64,000 bases of DNA from NCBI GenBank assembly GCA_030390025.1, contig CM059432.1, forward strand, positions 17,486,001-17,550,000, given 5' to 3'. Both the position numbers and the translations under genes were made by a program. Below the pieces are notes generated by a model, which was not told the origin of the DNA, did no database searches, and saw nothing but the letters and a program-made list of their open reading frames with translations. This DNA is from Squalus acanthias (lineage: Eukaryota). Below are positions 1 to 64,000 of this stretch, piece after piece. Numbering within the stretch: position 1 is the stretch's first letter; the number at the start of each line of letters is the position of its first letter.

Positions 1-340
1 AATTGGCTGCTGCATTTCCTACATTACAACAATGACTACACCTCAAAAAGTACTTCATTGGCTGTAAAACTCTTTGGGATGTCCGGTGGTCATGAAAGGC
101 GCTATATAAATATAGCACCTGTCACGAACACCAGTCGTTGAGTCAAAATCCTGGAACTCCCTCCCTAACAGCACTGTGGGAGCACCTTCACCACACGGAC
201 TGCAGCGGTTCAAGAAGGCGGCTCACCACCACCTTCTCAAGGACAATTAGGGATGGGCAATAAATGCTGGCTTTGCCAGCGACGCCCGCATCCCATAAAC
301 GAATAAAAAAAATAAAAATAAATGCAAGTCTTTCTTTTTA
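1..340 (+). mobile_element. 3' part of a Deu-domain SINE (tail resumes at ~321), interrupted by a LINE 3' end
   Basis: aattggctgc..acattacaac..ggtcatgaaaggcgctatataaat / aatgcaagtctttctttt match the 3' half of the full copy at 22372-22850. Confidence 0.75.
141..320 (+). mobile_element. 3' end of a poly(A)-tailed CR1/Jockey-group LINE
   Basis: Encodes the C-terminus WNSLPNSTVG..LQRFKKAAHHHLLK and has an A-rich tail; same family at 12535, 35270-36075 and 58885. Confidence 0.75.
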
Positions 341-1269
341 TAGATTGCTAGTCCCATCGTTCACTAAGGTCCCGGAACTCCGTTGACCTCGCACTGTTAT
401 CAGCTCCCACTTCCAGCAAGTTACGGTGCAAATTATATTCGAGCTGAAGGGTGCAGAAAAAAGTCTAACTAATGGCACACGTCATGAGATGCGCCGCTCC
501 TGCAAGATTTGGCCCATGGTATTCTCATCCCTTGTGTTATATGTGTGCATAATAGGACTGTGGTCGGCCACTCTCTACGTGGAGCGACGCTCACAGGGAA
601 TGCTGGCTGGGAAATCACGTGCCTGATATTCTGTCCACGAGTTTCAATGCATGGAACATCAGGCACTTCAGGCAACAATGATTTCTCGACTAGCACACCC
701 TGTTTGCACCGCCCCCCCCCACAATTACCCTGACTGCAGAATTGGCCCGGCCCTTGTCTTGTGATGTAGCTACGGTCAACATGATCTGCAGAGCTTGGAA
801 CAGCAAGCAGCTCACACTTTTCATCATCCTGGGCTGAAGTTCGTGCTCCCCTGTATCTATTGATTTTTTTTTTTAACAAGGCTCGGTGTGCACATGTTCA
901 GGATCACTTTAAAGTTCGGGCGCCTTTTGTTCGTTACTCAGATTTTACTAGCCACGGCCAAGGTTCCTTTTGTTTTGGTATGGATTAAAGCGTTTTGGAT
1001 GTTCAAGTGTTCATGCACAATTCCACATACCAGACTTTCCTAAAAAGGAAATTTGAATTTCGCTGTTTAATTTATAGCACTGTGGCAACTTAAACAGTGC
1101 AACTTTCTTGGTCTGTCAGAATCCATCGCCTCTGTTTACAAAGCATCTGTCTGTAATAAAGTTTTCCCAGAATGATAGGGTTGCCACAGTGTGACAGGTA
1201 AGTAGTTCCTATGTTGCAGCAAAAACTAAGTGCTGAGGTTCTGTAAATATAGAGCCATGCAGCCTAGTA

Positions 1270-1960
1270 AAGAAAGAAAGACTTTCATTTATATAGCGCC
1301 TTTCACGACCACCAGACGTCTCAAAGTGCTTTACAGTCAATTAGGAACTTTTGGAGTGTAGTCACTGTTGCAATGTGGGAAACGCGGCAGCCAATTTGCA
1401 CACAGCAAGCTCCCACAAACAGCAATGTGATAACGACCAGACAATCTGTTTTTGTTATGTTGGTTGAGGGATAAATACAGGAAACTCTCTTTTAACCGGC
1501 ACCCAAATATCCGGAAATCTCTCTTAACCGGCAAAATTCTTGAGTAGGTAACCGGGGTTTTCCTTCATCTCTCGTTTAAAATTAACTTTAAAAAAAACCC
1601 CGAGGCGTTTGCCTTGTATCGGAGCGTGTAGATTGGGAGGGGAATGTGCAGCCCGGGTAGGCAGCGGACACGACAGATGGTCAGCTGGCGGTCCCCGGGG
1701 AGACGGAGCTCCGAATGCAGGCGCATGTCAATGTGTACGGGGCTCTCGTATGTTGGGAGATATAACTCTCCGTTATCCGGACTTTTTGATTAACCGGCAC
1801 CACGCCGGTCCCGTCGGTGTCGGTTAATAAAGAGTTTCTTGTATTGGCCAGGACACCGGGGATAACTCCCCCTGCTCTTCTTCGAAATCGTGCCTTGGGA
1901 TCTTTTACATCCACCTGAGAGAGCAGACAGGGCCTCGGTTTAACATCTCATCCGAAAGAC
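1270..1960 (-). mobile_element. Deu-domain SINE, split by a TA-target MITE
   Basis: Reverse complement of the 22372 SINE; gggataaata|ttggccagg rejoins across 1478-1841. Confidence 0.8.
1478..1841. mobile_element. Tc1/mariner (Tigger/pogo-like) MITE
   Basis: 25-bp imperfect TIRs (caggaaactctcttttaaccggcac / gtgtcggttaataaagagtttcttg) with TA duplicated at 1476-77 and 1842-43. Confidence 0.8.
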
Positions 1961-3321
1961 GTAGGTAAATCTATCACTGTTTGCGGTGTCAAGCCCCTAA
2001 AGACCAGACCCATAAATCCCAGCCTGTGCTAAGTTTGTTAATATCAGCCAAGGCAGCAGTTGGAGGCTACAATTGAGTTTCCGCCGGGGGGCAAACCCTG
2101 TAAAATTCTTCCTCAGTATCAAGGTTCATTCATGAAGAATGGCCACTTGAATGATGTGCTGGAGGGCGGCTGGCGCTTGTGCAGCGTAACTCCAGAAGAA
2201 GTCAGCACTTTCCAGGGATAATGGGGTAGAGGTTCACCGGCACCCAGATTTGGTCTGTTGTGGAGTCGGGGGGGGGGGGGGGGGGGAGGTGGGGGGAGCA
2301 CTTCTGCTTCTCTTGGCTCCACAGGAACAGATTTTCAACAACAACAAAAAACGTAGCTTTTGGTGGCTGTTGCTGCTTAGGCCGCAGCAATCACTGAAGA
2401 ATCTTGAACGGGGTAGGCCTAGAGAGGCATCCAATTTCACAGAGGGGGCCTAAAACAGGTGATAAGGCATTCATTTACATATGTAAGGGGCCTAACACTT
2501 GTTTTCGGCAGGGTGTCTATCGTCAGCCAATGAGTTGGGGTTGGGGGGCGGGACTTACGGCAGGACTCACAGCAATCAGTGTATTTTACAGCAAACAGAA
2601 TCTATTTACTCAGCAAAAAGAGTCTGTTTAAACAGCGCACTCCAGCAAACAGTCTACAGAGTCTACTTAAAAAGAGTCTGTACGAATTAGAGAAAACAGA
2701 ACTCATGAGCGAAACTGCAGCTACATTGCCTGATAAAAGCCGAATGCAGTGAGTGGAGGATAGTTACTTGCAAATTATGTGCGTAAAATCAATCCCAGTC
2801 ACTTACAGCGGTACGGTTTCCAGGCATGATTGACGAGGGAATTACCCAATCATCTCCATTCTGACCGGGAATATTGGCGTCACTATATGCCGCTTGTTTT
2901 AGGTGGCTGCCAGGGACGCCTGAAAAATAGCCCAATTTAATATCGGGTAGGAGGTCTTTCAGGCATCCTTGGAGTGCAAGACGTTGGTCCCCGAAATTGG
3001 TCCTTGTTGTGCCCATTTTATGCCCGTGAAACGGGAGGAACAAGGTCCATTTTCTACCCGACAGGAAAGAAATTAGTGGGGGGATAAACTACATATTAAA
3101 AAAGAGAAATTTTATGAAAGAGGAACTGTGCAGTTCTGTTATTTCAAGATACAGTAAAACTCAGATAGAACGACATTGATTTAAAGCTCAATTTGCAAAA
3201 ATAAACACAAATTAAAAAATACTGTTTGATTCCCCAATAAAATAGATTTAAAATAAACGCTTGAGATTGTAACTCAATGTGCTTGCCTTAAGCTTGCAGA
3301 TGTGTTACATAAATTATAGTG

Positions 3322-3460
3322 TGTCAGCGTGGCTCAGTTGGCACTTCTGACTCTGAGTCAGAAGGTTGTGAGTTTAAGCCCTACTCCTGGGCGATTATTT
3401 AGGCTAGCATTTCAGTCCAACACTGAGCAAATGCTGTATTGTCAGAGGTGCGACCTTTGC
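3322..3460 (+). mobile_element. 5' fragment of tRNA-headed SINE
   Basis: A box tggctcagttgg and degenerate B box gtttaagcc; matches the head of the 22372 copy. Confidence 0.65.
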
Positions 3461-3639
3461 CTGGGGGGGCGGAGCAGGGCGGGTGGGGGGCGGGGGGGTG
3501 GGGTGGTTGCCGGGGCAGTGGGTGGCTGGGGGGCATGTGAAGTTACATTTTACTAGACAATGATACTAAATACTACTTCCTTAATCTGGTATCAAATCCG
3601 CACATGTACGATCGTGAAAAGGCATGTTTGCAATAGTTA

Positions 3640-3664
3640 ATATATATATATATATATATATATA
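3640..3664. repeat. (TA)n microsatellite
   Basis: Directly visible. Confidence 0.95.
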
Positions 3665-3699
3665 GTTGACAAATTGGATTAAGACAACTCTAATCCCAG

Positions 3700-5280
3700 A
3701 CAGCAGACTCATTTTCTCAACAGCCAAGCCTCTTCTCCAACCCCTATCCTCATTCCCTCCATAGTAACCTCCAAAGGAAAGTGTGACAAGCTTCCAGATT
3801 CTTTTGTATCAAAGATTGAGACTATCCTTGCAGTTGTTGCCATCACCTACTCCTCCCACAAGTCCCTGTCCCTGACCCAGGCTAGCCTCAACCCAATATT
3901 GTTCTTCAACTGCTCCCCAATCTGCCCCTCAGCCCTCAGTTCTTTCATCAGCCTGATCTTCTGACTCTCGGAGTCACCAATCCAACTCCTGACCACGTAA
4001 TTTCCGCTGCTTGTCCTAATGATTGTCAACATCATAAATGGCTCCCTTAGCATGACTGAAAATTGATGTCATCGCCCCACTCCTTGAAACGCTAACCCTC
4101 GATCCCATGCTATCCAATGACTGCCCCATATCTAACCTAATTTTCCTCTCCGACGTCCTTGTTATTGTCATATGTGTGCTCAGTTCTCCAAAACTCCTTT
4201 TTGAATCTCTTCAAAACTGCCCACACCGTTCTCGCAAAGTCAGCAATGACTACGACTGTGGCACGTTATCCCTCCTTGTCCTCCTTAGCTTCCCCAGCAT
4301 TCAACGTCAATTACTGAATCCTCTTCCACCACCTCTCTTTCATCGTCTACTGCCCTTATTTGGTTCCATTGCTACCTGTCCCAACATAGCTCCCATATCG
4401 CTAGCAATGTCTGCGCCTCCCATACCTGCATGGCGACTTCTGGAGTATCCCAGATTCCATCAATGACACCCTACTTTTCCTCATATACATGCTTCCCCTT
4501 GGAAATGTTATCCGCAGGCATGGGGTCTACATCCTGCTTTACCTTGCCACCATCATATTTACTTTCATGACGTCCCTACTTTCTCAGACTGCTGTTCTGA
4601 CAGTAAGTATTGAATAAGCCAAAACACTCTCCAACTGAACATTGGTAAAACCAAATCTATATTATTCAACTTCCACCAAAAGCTCCATACCCTGGTCACT
4701 TAACACTATCCAGGATCAGGCTACGCTACACAGTGTGTAATTTTGGTGTCCTATTCAACTAAGAGCTGAGCTTCAAATCCATATCTGATCCATCACCAAG
4801 ACCACTTGCTTCCACTTCCACAGCATTCCATGTCTTCAGTTCTACTTCACCCCACCGCTCCAGAAGGTCTCAACCACGCTTTTGTTACCTCAAGACTTGA
4901 CTACTCTAATGCTCATCTCATAGGTCTCGGGAGATCCACCTGTCACGATCTCTAACTTGTCCAAAAGTCTTCTATCCACATCTGATTCTGCATCAAGTTC
5001 CACTCACCAATCACCTCTGTTCTCAATGATCTCCTTTGGTTCCCTGCCCTCCAACACACTGAAATCAAAATCTTTATCATTGTTTACAAATCTCTTTGTG
5101 GCTTCATCCCACTCTTTCTTTCAGCCTCATGTCCCGATACGTGCCCTTCAGTCCTCCAACTCTGGACTCTTGTGTAACCCCTGCTGCTGCACCTCCATTG
5201 GTAGCAGAGTCTTCAGTCACCTTGGTTCCACACTTTGAAAATTCCTCTCTAAACCTATTTGCCTTGCTATTGCTTTCCTT
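3700..5280 (+). mobile_element. Old, degraded L2-clade LINE ORF2 and 3' region
   Basis: Decayed matches to L2-type motifs (tttgttacctcaagacttgactactctaatgct = FVTSRLDYSNA); many stops and frameshifts. Confidence 0.65.
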
Positions 5281-6144
5281 GTTGAATAATGTATGGAAAT
5301 GATAGGATAATGATGAGAATATGTCATCTCATGAATTTATGTGAATTGCTAAGCAATCAGAGTGGAGGCTTTAAAGTTTTAAATGCTGCCTTGCCCAATG
5401 CGAAATATGGGCAGGTGTATTCAATGACGGCCATTGCTTCCAGCACAGAAAGTACTGTCAGAAGCTGGGGAGCTGATGGAACAGCTCCCACTTGCTCAGA
5501 AACTGTCTCATATCTGGAGCAAATCATTAGAAAACTTAGCCCAGTATCATTCTGTTTGAATACGGCCTGGCTCCTCCCCTCAGACTATCTGCTCGGAGAC
5601 CTAAGCGAACTTGCAAACCTTTTGTTAGGTTAGTCTGGGGACCTGATTTTCAATGTGACTGAGTGGCAGGTAAGACTACCAAACTAAAACTAGTGGTAAG
5701 TAAGGGAGTCACCCCTCCCTCACCCCAAGACAAAAATCTATATGAATGTTAAGAAGGCCATTTAATCAGGCTAGGAGTCCTTTGGCTAGAATTGGGCGAG
5801 GTGTAAAATGGGCTGCCGATTCGCTATCACCTGTTTTTTGCCCGGCGTTATCAGTTAAGGTGACCCCATTCTGTTTAGAATGGCAGAAATCCAATGAAAC
5901 ACACTAACCCTAGCGTCTGTAACATTTATCGACCAGTAGGTGCAACTACACAGTGGTGTAGATTTTTTGAGGTCCCATGTAACCAGCTGCCCGTGATTTC
6001 CTGATATGTGCTGGTTGAATACAAGGCCCATGATCTCACAAAACTCACTCTCTTGCATCCATGTGTGTTCCTGAAAATACCGTGTGAGTAAATTGTACAA
6101 TACACCAACATAGACCTAAGTAGAACATTTTGAAACAAATGCAT

Positions 6145-6795
6145 AGGCGTTCAGGCGAGTAGCACAGATGCAGTTAAGGGAAGCTAGATGAGTACATGAG
6201 GGCGAAAGGAACAGAAGGTTATGCTGACAGCTTTAGATGAAGAAGGATGGGACGAGGACCGTGTGGAGCATAAACACCGGCATAGACCAGTTGCGCCGAA
6301 TGGCCCATTTCTGTGCTGTAAATTCCATGTAATTCTATGTAAAGTTAAAACAAAATTTATTAACAGAAATGATTTTTCAGTATTAAAATTAAAATAAGAT
6401 AGTTGCATTTACCAGTTGAGCTACAGTAATATCATGCCAATAAAATCTAACAGCCGATTTCTCCCTTGTCTGACCGTCCCATCTTCTCATTTTTATTGTC
6501 TCCACTACGGAATTCAGGAGAAACTTCTCCAGTAAGGAATTCAGGAGAGACCTCTTTACCCAGAGAGTGGTTAGAATGTGGAGCACACTACCACAGGGAG
6601 TAGTTGAGGCGAAGAGCATAGATGCATTTAAGGGGAAGCTAGATAAACACATGAGGGAGAAAGGAATAGAAGGGTATGTTGATGGGGCTAGATGAAAAAG
6701 GGTGAAAGGAGTCTCGTGTGGAGCATAAACACCGGCATGGACCTGTTGGGCAGAATTGTCTGTTTCTGTGCTGTAAATGCTTTGGAATACCTTAT
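6145..6795 (+). mobile_element. Two short CR1 3'-end fragments (~6145-6340, ~6535-6795)
   Basis: CR1 C-terminal coding (RDLFTQRVVRMW..), 3' inverted repeat and short-repeat tail. Confidence 0.7.
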
Positions 6796-7323
6796 AATTG
6801 TATGTTGAAACTTGCTGTAACTGTTCAAATGCAGCAGTCAGTGCAGTCCTAATGCTAAAGCCAGTACAAATGAATGGGTTGATTAAACTAAGGGAGTAAT
6901 CCAATTGACTGAGCAAATGGGCACTAATGTGTAATGAAAATCAGCACATCTAAAGTGACCATTATCTGCTTATAATCATATTGAATGACCCACCAAGTGT
7001 CATGCTGGTATAGCAGGCTTTAAGTTGACTGAAGCATTTGTCCACTTTTTGCGCTTTAATTAGCTTTCTTCTCCATTTCCCACATAAGACACAGTGGAAT
7101 ATCTCTTCCGACTATAATAGTACACAGACTGTGGGAATGTAAGAGTGCTGTTGCAACCTCAGTAGAATGGGTGCTCCAGATTAGTTGGCAGTGATGTGCT
7201 GATCTCTCAATGTGTATATAAATGCATGGTGAGATTCTCCCTGTATATTAATATACTCAAGGCAGCCTCTTAAGTCTGCTGACATTGCAGGAAACTATGA
7301 CAGTATAAATGTAAAGAGGAAAC

Positions 7324-8087
7324 GGGCCAAAAATTCGGCCCTTCCTGGGTGAGTACACAGTCCGTACTCACCCGTAATGCATCCCGAAGTGCCGGTTTCC
7401 TGCATGCACTGCATATGCGCGGGAAACCGGAACTTCCGGTATGGTGAAGGGGGCGGTTCCTAGGTGAACCGCGTGCGCGGTAGAGGCTGCGCGCACGCAG
7501 CAAACTTAGATTTTTTTTCAGGTTTCTACGCGAGGGTAAGTATTGAAGAAACTACGCTATTAAAAAGGAGGCGCAGGACCCGTTTTCAACAAGGTAAGTG
7601 GTTAATTAAGTATAATTAAAAAAAAATTTCAACAGGTTTATCTTTTTTAGATACTTTAAAGAAAGGTAAGTTATTTTTATCACTTTTAAAAAGTATTTAA
7701 ATTTTTTCAAAAATTTTAATTTTTGTTTAAAGTGGTTAATTTATTTAACTATAGTTATTTTATAAATGTGATGATTTTTAAAAAAAAATTATTTTAAGTT
7801 TAGCTGTTCTTTTGGGGCCGATTTCAATTCACAGATTTGACAGGTCTCCTGTCAAATCTATGAACGAAAGATGGTCTGCTGCCATTGGCTCTCCATGGCC
7901 CACGTGATCCCAGGGGACGCATCGCACTAACTACGCCCCTGGGAAACGCAAGCACTGCGCGCCGGCTCTTGGAGCAGGACCAGGAGCTGAAGTTCCCGTG
8001 GGCCCAAAACACAACGGCAGGCGCGGTAGGTAAGAGCGCGCGCGATCCTTACCCCCGCGGCAAGCCGGAGAGGCGAATTTCTGGGCC
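7324..8087. mobile_element. Harbinger-type MITE (GC-rich arms, AT-rich core)
   Basis: TIRs gggccaaaaattc / gaatttctgggcc; 3-bp TSD AAC (7321-23, 8088-90); inverted relative of 18534-19273. Confidence 0.85.
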
Positions 8088-9006
8088 AACATCTTTTGTT
8101 TTTAAATTGCTTAGACTTTGTTAATCCCTGTGATTAATTGGGGCAAAGTTTCTAGGGAGGTTTTTGGCCTAATTTAAAAATGATTTCCCATCTTTTTCAT
8201 GTTTCCTCCTGTAATGTACCCAATTCCCAATTGAGCGGACAGTTGATCTGCTACCAGTGATTTGCTAATGCTGTCCTTGAGCTGGCTGCTGTGGGGTGTG
8301 CAAGGATTGTCTAGGGCAACCCACCTACAGATTTTACCCTCTCTCTATCAGTGAGGAACCACTTGATCAACTCACAGGTACGATCAGAGCAAGACCATTC
8401 CATGCTATATTGTTGGACCACCAAGATAAACCACCTGTAGAGAAATACCACTTGTCTATATTGACTATTTAAATGTTACAATATCTCCCTCTGTCTATAG
8501 ATCATTTAAATTCTATTAATGTGTTAATTGTTCAAACCTGAAGGAAACTTTCAATGTTTAAAAATCTCACATGTTGCAAGCTATTCGTGTCTCTACACAG
8601 CTGTTGCTCTCCATTCCAGCTTCTTCAGGGCCACATATTATGGCATGCTCAGCAATAAAAATAAGGGAACAACTAATACTGGCTATTTTTATTTTATACG
8701 TCTCACTCTACATATCAGCAATTTATTTTCACTGAACAGAAGAGGGGAAAATTCTTAACCAGAGCGAACTTACTCTTGACTCTCTTTGAGACTCATTCAG
8801 AATGAGCCGTGCCATTAGTACCCTCTTTTAAAAATAAGAACATAAGAATTAGTTGCAGGAGTAGGCCATATGGTCCCTCGAGCCTGCTCCACCATTCAAT
8901 AAGATCATGGCTGATCATCGACCTCAACACCACTTTCCTGCCCTATCCCCATATCCCTTGATTCCCCCTAGAGTCCAAAAATCTATCAATCTCAACCTTG
9001 AATATA

Positions 9007-9611
9007 GCATGGTACATCGGCGAGACCATGCAGACACTGAGACAACGTATGAACGGACACCGCGCAACAATCGCCAGGCAGGAGGGTTGCCTCCCAGTCG
9101 GGGAACACTTCAGCAGTCAAGGGCATTCAGCCTCGGATCTGCGGGTTAGCGTTCTCCAAGGCGGCCTTCGGGATACACGACAACGCAAAATCATCGAGCA
9201 GAAACTGATAGCCAAGTTCCGCACTCATGAGTACGGCCTCAATCGGTATATCGGGTTCATGTCACGCTACAGAACGTGACTTGACATCGTTGCCGGTCTT
9301 TCCAGCTTTTTAAAAAACAAACACAAGAAACAAACACAAGAAACAAACCCAAATGGAGAGGATATGCAGCCAGCAGGTGTTTTGACACGTTGGACCCCCT
9401 GGGACACATCTCATTGTCTTGGCTGTGCTCTTAGTATGTCTTTGATGTAGGGATAGATTGAATCTCTGCATTTTCTCTGTGTTTATATTCTGTGAATTCT
9501 GGTAGATTGTCTCACAGTAACTCTACCTGAGGAAGGGGCGACAGCTCCGAAAGCTTGTAATTTTAAATAAATCTGTTGGACTATAACCTGGTGTTGTGCG
9601 ACTTCTCATTT
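9007..9611 (+). mobile_element. Penelope-like element 3' fragment with GIY-YIG endonuclease C-terminus
   Basis: ORF YIGETMQTLRQRMNGHR..PVGEHF..H..EQKLIAKF..GLN; 9-bp TSD ttgaatata (8998-9006, 9612-9620). Confidence 0.85.
9520..9562 (+). ncRNA. Minimal hammerhead ribozyme motif (Penelope 3' repeat)
   Basis: CTGAGGA-a-ggggc-gaca-gctcc-GAAA-gctt with palindromic AAGCTT. Confidence 0.6.
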
Positions 9612-9915
9612 TTGAATATATTCAACGACTGAGCATCCACAGCCCTTTGGGGCAGGGAATTCCAAAGATTCACAACCCTCTGAGTGAAGAAGTTCCTCCT
9701 CATCTCAGTCTTAACCTGAGACTATGCCCCCTAGTTCTAGACTCTCCAGCCAGGGGAAACAATCTCTCAGCATCTATCCTGTCAATTCCCCTCAGAATCT
9801 TATATGTTTCAATGAGATCTCCTCTCATTCTTCTAAATTCTAAAGAGTATAGGCCTAATCTACTCAATCTCTCCTCATAGGACAATCCCCCCCCATCCCT
9901 TGGATCAGTCTAGTG

Positions 9916-10427
9916 CCCGATTACTCGGCTGCCCGTATCCTAACTCGCACCAAGTCCCGTTCGCCCATCACCCCTGTGCTCGCTGACCTACATTGGCTCC
10001 CGGTTAAGCAGCGCCTCGATTTCAAAATTCTCATCCTTGTTTTCAAATCCCTCCATGGCCTTACCCCTTCCTATCTCTGTAATCTCCTTCAGCCCCACAA
10101 CCCCCTGAGATAGCTGCACTCCTCTAATTCTGCCCTCTTGAGCATCCCTGATTATAATCGCTCAACCATTGGTGACCGTGCCTTCTGTTGCCTAGGCCCT
10201 AAGCTCTGGAATTCCCTCCCTAAACCTCTCCACCTCGCTACCTCTCTTTCCTCCTTTAAGACGCTCCTTAAAACCTACCTCTTTGACTGAGCTTTTGGTC
10301 ACCTGCCCTAATTTATCCTTATGTGGATCGGTGTCAAATTTGTTGTCTTAAAATACTCCTGTGCCGCGCCTTGGGACGTTTTACTGCGTTAAAGGCGCTA
10401 TAGAAATACAAGTTGTTGGTGTTGTTG
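9916..10427 (+). mobile_element. L2-clade LINE 3' end
   Basis: SPITPVLADLHWLPVKQRLDFKIL; (ttg)n tail; TSD tagtg (9911-15, 10428-32). Confidence 0.85.
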
Positions 10428-10809
10428 TAGTGAACCTTCGTTGAACCTTCGTTGATATTTTAAGATTACTTCTAACTTATTTTTGTTTGTTTGTGTCTAT
10501 TCTGTGTTTTTTCAAGACAAGTGCAGTTGGATATTGTTGAGAGGAAGTTAAAGAGATCAACAATGTGAAGGGGATGAAGTAAGATACACAGCTGTAGGTC
10601 ACGGTCACTTGGAAATGGTTGGAGGCTATCCGCAATCATGGCTAACAGAGAGGAAGCTTTCACCCAATTAGCCAGGGATGAATTAAAACCCAGGGCCCAA
10701 AGGCAAAAGGACGAGTGCTAACTCAATGCCCCAACCAGTCCTTTTGGCATAATTGGATTGAATTGTGTGCATGACTTTAAGATGACAACAACACAAGCTA
10801 AATTTAATT

Positions 10810-12130
10810 GGCCCAGATTTTCCTGGGAACTTGCACCAAGGTCCCTGCAGGACGCATCCTCCAGCTTCGTCACTTGCCAGGCCCCCTGACGCAACCCATC
10901 CCCGTGATCTCTTCCTCGACTGGGGAAGAGGATGTTAATGGAGGCACTCATTCCTCGTGTACCTCTCTCGAAGGGCCAAATGGCCTACTGCTGCTCCTAT
11001 TTCATATCTCCTCACCTGCTTCCTGTTACCAGAAAGAAGGGAAAGTGTTAGTGGTAGCCTAGTGAGATGCTTTGAGGATGCTCATGTCAAGGTCGAATAG
11101 CAGTGCTGGTGTGTGAAGGGTAGCAGAGGTGTGAGGAGGTGAGGGGGGTAATAGTGAGGAGTGTGGCAGGTGCTGAGTGTGACATTAGGAGCAGAAGGAG
11201 GTGGAGTAATGCGTGATGCAGTGAATGGAGGAGAGTGCTGGTAATTGGGGGAGTGAAGGGTTGTGAGTGCTGGGGTTTCAGGTAGTGCAGGGATAAGCAG
11301 AGAGTAATGTGAGATCTGAGTTACGGATCTTACCTTATAAGAACATAAGAAATAGGAGCAGGAGTAGGCCATTTGGCCCTTCGAGCCTGCTCCGCCATTC
11401 AATGAGATCATGGCTGATCTTCTGCCTCAACTCCATTCACCGGCCCTATCGCCATATCCCTTGATGCCCTTACTAGTCAGAAATCTATCGACTTCTGTTT
11501 TGAATATACCCAATGACTGAGCCTCCACAGCCCTCTGGGGTAGAGAATTCCAAAGATTCACCATCCTCTGTGAAGAAATTTCTTCTCATCTCAGTCCTGA
11601 ATGGCCTACCCTTTATCCTGAGGCTGTGGCCCCTGGTTCTAGACTCCCCAGCTAAGGGAAACATTCTCCCAGCATCCATCCTATCAAGCCCTGTAATAAT
11701 TTTGTATGCTTCAATGAGATCTCCTCTCATTCTTCTGAATTCAAGAGAATACAGGCCTAGTTTACTCAATCTCTTCTCATACGACAGTCCCGCCATCCTA
11801 GGAATCAATCTCGTGAACCTTCGTTGCACCACCTTGGCAACCCTGGTCAGGTCATTAAAATTCTTGCACCATTGCAGCCAGGTCCATGGGGTGATGCTCA
11901 TGGCACTGACCCACTCTGTCACTGCAGCTGAGCAGTTTGACTTGAGACCTTCTGAACACCCGGTGGAAAGAGGATGTCCCTCCTCCTGCCCACCTCCTCT
12001 ACCATCACCTCCAATGCAGCATCCGAAAACCGGAGGCAACCTTCCAGTCTCCCCTCGGCCTGTCATTTCTGCAAGTTGCCTGCAGCCACAGTGCAACTCC
12101 CCTTTAAGAGGTGCAAGCTGCATTGTTTTG
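10810..12130 (-). pseudogene. Relic Harbinger Myb/SANT gene (frameshifted, CR1-interrupted)
   Basis: Minus-strand frames give FSDAALEVMVEEVGRRRDILFP and QWCKNFNDLTRVAK, homologous to exon 1 at 44080-44316; left boundary uncertain. Confidence 0.7.
11337..11830 (-). mobile_element. 5'-truncated CR1
   Basis: CR1 ORF2 C-terminus plus tail; TSD acctt (11332-36, 11831-35). Confidence 0.85.
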
Positions 12131-12534
12131 AGACGTCTTTTTAAGGTGGGGAGAGGTAGCAAGGTGAATTCAGAGTGCAGGGCCATGATGGCTAAATGCT
12201 TTGCCACTAATGGTGCAGAGGAGGACGGTGGAATGAGTGTGAGCTGGGGAATAGGGCTAGGGGAGGTTGCATAGATTGAATAGATTGAATAAGGTGAATC
12301 TGTGGAGAATTTTGTAAATGAGAACAAAGACTTTGGAAGGCAGTGAAGGCCGACAAGGATTGCTTTCATATGTTCTCGTGACTTCTCCTGTCATGACACC
12401 AAAGCCAGATCTTTCACTTCTTGTTGTATCAGGAATCTATATTTGTGTCTACGTTCAATTGGCTAAATGATGGTCAGTTTTATGTTTTACATAGAATTAA
12501 CAGCACAGAAACAGGATATCTTGCCTGTTCTATG

Positions 12535-12750
12535 CGGTGACTTAGAAGTATATCGCCGTTCCTTCACCGTCGCCGGGTTAAAATCCTGGAACTCACTCCC
12601 GAAAAGCACTGTGGGAGTACCTCCACCACACGGACTGCAGCGGTTCAAGAAGGCGGCTCACCACCACCTTCTCGAGGGCAATTAGGGATGGGCAATAAAT
12701 GCTGGCTTTGCCAGCGATGCCCACATCTCGCGAATGAATAAAAAAAACAC
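12535..12750 (+). mobile_element. Poly(A)-tailed LINE 3' end
   Basis: RRSFTVAGLKSWNSLP..RFKKAAHHHLLEGN followed by an A tail. Confidence 0.75.
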
Positions 12751-13691
12751 TTTTGTTGCTGATACCTCTTCAATTGGATCTAACTAATCTCATCCTGTTT
12801 ACCATTGCCGTTTTATAATCTGACTTTTCCAGTTCTCTTTTAGCTGAATGATGGCTATCAAGGGAAAAGTTCTGGTCAGGAGGTGCAGGGGAGATGTTGA
12901 AGCTGAAGGGATAAATATAATATATATAATGGATTACAAAGAACGATATCCAGAGCTCTGGACGTTACAGTTAATAATAAAGGATGGGTAACGCTATTTC
13001 ATTTTTATTTAGCACCCAGAGGGTTAAGACATCTTTGTCTTTAAAAAAACAAGTTTTATTAATCGTTTTAAACTGTGCAAAACTTTTAAAAAGTTTTAAA
13101 ACATTTTTTAGAAATTGTTAAGAGAAGTTCTGCCAAGTGTAAAAGTTGGGAATATTTCCCAAACCATTTGTCAGGCTTAAACTTTAGCAGGTCATTAACC
13201 TTTAGGCAGTGAATTTCTAAAATAATAAAATAATTGTTAACAAACACTGCTCAGGTTAACCCTGTACGTGCTTATTGAATGCTGGAAAATTTTGCTTTCC
13301 TATAGTTTCCCAGTTTAGTTGTTTTCTTTCCTTCCCCACCCCATTTAGATTCCCACAGTACCACATACTCTTCCATCTGGTCCTAAGGACGCTGATCCCA
13401 TACCACTGCCTTTTGCAGTTAATTAGTTGCTAGGAAGCACTTTAAAGAGTTGGGGACTCACCCTTTGGATTTTCCTTCCTATCAGTGGCTAATGCCTCAC
13501 CATTGCTTCCTCAGGAGGCCCTGTTGCCGAGAACAATTTCTCTTTATTTGGGGAGTTATGGGTGAGGGCTCCCATCTTCCAAAAATGATATAAGACTAGA
13601 AAAGACCATTGATGATAATAGTGGGCAAACTCAACTCCTTCATATGACATTCTAACATTTGCCAGTTAGTCAATGCCTCTGCTAAAATATT

Positions 13692-14439
13692 GTCCCATAT
13701 TTTCCGATCGGAGGCTTCCTGCGTGCGGAGGCCTCCGATCTGGAAAAATCTACGAATTTACCTGAGGGCTCCCGAGGTGCGTATCGTTCCGGTCCTGGGC
13801 CTCTCCAACTCGAAATGCGCAGGGCCCAGGTATCCCAGAGGCGCAGGTGGTTCGCAAGCGTCCCTGGGATCACGTGGGACATGGGGAGCCAATAGGAGAA
13901 GGGAATCTCCCTTCATACACTTGACAGATAGACCTGTCAAATATATGAATGGAGATCACCCCAAAAACACAGTAAAACATTAAATACATTAAAAAAAATA
14001 GCACTTTTTAAAAAATGAGTTCAAATTACAATAAATTAAATATTTTAAATAAAAATTTTATTTTTTGAAAAAAATAATTAACTTTTTTTATGGGGTTAAA
14101 AATAAACTTACCTTTTTTAAAAGTATTTTTAAATGATAAAGGAGTGAAAACATTTTTTTTCAACTTTTATGCTGGTAAAAGCAGGCCTTACGCCTGCTTT
14201 TACCAGGCGTAAGATTTCTAAGGGTTTTCTGCGGGCGGAGGTTCTCCAGAAAGTGGAACTATCCGCCCGCAGAGGCCCTTCTCCAGGGCAAGTGTCCGAT
14301 CTGTCAAGACCATTCTTGACAGATCGGAAATGCCGGTTTTCAGCGCATGCGCGTCACATGCCTAAAACCGGCATTTCCGATGTCCCCACGGGTGTGTACA
14401 CAGCCCGTACAAACCCATAGGCATTGGAATATACGGCCC
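13692..14439. mobile_element. Harbinger-type MITE, related to 7324 and 18534
   Basis: Degenerate TIRs gtcccatattttcc / ggaatatacggccc; TSD ATT (13689-91, 14440-42); shared gggatcacgtg motif, ccgg..ccgg hairpin and AT core. Confidence 0.75.
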
Positions 14440-14597
14440 ATTGTTGCGTTCATCTGCTTTTATTATTAAGTCATTTTTAGCCTATAGTCTAAATACCTAA
14501 TATTATAAACTAGAATTAGGTGAATATACCTTAATGTTCTCCATGAAGCCATGACAACCTACCACCTAATTTTTTTACCCACATCTTTACAAGTTTA

Positions 14598-15895
14598 CAG
14601 GAACATGGGAACAGGAGGAGGCCATTTAGCCCCTCAAGCCTGCTCCGCCATTCAATGAGATTATGGCTGATCTGTGACCTAACTCCATATACCCGCCTTT
14701 GCCCCATATCCATTAATACCTGCAGTTAACAGAAATCTATCAATCTCAGATTTAAAATTAACAATTGATCTAGCATCAACTACCATTTGCGGAAGAGAGT
14801 TCCAAACTTCTACCACCGTTTGCGAGTAGAAGTGTTTCCTATCTTCACTCCTGAAAGGTCTGGCTCTAATTTTTAGGCTATGTCCCCTAGTCCTAGAATC
14901 CCCAACCAGCGGAAATAGTTTCTCTCTCTATTTACCCTATCAGTTCCCCTTAATATCTTGAAAACTTCGATCAAACCACCCTTTAATCTTCTAAATTCCA
15001 GGGAATACAACCCGGGTTTGTGTAATCACTCCTTGTAATTTAACCCTTGGAGTCCAGGTATCATTCTAGTAAATCTACGCTGCACTCCCTCCAAAGCCAA
15101 TATATCCTTCCTAAGGTGTGGTGCAGAGAACTGAACACAGTACTCCAGGTGTGGTCTAAACAGGGCTTTGTACAGGTGTAGCAGGACTTCTAACCCCTTG
15201 TATTCTAGTCCTCTAGATATGAAGGATTCCATTAGCCTTGTGGATTACTTTTTGTACCTGTCCATGACATTTTAATGATCTATACTCATGGACCCCTAAG
15301 TCTCTTTGGACCTCCATTGTTTCCAGCTGTTCACCATTTAGAAAGTACTCTGATCTATCCTTTTTTGGCCCAAAATGGATGACCTCGCACTTGCCTATAT
15401 TGAAATTCATTTGCCACATTTTTGCCCATTCACGTAATCTATTAATATCTCTTTGTAATTTTTTACTTCCATCTACACTGCTTATAATGCCGCCTATCTT
15501 TGTGTCATCGGCAAACTTAGATGCGTGGCTCTCTATCCCCTCATCTAAGTCATTAATAAATACAGTGAATAGTTGAGGCCCCAACACAGATCCCTGTGGG
15601 ACACCACTAGCCACATCCTGTCAATTTGAGTACTTGCCCATTATCCCTACTCTCTGTCTCCTGCCGCTCAGCCAATCTCCTAACCAGGTCAATAATTTGC
15701 CCTCAATTCCATGAGCTTCAACTTTAGCTAACAGTCTCTTATGAGGGACTTTATCAAATGCCTTCTGGAAGTCCATATAAATAACATCTATAGACATTTC
15801 CCTGTCCACTACTTCAGTCACCTCTTCAAAAGAGTCAATCAGGTTCGTCAAGCATGACCTACCCGTTACAAATCCATGCTGGCTCTCTCTGATCA
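14598..15895 (-). mobile_element. 5'-truncated CR1 (RT domain to tail), disrupted
   Basis: [38 protein letters not shown]. Confidence 0.9.
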
Positions 15896-16735
15896 GTTTA
15901 CCACCTTTTCCTATATTTTGGCAAGTATCCTATATTGCAGATTATATATTGAGTTACATTAACATTTACAATGTAGGGATGGAGATGCTTGAACGGCTTG
16001 GAATTACACATTGGTCAGGAAGTTGGAACAGGTGACAGAACTAACAGCATCCTGTAGAGTTAGTAACTCCACAGGGCAAGCCACAGCAAACGAGAAAGGG
16101 AGTCAGTGATGCATAATCTTCCTTTAGGCCCTGCTGGCTAAATGATAGCATCAGTGAGGGCTGGGGTTAGTTATTTGTACAATGTAGATACACATTCCAT
16201 GAGAAATCTGCGTCACTTTGAGTTGTCCAGTGACCTCTGCTGAATGGTACATGATTGTGGTCATTGGATAAGGATATGGTGGGGCCTTGCTGTGCTACCC
16301 TCATGGTAAATAACCATCTGACACTTGCCATCTAGACACATATGGAACAAATGGCCATTGGGCGATGTACTGATGGGCAGTCAGTACCTGGAAAACATGA
16401 ATCAGCAGCTTCAGGAGACAAAGGAAGAAAATGAAGAGGAAAAAGTCACTGTTTCAGACATGGGAGTAATGAAGTTGAATGTCTTGTGCTCTGCTAATAT
16501 CCCCATGCGTGAAGAGCACTAAGAACCAGGCATGGTTACTTTAACTATGAATAGGCTGAAACATTATAGACTCCAGACTTATATTGTCACTTAATTTGAA
16601 ATTCTCAAAAGGATGAAACCATTAAGTAATTTTTAATTTGGCTGGGACTTGAATCAACTGTCTTATAACAATATGATGGAGGTTACGATAAACAGCCTCT
16701 CGATAGGTCATGATAACAAAAAGGCGAACATGCCT

Positions 16736-17092
16736 TTCATGACTTCAGGACATCCCAAAGCGTTTCACAGCCAATGAAGTACTTCTGAAGTGTAGTCACT
16801 GTTTGTAGACAAATACAGCGAGGTCTCACAATCAGCAATGCAATAAATGACCAGTTGGTTGAGAGGTAAATGTTGACTAGGACACAAGAAGAACGCCCCC
16901 TCCTCTTCTTTGAATAGTGCCATGGGTAGACGGGGCCTTGGTTTAACATCTCATCTGAAAGACAGCATCTATGACAGGCAGAGCAGCACTCCCTCAGAAG
17001 TGCTAGATTAGATTTTGTGCTCAAGTCTCTGGAGTGGGGCTTGAACCCATAACCTCCTACCTCAGAGGCAAGAGCGCTAGCAGTGAGCCAAT
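16736..17092 (-). mobile_element. Deu-domain SINE (degraded)
   Basis: Reverse-complement match to the 22372 copy, including A/B boxes. Confidence 0.75.
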
Positions 17093-17719
17093 GCCGGTTT
17101 AACCATGAGAGTTAATTCACTCATTGATTTTGTACAAGATACAGATAAGAGAATTTTTAACAAAATCACCATTCACTTGAATCACTAGAATTCTTCTGGT
17201 ATTGACTAGAGGTCATTGGGATATTAGTAAATACAATTTACTGGCCACTATTACAAAAGCAATTTTAAATGATTAACAATGTGATCAATATCAGGATTAT
17301 TATAGTCTATTTCCCCACCATGTAATACAAGGCTATTCCCTGTATTGTATATGCTTATAATTTATACTAGTACCTACATTTTCCTGTATTCTGCTAAAAG
17401 CCTGGTATTATATGTGTATATTAACAGTCATGTGATGCTGTATACTCTCAATCTGAACCATGCTACCCTAAATAATACATGAACCTGAATGGATGAGCTT
17501 GAGCCGAGAGCACATCATGAAGTGAGCTGGCAGTGGAGTGAAGAGGGCACAGAATGAGAGTAAGGACTTCTATAAAGGAATTTGGTGAAAGGGGGAATTC
17601 CGTGCAGAGCGGAAAGAAGGTGCTAAGTAGACTGTCTGATATTATATGTAATAAAATAAACTTTAAAGTATAATAAACTAACTAACCCTAACAATGCCAG
17701 CACAGGAAGGCAGTAACGT

Positions 17720-18115
17720 GTTTGCCTTGGCTCAATGGTAGCCTCTGAGACAGAAGGTCATGCGTTCAAGCCCCACTCCAGAAACTTTACCACATAATCA
17801 AGGCTGGCACTTCAGTGCAGTACTGGGGAATGTGCCACCTTTCAGATGGATGTTAAACCAAGGCCCCGTCTGCCCTCTCTGGTGGATGTAAAAGATCCCA
17901 TGGCACTATGCGAAGTAGAGCAGAGGCATTCTCCTGAGGTCCTGGCCAACATTTATCCCTCAACCAACACTAAAATCAGATGATCTGGTCACTTATTTCA
18001 TTGCTGTTTCTGGGACCTTGCTGAGGGCAAATTGGCTGCCAAGTTTCCTACATTACAACAATGACTACATTTCAAAAGTACTTCATTGGCTGTAAATCGC
18101 GTTGGGATGTCCGAG
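17720..18115 (+). mobile_element. Deu-domain SINE
   Basis: tggctcaatgg A box, gttcaagcc B box, aaagatcccatggcact core. Confidence 0.8.
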
Positions 18116-18119
18116 TGCT

Positions 18120-19300
18120 AGTGAGAGTTTGAAAGGGTATTCACACCGGTGCGAGTTAGGGTGCAGGCAGTGGAAGTGGAAAGACGGATGACTTTCCGAG
18201 GGGTGGGAAAGGCAGGAAGGAAAAGCTAGAACAGGAGAGCCCACAACAAATTATGCTGTCAGACATAATTGGAGCTCCAACGTCCTGTGGTTAAATTTAA
18301 CAGGGCTGTCAAATAAATATCAAGGGCGTCAACAAATAAAAGCAGGTTTAAGTTGGGGGGGCGGGAGAGAGGGGTTAGTAATACAGCTAGAAATAAATTA
18401 GTGAAAAGGACACAAGCTTTTGTAGTCCAGACCGATAGTCCAGGATGCTTTGTTGCCTCCCAGGTGCTAGGTTAAGGGACATATTGCATAGACCGGAAAA
18501 CGTGTTACAAGAGGAGGCAGAGCACCAATCATTGGCCCAAAAATTCGTGAGGAAGCCTTCGTGCGAGGGTAAGGCTTCCCCGCGATCTCTCACTGCGCGT
18601 TGGCTTTTTCAGTTCCAGCTCGCACGAACTTGATGTTCTGGACAGCTGCTGTGCTGGGCTTGCGTATCCCACCGGCGTAGTTAATTCGTGCGAGCTGTGG
18701 GATCACGTGACTCAGTTAGAGCCAATGGCAGCACACCATCTTCCATTCATAACTTTCACATAAGTGCTGTGAAAGCTATGAATACTATAGCCCCCCAAAA
18801 GAACAGCTAAACCTCAATTAAATTTTAAAAAAAACCCATCACATTAATAAAATAAGTATAGTTAAATAAATTAACCATTTTAAATAAAAAATTAAATTTT
18901 TGAAAAAATTTAAAATCTTTTAAAAAGTTATAAAAATAAACTTACCTGTCTTTAAAGTCTCTAAAAAAATATACCTGTTAAAAAAAATTCAAAATAATAC
19001 TTAATTCACTACTTACCTTGTTAAAAGTGGGTCTTACTCCTTTTTTTATGTGTAAAATCTTCCATACTTACCTGCGCGTTGAAACCACTAAGTGCACTGC
19101 ATGCGCGCAGCCTGTAGCGCGCACGCGGTTCACCTAGGAACCGCCCCCTTTTCCATTCACCAAGTGCCGGTTTTCAGCGCATGCGCAGTGCATGCAGAAA
19201 ACCGGCAATTGGAGACAGAATACGCGAGAGTACACAGTGCATACTCTCGCGTATCAACACAAATTTTTGGGCCATTATGATCCATGTGACGTAAAAATGT
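18120..19300 (+). pseudogene. CR1 ORF1 (esterase-like) relic split by a MITE
   Basis: SRMLCCLPGARLRDI..ENVLQEEAEHQS|IMIHV matches ORF1 at 51220-52170. Confidence 0.65.
18534..19273. mobile_element. Harbinger-type MITE
   Basis: Perfect 12-bp TIRs ggcccaaaaatt / aatttttgggcc; TSD ATT (18531-33, 19274-76). Confidence 0.9.
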
Positions 19301-19344
19301 CAAAAACATAAAAAGAACAATAAAGCATTTTACAAGTAAATCAG

Positions 19345-19465
19345 ATTCCAGTGCAGCACTCCCTACAGTGTCAGCCTAGATTACGTGCACAACCCACTGG
19401 AGTGGAGCTTGAACTTAGAACCTTCTGATTCACATGTGCGAGTGCTACCACTGAGCCAAGGCTGA
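19345..19465 (-). mobile_element. SINE tRNA-derived head fragment
   Basis: Reverse complement of the SINE head (ctgagccaaggctga). Confidence 0.65.
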
Positions 19466-19858
19466 GGCGTGACCTGACGTAGGTCTTGAAAATTATGTAA
19501 GGTTTTGATAGAGTAGAACACAGAGAACGTGTTTACACTTGTGAGGAAGAACAAAACTAGAGGCCATCAATATAAGATAGTCACCAAGAAATTAAATAGG
19601 GAATTCAAGAGAAACTTCTTTAACCAGAGAGTGGCGAGAATGTGGAACTCGCCACCACAGCGAGCAGTTGAGGTGAAGAGTATCGATGCATTTAAGGGGA
19701 GGCTAGATAAGCACTTGGGGGAGAAGGGAATAGTGGGTTATGCTGATAGAGTTAGATGCAGAAGGATGGGAGGAGGCTCGAGTGGAGCATAGCGCCGGCA
19801 TGGACTGGTTGGGCTGATTGGCCTGTTTCTGTGCCGTATATCCTATGTAATCCTATGT
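19466..19858 (+). mobile_element. CR1 3' end
   Basis: TRGHQYK..RNFFNQRV..WNS; tail (cctatgtaat)n; TSD aaggctga (19458-65, 19859-66). Confidence 0.85.
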
Positions 19859-19879
19859 AAGGCTGAAACCTAAGACCAA

Positions 19880-21615
19880 AAACACAGAGTAGGAGTTAAA
19901 GGAAGTTTTTCAGAGTGGGTAGTGATATCCCACAGGATTCAGTTCTAGGATCACTTCTGTTCTCTCTGTAGATCAACAATTTTGATATAGACATAGAGGG
20001 ACTGCTGCGGAAATTTGTAGACAATACCAAAATAGGAGGTATAGTTAATTCTTTAGAAGACCAAAGGAATATTGCTAAGATAGGGGAATGGGCTAAAAAG
20101 TGGCAGATGGAATTCAGTGTTAGTAAGTGTGAGGTGATGCATTTTGGTAAAAAAAATAACAGCAGTAATTGTACTCTGAATGGAGAAGGCTGGGAGGTAT
20201 GGGCTGGTGCTAGGGGTGGGGATTCCCTATCGATACACAGCCGAGGGGGTGGTCCACACCCCTGGGATCTACCCACCTTTCTCCGCCACATTCCAGTGCC
20301 ACGGGAGCCTTCTCCTCTTTGCCAGATTTTCCATGCTGCCCTCCCCTCTGCTATTCTGCTACAACCATTTACAGCTCCTCTGGACCCAGCTTTTGTTTCT
20401 TTACTTGCCCCCTTATCACCCCCTTTTGCCTTGCACCATCATCCCTTTTATCATTTAATCACTCCTGCCTTCTGCCCTTTCACAGACCTATCCCTTCACT
20501 CTTTCCTCCCTTCCCCTTTTCCCTGGCTCTTTTCTTACTTAAAAGCTGTTAACATCATCCAGTTCCGATGAAAGGTCGTCGACCTGAAATGTTAACTCTG
20601 CTTGTCTCTTCACAGAAGCTGCCTGACCAGCATTTTCTCTTTATAGTTCAGATTTCCAGCATCAGCAGTATTTTGCTTTTATTTCAGTTCGGGTAGTTTG
20701 TGCAGTATTGGATTTCACATTAGGGGAAGGATATTGAGGCATTAGACAGGGTATAGTGCCGATTCATTAGGATACTGCCTGATGTAAGAAATACAAATAC
20801 AAAGACTTAAAAAATATATTTTTTTCATTAGAACAACAGTTATGAGTCGATATGATAGAAATTTTAAGATTATGAAATGATAGAAGAGAGTAGGTAGAAG
20901 CAAACTGTTTCCAGTAGTTGGGAGGTCTAGAATGAGGGGCCATCGATACAAGATTAAATGTAAGTTAAGTTACAGGAGAGATTACACAAATTCGGGTTGT
21001 ATTGCCTCGAATTTAGAAGGTTAAGGGGTGATCCGATCGAAGTTTTCAAGATATTAAGGGGAACTGATAGGGTAGAGAGAGAGAAACTATTTCTGCTGGT
21101 TGGGGATTCTAGGACTAGGGGGCATAGTCTAAAAATTAGAGCCAGACCTTTCAAGAGTGAAATTAGGAAACACTTCTACACACAAAGGGCGGTAGAAGTT
21201 TGGAACTCTCTTCCGCAAACGGCAATTGATGCTAGATCAATTGTTAATTTTAAATCGGAGATTGATAGCTTTCTGTTAACCAAAGGTATTAAGGGATATG
21301 GGCCAAAGTCGGGTATATGGAGTTAGGTCGCAGATCAGCCATGATCTCATTGAATGGCGGAACAGGCTCGAGGGGCTGAATGGCCTCCTCCTGTTCCTAT
21401 GTTCCTATGCACGAGATTTGGAACAGAGAGCAAGAGAAACTTCTTTATAGAGAGCTGTGAGGCTGTGGAATTCACTTCCAGGGGTAGTGATTGAGGCGGT
21501 AACTATGTTAACATTTAAGTTTGGATTGGATAGCTAGATGAAGGAAAAGGGGATAGAGGGAGATGGTGACCGGGTGATTAGGATGACTTTTTTTCATGGT
21601 AAGTAATTTCTATGT
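19880..21615 (+). mobile_element. Old CR1 split by a Penelope-derived piece (~20182-20685) and a younger CR1 3' end (~20960-21408)
   Basis: WQMEFSVSKCEVMHFG in the old copy; LEFRRLRGDPIEVFK..TRGHSLK in the young copy; hammerhead-like ccgatgaaaggtcgtcgacctgaaa near 20565. Confidence 0.7.
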
Positions 21616-22371
21616 AAAACAGCAGAAAAGCAATACTGCCAGAAATGCCATAATCAGTGAGCAACCCAAACCAGCGTCAGTAATAAAATCCACATGGTTT
21701 GTATAATCATCTTATAAAATAATGGTTGGCAGCTGTACAAAGTAATGTTTGATTGTTCTCACACCCTTCATTATTCCCCATTTGGTCATGCCGAAGTCTT
21801 TTTTTTGGGAACTGTGGAATGGAGTCTTCAGGTTTTTCCTCACATGGTCAGGAGTCATTCTCAAGCAGCTCTTAGCAGCTCGTTATAGAGCAACATTGAC
21901 CGAGGCATCGGAACAGTTCTCTGGTCTGCCCTCTTGGCTAGGAAAAGTTTGTTATACAGTGAAACAGGGAGTATACAGGGAGATGCGGAGAGAAAGCAGA
22001 AAAAAGTTGATAAAAATAACTGGCCCACACTGCAATTCCATCCCTAAAGCCTTCCACCTCCCTCTCCTTGAAACCCACCTCGGACCAAGCTTTTGTCCAC
22101 TCTCTTACTATCTCCTTCTTTGGCCCGGTATCCATATTTCCCTTATGCCTTTGTGAAGCGTCTTTGGATGTTTCTGTACATTAAAGGTACTATATAAATG
22201 TAAGTTGCTCTTGTAGTTGTTCCCTCACTAAGTAAGTGTTTTATGGAATCTCTTGATTCAATTATTGCCTATGTCTTGCTATTGGTCTGAATTAACCCCC
22301 ACATATTATTATATTAGTAATAGTCTAAGTTCCCTCACAGTCAACTTATAAAATGTTTATGGTAAATCACG

Positions 22372-22850
22372 TGTCAGCTGTGGCTCAGTGGGTAGCACCC
22401 TTGCCTCTGAGTCAGATCGGGCGTGGGTTCAAGTCCCACTCCAGGGACTTGTGCGCAAAAATCTAGGCTGACACTCCGGTGCAGTGGTGAGGGAGTGCTG
22501 CACTGTCAGAGGCGCCGTCTTTTGGAGGAGACGTTAAACCGAGGCCCGGTCTGCTCTCTCAGGTGGATGTGAAAGATCCCATGGCACTATTTGGATGACG
22601 AGCAAGGGAGTTATCCCCGGTGTCCTGGCCAATATTTATCCCTCAACCAACATTTATCCCTCAACTAAAACAGATTGTCTGGTCATTATCACATTGCTGT
22701 GTGTGGGAGCTTGCTGTGTGCAAATTGGCTGCTGCGTTTCCCACATTACAACAGTGACTACACTTCAAAAAGTACTTCTGCTGTAAAGCGCTTTGGGACG
22801 TCCGGTGGTCGTGAAAGGTGCTGTATAAATGCAAGTCTTTCTTTCTTTTT
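22372..22850 (+). mobile_element. Full-length tRNA-headed Deu-domain SINE (SacSINE1-like)
   Basis: A box tggctcagtgg, B box ggttcaagtcc; Deu-type core (gccgtctttt..ttaaaccgagg..aaagatcccatggcact..ggtgtcctggccaa); L2-like tail ending (cttt)n. Confidence 0.85.
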
Positions 22851-23482
22851 ATTATTAGCTTGTGGTAATATCAGCTGCATTACCAAGAGACATTGAACCA
22901 TGACTAACACTGTATCAATTCGATTATACGCTCAAATCAATTTTGGTTCTGTCACGTTTTGAGTATTCGGACTATGCCACCATGAGGGGATTCTGATGTA
23001 ATATATGCTAAAAATGCTACTATTCAAAACATAGCTCTCAAGAGGTTAAATTCACAGAACAGCAATGCTAGGAGATGTTGAATATGATACAGACAGGGTG
23101 TCTGGACCAGTGCGCTTCAGAAAATGGAAGTTAGTTTGGACATTTCGGTGATTGTTCACACCTATTGTGGTTGAGATGGTGATACTTTTGAGATCAGCAG
23201 GGTAGTTTGTTGAGACTCCACTTCTTGGTGTAAGAATGAATGAAAAGGAGACAGAAAACCCATGCTCAGGGTCAGTTCTGGTCTAGCAAAGGCTGTGAGA
23301 AGACATCCCTTGGCCTGAGCTGGGAATTAATATATAGCAGGTCAATTTTCCCAGCTGGAAGCTGACCCGAGAGGAAGTTAAACAAAAAGCAAATATTCCA
23401 TCCACTATTTGGGATAGTGTAGAGTGTTTTTTGTTGTTTTGTGTTATGTGTACAGGAAGCATTGTAGAACGAGTTAAACAAA

Positions 23483-23770
23483 AAGGTCTAGAGGGCATAA
23501 GTCTAAGATTATCATTGAAAGATGGAAGGGAGAGGTTAGGGGAATTCTTTTTAGACAGAAGGTTGCTACAACATGGAATGCCCCACCAGAAACAGTGGTG
23601 GAAGTAGAATCCATCATAGCTTTTAGACGGGAAGTGAATCAATATTTGAAAAATAAAAACTTGAAAGGTATTAGGTAGGAGCAGGGCAATGGAACCAAAT
23701 GGATAGCTCTTGGGGAGAGCCGGCACAGTGTAGTGGGCCAAGTGGTCTCCTTTTGTGCTATAAAATTCTA
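23483..23770 (+). mobile_element. Old CR1 3' end
   Basis: ctagagggcataagtcta..; 3' hairpin gccggcacag..ggcc..tgtgcta. Confidence 0.65.
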
Positions 23771-23771
23771 A

Positions 23772-24382
23772 GGCACCAAATTTTCAACAGGGGCCAAGCT
23801 GAAATCCCAGCAGATCGCTGGACTGGGGGGGCTGGAAAATAGGGTGGAAGTCAGCTTCACCAAGACTGTGCTTTCTGTGCAGCCATTTCTTGGTGGGGGA
23901 GTTATGGGTGGATTTTCTGCCGGCCCTCCTATGTCAAGGGGGTGCATCCGGGTGAGTTCTTGAGCTACCTTGGGAATTCCGTCTCTCTATGAGCTACTCA
24001 ACCAAACTCATCCTAGCTGAGAACTGACATGAGTCCCGGTGAGGCCTATTAAAAGGGAAAGGAAATCGATTCCGGAGGGCATTGATATACTTCCCCAAGA
24101 GGCCTGCTTGCTCCATTGGGAGCAGGGGAACACAAGAGGATGATTTTCTTTGGGGGTCTCCCTTCTGCCACCGGCATGGCATGTCACCACTTTGGCATTC
24201 TGTCGGCAGTTTGGGCACGGCACCACTGACCTGCCCTTGCAGGTGTAACACGCCGGCCCTAGCAATACAGATGACACCATCCCTGGGATTTGGGACAAGG
24301 TCTCCGGCCTGGTGATAAGTTGCCGGGATTTCTGCTCTACTGCCCTTGTGCCAGCAAGGAACTTTCAGAAATTTCTGGCGCC
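23772..24382. mobile_element. Old MITE, Harbinger-like termini
   Basis: ggcaccaaattttc / gaaatttctggcgcc; imperfect 3-bp TSD (taa/aaa). Confidence 0.5.
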
Positions 24383-24444
24383 AAAACTAAGATTCTGAGA
24401 GGCAGTTATGCTGTTGTCTGAGAGTCAGGTTATAACACTTACAA

Positions 24445-25045
24445 CATAAGGACATAAGAACATAAGAAATAGGAGCAGGAGTAGGCCATTCGGCCCTTCG
24501 AGCCTGCTCCGCCATTCAATAAGATCATGGCTGATCTTCTACCTCATCTCCACTTTCCTGAACTATCCCCATATCCCTTAATTCCCTTAATATTCAAAAA
24601 TCTATCGATCTCTGTCTTGAATATACTCAACGACTGAGCCTCCACAGCCCTCTGGGGTAGAGAATTCCAAAGATTCACCACCCTCTGAGTGAAGAAATTT
24701 CTCCTTATCTCAGTCTTAAATGGCCGATCCCTTATTCTGAGACTGTGACCCCTGGTTCTAGACTCCCCAGCCAGGGGAAACATCCTCCCTGCATCTACCC
24801 TGTCAAGCCCTGTAAGAATTTTGTATGTTTCAATGAGATCACCTCTCATTCTTCTAAACTTTAAAGAATATAGGCCTAGTCTACTCAATCTCTCCTCATA
24901 GGACAATCCCTCCATCCCAGGAACCAGTTTGGTGAACCTTCGTTGCACTCCCTCTATGGCAAGTCTATCCTTCCTTAGGTAAGGAGACCAAAACTGTACA
25001 CAATACTCCAGGTGTGGTCTCACCAGGGCCCTATATAATTGCAGT
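24445..25045 (-). mobile_element. Young 5'-truncated CR1
   Basis: Open ORF2 C-terminus RPHLEYCVQFWSP..GYGDSSGKWR plus (ttcttatg)n tail. Confidence 0.9.
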
Positions 25046-25556
25046 TATATAACGTATTATATAAATCGCTATAAATATAAGAGCAGTGAATTTGGCCACG
25101 TGAATTCCTTTGTAACGTAATTTACAGTTACTGCATTTGTTTCCTTCTCATTTCTTCCCCTTTCCTGTTGCCACGTCATCCCTAGATACATCTGCTTTAT
25201 TTCAGCTGAAAATCACTTTTTTCCAGCCTTCGAGAATAGTGAGATTATCCCTAAGATAACTTTGACCACGAGCAGGAAATGATCTGTCAGGTGATACAAC
25301 TTGGGCAAAAGGGAAATGGAGCTCATGTGTAACAAATGAATTGCAAAACAACATTAAAAATAAAAGTAAACATGCTTTCATCGGCTCATTTTAGCCCAGT
25401 TCTGCAGAGTGCAGTCGAACAGCTGCATGGCCTGTTCATCATACTCATGTCACATGCAAGTGAAGTGATAATATTTTTGAGGCACAGTGACACATTTTGA
25501 TGTGGCTTGTGCTATTATTTGAAAACATATGTAAAAGCAATACCAATAAAGATTGT

Positions 25557-25729
25557 CATGATGTGGAGATGCCGGTGTTGGACTGGGGTGGACAAATGTG
25601 AGAAGTCGCACAACACCAGGTTATAGTCCAACAGTTTTATTTGAAATCACAAGCTTTCGGAGCGCTGCTCCTTTGTCAGGTGACGAAATAAAACTGTTGG
25701 ACTATAACCTGGTGTTGTGCGACTTCTCA
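25557..25729 (-). mobile_element. Penelope-derived mini-element with 46-bp inverted arms around a hammerhead-like core
   Basis: Arms 25597-25642 / 25686-25731; core on minus CTGACAA..GAAAGCTT; 13-bp direct repeat caataaagattgt (25544-56, 25730-42). Confidence 0.8.
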
Positions 25730-25799
25730 CAATAAAGATTGTGACCTACTTAAACACATCGTTCCTGTAACTATGAAGACAGAGGCCTTGAAAGTAGGC

Positions 25800-26870
25800 T
25801 GTCCAGAAATTGCTGGAGAAATAATGGCAGGTACGCGGCGCTCGCCATTATTAGTTTGCAAAATAAGCACCAATTTGTGGCGAAGAAGAGAGGCGCCGTG
25901 AGTTTGGTTCTCCACAAATTGACGGACGATTTGCGCCGTACCATTGTTAGCCTCGCCAGTACCAAAATAATTGCAACCTCGCCGTGAGCCTCCCCATTGA
26001 AATTAATTGCACGTCAATGAATTGCTGGATTTATGTCGTTGATGTGAATTAATCTCGCCACAGCCAATTAAAGCTGGTAGCTCATGTCCTGAGGACCCTG
26101 TTAATGATGTGATTTATAGTCCTGACATGTCACTCAACCTTGGAGGCTCAGAGAGGGAACAATTAAACTCTGGACTCTCAGACCCGCAGGTAGTAACTTT
26201 TTCCTAGAGGTTTTTAAAAACAATTTTATGCCAGTCTTGACATTCCCACTCCTGTTAGTTGTATCATGCAACCACCAGAATGGCAGAAGACAAACTAGAT
26301 GGATTTTGGTCTTTTTTCGTCTCGCAATTCCTATGTTCTAATGAAAGCAGTTCCACTGCTCTTGATCATGGTGATCATGCTGGTTCAATACTTCAGGACT
26401 CAAGAATATTCGTATATTTGGCACACCCACCCTGCCATTCACTCATAACTTCTCAAGGACCAATACAACAATTCCCAAATATGACTGGGTTACAATGCCC
26501 TCTTCGTCTGCGTTCTTTAAAAATGTTTTCTTACCTTCCCTTTCTGTCTCTTTTTTCTCTCTCTCTCTTAATCCACTCTCTTTCTTTCCCTCTCTGTATT
26601 TCCCTTTCTGGCTCTAAATTGACTCTAATTCACCTTATTTCCTTCTCCGTCGTTCGCTCGCTTTCTTTCTCTGTGTCATTGGCTAAAGAGATAGATCAAT
26701 GGCCACGACCTTCATGAGGTCCCAGGTGTGACATTGACATCACCGCGCCATTATCAATTCGCATTTCCAGCAATTTGCAGTGCAAGTATAGTGCGATCTG
26801 AAGGGTGAGGTTAAAATGTCCAATTCACTTCGCTTGCCACGAGATGTGCCATTCCAGCAATTTCTGGGCC
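25800..26870. mobile_element. Non-autonomous Harbinger-type element
   Basis: TIRs tgtccagaaattgctgga / tccagcaatttctgggcc (16/18); TSD not preserved. Confidence 0.65.
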
Positions 26871-26955
26871 GTTAGTGTGTTAACGACTAACGTATTCTCT
26901 GCACTTCCTTTGCCTGTTATTTTAATGGAGGCATTAACCTGTCTATACGTTTAAG

Positions 26956-27143
26956 ACCCTGACATTCTCTGGGGGTTTTACTGATCTCCTGCCATAACTC
27001 CTATCGGGCGACTGGTGGAACCCCCAGAGAAACAACATGAATGGCTGAAAACGGCCATTTACTCCACTTCCCTGGAGGCCCCGTCGTTCTCTGGTCGTGA
27101 CTCCAGAGGGAGACTGGTAGGAGCCACGTGGAATTTCAGGGCC
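26956..27143. mobile_element. Short palindromic MITE
   Basis: gaccctgacattc / gaatttcagggcc termini; fold-back internal symmetry. Confidence 0.45.
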
Positions 27144-27209
27144 CCCGAGTTGTTTGTCCGCTAATGATTATATAGCGTAATTTCAAGGCTGTTCATTTGT
27201 TTGAATTCA

Positions 27210-27550
27210 GTCTTTGGAGGTGAGAAAGAGCACAATTGAGCGAGAAAGAGGAGAAAGGGAAAAGGAGTGTAAAGAGACAAGGAGAAAGGGAGAGTATGAG
27301 AAAAGGAGAGAGTGAGTGCGTGTAAAAGATGGAGAGTGTAATTGAGCGAGAGAGAGAGAGAGGGATAGTGCAATTGTGAGGGAAGGAGAAACTGAGTCTG
27401 TGTATAATGGAGAAAAAATACGATTGAGTGAGAGAAAAAGGAGTGATTGAGTGTATGAGAAAGACAGAGTGATGAGGAGAGAAAGAGATAGTAAAAGTGA
27501 GGAGAGAAATTGAGTGTGTGTGTGGCTCTGTCTGTGTGTGAAAGAGAGGC
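27210..27550. repeat. GA-rich low-complexity tract
   Basis: Directly visible. Confidence 0.8.
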
Positions 27551-28019
27551 AGCCAAGTAAAGTAATCAAATAACTTTCTTATTAAGGACTTTTGGACAGC
27601 TTATGATCCAGACTTTATAGTGCGTATATTCTGTTACTGTTTCTGACTATTTTGCAATATGCACGTTATTCCAAGGATCGCATTTAAAAAAGTAAATATA
27701 CGGAGAAGAAATGATCCTCACATCAACTGCGGCTTGTGCATCACACTTGAGAGACCGTAAAATAAACACAAGCACTTTAAGCATGAGAGGCAAGTATATT
27801 TGCATTGATGGGATTCAAAGTAAATCATATATTGCAATGAAATATCAGTTTTATAGTCTTGTGTATACAGCCCAAGCAGTGTGTGTGACATTCTGAAGGA
27901 GCAAGTCCCTGATTATTACTTTTTAAACTTTACGTTCCAATTGTTCCCAATGTTCAACATTGAAGCAATCCTTTCTGTTATATACAAATATCACTACTGT
28001 TCCCTTTCTACGACTGTTA

Positions 28020-29770
28020 TTCTAGGATCTCCCACAACTCTAGGATCATCTAGAGGGTAAGAACAACCTCAAATTCTTCTTCTCTAACATCAGTTGCCTC
28101 CTCTGCTGTTCCTCTCCTGAAACCTCTATTTTTTTTACTTCTGACACCAAAGTAAGGAGCTCATGTGCTTCTTCAGCTCGAAAGTGAGAATATTAGCTAA
28201 GCTCCTGTTGCCTCCTCTCCATCTCTGTACACTACTCTAAACTCAGCCTCCGCTCCCCCTCTCTTGTCTTCCCCTCAGACCTTATCAAACTCATTTCCTC
28301 CATGAAACCTGTCCCCTTTCCTAAAGTGGTCTCATGCTCACTCATGCTATCAACCTCTTCCTAGACTCTGCTACCATCCTCACCATTTTCAAAATTGCTG
28401 TCATCACCCTACTCCCCTTTTAAAAAGCTTGTAAAATTAAATAAATCTGTTGGACTATAACCTGGTGTTGTGCGACTTCTCATTTTTGTCCACCCCAGTC
28501 CAACGCCGGCATCTCCACATCATGACCCTTTTAAATAGACTTAGCATAAACCCCTCTACTCCCTCAAGCTGCTGCCTTCTCTCCAATAATATCCTGTGTA
28601 ACCATGACAATGCCTCATTTTCTTTCCTCATCCTCCCAAATTCATCATCTTTAACACTCTTGACTACTCTTTTCTCCTCTACGACCATTTCTTCATGCTC
28701 CATCTTCATGGCATTCTGCTTGCCTGGTTCCATTCCTATTTTTCTCAATGCAGCCAATACATCTCCACAAATGGTTTCTCCTCCTGCGCCAGCACAGTTA
28801 TCTACGATGTGACCCAATGCTCCATCCCTGACCCCCCATCTTACTCATGGTACCCATTATTAGCATTATCCACCGTTGTCGGCTAGCACATGTATTCTGA
28901 TTACACCAAATTCTATCTCTTCAACCACCCTCATCGAATCCCAGGCTCTTGCTGTACTTTGAGACCGTCTGCCCGATATTAAGTCATGGACGACCAACAT
29001 TTCCTTCAACTCAACCCCACCAAAACTGGCGCTATCTTTTTTCAGTCCCTGTGTGCCTTTGACTGTGGCTTCACCAAGCTGCTCGGCTGCCCCTCCTGCC
29101 GAACCAGGTGGTCCGCAACCTTGATTCGTCTTGAGCTGACTTTTGTCAGTCACTAAGGCTTCTATTTTTCTACCTCCGGAAACCATTTATTTCTGACTCT
29201 GTTTCTTTCTCACTGCCGTTACATTTCAAATTCATGCATTCGTCATCTCCAGAATAGATTTCTCAAGTCCTGCCCGCAAATAACCTCTCCTCCTGCATAA
29301 ACTCCACTTCATTCAGAACTCCGTGCTCAAATTCACCCTCGCACAAAGTTCTGCACAGCGATTACCCCTCTACTCTCCAAGCTCTACCAGCTCCTTACCC
29401 CACCCAGTGCACCGATCTCAAAGTCCTCATCTTCGTTTTCATATTCCCCCGTGGTTTTATCCCGCGTTATCTTCCACCACCATACGTACCGACACTGTGC
29501 ATTCTACCTTGGATTATTGAATGCTTTCTACTCCCTCTGCTCCACCCTCAGTGGCTACACCCTGCTGTTTGGAACTGCCTCCCTAAACCACTTTGCCAGG
29601 CTACCGTTCTCCTTCTTTCAAAAGCGTATTAAAAACTGACCTCTTGGATTGTGTTTTTCAATTTCCTCTTTATCCTTCCTATGCTATGCTTGGCTTCCCC
29701 TCTCCCCTTTGAAAAACACTCCAGAGATATTTGTTCTACATGAGGGGGCTATAAGAATGTGAGTTGTTGT
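28020..29770 (+). mobile_element. Old degraded L2-clade LINE
   Basis: Decayed L2 motifs (cttgcctggttccattcctat, ttccttcaactcaac, ggggctataagaatgtgagttgttgt tail). Confidence 0.6.
28425..28525 (+). mobile_element. Penelope terminal-repeat fragment
   Basis: aagcttgt..ctgttggactataacctggtgttgtgcgacttctc..ccacatcatg; TSD cccttttaaa (28415-24, 28526-35). Confidence 0.8.
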
Positions 29771-31274
29771 GGTTATAACTAATGATCCATTCTGTTCCGT
29801 ACCGCTTACCCAAAAGATTCCACTACAGACACTCAGTGCCTCATTCAATTTTCTACAGAGTAAAAGGAAAAATTACAAAATGCTCGGGAAGTTACTTACC
29901 TTACTGCTATCACTGATGGAAAACTGTCCTACACGGATATTACTCTTAAATAAAGCATTTAAAAAAAGTATGTTTGTAACAACAATGAATGGCATAAGAA
30001 GTAATAGACAGTATTTTTAATGATCTGTGGTCCCTGAGAAAGTCAGTTAACCGAGGCGAGAGAACACACAGAAAATGAATTGGTGCAAATGTCCATTATA
30101 TAGCAAACCTAACTGTGAATCCATTACATTAATATATTAATTTTACTAAAACACTCCAGTTTTACAGCCAGAGAAATCGAAAACCAACATATCACTATCA
30201 GCATGTTTAACATTGAAATTCTAGTGCTAAACCATGTAATTGCTGGCAAGATAAATAGATATTCCTTAAAACAGACATAGCATGCACCAAAATACTACCT
30301 AGGTTTTCTGTAAAAAAAAAAGTTTAATTTAAATCATGAAGGAACAAGAACACAGTATAATGAAAGAATGGAGTTTAAAGAAAGGAGAAGTGTAAAAATC
30401 ACATTTCTTGATTATCTTTTTAAAACTTTTCTTACAAAGTGAACATTAGCGGAGCCTACTTACGGTCGACTTCAGTGAGAGCAGCTGGTTCCTTCTGTAT
30501 TTCAGATGCTTTAGTGATGTGACACACAGTGTATTGTTTTTGGACTTGCCTTTGGCAGGCTCAGAGGAACTCAGGGCATGATTTCGAGGCAGTTGACGTC
30601 AGATTTTTCCTTTCACTTAAAGTCTGCACCACTTTGGTAAAATGTAGCGAACTGCAGACAACCCACTGACTCTCAAGAACTGCAGAAGGATTTACATAAA
30701 AGTACATTTGAACTACAAAAAAAGCCACAAGATGTGATTCCAAATAAAATCTCAGTGTGATTCTAGCGAAATAAGTAAAAAGTTATTTAACAAAAATTTA
30801 AATTGTTACCATACAGTTTTGGATTTAAAGAAAACATAATGAGCTCCACGTAGATTTTTCAATTGTAAGGACCTCTACAGAAGTGGAATATTTAACTCTG
30901 AACACAAATTGTAATCCTTAAAGTGACACAGTTGTATTGGTAAATTGGTCTGCAGGAAATTTTACCAAGTTTATGTACAGAAGTGAGCAATGAAGTAATT
31001 CAGGGCAAATTTGCATCACCAAAAATATCCACTGTTAAAAATGTTTGACTTTGTTGAAAGCTTATTTTAAATTTAACAAGACATCATTACAGATTTACAA
31101 CATCTGCTACAGCACAATCTGCCTCACTACGCAAATTTTCAAATAAACTTTCCACTTTTAGCAGACCACACAACTCATCCTTCCCCAGGATCTCAAGACT
31201 TTGCAACTCCTTTGCCTCTCTCAGTCTTCCTTTCTTGATACAATCTATGGGCTTTCAAAACTCAAAGTTAAGTA

Positions 31275-31451
31275 GGGGACAATTTTAACCTCACTCCCCG
31301 TCGGGAAACTGATGGGATCTGGTGGTTTTACACACCGCCTGATTTTACTCTCTGTTGAACTAGATTGAGAGTGATCTCGGGCGGGGTGTAAAACCGGCGC
31401 TCCTCCAGATCCCGTCAGTTTCCCGACAGGCGGGTAGGTTAACCTGACCCC
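31275..31451. mobile_element. Fold-back MITE
   Basis: gtcgggaaactgatgggatctgg / ccagatcccgtcagtttcccgac internal inverted repeat; gggg..cccc termini. Confidence 0.7.
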
Positions 31452-31641
31452 TATAGCACGTCTTCATCTACCTTGTTCTCTCTCCTACTTTTCATCTGTG
31501 ATGATCTCCTCTGCTATGAGGTTTGGTTCTTAACTCAGGTTTCTCAATTTGCTGGAATGATAACATTTTCAACGGTTACTTTTTATTGCTTCGGGTATCC
31601 TGTTCTTTTTCTATCGAGGCTCGTCGACTTGTTCAGTTAGT

Positions 31642-31818
31642 AGGAGTCATTTTCCGACTTTGCGCTCCCAATGGGAGCCTCGCCCACTGGAACCACCTAC
31701 CGGTGCGGGGACTGTGCTGCCCGGGATTTTCCAACCATTTTAATTAAACGTTGGAAAATCGTACACAGCTCAAATTTCCAATGTACGCTTCCAACAGGCA
31801 AAGTCAGGAAATTACCCC
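31642..31818. mobile_element. Fold-back MITE
   Basis: ggagtcattttccgactttg / caaagtcaggaaattacccc; central gattttccaac..gttggaaaatc. Confidence 0.6.
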
Positions 31819-32317
31819 TAATATGCCCACAGATACCTTGTAGTAAAAAAAAGTCACCCCCCCCCCCACTCATCCATTCATGCGTGCAATTTAAGCATGG
31901 AGTGGGATGGTTTCTTCCAGGTCTACGTCCCCAACACTCAGCATTCACTGCCCCCTGATGGAAACTGGGCACAAGGATTAAATTCTGTCCCTTTGTCTAT
32001 TCCGCTCCTAAAGTATCCACATACCTGTTCATGTGAGTGCACTGTGACTCTAAAAACAAAACATTGTTTGTAGAATTTACATGTGAAAAATAATGGGCAA
32101 GAAAAGTCTGTATTTTGTTGCCATGCATGATCCTGAATAGAGGGCAAAATGCAGCTTTTAGTTTCCAGCAACGCCCTCTGCATCCCCTGCATTCAATCTA
32201 TTCCCTTTTGCCTAATTTATGAGGTTCTAAGTTTAAAAATAGTATAAGCATTAATTTAAGTTCTAATCCTAAATATATCCATGACTAAACATTTATAAAA
32301 ACAAAAGGTCTGCAATT

Positions 32318-32773
32318 TTATATATATATATATATATATATAAATGTGTGAGTCTCTATATATGTTTTATATATATATGGAGTGCTAAGGAGTCAGGAAG
32401 AGCACTCCTACTACTCTCGGCTCCACGTTAAAGTAAGTATTTTAAAATAAAACTTACCTTATTGGTGGCGGCCACCAGTGGTCCCTTTTAAGGACGGCTC
32501 GTTAAGCCGCTTGCAGACCATGTTTTCCTGGGTGAAGCAGATCCAAACGCTTGCTCCGCACAGGGAAAACAAATTTCCAGAATGGGTCCTAAAACAGGCG
32601 TTAGGCCATTTATTAGCATCTTCAAGAGGTCTAAGGCCGGTTTTAAGGCCAATATGGCGCTGGGACACGCTTCTGATGCTGTTTGGGCACGGGCGGTTGG
32701 TCCCCTAAATGGGACATCTGTGCCCCCTTTTCCTTGTGGAAAACAACTGCATTGAGGTTCAATTTTCCCCCCC
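32318..32773. mobile_element. (TA)n tract plus right half of a Harbinger-type MITE
   Basis: Ends caattttcccccc like the autonomous TIR; similar GC-rich segment at ~2290-2470. Confidence 0.5.
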
Positions 32774-33810
32774 ATGATATCATAGAATCATAAAATGATA
32801 CAGCACAGAAGGAGGCCATTCAGCCCGTCGTGCCTCTGCCAGCTCTTTGGCAGAGCTATCCAATTAATGCCACTCCCTGATCTTTCGGGGGGGTTAGCCA
32901 ATTTCTCTCCCAGTAACACAGTTTGAAAAGTCATTATCATCATAACAATGTCATGCATACATGGTGCGACGATTTGTTTCAATGTGATTTATGGAACTAC
33001 CTCTCATGATCACAAATAAAAATTTTTTTTAATGAAAAACGTGCCGTTTTAATTTGAGAAGAAAATTTCTAGAAATGGGCAAAGGGCCAAGAGATGTCTA
33101 TCTCTCTCGGAAACGTGATGATTTCATGCCCTTTTTGGGAAGGTTAGTGAGGTGGTAGGTGGGAGTACGATGGTTCACTCGCTTGCATTTACAGAGCTAA
33201 ATTGATGTCATTAGCCAGGATTCGTTCTGAAACAATGTGATTGTTGCAGCAGAGTAGGTGGAGAAAAAAAATGGGACCTCTTCATCTTGGAATATTCGTT
33301 GCTCCCACCAAGTTATCTTTATTTTATTGTTTATGTCAGTTTACTTGTTCCTGTGACATTTAACTTAGCTGCTTCCTTTTTGCTTTTGATGCCAAAGCCA
33401 AGGGGAACAGCTAAGCTCAGTCATCAGCATTGCACTTTAGAGTTAAGGATGTATCATTTTACACGGAGAGGTAGTAAGGAGGAGAGGCCATTCCTATTCC
33501 CTGGTGACTGAGGGTCAGAAGTAGGACGTCCAGTGGGATCAGTCTCTAACTTCAGGTTCCAATACACTTGAATTTTATGACCTCCAAAACCAGTCCTGAA
33601 GAAGTAAAAGTTCTCAATCTGCTGTCCTTCACTCTGCCAGTGCATTTCACACTTCTTTTAGCCTCAACCTGTCACATTAACACCTCCTCTTGCCTTGATC
33701 ATCTCTTGGTGTCTCTCAATGTCTCTTAATCTCTCCTTTTGTTCTTTCATCCCTTCCCCCTTTTCCCAGCTTTATACTTGCTTGAAATCTATTTCATTTC
33801 CTGCTTTTTT

Positions 33811-33852
33811 CCAGTTCTGACGAAAGGTCTTCGACCTGAAACGTTAACTCTG
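33811..33852 (+). ncRNA. Minimal hammerhead ribozyme in a Penelope-derived 3' repeat (~33650-33915)
   Basis: agtt-CTGACGA-aaggtc-ttc-gacct-GAAA-cgtt-aact; stems I and II pair; palindromic AACGTT. Confidence 0.7.
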
Positions 33853-35269
33853 TTTCTCTCTCCACGGATGCTGCCAGGCCTGCTGAGTTTTTCCAGCGTT
33901 TTCTGTTGTTATTTCTCAATCTTAGTATTTACTCTCTTCTTTCACTGCTAGGTTTGCTATGAATTAGTTTCACACCCAATCAGTTAGACACTTACAAAAA
34001 AAGCACAGCACAACCACTCAACTAGTTACTGTGCCCATTGGCAACTCACGGTTAAGTTAGAAAGAATACAATCTAAGCCAAGGTAGAGCATTGGCATGTA
34101 TTTTGGTCAAAAATGGATACTCTTCTGAACATTAGCTTTGATACCACTAAATCAGCTGATTCAGACACCTTAAGCTGCGACACCATGACAGACTGAATTC
34201 ACTCTATAGAGTGCAATTGAGCTACCATTTAATGCTTTTAAGGAAAGGAGTGACAGTAATAGGAAGGGAGCACAGCCAAATAAAGATAATTATATCGATC
34301 AAATATTTTATACTCTGCTGTTGGATTGGGTTGCTTTTGAGGGCTTTATTGCTCACGCCCTTGCATTGCTTTGTCAGATTTATTCTCGATTCCCTCCCCC
34401 CAAGAGACAAGCTCACTCTGAGCTGAGGGTCAGCTAGCTTGATGGAGACTGAAGTCCAATTCTTCCTCTTGTTTAACTGCCTCAGATTGTTGCTGGGACT
34501 GAGCCACAATCACTCAGCTGGTTTGTAGCAGTCCTTTGTTGCCAGAGAATTTTGCCCACAAAGGAAACAGGCTCAACTTCACGGGGAATTATGAGAACAA
34601 TGAATTCAAAGACACAGTCCCGTTTTGGTTGTGAAAGCATAACTTGTAAGCTATATAGGAACTTGGCTTCATTGTGGGTCCAATGGCTAACAGTCAGAGA
34701 ACACTGGCTATATCTGAATTATGCTACTTGGCATAATAGTTATGCAAATGGCTTCTATCAACAATATACCTTGCTAATAGTTTGACGGCTGCATTTACTT
34801 TATTACCGCCAGGATATAAACATGCTTCACATTTATTTATTTGAGAAATAGCTGAGCAGGCCTGAGGAGGGTCTGTAACTGCAGCCGGCAATCAGTGCTG
34901 GTCTTGCGACAAGGTGAGTACTGCCGGCAGTGTTGAGAATCTCGTTGAGAAAGAAGGTATTGCTTATTTCTACTGGTAGGGTTTGCTTTACATTAGGGTC
35001 AAGAAGTATTTCTCAACTTTCTCCTTGAAGGGGAAACCTCAAAGCCTCCTCATTCAAGCCTTGAGGTCCCCAGGTCCAAGGGTGAGGTGCCAAGATTCAT
35101 TGGCACATCTTCAAATTCACTTTTGCCAAGTGAATTTAGTGTTGGTTCAAATTACAATACTTGTCAATATTGCTATAATATAAAAACTTTAACACTAAAA
35201 TTTATACAATTGTTTTTTATTAATCAAAAAACTAAAATGGCCCCCTGAGAACTTGGGCATCAAATCGTT

Positions 35270-36075
35270 AGGGCAGAGGCTGAATAATCAGTGACAAGTG
35301 GTTGACCTCCTGATCGCTCAAACTCTCTCCACTAGGTACAAGGTTCAAGTCAGGAGTGTGATGAAACACTCATCACTCACCTGGATGGGTGCAGCCACAA
35401 TGAAACTCAAAAAAATATTATCCAGGACTAAGGTTAATTCAACAGCACTGACCTCTACCACTGAGGAACAGTGTTGTAAATTTGACTTCCGCCCGAAACA
35501 AGCGCAAAGTGGGTAGACCGACTGTGCCACCCAGCTGAAGCTGGCATCAAGGAATGGGCAGCTGTCAGTTGAAAATCATCCCCAGCAACTCCCCCCCCCC
35601 CCGTCCCAAGATCTACTCCAAGTTGCACACTATCCTGACTTGGACGTATATCGCGATTCCTTCACTGTCGCTGGATCAATATCCTGGAATGGCGCACCGT
35701 GGCTGTATTGTGTACTAACTACAAGTTTCTCTGCAGCAACTCGCCAAGGCTTCTTCGGCAGCACCTCGCAAACCTGAGACCTCTTCCACCTAGAAGGACA
35801 AGGGCAGCAGGTGCATGGGAATACCACCACTTCCAAGTTCCCCCTCCAAGTCATACACCATCCTGATTTAGAAATATATCGCCGATCCTTCATCGTCGCT
35901 GGGTCAAAACCCTGGCACTCCCTCCTTAACAGCATTGTGGGAGTACCTTCACCACACAGACTGCAGCGGTTCAAGAAGGCGGCTCACCACCACCTTCTCA
36001 AGGGCAATTAGGGATGGGCAATAAATCCTGGCCTTGCCAGCGATGCCCACATCCCATAAACAAATTTAAAAAATA
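35270..36075 (+). mobile_element. Poly(A)-tailed LINE fragments (rearranged)
   Basis: YKVQVRSVM..WMGAA; RRSFIVAGSKPWHSL..RFKKAAHHHLLKGN. Confidence 0.7.
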
Positions 36076-36319
36076 TAGTATTTGCTTCAATTAGGCCAAA
36101 CAGTTTTGTGTCTGGCGCAAATTTTACAATTTCAAAATACACAACGATATTTTTGCAAAAATCATAGAATCATACAGCACAGAAGGAGGCCGTGCGGCCC
36201 ATTGTGCCAGTGCGGGCTCTTTGAAACAGCTATCCAATTAGTCCCACTCCCCTGCTCTTTCCCCATAGCCCTGTAATTTTTTCCTTTTCAAGTTGTTATC
36301 CAATTCCTTCTTGAATCTA

Positions 36320-36494
36320 AAGTGAGAAGTCGCACAACACCAGGTTATAGTCCAACAGTTTTATTTGAAATCACAAGCTTTCGGAGCGCTGCTCCTTCGT
36401 CAGGTGAAGTGTTGGACTATAACCTGGTATTGTGCGACTTCTCACTTTTGTCCACCCAAGTCCAACACCGGCATCTCCGCATCATGGCCACTAT
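36320..36494 (+). mobile_element. Penelope-derived mini-element with 38-bp inverted arms, inserted in a CR1 tail
   Basis: Arms 36320-57 / 36410-47; 13-bp TSD cttcttgaatcta (36307-19, 36495-507). Confidence 0.8.
36371..36407 (-). ncRNA. Minimal hammerhead ribozyme
   Basis: Minus strand tcac-CTGACGA-a-ggagc-agc-gctcc-GAAA-gctt-gtga; stems I and II fully paired. Confidence 0.7.
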
Positions 36495-37643
36495 CTTCTT
36501 GAATCTACTTCAACCACCCTTTCCGGCAGTGCATTCCATTACAATTTGCTGTGTACAAAAATTCTCCCCCCTGGATGCAGAGGTTAGTCTCTAAGATCCT
36601 GAAACCTGGGCTCATTCTCTGACTTACGGCAATAGTTCAAGTGGCACCCCTACTGTGAATTAGCATTGTAGGCAGACCCGCCACAGACTGTATCCAAATC
36701 ACAACTGTTATTGCAAGGAAGGGTTAAAGGCAGCAAAGTAGCATTGTATATAATCACCTAATGCAGGAGTGGGTTAACACTCAGTGAGCTGGACTGTACC
36801 CTGGACATTTTACCTAAATAGATATAATTGGATTCTCTAGACTTACAACAGAATGGAAACACATGTGGCGCTGTGACTTTTATGAAGGCTTTTGATGTGG
36901 TAAAGCACAGCATTCCATGCAATCGAATCAAAGGGGTTAATAATCAAACCTCTTTGAGTAACATTCTGGAAGCAATAGGCCACAGTTACTGTTCTGGTTC
37001 GATCAAAATGCTTGGCATAAAATAGCAGTGTGAGTTTATCGTGCTGCTAAGTTAAGACACTCATTTAGATTTAAATTGCTTATTTCCTACATTACAACAG
37101 TGACTGCACTTCAAAAGTAGTTCATTGGCTGTGAAGCGCTGAGGTCATGAAATACTCTACCTATCTGGCCCCCTCCACTGTGCTTGCCTGACATCCTGTC
37201 TTGGATGAGCTGTAATTTCCTCCATTTAAACATTGGGAAGATCAAAGCCATCCATCGCCTTTGGCTCTTACCCCAAAATCTGTACTTTTGTCACCGATTC
37301 CATCCTCTTCCCTGACCACAGTCTCGGGCTGAGCCAGACTGTTTATAACCTCAGGGCTAGAAATTCGGCTCCTTTGCGCCTGCCGTTAGCGCCTCCGGAG
37401 GGGTGGGGGGGAGGGGCGCTAATGGTGATCAAAGGGCTTATTGCCCGGGGGGGGGAGGCAAAGGGGAGGTGCAAGAAAAGCGCCTCCCAAGAAATTCAGC
37501 GGGGCGTTGCTGAGGTGCTACCCTATAGCGCCACGCCCCCGCCAATAGCGCCCTGGGCTGCTGCACCGCCGGCGATGATGTCATTGGCGTGTGCCGCGAT
37601 TCCTTAGCGCCCCGCCGCTGAAATTCGGCTGCGCCCCGTGAGG

Positions 37644-38009
37644 CTGCTATTTTACGCCAAGCATTTTGCTCGAACAAGAGCAGTAACTGTGGCCTATTGC
37701 TTCCAGAATGTTACTCAGAGAGGTTTGATTATTAACCCCTTTGATTCGATTGCATGGAATGCTGTGCTTTACCACATCAAAAACCTTCATAAAGTCACAG
37801 AGCCAAAGGCGATGGATGGCTTTGATCTTCCCAGTGTTTAAATGGAGGAAATTACAGCTCATCCAAGACAGGATGTCACACAAGCACAGTGGAGGGGGCC
37901 AGATAGGTAGAGTATTTCATGACCTCAGCGCTTTACAGCCAATGAACTACTTTTGAAGTGCAGTCACTGTTGTAATGTAGGAAATAAGCAATTGAAATCT
38001 AAATGAGTG
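37644..38009 (-). repeat. Inverted copies of neighbouring DNA (36871-37028, then 37058-37268)
   Basis: Direct reverse-complement match, about 95% by eye. Confidence 0.9.
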
Positions 38010-40278
38010 GTATTCAAAGGGGAGGTGCGGCCGCGACCCGGACCTCCATTTTCTTTTTTTGGCCGATCTCCAGGTCGGCCCTCCGCGGTGGGCCGTGGCG
38101 TGGTCCTGGCCGCCATCACGCAGCCCGGCACCGCGGCACCACGCCGCCCAGGTGGCCTAGTGTGGGCCATCGGAGGCCCTGCAGAGTGTGAAGGGGAGGG
38201 GCGTTGAAACGCGGCAACGCTCCTTGGAGCCTCCGTGGTGCGCTGTTGATTGTGCCCCGACATCGCCTCGGTTACCGTCTCACCAGGAAGCGGAGCATCC
38301 CGACATTGCTCAGTAGTCGGGAAAATGCTCGAACCTATTGTTAAGGACGTGGTAACAGGGCACTTAGAAAATAACAATAGGATTGGGCAGAGTCAACACG
38401 GATTTATGAAAGGGAAATCGTGTTTGACGAATCTGTTAGAGTTTTTTGAGGGTGTAACGAGCAGAATAGATAAGGGGGAACCAGTGGATGTGGTGTATTT
38501 GGATTTTCAGAAGGCATTTGATAAGGTGCCACACAAGAGGTTATTAAACAAAATTAGGGCTCATGGGACTGAGGGTAATATACTAGCATGGATTGAGGAA
38601 TGGTTAACGGACAGAAAACAGAGAATAGGAATAAACGGGTCATTTTCTGGTTGGCAGGCTGTAACTAGTGGGGTACCGCAAGGATCAGTGCTTGGGCCTC
38701 AGCTATTCACAATCTACATCAATGATTTGGATGAGGGGACCAAATGTAATATATCCAAGTTTGCTGATGATACAAAGCTGGGTGGGAATGTAAGTTGTGA
38801 GGAGGATGCAAAGAGGCTTCAAGGGTATATAGACAGGCTAAGTGAATGGGCAAGAACATGGCAAATGGAATATAATGTGGAGAAATGTGAAGTTATCCAC
38901 TTTGGTAGGAAAAATAGAAAAGCAGAGTATTTTTTAAATGATGAGAGATTGGAAAATGTTGGTGTTCAGAGGGACCTGGGTGTCCTTGTACACGAATGAA
39001 GTAACGGAGAGGATTGATGAAGGGAATGCAATGGATGTTGCCTACATGGATTTTCGGAAGGTGTTTGACAAAGTACCACAAAGTGGCCAGCGCAGACACG
39101 ATGGGCCGAAACAGCCTCCTTCTGTGCTGTAACTTTTTATTTATTTATGAGAAGGCTGGTTAACATAATTGAGGTTCAAGGAATAGGTGGGTCAGTGGCA
39201 GCTTGGATAAGGAATTGGCTTAAGGACTGAAAACAGCAAGTTGTGGTAAATGGCTGTTTTTCAGACTGGAGGATGGTAGACAGCGGTGTTTCCCAAGGGT
39301 CAGTGCTGGGGCCATTGCTTTTTTTGAAATATATAAATGACCTGGATATTGGAATACAGAGTAGAATTTCTAAATTTGCCGATGACACCAAACTTGGGGG
39401 TGTGGCAAACAGTGATGATGATATCAATCGACTGCAACAGGACACAGAAAGGCTAGCAGAATGGACAGACAAGTGGCAGATGGAATTTAATACAGAGAAG
39501 TATGAGGTGATGCATCTTGGAAGTAGGAACAGGGAGAGGCAATATACACTTAATGGCACAGGGTTAAAGAGTGTGCAGGGACAGAGGGACCTGGGAGTTA
39601 ATGTGCATAGGTCCCTGAAGGTGGCAGGACATATTGAGAGAGTGGTTAACAAAGCATATGGGACCTTGGGCTTCATAAATAGAGGTATTGAGTACAAAAG
39701 TAGAGAAGTTATGCTGAACCTTTAAAAAGTGCTGGTTAGGCCATAACTGGAGTATTGCGTCCAGTTCTGGTCACCACACTTTAGGAAGGATGTGAAGGCC
39801 CTTGAGAGGGTGTAGAGGAGATTTACCAGAATGGTTCTGGGGATGGGAGATCTTAGCTACAAGGACTGGTTGGAGAAGCTGGATTTGTTTTCATTAGAGC
39901 AAAGGAGGTTGAGGGGTGATTTGATAGAGGTGTACAAGGGTATGGATAGGCCAGATGGGGAAAGGCTGTTCCCACTAGTTGATGGTACAAAGACTAGGGG
40001 ACACAGATTTAAGGTTTTGGGCAAGAGATACAGGGGGCATGTGAGGAAAAACTTTTTTACGCAGCGAGGGTGATGACCTGGAATTCGCTGCCAACGGAAG
40101 TGGTGGAAGCGGAGACACTCAATGTTTTCAAGGGGAGACTGGATAGGCACTTGAGGGAAATAAACTTACAGGGCAATGGGGATAGAGCGGGGGAATGGGA
40201 CTGACTGGATTGCTCTATAGAGAGCCGGCACGGACTAGATGGGCTGAATGGCCTCCTTCTGTGCCGTTATGACTCTAT

Positions 40279-40393
40279 GGGGTAGAAATTAGGTCGCGCC
40301 CCATTTGGGGCGCAAATATCGTCCGGACGTAAATATTAGCGCCTGGCGCTAATTATCGGCACTGACGGGAAACTTCACTTGAATTTTTACCCC
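40279..40393 (-). mobile_element. 115-bp mini-Harbinger (deletion derivative)
   Basis: TIRs ggggtagaaatt / aatttttacccc; TSD TAT (40276-78, 40394-96); 40279-40380 is the reverse complement of 44575-44676 (~10 mismatches). Confidence 0.9.
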
Positions 40394-40915
40394 TATAACT
40401 CTATGGGGGAAAAATTCAGTTGGTTGCGCCTCCCGTTAGCGCCTTAAGAGGGCGCTAATGGGGCGCAAAGCCGCTAGCGCCCGGGCGCAGCGATGTTTGC
40501 GCCGCTCGGGAACTTAACTAGACATTGTGCGGCGGCACTAAACTTTACCGCTGCGACCACCTGCGCGACCAGATTGTGACGTCATTCCATGGTGCAACGC
40601 CCTTGTGGCGCCCCTGAGCGGAAATTGAGTGGCGCCCCCTGCCTTACCGCCTGGCGCATCCAACGACCGGAAGACTGGAACGCTATCAATCGCTGTGGGG
40701 CTGGGGGGGGCGCTATTTAAAGGGGGCCTCTTCCTGTCTTTTTCTGTGGTTGACATTTTTGCACCACTCGTTCTGAGAGAGAGAGAGAGATTCGGAGAGA
40801 GAGAAAGAGAGACTTCTGCATTGACTCAACGCTTTGTGAGGTAGTTTTGCCTACTGATCCTAACTTCGCTGGTACTTTGGTTGCTGTCCTTCATAACTTT
40901 GCTTGCCAAGAGACT

Positions 40916-42076
40916 ATGGGGGCTGCACTGATTGGGGGCGTCGTCCTGCTCCAGCTGAATCGGAGGACACGGAGACGCAGAGAGAGAGTGACAATGATGG
41001 CCAGACGGAGGAGGGCCAACAGGCGTATGTACAGGAGAGCTTACCCTCCCAGGGTATATCGTGAACAGCTCTCCTACATTCATATGTCTGAGGAGCTGTG
41101 TTTGCGAAGGCTGCGATTCAGCAAGGAGGTGGTCACTGAGCTCTGCCACCTGCTGCAGCCAGATCTGCAGCCTCAACTGAGGTCCAGGACGTCTCTGTCG
41201 GTGGCAGTGAAGGTCACAGTGGCTCTCAACTTCTATGCTACTGGCTCATTTCAAGCTGCTGCTGGGGACCTCGCCAATATCTCCCAGTTCGCGGTGCATT
41301 GCTGCATCCGGCAGGTCACAAATGCCCTCTTTAAAAGGAGACGAGAGTTCATCTCTTTCCCCATGACCCTAGACAAGCAGCGTGACCGCGCTCTGGGCTT
41401 TGCGAGGGTAGCGGGCTTCCCCATGGTGCAGGGCGCCATTGACTGCACGCATGTGGCTTTGCGTGCTCCACATGAGAATGCCGAGGATTTCCGGAACAGA
41501 AAGGGGTTCCATTCCTTGAATGTTCAGTTGGTCTGTGACCACAGACAGCTGATACTCGCTGTCAATGCCCACTATCCTGGCAGCTGCCACGATGCTTTCA
41601 TCCTGCACCAGACTACTGTGGCAGAACTTTTCGAGGCACCGCATCAGCCAGTTGGTTGGCTTCTCGGGGACAAGGGGTATCCATTGAGCACCTGGCTGAT
41701 GACACCGCTCCGTACGCCCAACACCCCTGCTGAGCTGCGGTACAAGGAGAGCCATCAAGCTACCAGGAACATCATTGAGCGCACAATCGGCGTGCTGAAG
41801 CAACGGTTCCGCTGTCTCGACCATTCTGGAGGAGCCCTGCAGTACTCGCCTGAGCGAGTATCCAACTTCGTAGTTGTGTGCTGCATGTTGCATAACATGG
41901 CAATCGTCAGGACCCAGCCAATGCCACCAGGCCTTGGAGCACCACCAGAGGAGGAGGAGGAAGAGGAGGAAGAGGACGAGGAGGATGATCATCAGCAGCA
42001 CCAAGGCGGGAGGGCGGCCCACAATGGTGAAACTGCAAGGGCCGTCCGTCAACGGCTGATAGCAAGCCGCTTCTAG
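40916..42076 (+). CDS. Harbinger DDE transposase (HARBI1-like family), 386 aa from the first ATG
   Basis: GAIDCTHV, NRKGFHSLNVQLVCD, YPGSCHDAFIL, WLLGDKGYPL, RNIIERTIGVLKQRFRCL, CCMLHN; no stops or frameshifts. Confidence 0.93.
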   Translation: MGAALIGGVVLLQLNRRTRRRRERVTMMARRRRANRRMYRRAYPPRVYREQLSYIHMSEELCLRRLRFSKEVVTELCHLLQPDLQPQLRSRTSLSVAVKVTVALNFYATGSFQAAAGDLANISQFAVHCCIRQVTNALFKRRREFISFPMTLDKQRDRALGFARVAGFPMVQGAIDCTHVALRAPHENAEDFRNRKGFHSLNVQLVCDHRQLILAVNAHYPGSCHDAFILHQTTVAELFEAPHQPVGWLLGDKGYPLSTWLMTPLRTPNTPAELRYKESHQATRNIIERTIGVLKQRFRCLDHSGGALQYSPERVSNFVVVCCMLHNMAIVRTQPMPPGLGAPPEEEEEEEEEDEEDDHQQHQGGRAAHNGETARAVRQRLIASRF

Positions 42077-42388
42077 GGCCCCTGCTGTGGAAATGGCTTC
42101 TGCCATTGCTAACAACATCAATGAACCCAGCACGCAACCCCTAAGCCGGCCAAGGCACCAATGATTCCAAACACCAAACATGTATAGTTTGAATACAAAA
42201 ACTTATTTATTTTACAAACTCTGTGTGTGTCATTTCCTCATGACAAACTCATAGAAATAAACACAAAAAAACAGTCATTAACATAACTGGTTCTCACAAC
42301 CTGGAGATAATGTCCAAAACACTAAACAAAAGTTGGACCACGAACCTCGGCCTTTAATAAAAAAATGACCAGCATTTTGTCACACCTC

Positions 42389-44316
42389 CTACTTTTTGCC
42401 CTTCGAGGGTGATCTCCTTCCCTTGCGCACTTCCCCCCTTCTAACCCTACTGCTCCTCCGTAATGGGACCTCAGTGGCTGCAGCAAGGCTGGTGGAAGGC
42501 TGCTGATTGTCAGACCCTGACGCTGCAGATGCCCCTGAAGGACGGCCTCGACCAATTCTGGGCCTGGAGGGCCCGGCTGCAGACTGCACCAACTCTGCAT
42601 GGGCGGCAGCAGTCTGTCCTACAGGCGGTGGCAAGTGCAGTGGAGAAGTGACAGTGTTGGCAGCAGGAATGCTGTCATCGTGAGAGAGGACAGCAACTCC
42701 CTGCTCGACCGACACACTGGCACTCCCACGGGGCAGCACTTCAGCATCCGGAGCAATCTGCTGGAGCACAGATTGCTGGCCTGCTGCGGCGCGGTGAGAG
42801 CCCCGGGGAAATGTGAACGAACCATCGAGGATGGCAGCAGTCAGTGCTCGCGTGGCCTCAATCTGAGTCTGCATGAGAGCAGTCAGAGATGGGATCACGG
42901 CAGTCAGTGACTGAATTGCAGCACTAAGCTTTAGTGTGGCATCCGCCTGTGCTACAGCGAAGTGCTCCACACTCCTTGCCAGTGACTCAATGCATTCGGG
43001 CACCCTTCCCACTGCACCCATGAGCTCAGTGTGCATGCCCACCGCCTGGGTGTTCATTTCTGCGATCAGCCGCTCCTCCTCTGTGTCCATTGCAGTAGGA
43101 GTCGCTGGCATACTGTCCCTCTGGGGAGAAGGCCCCCGTTCTTCCCTACCCCCATGGCGTTGCTGCAGCCCGCTGGGTCCTGGAGCTTCACCCTCATCAG
43201 ACCCTTCCCCCCTGCTCCCCTCCAGGGAAGGCGTGTTCCCAGTGTGGGCATGGGCTTCCTCGGGAGAGGGTGGCACTGATGCTCCGGCTTCCTCTTCCTC
43301 CTCGGCTGCAGCTTCACTCCCAGTGGCAGCTTCAGGGCCCATCTCCTCAGCTGGTGAATCACCATCTGAAAGCAGGGAGGTACAAGAGTGGCTTTAGCGT
43401 GAGGACAGGGTGGCAGTAAGGGAGGAATAAGTGCAGCGAGTTAGTAAGTTGGATTGAAAGTGTCAAAGGCTGGTGTTGTGAGGGACAAGTGGAAGGACAG
43501 AGGACAAAAAGGTGATGACCTTACCATTGCTGTCCAGAACGGGGTCGGCGTCTCCAGTGGCGACGGGACCGATCACCCGGCTTGCCACAATCCTGTGGAC
43601 GCGCTCCTCAAGATCGCTGAGGGGTTGCAGCTGAGGCCGCCCTCCACCTGTCCGTTGCTGCTGTCTCCTATTATGCGCCAGCTTGGCCTGCAAGAAAAAG
43701 GACAGCATCTGAGTAAATATACAGCCATGGTCTTGCCTGATGTGCCTCCCATAGGTGAATAGCCCTTACTGTATACAGCCATGGTCTTGCCTGATGTGCC
43801 TCCCATAGGTGAATAGCCCTTACTGTATACAGCCATGGTCTTGCCTGATGTGCCTCCCATAGGTGAATAGCCCTTACTGTATGCAGCCATGGTCTTGCCT
43901 GATGTGCCTCCCATAGGTGAATAGCCCTTACTGTATGCAAAGTGTGGAATGTGTGTGTGTGTTTCATGAAAGGGCCATAGGTGTTGGATGAGTGTTGTGC
44001 ATTGGGGTTTTAAGACCCTCTGGCCATAGAGTGAGGTTGAGATGGAGGGATGGAGAGGTATTGAGAAAAAGCCACTCACCCTGACGACCCGAGTGAGGTC
44101 GTTGAACTTTTTGCGGCATTGAACATGGGTCCTGGGCACCATGCTCCTGGAGGAGACGCTCTGAGCCACCTCCCTCCACACTCTTCTGTACTCGCGTGGC
44201 AAAGGCCTCCTGCCACTCTCAGGGAAGAGTATAGATCTTCTGCGCTCCACCGCGCCAACCAGAGCATCCAAGGCCCGCTCGGTGAAGCGCTGAGCTCGTT
44301 CTCTCACCCTCTCCAT
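42389..44316 (-). CDS. Harbinger Myb/SANT-like DNA-binding partner protein, 3 exons (44316-44080, 43687-43525, 43365-42389), 458 aa
   Basis: RFTERALDALV..W..VA..RTHVQCRKKFNDL trihelix/Myb motif; junctions AGG|GTGAGT, ttcttgcag|GCC (phase 0), G|GTAAGG, tttcag|AT (phase 1) give one 1377-nt ORF. Confidence 0.85.
43721..43936. repeat. 54-bp minisatellite x4 in Myb intron 1
   Basis: acagccatggtcttgcctgatgtgcctcccataggtgaatagcccttactgtat repeated four times, near-identical. Confidence 0.95.
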
Positions 44317-47300
44317 CCTTGGCAGCAAAATGGATTCACAGGTCTCTCCAGGCCGAGATTCAAGGCTGCAATGAGCAGGGTGTGGCTGGGGAGCAAGAGG
44401 CCCCCCCCCCCCTTTAAGAACTGGCCGGCGCCAGTGTGTCTGTGTTCCCTCGCTAACTGGCAGCACCTGCGCTGCGCTTGCGCGCTGAGTTAGCGCCTCA
44501 CTGCTCGGCCTTTGCGCCTTAAGACAGGTGTGCAGCGCCTGATTTAGCGCTCCACTCACCTCTCGGGGCGTTAAAAGTGAAGTTTCCAGTCAGTGGCGAT
44601 AATTAGCGCCAGGCGCTAATTTTTGCGCCCGGACGATATTTGCGCCCCAAACGGGGCGGGACTTAATTTTTCCCCCTATTACTCTATGAATCTCTTAAAG
44701 TTAACTTGCAGGTACAGCAAGCAACTAGGAAAGCAAATGGTATGTTAACCTTTATTACAAGAGGATTTGAGTATAAGAGTAAAAACGTCTTACTGCAATT
44801 ATATAGGGCCCTGGTGAGACCGCACCTGGAGTATTGTGTTCAGTTTTGGTCTCCTTACCTAAGGAAGGATATACTTGCCATAGAGGGAGTGCAACAAAGG
44901 TTCACCAGACTGGTTCCTGGGATAGGGGGATTGTCCTATGAGGACAGATTGAGTAGACTGGGCCTATATTCTCTAGAGTTTAGAAGAATGAGAGGTGATC
45001 TCATTGAAACATACTAAATTCTTACAGGACTTGACAGGGTAGATGCAGGGAGGATGTTTCCCCCGGCTGGGGAGTCTAGAACCAGGGGTCACAATCTCAG
45101 AATAAGGGGTCGACCATTTGGGACTGAGATGAGGAGAAATTTCTTCACTCAGAGGGTGGTGAATCTTTGGAATTCTCTACCCCAGAGGGCTGTGGAGGCT
45201 CAGTCGTTGAGTATATTCAAGACACAGATCGATTGTGCTGGGCGGTAAGCCGAATTTCGCGGCCGTGGCGGTACTTCCGCGCCGGGCGCTAAATGTCTGG
45301 CCTTAACTCGGTTACTGCCCCCAAACGGGGGCGTAGCCGAATTTCGCACCCTTAGTGTTCTATTTGACCCCGTATCCTCTCCATCACAAAGAGGGCGTAA
45401 TCCCACCTTTGTAACCTCACTCGCTTCTGCGCCTACGTCAGCCCATCCTCAGCCATGTATTTGTCACCTCCGGAGTCGACTATTCCAATGCTCTGCTGGT
45501 CGGCCTACCACCTTCCATCCTCCATAAACCTCAGCTCATCCAAAGCTCTTCTGCCCGTATCCTAACTCGCATATTTTAACCCACACCAAGTCGTGCTCAC
45601 CCATCTTGCTCACCCCTATCCTTGCTGATCTACATTTGCTCCCGGTCCCCCAGTGCCTCCAATTTAAAATTCTCATGTTTAAACTCCTTCATGGCCTCGC
45701 ATCTCTCACTCTCTGTAACCTTCTCTAGCCTTACAACCACCTGCACCCCCCCGCCACTCCCCACACCCACCCCCAGGATCTCTGGACCTCTTACTGTGGC
45801 CTCTTGTGCAACCCCTGCTGCCTTTGCCCTACCATTAGTAACTGCACTTTCAGCTGCCTAGGCCTCACGCTCTGGAATTTCTTCTTCAAACTTCTCCATC
45901 TCTCCACATCCCTCTCCTCCTTTAAGACGCTGCTTTAAACCCGCCTTTTTGAACAAGCTTTTGGTTACCCCTCCTAATATTTCATTTCTTTGATTGTGCC
46001 ACTGTGAAGTGCCTTAGGATGTTTTTCTACATTAACGGCGCTATATCGGTGCAAGTTGTAGTTGTAAAATTAACTGTGTGCTAATGAATTCAACATCATA
46101 TACTGCTGGCTATAAAGACACAAAATGGAGTCCAACCGAAATATTAAGGTGATCACAATTCTCCCAGCCTGAGTTATTTATTCTTGTCAAACAGCTTGCC
46201 AAATATTAAATACATTACTTGGAACAGTCAAGTTACTATCAACACCCAAAGGAAGGTTGTGCACAATTACTCATCATTGGATCCTCTTGAGGGCCTGAAA
46301 GCTGGGAGACTTCAGTTTAGGGCCTGAAAAACAAAATCTCCCAGCTTTGTTGAACATCACAAGATTGTTGGCAAAGAATTGATGACATAAAAAGACTTGA
46401 AGTGCATTGCTCAGAAGGTCGAAAAGACTTTGTTGAAATGAAATGCATTGTAGATAAGTCTAACTTAGCCAAAAAGAAAAGATTGGAAAGATCTTCAAGA
46501 TTATCCCGGGCAAAACGTCTACCCCAGAGTCCCAGATGTCTGGTAAATTTACTTTACAATCTTTCCTTCCATGTAATCTCTCAGTTCAGTAAAATGAGTT
46601 GAAGAAGTATTACTGGAATTAAAGCAGTATAGTGTTCAAGGTTTTTAGTGTGCTTGAAAATAATTTTTGGACAATGATTCACACTGGCACTTCACCTGTC
46701 TTTGTAGGTCTCTTCCAGAGTGGCCTCTACAGCTATAGGTCTCCAGTTTCTGATCAATGTGTGCATTTAACAAACACATGTTTTTATTCCTGGCTCTACA
46801 AAAGACTAATTGAAGGAGAAATTGGATCTCGTTTTGCCCAGTTTTTGTGTGAAAATGACAAATTTAGCAATGTCACGTCCCGTGTCTGAACTGGGTCGGA
46901 AATACATCTGACACCTTAATGGATCGGGTGCTATTTAGGCATCGCTGGCGTCCGCCTGAAATAAACGCTGGCCTAATTAAAATATGGAACATGACCGTTG
47001 TGTGCAATTGGTGTCCGGGAGCGGCAGATTCGTCAGTTCCTAATGACAGCAGATCATGGCGGGATACTTAAGCGGATCCTCACCTCCGTTAAGGTAAGTC
47101 TCTAGTTAGTCTTTATAGGCTGCTGGTGTGCTTTTTGAGCACTTTGTCAATTTGTCTGGTATTTCACTGTTGACTAGGTTTGGAGAGGGAGATTTGTAGT
47201 CTTTGTCAGCATTGGTTTCATCCCAATTGTGGAAGATGCTGTGCTGCTTGGGTTGCCTTTGAAGCTGCCAAATGAGGATGAAGAGCAGCAGCAACAAAGA

Positions 47301-48279
47301 GGGCAGCACAGACCTGTAGAGGTTGTTGGAAGAGGGTGAAGGAGGGAGGAGGTCTTACAACATGAGGGTCTTTGGTGGTGGAGGTCACTGTTGCCCTTAA
47401 CGTTTTATGTCTCTGGGTCATTCCAGACTCCAGCAAAGGGCATGACTAAAACAACAACAACTTGCATTTATATAGCGCCTTTAACGTAGTAAAACCTCCC
47501 AAGGCGCTTCATAGGAGAGTTATCAAACAAAATCTGACACTAAGCCACATAAGGAGATATTAGGGCAGATGAACGAGGTAGGTTTTAAGGAGCGTCTTAA
47601 AGGAGGAAAGAGAGGTAGAGAGACGGAAAGGTTTACGGAGGGAATTTCAGAGCTTCAGGCCTCGGAAGCTGAAGGGATGGCAGCCAATGGTGGAGCTATT
47701 AAAATCGGGGATGTGGATGAGGCCAGAATTGGAAGAGCGCAGATATCTCGGAGGGTTGTGGGGCTGGAGGAGGTTACAGAGATGGGGAGGGGTGAGGCTA
47801 TGGAGGGATTTGAAAACAAGGATGAGAATTTTAAAATCGAGGCGTTGTTTAACTGGGAGCCAAAGTAGGTCAGCGAGCACAGGGGTGATGGATGATGGGG
47901 ACTTGGTGCGAGTTAGGATATGGGCAGCAGTGTTTTGGATGACCTTAAATTTATGGAGGGTGGAAGATGGGAGGCCGGCCAGGAGTGCGTTGGATTAGTC
48001 AAATCTAGAGGTAACCAAGGCGTGGATGAGAGTTTCAGCAGCAGATGAGCTGAGGCAGGGGCGGAGTCAGGCGATGTTATAAGAACATAAGAACATAAGA
48101 AATAGGAGCAGGAGTAGGACAATCGGCCCCTCGAGTCTGCTCCGCCATTCAATAAGATCATGGCTGATCTGATCCTAACCTCAAATCTAAAGAACACAAG
48201 AAGTAGGAGCAGGACCCGGCCACTCAGCCCCTGGGCCCGCTCCGCCACCCACAGGGCCCTGAACTGTCCGAACTCAGCC

Positions 48280-51244
48280 TCATGTCAAATTTCCTGCCCG
48301 CTCACCGTAACCTCTAATTCCCTTTACCTCTAGGAAACTATCTATTTCTGTTTTAAATTTATTTAATGATGTAGCTTCCACAGCTTCCTAGGGCAGCAAA
48401 TTCCACAGACCCACTACCCTCTGAGTGAAGAAGTTTCTCCTCATCTCAGTTTTGAAAGAGCAGCCCCTTATTCTAAGATTATGCCCCCTAGTTCTAGTTT
48501 CACCCATCCTTGGGAACATCCTTACTGCATCCACCCGATCAAGCCCCTTCACAATCTTATATGTTTCAATAAGATCGCCTCTCATTCTTCTGAACTCCAA
48601 TGAGTAGAGTCCCAATCTACTCAACCTCTCCTCATATGTCCACCCCCTCATCCCCGGGATTAACCGAGTGAACCTTCTTTGTACTGCCTCGAGAGCAAGT
48701 ATGTCTTTTCTTAAGTATGGACACCAAAACTGTACGCAGTATTCCAGGTGCGGTCTCACCAATACCTTATATAACTGCAGCAATACCTCCCTGTTTTTAT
48801 AATCTATCCCCCTAGCAATAAAAGCCAACATTCCGTTGGCCTTCTTGATCATCTGCTGCACCTGCATACTAACTTTTTGATTTTCTTGCACTAGGACCCC
48901 CAGATCCCTTTGTACTGCAGTACTTTCCAGTTTCTCGCCATTAAGATAATAACTTGCTCTCTGATTTTTCCTGCCAAAGTGCATAACCTCACATTTTTCA
49001 ATATTGTATTGCATCTGCCAAATCTCCGCCCACTCGCCCAGCCTGTCTATATTCCCTTGTAGGTTTTTTATGTCCTCCTCACTTTCTACTTTCCCTCCCA
49101 TCTTTGTATCATCTGCAAACTTTGATATGTTACACTCGGTCCCCTCCTCCAAATCGTTAATATAGATTGTAAAGAGTTGGGGACCCAGCACCGACCCCTG
49201 CGGAAAACCACTGGCTACTGGTTGCCAGTCCGAGAATGAACCATTTATCCCAACTCTCTGCTTCCTGTTAGATAACCAATCCTCCACCCATGCCAGAATA
49301 TTACCCTCAATCCAGTGATTTTTTTATCTTGAGCAATAATCTTTTATGTGGCACCTTGTCGAATGCCTTCTGGAAGTCTAAATACACTACGTCCACTGGT
49401 TCCCCTTTATCCACCCTGTACGTTATGTCCTCAAAGAACTCAAGCAAATTTGTCAGACATGACTTCCCCTTCATAAAGCCATGCTGACTTTGTCCTATTA
49501 AATTATGTTTATCTAAATGTTCCGTTACTGTCTCCTTAATAATAGACTCCAAAATTTTACCCACCACAGATGTTAGGCTAACTGGTCTATAATTTCCAGC
49601 CTTCTGCCTACTACCCTTTTTAAATAAGGGTGTTACATTAGCAGTTTTCCAATCTGCTGGGACCTTTGCTGAGTCCAGGGAATTTTGGAAAATTATTACC
49701 AAAGCATCCACAATCCCTACTGCCACTTCCCTCAAGACCCTAGGATGTAAGCCATCAGGTCCAGGGGATTTATTCGCCTTGAGTCCCATTATTTTACTGA
49801 GTACCAATTCCTTAGTGATTTTAATCGTATTTAGCTCCTCCCCCACTAGAGCCCCCTGTTTGTCCAGTGTTGGGATATTGTTAGTGTCCTCTACCGTAAA
49901 GACTGAAACAAAATATTTGTTCAGCATTTTTGCCATCTCCATGTTTCCCACCATTAATTTCCCGGTCTCATCCTCTAAGGGACCTACGTTTGCCTTAGCC
50001 ACCCTTTTTCTTTTTATATAACTATAGAAACTCTTGCTATCTGTTTTTATATTTTTTGCTAATTTATTTTCATAATCTATCTTCCCTTTCTTAATCAATC
50101 CTTCAGTTACTTTTTGCTGTCTTTTGAAGACTTCCCAATCTTCTATCCTCCCACTAAGTTTGGCTACCTTATATGTCCTTGTTTTTAGTCGGATACTATC
50201 CTTAATTTCTTTACTTAGCCACGGATGGCTGTCATTTCTTTTACACCGTTTTTTCCTCAGTGGAATATATTTCTTTTGAAAGTTGTAAAATAACTCCTTA
50301 AATGAACACCACTGCTCATGTACCTTCTTACCCTTTAATCTATTTTCCCAGTCCACTTTAATCAATTCCGCTCTCATACCATCATAGTCTCCTTTATTCA
50401 AGCTCAGTACGCTTGTTTGAGAACCAACCTTCTCACCCTCTAATTGGATATGAAATTCAACCATGTTATGGTCACTCATTCCAAGGGGATCCTTAACTAG
50501 GACATTATTATTTAATCCTGACTCATTACACAGGACCAGGTCCAAGGTTGCTTGCCCCCTTGTAGGATCAGTTACATATTGCTCAAGAAATCCATCCCTA
50601 AGACACTCAATAAACTCTTCCTCAAGGCTGCCCTGCCCAATTTGATTTGTCCAGTTAATATCATAGTTAAAATCCACCATAATTATAGCTGTTCCCTTAT
50701 TACATGCCCCAACTATTTCCTGATTAATACTTCTTCCAGCAGAGTTGCAACTATTAGGAGGCCTATATACTACTCCCACTAGTGTTTTTTTCCCCTTATT
50801 ATTCCTTATCTCCACCCAAACTGTTTCACTATCCTGATCCTTTGACCCAATATCATTTCTCTGTATTACAGTGATTCCTTCCTTTATTAACATAGCCACC
50901 CCACCTCCCCTTCCTTGCTGCCTGTCCTTCCTAATTGTTAAATACCCTGGCATATTTAGTTCCCAGTCGTTGTCACCCTGCAGCCATGTTTCTGTAATGG
51001 CCACAAGATCATACCCATACGTAGTTATTTGTGCGGTTAACTCGTCCATTTTGTTACGAATGCTACGTGCATTCAGATAAAGAACTTTCAAATATGTTTT
51101 GTGACACTTAGTTCCTGCTTTTTCCTTTTTTAACACTTTACCTTTTACTCCATACCTTCTGTCCCTTCCTGACACGCTTTCCTCTGTCTCCCTGCTCACG
51201 TGCCCAACCCCCTGCCGCTTCAGTTTAAACCCTCCCCAACAGCA
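48280..51244 (-). pseudogene. CR1 ORF2 (APE endonuclease + RT) with a +1 A frameshift at 49319-25 and a TAG at 48388-90
   Basis: [51 protein letters not shown]. Confidence 0.9.
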
Positions 51245-52170
51245 CTAGCAAACACTCCCCCTAGGACAGCGGTCCCGGCCCTGCCCAGGTGCAGACCGTC
51301 CGGTTTGTACTGGTCCCACCTCCCCCAGAACCGGTTCCAATGTCCCAGGAATTTGAATCTCTCCCCCTTGCACCATTCCTCTAGCCACGTATTCATTTGA
51401 AATATCCTCCTATTTCTACTCTGACTAGCACGTGGCACTGGTAGCAATCCTGAGATTACTACCTTTAAGGTCCTATTTTTTAATTTACCTCCTAACTCCC
51501 TATATTCTGCTTTTAGGACCTCATCCCCTTTTTTACCTATATCGTTGGTGCCTATGTGCACCACGACAGCTGGCTGTTCGCCCTCCCCCTCCAAAATGTT
51601 CTGTAGCCGCTCTGAGACATCCTTGACCCTTGCACCAGGGAGGCAACACACCATCCTGGAGTCTCGGTTGCGGCCGCAGAAACCCCTATCTATTCCCCTT
51701 ACAATTGAGTCCCCTACCACTATAGCTCTTCCACTCTTTTTCCTCCCAGCCTGTGCAGCAGAGCCACCCATGGTGCCAGGAATTTGGCTGCTGCTGCCTT
51801 CCCCTGATAAGTCATCCCCCCCAACAGTATTCAAAGTGGTATATCTGTTTGAGAGGGGGATGTCCACAGGGGACCCCTGCACTACCTGCCTGCACCTCTT
51901 ACTCTGCCTGGTGGTCACCCATTTACTTCCTGCCTGTACACCCTTTGCCTGCGGTGTGACCAACTCACTAAACGTGCTATTCACGAGGTTCTCAGCATCG
52001 CGAATGCTCCAATACACATCCAATCGCAGCTCCAGCGCCGTAATGCGGTCTGCCAGTAGCTGTAGCTGGATACACTTCCCGCACACATGGTTGTCAAGGA
52101 CACCGTAAGGGTCCCTGATTTCCCATATAGCACAGGAAGAGCATACCACGGGGCCGAGCTCTCCTGCCAT
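51220..52170 (-). CDS. CR1 ORF1: zinc finger, coiled coil and SGNH esterase-like domain (316 aa)
   Basis: CSSC..CGKC, heptad L repeat, IVVGDS, CLPGA, HIGTND, DGLHL. Confidence 0.92.
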   Translation of the reverse strand: MAGELGPVVCSSCAIWEIRDPYGVLDNHVCGKCIQLQLLADRITALELRLDVYWSIRDAENLVNSTFSELVTPQAKGVQAGSKWVTTRQSKRCRQVVQGSPVDIPLSNRYTTLNTVGGDDLSGEGSSSQIPGTMGGSAAQAGRKKSGRAIVVGDSIVRGIDRGFCGRNRDSRMVCCLPGARVKDVSERLQNILEGEGEQPAVVVHIGTNDIGKKGDEVLKAEYRELGGKLKNRTLKVVISGLLPVPRASQSRNRRIFQMNTWLEEWCKGERFKFLGHWNRFWGRWDQYKPDGLHLGRAGTAVLGGVFASAVGEGLN

Positions 52171-53076
52171 GACTTACCCTTTAATTAATTCAAATTAAAT
52201 TAAAACAAATCAATCCCACCAATTGCACTACAGTTAAATGATATACTTAAGGGCCCTGGTTTACCAACAGTCCCCGCTACACCACAGAGAGCTTAGAAAC
52301 TATAAACCAGAGTTTAAGTTTAAAAAGAGAGAAATACTCACTAACCAATGGAGGTGGAAATAGGTGATTTTAGCCATGGCATGGCTATGTGGTCGGAAGC
52401 TCGTCTCAGGGTTAAATAGGACACCAAGGTTGCGAACAGTTTAGTTCAGCCTCAGACAGTTGCCAGGGAGAGGGATGGAGTCGGTGGCTAGGGAATGGAG
52501 TTTGTGGTGGGAACCGAAGACAATGGCTTCGGTCTTCCCAATATTTAGTTGGAGGAAATTTCGTGCTCATCCAGTACTGGATGTCGGACAAGCAGTCTGA
52601 CAATTTAGAGACAGTGGAGGGGTCGAATGAGGATGTGGTGAGGTAGAGCTGGGTGTCGTCTGCGTATATGCAATATGTTAATTTGCTGTGGACACTCCCA
52701 GCTCGCATGTAACAGATACACTCTTTGTTATGTGGCACAAATTCCTCACCTTCTCCATGAAGGCTGCCAAGCAAGAGGAAAGAGCTGTGGGATTTGCCAG
52801 AATTGCTGGATTTCCACAGGTACAGGGAATCATAGGCTGCACTTACGTAGCCCACTTTGCTCTCTATCATCAACTAGCAATGGTCTACGACAGGAAGGGC
52901 TTTCATTCCTTGAATGTGCAGCTCATCTGTGACCACAGGCGGGCTTTTATTCAGGTTTGTGCTCGGTTTCCTGGCAGTAGTCATGATGCTTACATCCTGC
53001 GCTAGTTCTCATCATCCCCTACTTACACCTGTACCATCGGGCTAGAGGCTGGCTACTTAGGGCCAAGGGGTATCCC

Positions 53077-54247
53077 TGTAGGGGGTAGTGTTTTGTGTCA
53101 GCTTCACCTCTGACTTCTGAGTGGTTTGAATCGCTCCCACTCCCTTGGTTCTAGACCGTGGACTTGTTTGGGGGTTGTGATAAAAAGGTGCAGCAGACAA
53201 CTGAGTTTGATGCAAGAACTTTGATCTTTATTCAAGAAAGTAAAACACAACACAAACACTCTTAACACTCTAAAAGTGGGGAACACTTCGGTACAAGCGA
53301 GGGAAATAACATTAGAAGAATACTTCACCCCTCCCAATCCCACTTCACCAGCTAGGTTGGACTCTGGAGAACCAGGGATAATGCTCACCAAACGAATCCT
53401 TGACAGTTGAGAGTTAGGGTTTAGAGTCTTTTGAGTAAAAGGTTTCGTACGGCCCTTGTTGCCGCGAGGTGTCTGATGGTCACTGAGGCGGTCGCTCTGG
53501 TCTCTTCTTGCGTGTCGGCCTGCTTCTGGAGCTGTTGGCCTTCTTTGTTGAATTGCTTTCTTTTGAACTCTGCCTCTGTTTAAACTGTCTTCTTCTGAGC
53601 TGTAGAACTGCCTTCTTGCAGAACTGTAACTGTTGTGCTGGAGAACTGGAGAACTCCCTTCTTACTGAACTGTCTTCTTTAACTGCCCAACTTGCTTCTC
53701 CTGAACTCTGTAACTCCAGCACTGACTTCTGCTGAAAACAGGCTTTCAATTGAACTCCAAACTGCAGAACTGCCTTCCGTTGAACTTGAACTGTTGTTAC
53801 TGGAGAACTGTTGAGAACGGGCCTTTAATTTTTGGAGGCCTCGTTAACAGTAACGACTTTACTGGTTTTGTAAGTGTGTGAAGTGGTTTCAGGATAGCTC
53901 CATCCTGTCGATCTGTTGTTTAAGCGGAGTTTGAATTGTCCTCATGTTTTGAGTTTCTTGACTGGGCCTAGGACTTCTATAGAATATTTGCTTTATGCAT
54001 GTCTTTAATGGGTTCTGTAAACGGTTTTGATGGGACCTGTTGTTTTGGGTGGGACTGTCTTCTCCCAGGGTCTATTGTCAAAATGTTAATGCTTGCTGGG
54101 GCTTTGAGTGAGGTCATCCCGATTCCCCAGACATTGCAATTAACTGCAATACCCAAAACTGCTCTTACAGAGGTTGAACCCACCTCTTGTTCCTTTACAG
54201 GCCCAGACATAGTTTTAAAATGCCAAAACTTGGTTCTTGGTCTTACA
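53077..54247 (-). mobile_element. Candidate solo LTR (Gypsy-like)
   Basis: TGTAGG..CTTACA termini; starts exactly where transposase homology stops; minus-strand AATAAA near 53227; no TSD found. Confidence 0.35.
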
Positions 54248-54315
54248 GTCTTTTAGGTTAGGCTCAAATACAATATTGTCACTCTGAGGTAGTTCCAAAG
54301 TCCTTTTTCCTTAGG

Positions 54316-54753
54316 TTTTGTGGATCTGCAAATTTTGTAAACCTTACGGCACCAACCACAAACTATGGAACCTAGAGATAAATAAAACCACACGGGGCAC
54401 AGCGAGACAGAAATGCAAACATGTGGTTTTACTAAAGGTTACAAAATTATAACAACAGGTGAGATCATAAAGATCATGTGACAATAAATATAGGCGAACG
54501 GTTCTGTGACGCGAGATAGGGAATTAGCCAATCAGCAACTGTGCACGCTTTTAGCCAATTAAAACAGTATAACGGGATTGTGCACGAGGCTACCACGACT
54601 TTTGAACGCATAAATATGTAACGCTTACTGTATCAATTTGGAGAAGTCTCCTGGTGCGCCAGTCGAGATTGTCTCCCCACCGGTGTAATAAAGACCATTT
54701 GAATAACGATCTAAAACCTTCTGCCGAGTGTTGGTTTAAAATACTCCACAACA
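54316..54753 (+). mobile_element. Candidate solo LTR (ERV-like)
   Basis: ttttgtgga / tccacaaca inverted termini; two CCAAT boxes, cataaat and AATAAA in U3-R-U5 order; no TSD found. Confidence 0.4.
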
Positions 54754-54754
54754 G

Positions 54755-56980
54755 CTTCTAAGCAAGTATATCCTTCTTTAGAAAAGGAGACCAAAACTGT
54801 GCACAGTACTCCAGGTGTGGTCTCACCCAGGCCCTGTACAATTGTAGCAAGACTTCCTTACTCTTATACTCCAACCCCATTGCAATAAAGGCTAACATGC
54901 CATTTGCCTTCCTAATCGCTTGCTGTATGTGCACGCTAACTCTCTGTGTTTCTTGTACTAGGACACCTAAATCTCTCTGAACCTCAACATTTAATAGTTT
55001 CTCACCATTTAAAAAATATTCTGTTTTCCTATTTTTCCTACCAAAGTGAATAACCTCACATTTCCCCACATTATACTCCATCTGTCATCTTATTGCCCAT
55101 TCATTTAACCTGTCTATATCCCTTTGCAGGATCTTTGTGTCCTCCTCACAGCTTACTTTCTCACCTAGCTTTGTACCATCAGCAAACTTGGATATATTAC
55201 ACTCGGTCCCTTCATCTAGGTCATTAATATAGATTGTAAATAGCCGAGGCCCAAGCACTGATCCTTGCGGCACCCCACTAGTTACAGCCTGCCAACCGGA
55301 AAATTACCCGTTTATCACTACTCTCTGATTTCTGTCCGTTAACCAATCCTCTATCCATGCTAATACATAACCCCAACCCCATGAGCACTTATCTTGCGTA
55401 ACAACCTTTTATGTGACACCTTATCGAATGCCTTTTAGAAATCCAAATATACTACATCCATTGATTCTCCTTTATCTACCCTGTTAGTTACATCCTCAAA
55501 AACTCTAATAAATTTGTTAAACATGATTTCCCTTTCATATAACCATATTGATTCTCCCTAATCATATTATGATTTTCTAAGTACACTGTTACCACTTCCT
55601 TAATAATGGATTCCAGCATTTTCCCAATGACTGATGTCAGGCTAACTGGCCTATAGTTCCCTGTTTTCCCTGTCCCTCCTTTCTTAAATAGTAGGGTTAT
55701 ATTTGCTACCTTCCAATCCGTTGGGACTGTTCCAGATTTTTGGAATTTTGGAAGATCACAATGAATGCATCCACTATCTCTGCAGCCAGCTCTTTTAGAA
55801 CCTAGGATGTAAACCATCAGGCCCAGGGGATTTGTCAGCTTTTAGCCCCATTAATTTCTCAAGTACTTTTTCTCTACTGATATTAATTACTTTAAGTTCC
55901 TCACTCTCATTAGCCTTTTGGTTCCCCACTATTTTTGGTATGCTTTTTGTGTTTTCTACTGTGAAGACAGACACAAAATATTTGTTTGAATTCTCTGCCA
56001 TTTCCTTGTTCCCCATTATAATTTCTCCTGTCTCAGCCTCTAAGGGACCAATGCTTACTTTTGCTACTCTCTTCTTTTTGCATACTTGCTCTTACAATCT
56101 GTTTTTATATTTCTTGCTAATTTACTCTCATATTCTATTTTCTCCTTTTTTTTATCAATGTTTTGGTCATCCTTTGCTGGTTTCTAAAGCTTTCCCAATC
56201 CTCAGGCTTACTACTGTTCTTCACAACATTATAAACCTCTTCTTTTAATCTAATACTATCCTTAACTTCTTTAGTTAACCACAAATGTATCACTTTTCCC
56301 CTGGATTTTTTATTTCTCAATGCAATGTATATTCATTGAAGTTTTGGAATATTTCTTTAAATGTTTGCCACTGCTTATTTACTGTCATACCTTTGCTAAT
56401 TTCCCACTCTATCTTAGCCAACTCGCCAACCATACCTATGTCATTGGATTTATTTAAGTTTAAGACTCTCGTTTCAGATGTAAGAATGTCACTCTCAAAC
56501 TCAATGTGAAATTCTATCATATTATGATCACTCTTCCCCAGAGTATCCTTTACTATGAGATTACTAATTAACCCTGTCTCATTACACAAAACAAAATCTA
56601 AAATAGCGTGTTCCCTGGTTGGGTCCATGACATATTGTACTAGGAAACTGTCTCGAATGCATTCCATGAACTCATCCTCCAGACTACCCTTGCCAATTTG
56701 ATTTGCCCAATCTATATGAAGATTAAAGTCCCCCACGATTATTGCATTACCTTTGTTACAAGCTCCTACTATTTCTTGATTAATACTCTGTCCAACGGTA
56801 TAGCTATTGTTAGGGGCCCTGTAAACTACTCCCACCACCATTTTCTGTCCCTTGTTATTTCTTATCTCCACCATTTTGATTTTACTGCCTGATCTTCTGA
56901 GTCAAGATCCTTTCTCACTACTGTCCTTATGTCATCCTTTATTATCAAGGCTATCCCCCACTACTTTTCCAGTCTGCCTG
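54755..56980 (-). mobile_element. Degraded CR1 ORF2 (endonuclease to RT), 3' end missing
   Basis: [32 protein letters not shown]; multiple frameshifts. Confidence 0.9.
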
Positions 56981-57394
56981 TACACATGCACACAGTTCAC
57001 CAACAAAGATACACAGATGTGCCACAAAATAGGCTCTGTTAGGATAATGCAAGTCACTCTTGGAGGCTCCAATTTTAACTCCTGGCTAGTTTTCGGTGGG
57101 TGAGAAGCGGTGTGAGTTAGAAACTCATCCACTGCTCCAGAATTGAGGCTCGGGGTATTTTAGTTCCCGGGCCTCATTCAAACCCTGCCGGCTGACTACC
57201 CACCTGTTCCGGACGGAAAATCCATCCTTGTTGTCTGGTGTTATAAAATCTGATCCGCAATATAAAACGGGATACATTCCACAGCATTGGGAGCCCCAGA
57301 CATGGTCATGTGCTCTGTTCCTGTATATGGAGCCAAGAGCAAAGGAATCAATCCCTTGTATAAGTAAAAAAAAAAGCACTGCTTATATGGAATG

Positions 57395-58360
57395 TTACAT
57401 CTTTGGGGAGATGCACTGACTGAAAAGATGGTGGAAGCAGATTCAATAGCGACTTTCAAGACGGAATTGGAAAAATACTTGAAAAGGAGAAATTTGCTGG
57501 ACTATAGGGAAAGAACAGGGAAGTGGGACTAATTGGATAGAATCATAGAATCATAGAATGATACAGCACAGAAGGAGGTCATTTGCCCCATCGTGCCTGT
57601 GCTGGCTCTTTGAAAGAGCTATCCAATTAGACCCACCCCCCTGCTCTTTCCCCCAAACCCTGAAAATGTATCCCCTTCAAATATTTATCCAATTCCCTTT
57701 TGCAAGTTATTGAATCTGCTTCAGGCAGTGCATTCCAGACCATGACAACTCGATGCGTAATATTTTTTCCTCATGTCGCCTCTGGTTCTTTTGCTACTTA
57801 CCTTAAATCTGTGTCCTCTGGTTACTGACCCTTCTGCCATTTGAAACAGTTTCTCCTTACTTACTTTATCGAAACCCTTCATGATTTTGAAAACCTCTAT
57901 CAATTGTCCCCTTAACCTTCTCTGCTCTAAGGAGAACAATCCCAGTTTCTCTAGTCTCGTCACATAACTGAAGTCTTTCATCTCTGGTACCATTCTAGCA
58001 AATCTCCTCTGCACCCTCTCAAAGGCCTTGACATCCTTCCGAAAGTGTTGTGCTCAGAATTGGCCGCAATAATCCAGCTGAGGTCTAACCAGAGTTTCAT
58101 AAAGGTTTAGCACAACTTCCTTGCTTTTGTATTCTATGCCTCTATTCATAAAGCCAAGGATCCCGTATGCCTTTTCCCCAGCCTTCTCAACTTGTCCTGC
58201 CACCTTCAGAGAGTTGTGGATGTAACCCCCTCCCCCCAGGTCTCTCTGATCCTGCACGCCTTTTAAAATTGTACTATTTAGTTTATATTACAGCTCTTTC
58301 AAAGAACCGGCACAGACACAATGGGCCAAATGGCCGCCTTCTATGCTGTATGATTCTATG
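57395..58360. mobile_element. Plus-strand CR1 3' end split by a minus-strand CR1 (57541-~58290)
   Basis: aattggatag|..|ctctttcaaagaaccgg rejoins; the insert has an (attctatg)n tail. Confidence 0.75.
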
Positions 58361-58884
58361 AGGGATGCAGGATGAGGTAAAGGAATGAGATCAATATGGA
58401 ATACTCATCCCAGAAAGCCCTACCTTGATGATGTAAATTCTAGGTCCATCTCTGGCTGGCTGCCAATGAGATAAGCAATGACCAATATCTCACTGCCAGC
58501 TTCTCCTTTAAGCAAAAGGAAAATGTAAATGCTATTATAAAACTACAGCAGCACTGAATTAAGGAATTCAAAATACTTATGGTTACACATCTGAATTCCA
58601 CATACAAAACTGTGACTAATTGGATAGAATCATAGAATCATAGAATGATACAGCACAGAAGGAGGTCATTCGCCCCATCGTGCCTGTGCCGGCTCTTTGA
58701 AAGAGCTATCCAATTAGACCCACCCCTCTGCTCTTTCCCCCAAACCCTGCAAATTTATCCCCTTCAAATATTTATGCTACCTTACCTTTGTCCTGTACTG
58801 TGTCGTCCAGCCATCCTGTACAGGTGCCCCTTCTCCCATAACTGGTCCCAATGCCCCAAGAATCTGAAACCTTCCCTCCTTTGC

Positions 58885-59725
58885 TAAAAAATTAATTCAG
58901 GGGATGTGGGTGTCGCTGGCAAGGCCAGCATTTACTGCCCATCCCTAACTGCCCTTGAGAAGGTGGTGGTGAGCCGTCTTTTTGAATCACTGCTGTCCGT
59001 GTGGTGAAGGTACTCCCACAGTGCTGTTAGGTGGAGTGTCCCAGGATTTTGAGCCAGCGACGATGAAAGAACGGCGATATATTTCCAGGTCAGGATGGTG
59101 TGTGACTTGGAGGTGATGGTGTTCCCATGCGCTTGCTGTACTTGTCCTTCTAGGTGGTAGAGGTCACGGGTTTGGGAGGTGCTGTCGAAGAAGCCTTGGC
59201 AAGTTGCTGCAGTGCATCTTATAGATGGTACACACTGCAGCCACATTGTACCGGTGGTGGAGGGAGTGAATGTTTAAGGTGGTGGATGGGGTGCCGATCA
59301 AGTGGGCTGCTTTTTCCTGGATGGTGTCAAGCTTCTTGAGTGTTGTTGGAGCTGCACCCATCCAAGTAATTGGAGAGTATTCCATCAGACTTGTGCCTTG
59401 TAGCCACAGTACTTATTAGGAGGTGAGTCACTCACTGCAGAATAGCCAGCCTCTGACCTGCTCTTGTAGCCACAGTATTTATGTGGCTGGTCCAGTTAAG
59501 TTTCTGGTCAATGGTGACCCTCCAGGATGTTGATGGTGGGGGATTTGGCGGTGGTAATGCCGTTGATTGTCAAGGGGAAGTGGTTAGACTCTCTCTTGTT
59601 GGAGATAGTCATTGCCTGGCACTTGTGTGGCGCGACTGATACTTGCAACTTATCAGCCCAAGCCTGGATGTTGTCGAGGTCTTGCTGGATGTGGGCATGG
59701 ACAGCTTCATTATCTGAGGAACTGC
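58885..59725 (-). mobile_element. Poly(A)-type LINE ORF2 C-terminal fragment inside a CR1 ORF1 relic (58790-58885, 59760-59885)
   Basis: QQDLDNIQAWAD, MEYSPITWMGAA..HSLHHR.. Confidence 0.75.
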
Positions 59726-61174
59726 CTCCTGCATCACTTCTCCAGCCACGCATTTACCTGCACTATCTTCCGGTTTCTATACTTGCTAGCGTGTGGCACT
59801 GGGAGTAATCCTGAGATTAATACCTTTGAGGTCCTGTTTTTAATCTTTTTCCTAACTCCTGAAACTCTGCCTGAAGGACCTCAACTGTGACCAGAACTGT
59901 ACACAGTACACTAGCTGTGGCCTAACTAGTGTTTTATACAGTTCAAGCATAACCTCCCTGCTCTTATATTCTATGCCTCGGCTAATAAAGGGAAGTATCC
60001 TGTATGCCTTCTTAACCACCTTATCTACCTGTCCTGTTACCTTCAGGGATCTGTGGACATGCACTCTAAGGTCTCTATGTTCCTCTATACTTCTCAGTAT
60101 CCTACCATTTATTGTGTATTCCCTTGCCTTGTTAGCCCTCCCCAAATACATTACCTCACACTTCTCCGGATTGAATTCCATTTGCCACTTTTCTGCCCAC
60201 CTGACCAGTCCATTGATATCTTCCTGCAGTCTACAGCTTTCGTCCTCACTATAAACCACACGGCCAATTTTTGTATCATCTGCAAACTTCTTAATCATGC
60301 CCTCTACATTGAAGTTTAAATCATTGATATATACCACAAAAAACAAGGGATCTAGTACTGAGCCCTGCGGAATCCCACTGGAAACAGCCTTCCAGTCACA
60401 AAAACAACCGTCAACCATTATCCTTTGCTTCTTGCCACTGAGCCAATCTTGGATCCAACTTGCCACTTTCCCTTGGATCCCATGCGCTTTTACTTTTCAG
60501 ACCAGTCTGCCATGTGGGACCTTGTCAAAAGCCTTGCTAAAATCCATGTAGGCTACATCAAACGCGATACCCTCATCGACCCTCCTTGTTACCTCCTCAA
60601 AAAATTCAATCAAGTTAGTCAGACATGAGCTTCCCTTAACAAATCCATGCTGACTGTCCTTGATTAATCCATGCCTTTCTAAATGACAATTTATACTGTC
60701 CCTCAGAGTTTTTTCCAATAATTTGCCCACCACCGAGGTTAGGCCGACCAGACTGTAATTACTTGGCCTATCCCTTTCTCCCCTTTTAAACAACAATGTT
60801 GCCAGGACTGGAGAGTTTTAGCTATGAGGAAAGATTGGATAGGCTGGGATAGTTTTCTTTGGAGCAGAGGAGGCTGAGGGGAGACTTAATTGAGGTATAT
60901 AAAATTATGAGGGGCCTAGATAGAGTGGATAGGAAGGACCTATTTCCCTTAGGAGAGAGGTCAATAACCAGGGGCATAGATTTAAAGTAATGCTGTGATT
61001 ATTTGCACGAACACCTTTGCGGCCTTCTGCGCATGCGCGCGGTATACCGGAGCCACGCATGCACAGTACAGAACAGTTATGCATTGCAGCCTGTACCGTG
61101 GGCCACGTTTTCCTTGGCTCCGTGTGTAGAAGGTCAGGGGATCCGTTGGTGGCCGGGGGAGTTGGGGGGCGGGG

Positions 61175-62660
61175 TAGAGAGAGGATTGAAAGGGGGGAGA
61201 GAGGATCGAAGGGGGGAGAGAGAGAGAATTGGAGAGAGAGAGAGGATCGGGGATAGAGAGAGAGAGGTTGGAGAGAGAGAGGATCGGAGGGGAGAGAGAG
61301 AGAATCAGAGAGAGAAAGAGGATCGGAGAGAGAGGATCGGAGGGGGAGAGAGAGAGGATTGGAGAGAGAGAGTGGATTGGAGAGAGAGAGGATTGAAGAG
61401 AGAGGATCGGAGGGGGGGAGAGAGAGAGAGGGTCGGAGGGCGGCGAGAGAGATAGGATTGGAGGGGGAGAGAGAGGATCGACGGGAGAGAGAGGATCGAA
61501 GGGGACAGAAGATCAAAGGGGAGAGAGAGGATCAAAGGGGAGAGAGAGGATTGAAGGGGAGAGTGGATCGAAGGAGAGAGTGGATCGAAGGAGAGAGTGG
61601 ATCGAAGGAGAGAGAGGATCGAAGGAGAGAGAGGATCGAAGGAGGGAGAGGATCGAAGGAGAGAGAGGATCAAAGGGAGAGAGGATCGAAGGGAGAGAGG
61701 CTCGAAGGGGAGAGAAGATCAAAGGGAGAGATGATCAAAGGGAGAGAGGATCGAAGGGGAGAGAGGATCAAAGGGAGAGAGGATCGAAGGGGAGAGAGGA
61801 TCGAAGGGAGAGAGGATCGAAGGGGAGAGAGGATCGAAGGGAGAGTGGATCGAAGGGGAGAGAGGATCGAAGGGAGAGAGGATCGAAGGGGAGAGAGGAT
61901 CGAAGGGAGAGAGGATCGAAGGGGAGAGAGGATCGAAGGGAGAGAGGATCGAAGGGGAGAGAGGATCGAAGGGAGAGTGGATCGAAGGGGAGAGAGGATC
62001 GAAGGGAGAGTGGATCGAAGGGGAGAGAGGATCAAAGGAGAGAGAGGATCGAAGGGGAGAGAGGATCGAAGGAGAGAGAGGATCAAAGGGGAGAGAGGAT
62101 CGAAGGGAGAGTGGATCGAAGGGGAGAGAGGATCGAAGGGAGAGTGGATCGAAGGGGAGAGAGGATCGAAGGGGAGAGAGGATCGAAGGGGAGAGAGGAT
62201 CGAAGGGAGAGAGGATCGAAGGGAGAGAGGATCGAAGGGGAGAGAGGATCGAAGGGAGAGAGGATCGAAGGGGAGAGAGGATCGAAGGGAGAGAGGATCG
62301 AAGGGGAGAGAGGATCGAAAGGGGAGTAGGATCGAAGGGAGAGTGGATCGAAGGGGAGAGAGGATCGAAGGGAGAGTGGATCGAAGGGGAGAGAGGATCG
62401 AAGGAGAGAGAGGATCGAAGGGGAGAGAGGATCGAAGGAGAGATAGGATCGAAGGGAGAGAGGATCGAATGGGAGAGAGGATCGAAGGGGAGAGAGGATC
62501 GAAGGGGAGAGAGGATCGAAGGGAGAGAGGATCAAAAGGAGAGAGGATCGAAGGAGAGCGAGGATTGAAGGGAGAGAGGATCGAATGGGAGAGAGGATCG
62601 AAGGAGAGAGAGGATTGAAGGGGGAGAGAGTGGATTGGAGGGGGAGAGGAGAGAAGCTTG
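61175..62660. repeat. GA-rich minisatellite (gagaggatcgaaggg[ga])n, 15-17-bp units
   Basis: Directly visible; homogeneous centre, decayed edges. Confidence 0.95.
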
Positions 62661-63034
62661 GAGGAGGGAGAGGAAGTCAGAAACTCGGGCGGGCGGAGAA
62701 GGTCAGGAACTCGGGGGGCAGTAAAAAACATGGAGAGCAGAGTGGGGATGGGGGAGGAACGTGATCCAGGACTAAAGTGGGGGTGAGAGCGAGAACGTGA
62801 TCCAGATGGGAAGACGGATCACATTCTTCCAACCCCACCCCCACCCCCTTTACACCCGCACCATGTTCTGGCTCTCCTCCCCCAGACCTGGTTGATTTCT
62901 CGGAAAGCTCGGTGCGTGTGTGGCAAGTGACATCATTGGACTGGAATAAATCCGGAAGTTATGACACTGTCATTATTCACTTCATACATAATAAACCTGT
63001 TAACAATCCGTGACCCACATATAATGCCCCATCT

Positions 63035-63420
63035 ATCGGGGGGGGGAGAGAAAGTCAGGGACCCAGGGAGGGGGGCGGGGGGAGCGGGAGAAGGAACTTG
63101 GGGGTAGAAGGTCAGGAACCTGGTGATAGGGAGGTCAGGAACTTGGGCAAGGGGAGAAGGTCAGGACCCCGGGCAGGGGGGGAGGAACTTGTGGAGGGGG
63201 AGAAGATCAAGAACTTGGGGGAGGAGATGGTCAGGAACCCGGGGGGGGGGGGGGAGTCAGGAACTTGGGAGGGGAGGGGGGAAGGTCAGGAATGTGGGCA
63301 GGGCAGAAGGTCAGGCAATTGTTGGGGAGGGAAAAGGTCAGAAACTCGGGGGGTGGGGGGGAAGGTTAGGAACTAGTTCGGGGGGGCAGGAACTTGTTTG
63401 GGGGGGGATGAAGGTCCTAA
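63035..63420. repeat. G-rich degenerate repeat (gaaggtcaggaac-Gn)
   Basis: Recurrent ggtcagga motif separated by G runs. Confidence 0.8.
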
Positions 63421-64000
63421 CCCATGAGGGTATGCCCTGCCTGTGTCCTGTGAGCTCTGTCTGGAGCCTGGCAGTCAGAATGAATGGCTCGAATTACACA
63501 TTGCAAAGTACTTGATTACTTAGGCAGGCAGGATCTAATTATACATTCCAGATAAACTGCTGGGTGCATCTTGTCCTTCATGGGGACCAATCAGAAATCT
63601 GGTCTTGTCCTCCAAGGGGACCAATCAGAAATCTGGTGTTGCAAATAGACACAACCTTAAAGTAATTGTTAGAAGGATTAGAATGGAGTTGAGAAGAACT
63701 TTTTTCACTCAGAGGGTGGTGGGGGTCTGGAACTCACTGCCTGAAAGGATGGTAGAGGCAGAAAACCTCATTGCATTTAAAAAGTACTTGGATATGCACT
63801 TGAAGTGCCATAACCTACAAGGCTACGGACCAAGAGCTGGAAAGTGGGATTAGGCTGGATAGCTCTTTTTTGGCTACGATGGACCGAATGGCCTCCTTCT
63901 GTGCTGTAAATTTCTATGATTCTATGATGCCCTCACCTCTTGCACCTTCTGTGGTGGCGGGGTGACCACCTCCTGGAATGTAGAAACCCTCAGACTCCTG

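Follow-up and report, generated by a model that had tools for sequence, protein, structure and literature searches.

A decayed, near-full-length CR1 LINE copy of a cartilaginous fish is present in the window (the whole 64-kb stretch of DNA that was analysed). Comparison of its ORF1/ORF2 junction with those of related elements suggests that in CR1 the ORF2 protein is probably produced fused to ORF1, through programmed -1 frameshifting at the heptamer U_UUA_AAC. Most ribosomes would terminate at the ORF1 stop and release ORF1p, and a minority would shift by one base in the 5′ direction while tRNA-Leu and tRNA-Asn sit on UUA AAC. The predicted trans-frame product here is ...GEG-L-[N/K]-L-K-R-Q-G..., and the fusion would be a chain of ~1,300 aa (esterase-endonuclease-RT). 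The stimulator might be the adjacent stop codon together with a G tract, either protein-bound or as a two-tier quadruplex, and not a classical pseudoknot. This mechanism would belong to active parents, as the present copy is decayed.

A frameshift had been proposed in a first-pass annotation of the same DNA. The comparisons support that reading, but the alternative GTG start, the generality of a second heptamer (G_GGU_UUA) and a pseudoknot or three-tier quadruplex downstream did not hold up.

The element and its junction

The features of the copy are shown in Table 1. ORF2 displays an APE endonuclease (EN) and an RT, ORF1 an SGNH esterase, and the 3′ end is a short tandem repeat without poly(A), (TTATGTTC)n at about positions 48081–48105. 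These are the characters of the CR1 clade, and the copy is assigned to it by them; the tree that was built is an EN tree of the collected sequences. By eye, the junction is closely similar to that of the published ScyCan_CR1-1a, and the 5′ UTR resembles that of dogfish CR1 consensuses.

ORF1 consists of an N-terminal Cys-rich region and a long helix, followed by a disordered linker and the SGNH esterase (PF13472, E-value = 1.7e-12; PDB 4C1B, the ZfL2-1 esterase, E-value = 1.7e-41 with profile A1). ORF2 has 76%–81% identity to the relative P0121. Its 5′ part is cut short where an A-run near position 49,320 breaks the frame, and a premature stop (48390–88) lies inside the 3′ part. The 3′ end recurs in further CR1 copies within the window; a second ORF1/ORF2 junction was not found in these 64 kb. 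Viral contigs, contigs of prokaryotic genomes and plasmids yielded no junction that could be used, and two contaminant contigs began downstream of it. The insertion target of the copy was an older repeat, with the dinucleotide AT common to both junctions. This flanking repeat is presumably L2-like, a label given from a translated RT-like fragment.

Table 1. Features of the CR1 copy, with positions in the window.
Feature	Position	Strand	Basis or remark
Near-full-length CR1 LINE copy, ~4.27 kb	48079..52349	-	Sequence and domains
Truncated 5′ UTR; carries a TTTAAACT and splice-donor-like motifs (GTGAGT, GGTAAGT)	52171..52349	-	Sequence
ORF1, 316 aa, end ...GEGLN-stop	51220..52170	-	PF13472, PDB 4C1B, AF2 model
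Last -1-frame stop upstream of the shift site; bounds the overlap	51245..51247	-	Sequence
Overlapping heptamer G_GGU_UUA	51226..51232	-	Shark and ray subfamilies, not general
Slippery heptamer U_UUA_AAC and candidate -1 shift site, adjoining the ORF1 stop	51223..51229	-	In phase, conserved
ORF1 stop, TGA here	51220..51222	-	TAA in most related depth; TAG/TAA/TGA across lineages
G tract GGGGG-NN-GGG at +11 to +20 from the heptamer end; candidate stimulator on the 3′ side	51203..51212	-	Offset conservation
In-frame GTG; copy-private, family CTG; no conserved start	51197..51199	-	Read depth of other copies
First in-frame ATG, within the endonuclease domain	51047..51049	-	ATA in most depth of 3/4 runs
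ORF2 5′ part, -1 frame: linker, APE endonuclease, RT start	49307..51244	-	PF03372, PF14529, PF00078; tblastn with P0121
ORF2 3′ part (RT and C-terminus)	48290..49323	-	Lower end approximate; domains, sequence
CR1 3′ end with (TTATGTTC)n repeats	48079..48115	-	Sequence

The junction is as the first-pass annotation had described it. On the minus strand ORF1 ends in GAG GGT TTA AAC TGA. The -1 frame of ORF2 opens directly after a TAG, the overlap is 25 nt with the ORF1 stop included, and both overlapping heptamers are in phase. The first ATG of ORF2 does lie past the EN motif YLNARS (counted from the heptamer, the motif is at codon 50 and the Met at codon 60). Since ORF1 of this copy holds two further in-phase heptamers (51685 and 51481), a single heptamer means little alone. 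What supports the junction heptamer as real is its conservation and not its mere presence.

Conservation of the heptamer

Conservation at synonymous sites had been put forward as a check of the proposal, and TTTAAAC is indeed kept across jawed-vertebrate CR1. With a search profile (A1) that slightly favours LN ends, Leu-Asn-stop was the terminus of 82 out of 120 ORF1 homologues; among the 91 that extend to the end of the esterase, the count is 81. The distance from the DGLHL motif to the end is 21 aa in 77 of these 81, and LN remains at the stop in longer tails of 27 aa (5 proteins) and 34 aa (3 proteins). In the AF2 model the last helix stops at position 312 and residues 314–316 have a pLDDT below 50, i.e. 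the LN tail is predicted to be unstructured. The ZfL2-1 esterase chain (4C1B) stops short of the LN columns and is without the LN end that its CR1 homologues have. By these data, a structural role for LN is unlikely.

At the nucleotide level, exact TTTAAAC is found in six of the seven amniote-type loci that extend to the junction. The heptamer is degraded in L001, which was omitted from the amniote-type junction, linker and G4 comparisons, and the stop is lost in L040. Codons of ORF1 at identical residues match between the shark copy and individual loci in only 20/47, 17/42 and 15/43 cases (uniform expectation 14.7, 12.2 and 12.8). Given x-L-N and the elements' own codon use, the probability of nnT TTA AAC is 0.025 or less, a value that overstates independence as the sequences compared are related.

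Among published consensuses (PMC13343379, supplementary Table 2), 18 of the 22 TTTAAAC-plus-stop matches listed are ORF1/ORF2 junctions, in 12 species. Six synonymous spellings of Leu-Asn-TAG gave 14 matches, of which 0 are at a junction, in a partial control that covers the TAG stop and 6 of 11 spellings. A search anchored on the G motif yielded seven CR1 entries, each with the motif directly after (T)TTAAAC-stop. By these comparisons, the heptamer is conserved beyond coding need, and the U_UUA_AAC junction is a feature of the CR1 family as a whole, from sharks to birds. This applies to only one of the two heptamers that had been claimed: G_GGU_UUA is lineage-specific, and in amniote-type loci TTTAAAC is preceded by GC or TG.

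More distant ORF1 sequences end in QGN, SGN, SKN or GKN, which are compatible with other slippery heptamers. From the representatives of 50% clusters, 85 non-redundant C-termini were compared: an in-phase X_XXY_YYZ can be encoded right before the stop in 50, versus 41 of 765 tripeptides further in; the other 35 termini are incompatible with a heptamer. Termini ending in N (n = 53) comprise 40 LN, 8 GN and 2 KN, the GN and KN ends being known from protein, with their heptamer spelling inferred. Q precedes GN in 7/8 cases and LN in 0/40, and this matches what G_GGA_AAC, as against U_UUA_AAC, requires.

It is very unlikely that the motif is kept for some other reason, e.g. as a C-terminal degron or binding motif or as an RNA or DNA element, with the -1 overlap incidental. 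Conservation of a C-terminal motif does not require that it be structured, and TTTAAACT is also found in some CR1 5′ UTRs. However, a protein signal would leave TTA, AAC and the T in front of them free to vary, and it does not predict the pattern of Q with GN and non-Q with LN.

The frame and the start of ORF2

Between heptamer and EN motif, no stop interrupts the -1 frame in any of the five sequences (linkers of 37–88 codons), and the other two frames over those linkers have 2–9 stops. The opening of the -1 frame lies just 3–6 nt ahead of the heptamer in 5/6 amniote-type loci. An in-frame AUG precedes the EN motif in four of the five testable amniote-type loci, at codon 4 in L002 and L003, codon 22 in L005 and codon 18 in L040.

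The GTG at 51199, previously named as an alternative start, is in the ORF2 frame, but it is private to this copy and its relatives have CTG. Variants of other copies were taken from read depth summed over this locus in four sequencing runs, and here the G of the GTG is C in 99%–100% of the depth in 4/4 runs. In the same runs the ATG at 51049 is ATA in 58%, 85%, 4% and 95% of the depth, and the ORF1 stop is TAA in 96%–100%. None of the 40 variants listed falls at 51222–51232, but as 95 more lay beyond the listing, this is not counted as evidence. Judged from these data, no start codon is conserved ahead of the EN. In the close relatives P0121–P0124 and P0127, gene callers place the start at upstream Mets.

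A different way to reach ORF2 is termination-reinitiation, in which ribosomes stop at the end of ORF1 and restart at a nearby AUG (a UAAUG overlap, as in SART1) or largely independently of the codon, as proposed for LINE-1; the heptamer and the G tract would then retain or position the ribosome. SART1 and LINE-1 have the same bicistronic LINE RNA with ORF2 just past ORF1. In the passages available, downstream structure is stated to be needed for SART1 coupling and L1 reinitiation to be unconventional (PMC5972666; PMC3708506), and ORF2 translation from such RNAs is described as unclear (PMC3708506; PMC3894237). In L002 and L003 the in-frame AUG lies 2 nt past the stop. SART1 uses UAAUG, whereas only 3/18 CR1 consensus junctions display it (ScyCan_CR1-1a, SquAca_CR1-17a and SquAca_CR1-6c), and neither this copy nor any of the variants listed has it; L1 has a 63-nt spacer where CR1 has an overlap. 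Reinitiation does not explain the slippery spelling of the last codons, the swap to QGN, SGN, SKN or GKN in distant termini, or an AUG of variable position in a -1 frame that is open from the heptamer on. This copy and L020 have no AUG before the EN, and neither the GTG nor the first ATG is conserved. Reinitiation is thus regarded as unlikely.

A spliced subgenomic RNA would join a donor in the 5′ UTR to an acceptor at the junction, with TTTAAAC as a branch-like sequence, AG|G as acceptor and the G-runs as splicing elements, and ORF2 would start at an internal AUG. The donor-like motifs of the 5′ UTR (Table 1), TAG|G at many amniote junctions and the presence of CR1 ORF1 pieces in chimeric gene models are in line with this. 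Because the stop varies between TAG, TAA and TGA, however, no acceptor AG is conserved; nor is an AUG before the EN, and LN-stop is retained in the ORF1 frame. Splicing therefore seems scarcely credible as the source of ORF2.

A weak search for a natural single open reading frame of esterase, EN and RT found none. The candidates for ORF1-ORF2 fusion were rejected: P0125 is a gene model of a broken copy, and the others are unrelated chimeric models.

Downstream of the heptamer

The G-rich tract pointed out in the first-pass annotation is conserved at a fixed distance, but the folding check found no pseudoknot or three-tier G-quadruplex. In many lineages GGGGG follows the heptamer at a distance of 10 nt, and the offset is identical in 5/5 loci with sequence there. 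Of the 18 consensus junctions, six have the tract at exactly this offset, seven have it shifted or in variant form, four lack it, and in one it is cut off. The same offset is seen in ScyCan_CR1-14 and in loose-end consensuses of runs X6 and X9.

With respect to canonical -1 frameshifting, the junction has an in-phase heptamer in the overlap, an open -1 frame and conservation of the heptamer. The stimulatory stem-loop or pseudoknot at 5–9 nt downstream was not found (z = -1.5 at this locus), and the G tract begins at +11 instead. No 3′ stem is shared among the loci compared, and Rfam gave two matches, both at chance level. The G tract window is in the top 1% of G4Hunter scores of this element; a two-tier G4 pattern is found in 3/6 sequences and a three-tier pattern in 0/6. 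A long-range partner of the tract was also sought, and the best match was rejected since its position is in flanking host DNA and not in the element.

Relation to known systems

U_UUA_AAC is also the coronavirus site. The -1 frameshifts of retroviruses (gag-pol) and coronaviruses (ORF1a/1b) have, in the text available, the same in-phase X_XXY_YYZ, the polymerase being encoded in the -1 frame downstream of a protein made in larger amounts (PMC3542737). CR1 differs from them in that no conserved stem-loop or pseudoknot lies at 5–9 nt, the stop adjoins the heptamer, and a short G tract is 10 nt away. In arteriviruses a similar spacing of ~10 nt separates the shift site from a short C-rich motif. 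Stimulation by proteins in trans has a precedent there, nsp1beta with PCBP (PMC5009743, in part). The main arterivirus shift is -2, whereas the CR1 case is G-rich and -1. According to the portion available of the same 2016 review, natural use of a G-quadruplex in frameshifting was not known then (PMC5009743), and a natural G-tract stimulator, if true, would be new.

Among LINEs, vertebrate CR1 elements with an esterase ORF1 (CR1 clade; ZfL2-1 esterase, PDB 4C1B) share with this copy the SGNH esterase in ORF1, APE and RT in ORF2, and the short 3′ tandem repeat (PMC3905857, in part). Accounts of CR1, as far as their available text goes, describe two open reading frames without a mechanism for ORF2 translation. 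Dictyostelium TRE5-A and TRE3-A, also APE-type LINEs, are stated to need a -1 frameshift for ORF2 (PMC5911963), and the excerpts available mention no heptamer or G tract. They differ from CR1 in belonging to the L1 clade, in an unrelated ORF1 and in targeting tRNA genes. No claim of CR1 frameshifting was found in the searchable literature, a search that did not extend to the original CR1 papers. The 1997 papers on chicken and turtle CR1 may already note the overlap.

CR1-group elements are described, in the part available, as the dominant retrotransposons in most vertebrates (PMC13343379). If frameshifting is the route to ORF2, CR1 ORF2 gene models with an internal Met start are mis-annotated, and the RT would carry a lipid-binding esterase. 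The conserved 30-nt signal makes the question of ORF2 translation directly testable in a reporter.

In-frame relatives

A broader reading is possible and is offered tentatively: recoding may be how esterase-ORF1 LINEs across animals produce their RT, as a gag-pol-like fusion. In CR1 of jawed vertebrates a -1 shift would take place at U_UUA_AAC, with the adjacent stop and the G tract 10 nt downstream as its drivers in place of a pseudoknot; in sister lineages the shift site would be G_GGA_AAC or A_AAA_AAC, and a further clade would rely on UGA-C readthrough. If true, the retroviral split between frameshifting and readthrough would be repeated inside LINEs, with a new natural type of stimulator.

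The last of these refers to a distant esterase-ORF1 clade in which one stop separates ORF1 from an ORF2 in the same frame (17 loci). A consistent 3′ stem was not found in six non-redundant loci of this clade. The stop context is TGA|C in 15/17, with TGA|CTA in 8/17 and TGA|CCA in 5/17, and the UGA-C context would fit type II readthrough (UGA followed by CUA or CGG) as described in the available part of PMC3542737. In L009 and L030, ORF2 is likewise in frame behind the stop.

Structure of the CR1 copy

The closest named homologues of ORF1 in the CR1 copy of the window are from a sawshark (72%–75% identity, protein search), which suggests a cartilaginous fish as host. ORF2, which displays APE endonuclease (EN) and RT domains, is interrupted near 49,320, where the frame breaks, and by a stop codon at 48390–88; thus this copy is decayed. 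The first-pass annotation proposed a -1 frameshift at the ORF1/ORF2 junction, and re-reading of the sequence found all its junction coordinates to be correct. Because two additional in-phase heptamers are present inside ORF1, the single junction heptamer proves little, and its conservation was therefore tested.

Features of the window and related LINE loci
Feature	Position or loci	Strand	Basis
Near-full-length CR1 LINE inside older repeat	about 52349 to 48079	minus	sequence
5′ UTR of this copy	52171-52349	minus	
ORF1, 316 aa, SGNH esterase	52170-51220	minus	domain search; structure match 4C1B
Heptamer U_UUA_AAC	51223-51229	minus	
Decayed CR1 RT fragment, then directly ORF1 fragment	59722-60790	minus	
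Other-subfamily CR1 copies/fragments	54761-56981; 14605-15896; 24456-25095	minus	
Other-subfamily CR1 copies/fragments	38310-40067; 44676-45236	plus	
Distant esterase-ORF1 LINEs, ORF2 in frame behind single TGA, mostly then C	L009, L016, L019, L021, L023-L025, L030, L032, L035, L039, L044, L046, L047, L049, L050, L056, L059, L061		

The 5′ UTR contains splice-donor-like GTGAGT and GGTAAGT, the latter immediately upstream of the ORF1 start codon ATG, as well as a TTTAAACT. Some CR1 5′ UTRs also contain TTTAAACT, which counts against the frameshift reading. TTTAAAC plus stop is found as well in the 5′ UTRs of two dogfish consensuses. The RT-ORF1 fragment pair has a reversed gene order, i.e. it is a rearranged or nested copy. 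The five other-subfamily copies or fragments show about 65%–75% identity, and none reaches the ORF1/ORF2 junction.

Conservation of the heptamer

Eighty metagenome loci were examined, and seven that resemble amniote CR1 extend to the junction. TTTAAAC is exact in six of these, five of which keep the stop codon; L001, whose junction is degraded, was excluded from later counts. In the rest of ORF1, synonymous sites are near saturation between the window copy and three loci (identical codons 20/47, 17/42 and 15/43). The probability of nnT TTA AAC, conditional on x-L-N, does not exceed 0.025.

Supplementary Table 2 of PMC13343379 was covered up to letter 400 of each consensus (full consensuses could change the counts). 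It gave 23 matches to TTTAAAC plus stop; among the 22 listed, 18 are ORF1/ORF2 junctions, from 12 species that include elephant shark, coelacanth, bowfin, bullfrog, crocodilians and a lizard. Since this search selects on the motif itself, controls were run on the same partial supplement. Six synonymous Leu-Asn-TAG spellings yielded 14 matches, none at the junction, and a search anchored on gggggatggg yielded 9, of which the 7 in CR1 rows all lie directly 3′ of (T)TTAAAC-stop. The junction signal is real and conserved. Of the two overlapping heptamers pointed out in the first-pass annotation, G_GGU_UUA is retained only in shark and ray subfamilies.

The linker from heptamer to EN motif (37–88 codons) has no stop codons in the -1 frame in 5/5 sequences, and 2–9 in the other frames. 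The -1 frame opens only 3–6 nt upstream of the heptamer in 5/6 loci. GFKL running into the endonuclease in P0125 and P0038, gene models of broken copies, is the same DNA in the -1 frame.

Contigs from four public runs (organisms A, B, C and E; 4 of the 24 listed) were aligned to 50950–51500. No heptamer variant occurs among the 40 rows listed, 95 further rows lying beyond these, and the ORF1 stop is TAA in 96%–100% of summed depth.

C-terminal region of ORF1

Leu-Asn (LN) is the terminus of 82 among 120 listed ORF1 homologues (sharks, rays, chimaera, a teleost, frogs, turtles, lizards, birds), and of 81 among the 91 that extend through the end of the esterase; in 77 of these 81, the DGLHL motif lies 21 aa from the C-terminus. 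Amino acids without a codon ending in T (E, K, Q, M, W) precede LN in 3/82, against 38/82 and 22/82 at the next two positions upstream. They are just as rare at positions -6 and -7, because hydrophobic helix residues stand there. In the AF2 model the last helix stops at 312 and residues 314–316 have pLDDT below 50; the ZfL2-1 esterase chain (4C1B) stops short of the LN columns.

Searching 50%-cluster representatives with a profile gave 150 proteins; in 95 the motif lies no more than 60 aa from the end, and these comprise 85 distinct ends. Of the 85 terminal tripeptides, 50 can be encoded by an in-phase slippery heptamer placed immediately 5′ of the stop, versus 41/765 further in, in a comparison between related sequences and with a profile slightly biased towards LN; 35/85 are incompatible. 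Termini in N comprise 40 LN, 8 GN, 2 KN, 2 SN and 1 DN, with Q preceding GN in 7/8 and LN in 0/40. This pattern, seen in protein only, is that expected if G_GGA_AAC and A_AAA_AAC replace U_UUA_AAC. Termini QGN, SGN, SKN and GKN, which fit one or the other of these two, are found in proteins P0211, P0212, P0216, P0224, P0228, P0229, P0256, P0279, P0234, P0282 and P0100.

Translation of ORF2

On this sequence evidence the junction signal is most probably a -1 frameshift site. The main rival, reinitiation, appears unlikely overall. In-frame AUGs lie upstream of EN in 4/5 testable amniote-type loci, and UAAUG occurs in 3 of the 18 consensus junctions, so some subfamilies may use reinitiation. The alternative GTG start (51199) is private to the window copy, its first G being C in 99%–100% of summed depth in the four runs. 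Even the first ORF2 AUG (51049) is unstable, as it is ATA in 58%, 85%, 4% and 95% of depth in the four runs.

A weak search found no natural single-ORF esterase-EN-RT fusion. No CR1 frameshift claim was found in the searchable literature (early CR1 papers lie outside it), in the main text of PMC13343379, or in PMC3894237, PMC5009743, PMC3905857, PMC5972666, PMC2734521, PMC3708506, PMC5006619 and the PMC4316615 supplement, as far as their accessible parts extend. LINE frameshifting has precedent, since Dictyostelium TRE5-A and TRE3-A are stated to require a -1 frameshift (PMC5911963, excerpt); the proposed CR1 -1 frameshift would be a variation on a known mechanism.

Sequence downstream of the heptamer

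No pseudoknot 3′ of the heptamer is supported: folding is unremarkable (z -1.5) and no stem is common to the loci. The downstream structure expected of canonical -1 frameshifting (PMC3542737, excerpt) was not found at the junction. GGGGG begins at +11 in the window copy, in 5/5 loci with sequence, and in loose ends of sequencing runs X6 and X9. It is present at that offset in 6 of the 18 consensus junctions and in ScyCan_CR1-14; in 7 junctions it is shifted or variant, in 4 it is absent and in 1 it is cut. Columns have visibly been dropped from these consensuses. The residue before G varies (Q, K, P, R, L or S) while the tract bases stay G, which points to a constraint at the RNA level. By G4Hunter the tract ranks among the top 1% of windows in 5/6 sequences, and it fits no three-tier quadruplex in the six. 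It may be a 3′ stimulator of frameshifting.

The tract is missing from two of the three UAAUG junctions in the covered supplementary rows (SquAca_CR1-17a, SquAca_CR1-6c). This hints at a possible switch to reinitiation in some subfamilies; deletions in the consensuses are a possible alternative explanation.

Distant relatives with ORF2 in frame

Esterase and EN motifs are both present in 28/81 sequences, with EN in frame 0 in 19. In 17 of these the ORF1 stop alone separates the ORFs; it is TGA in every case, with C as the next base in 15 (CTA 8, CCA 5), and removing redundancy from the 17 leaves 6 sequences, all of one clade. Further in-frame loci show TGA CTA (L009, L030) and TAG G (L037). 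UGA-CUA is a type II readthrough context (PMC3542737, excerpt). Because Mets occur in most linkers of the clade and no 3′ stem is consistent across it, stop-codon readthrough is suggested only, as a candidate.

In loci L023, L024, L032, L055 and L057 the linker before the endonuclease resembles a mosaic built from those of two subfamilies, i.e. EN-like residues and then a second linker. Vertebrate CR1 sequence is also found in records labelled as bacterial genomes (L090, positions 1–741, and protein P0007), and is likely host contamination.
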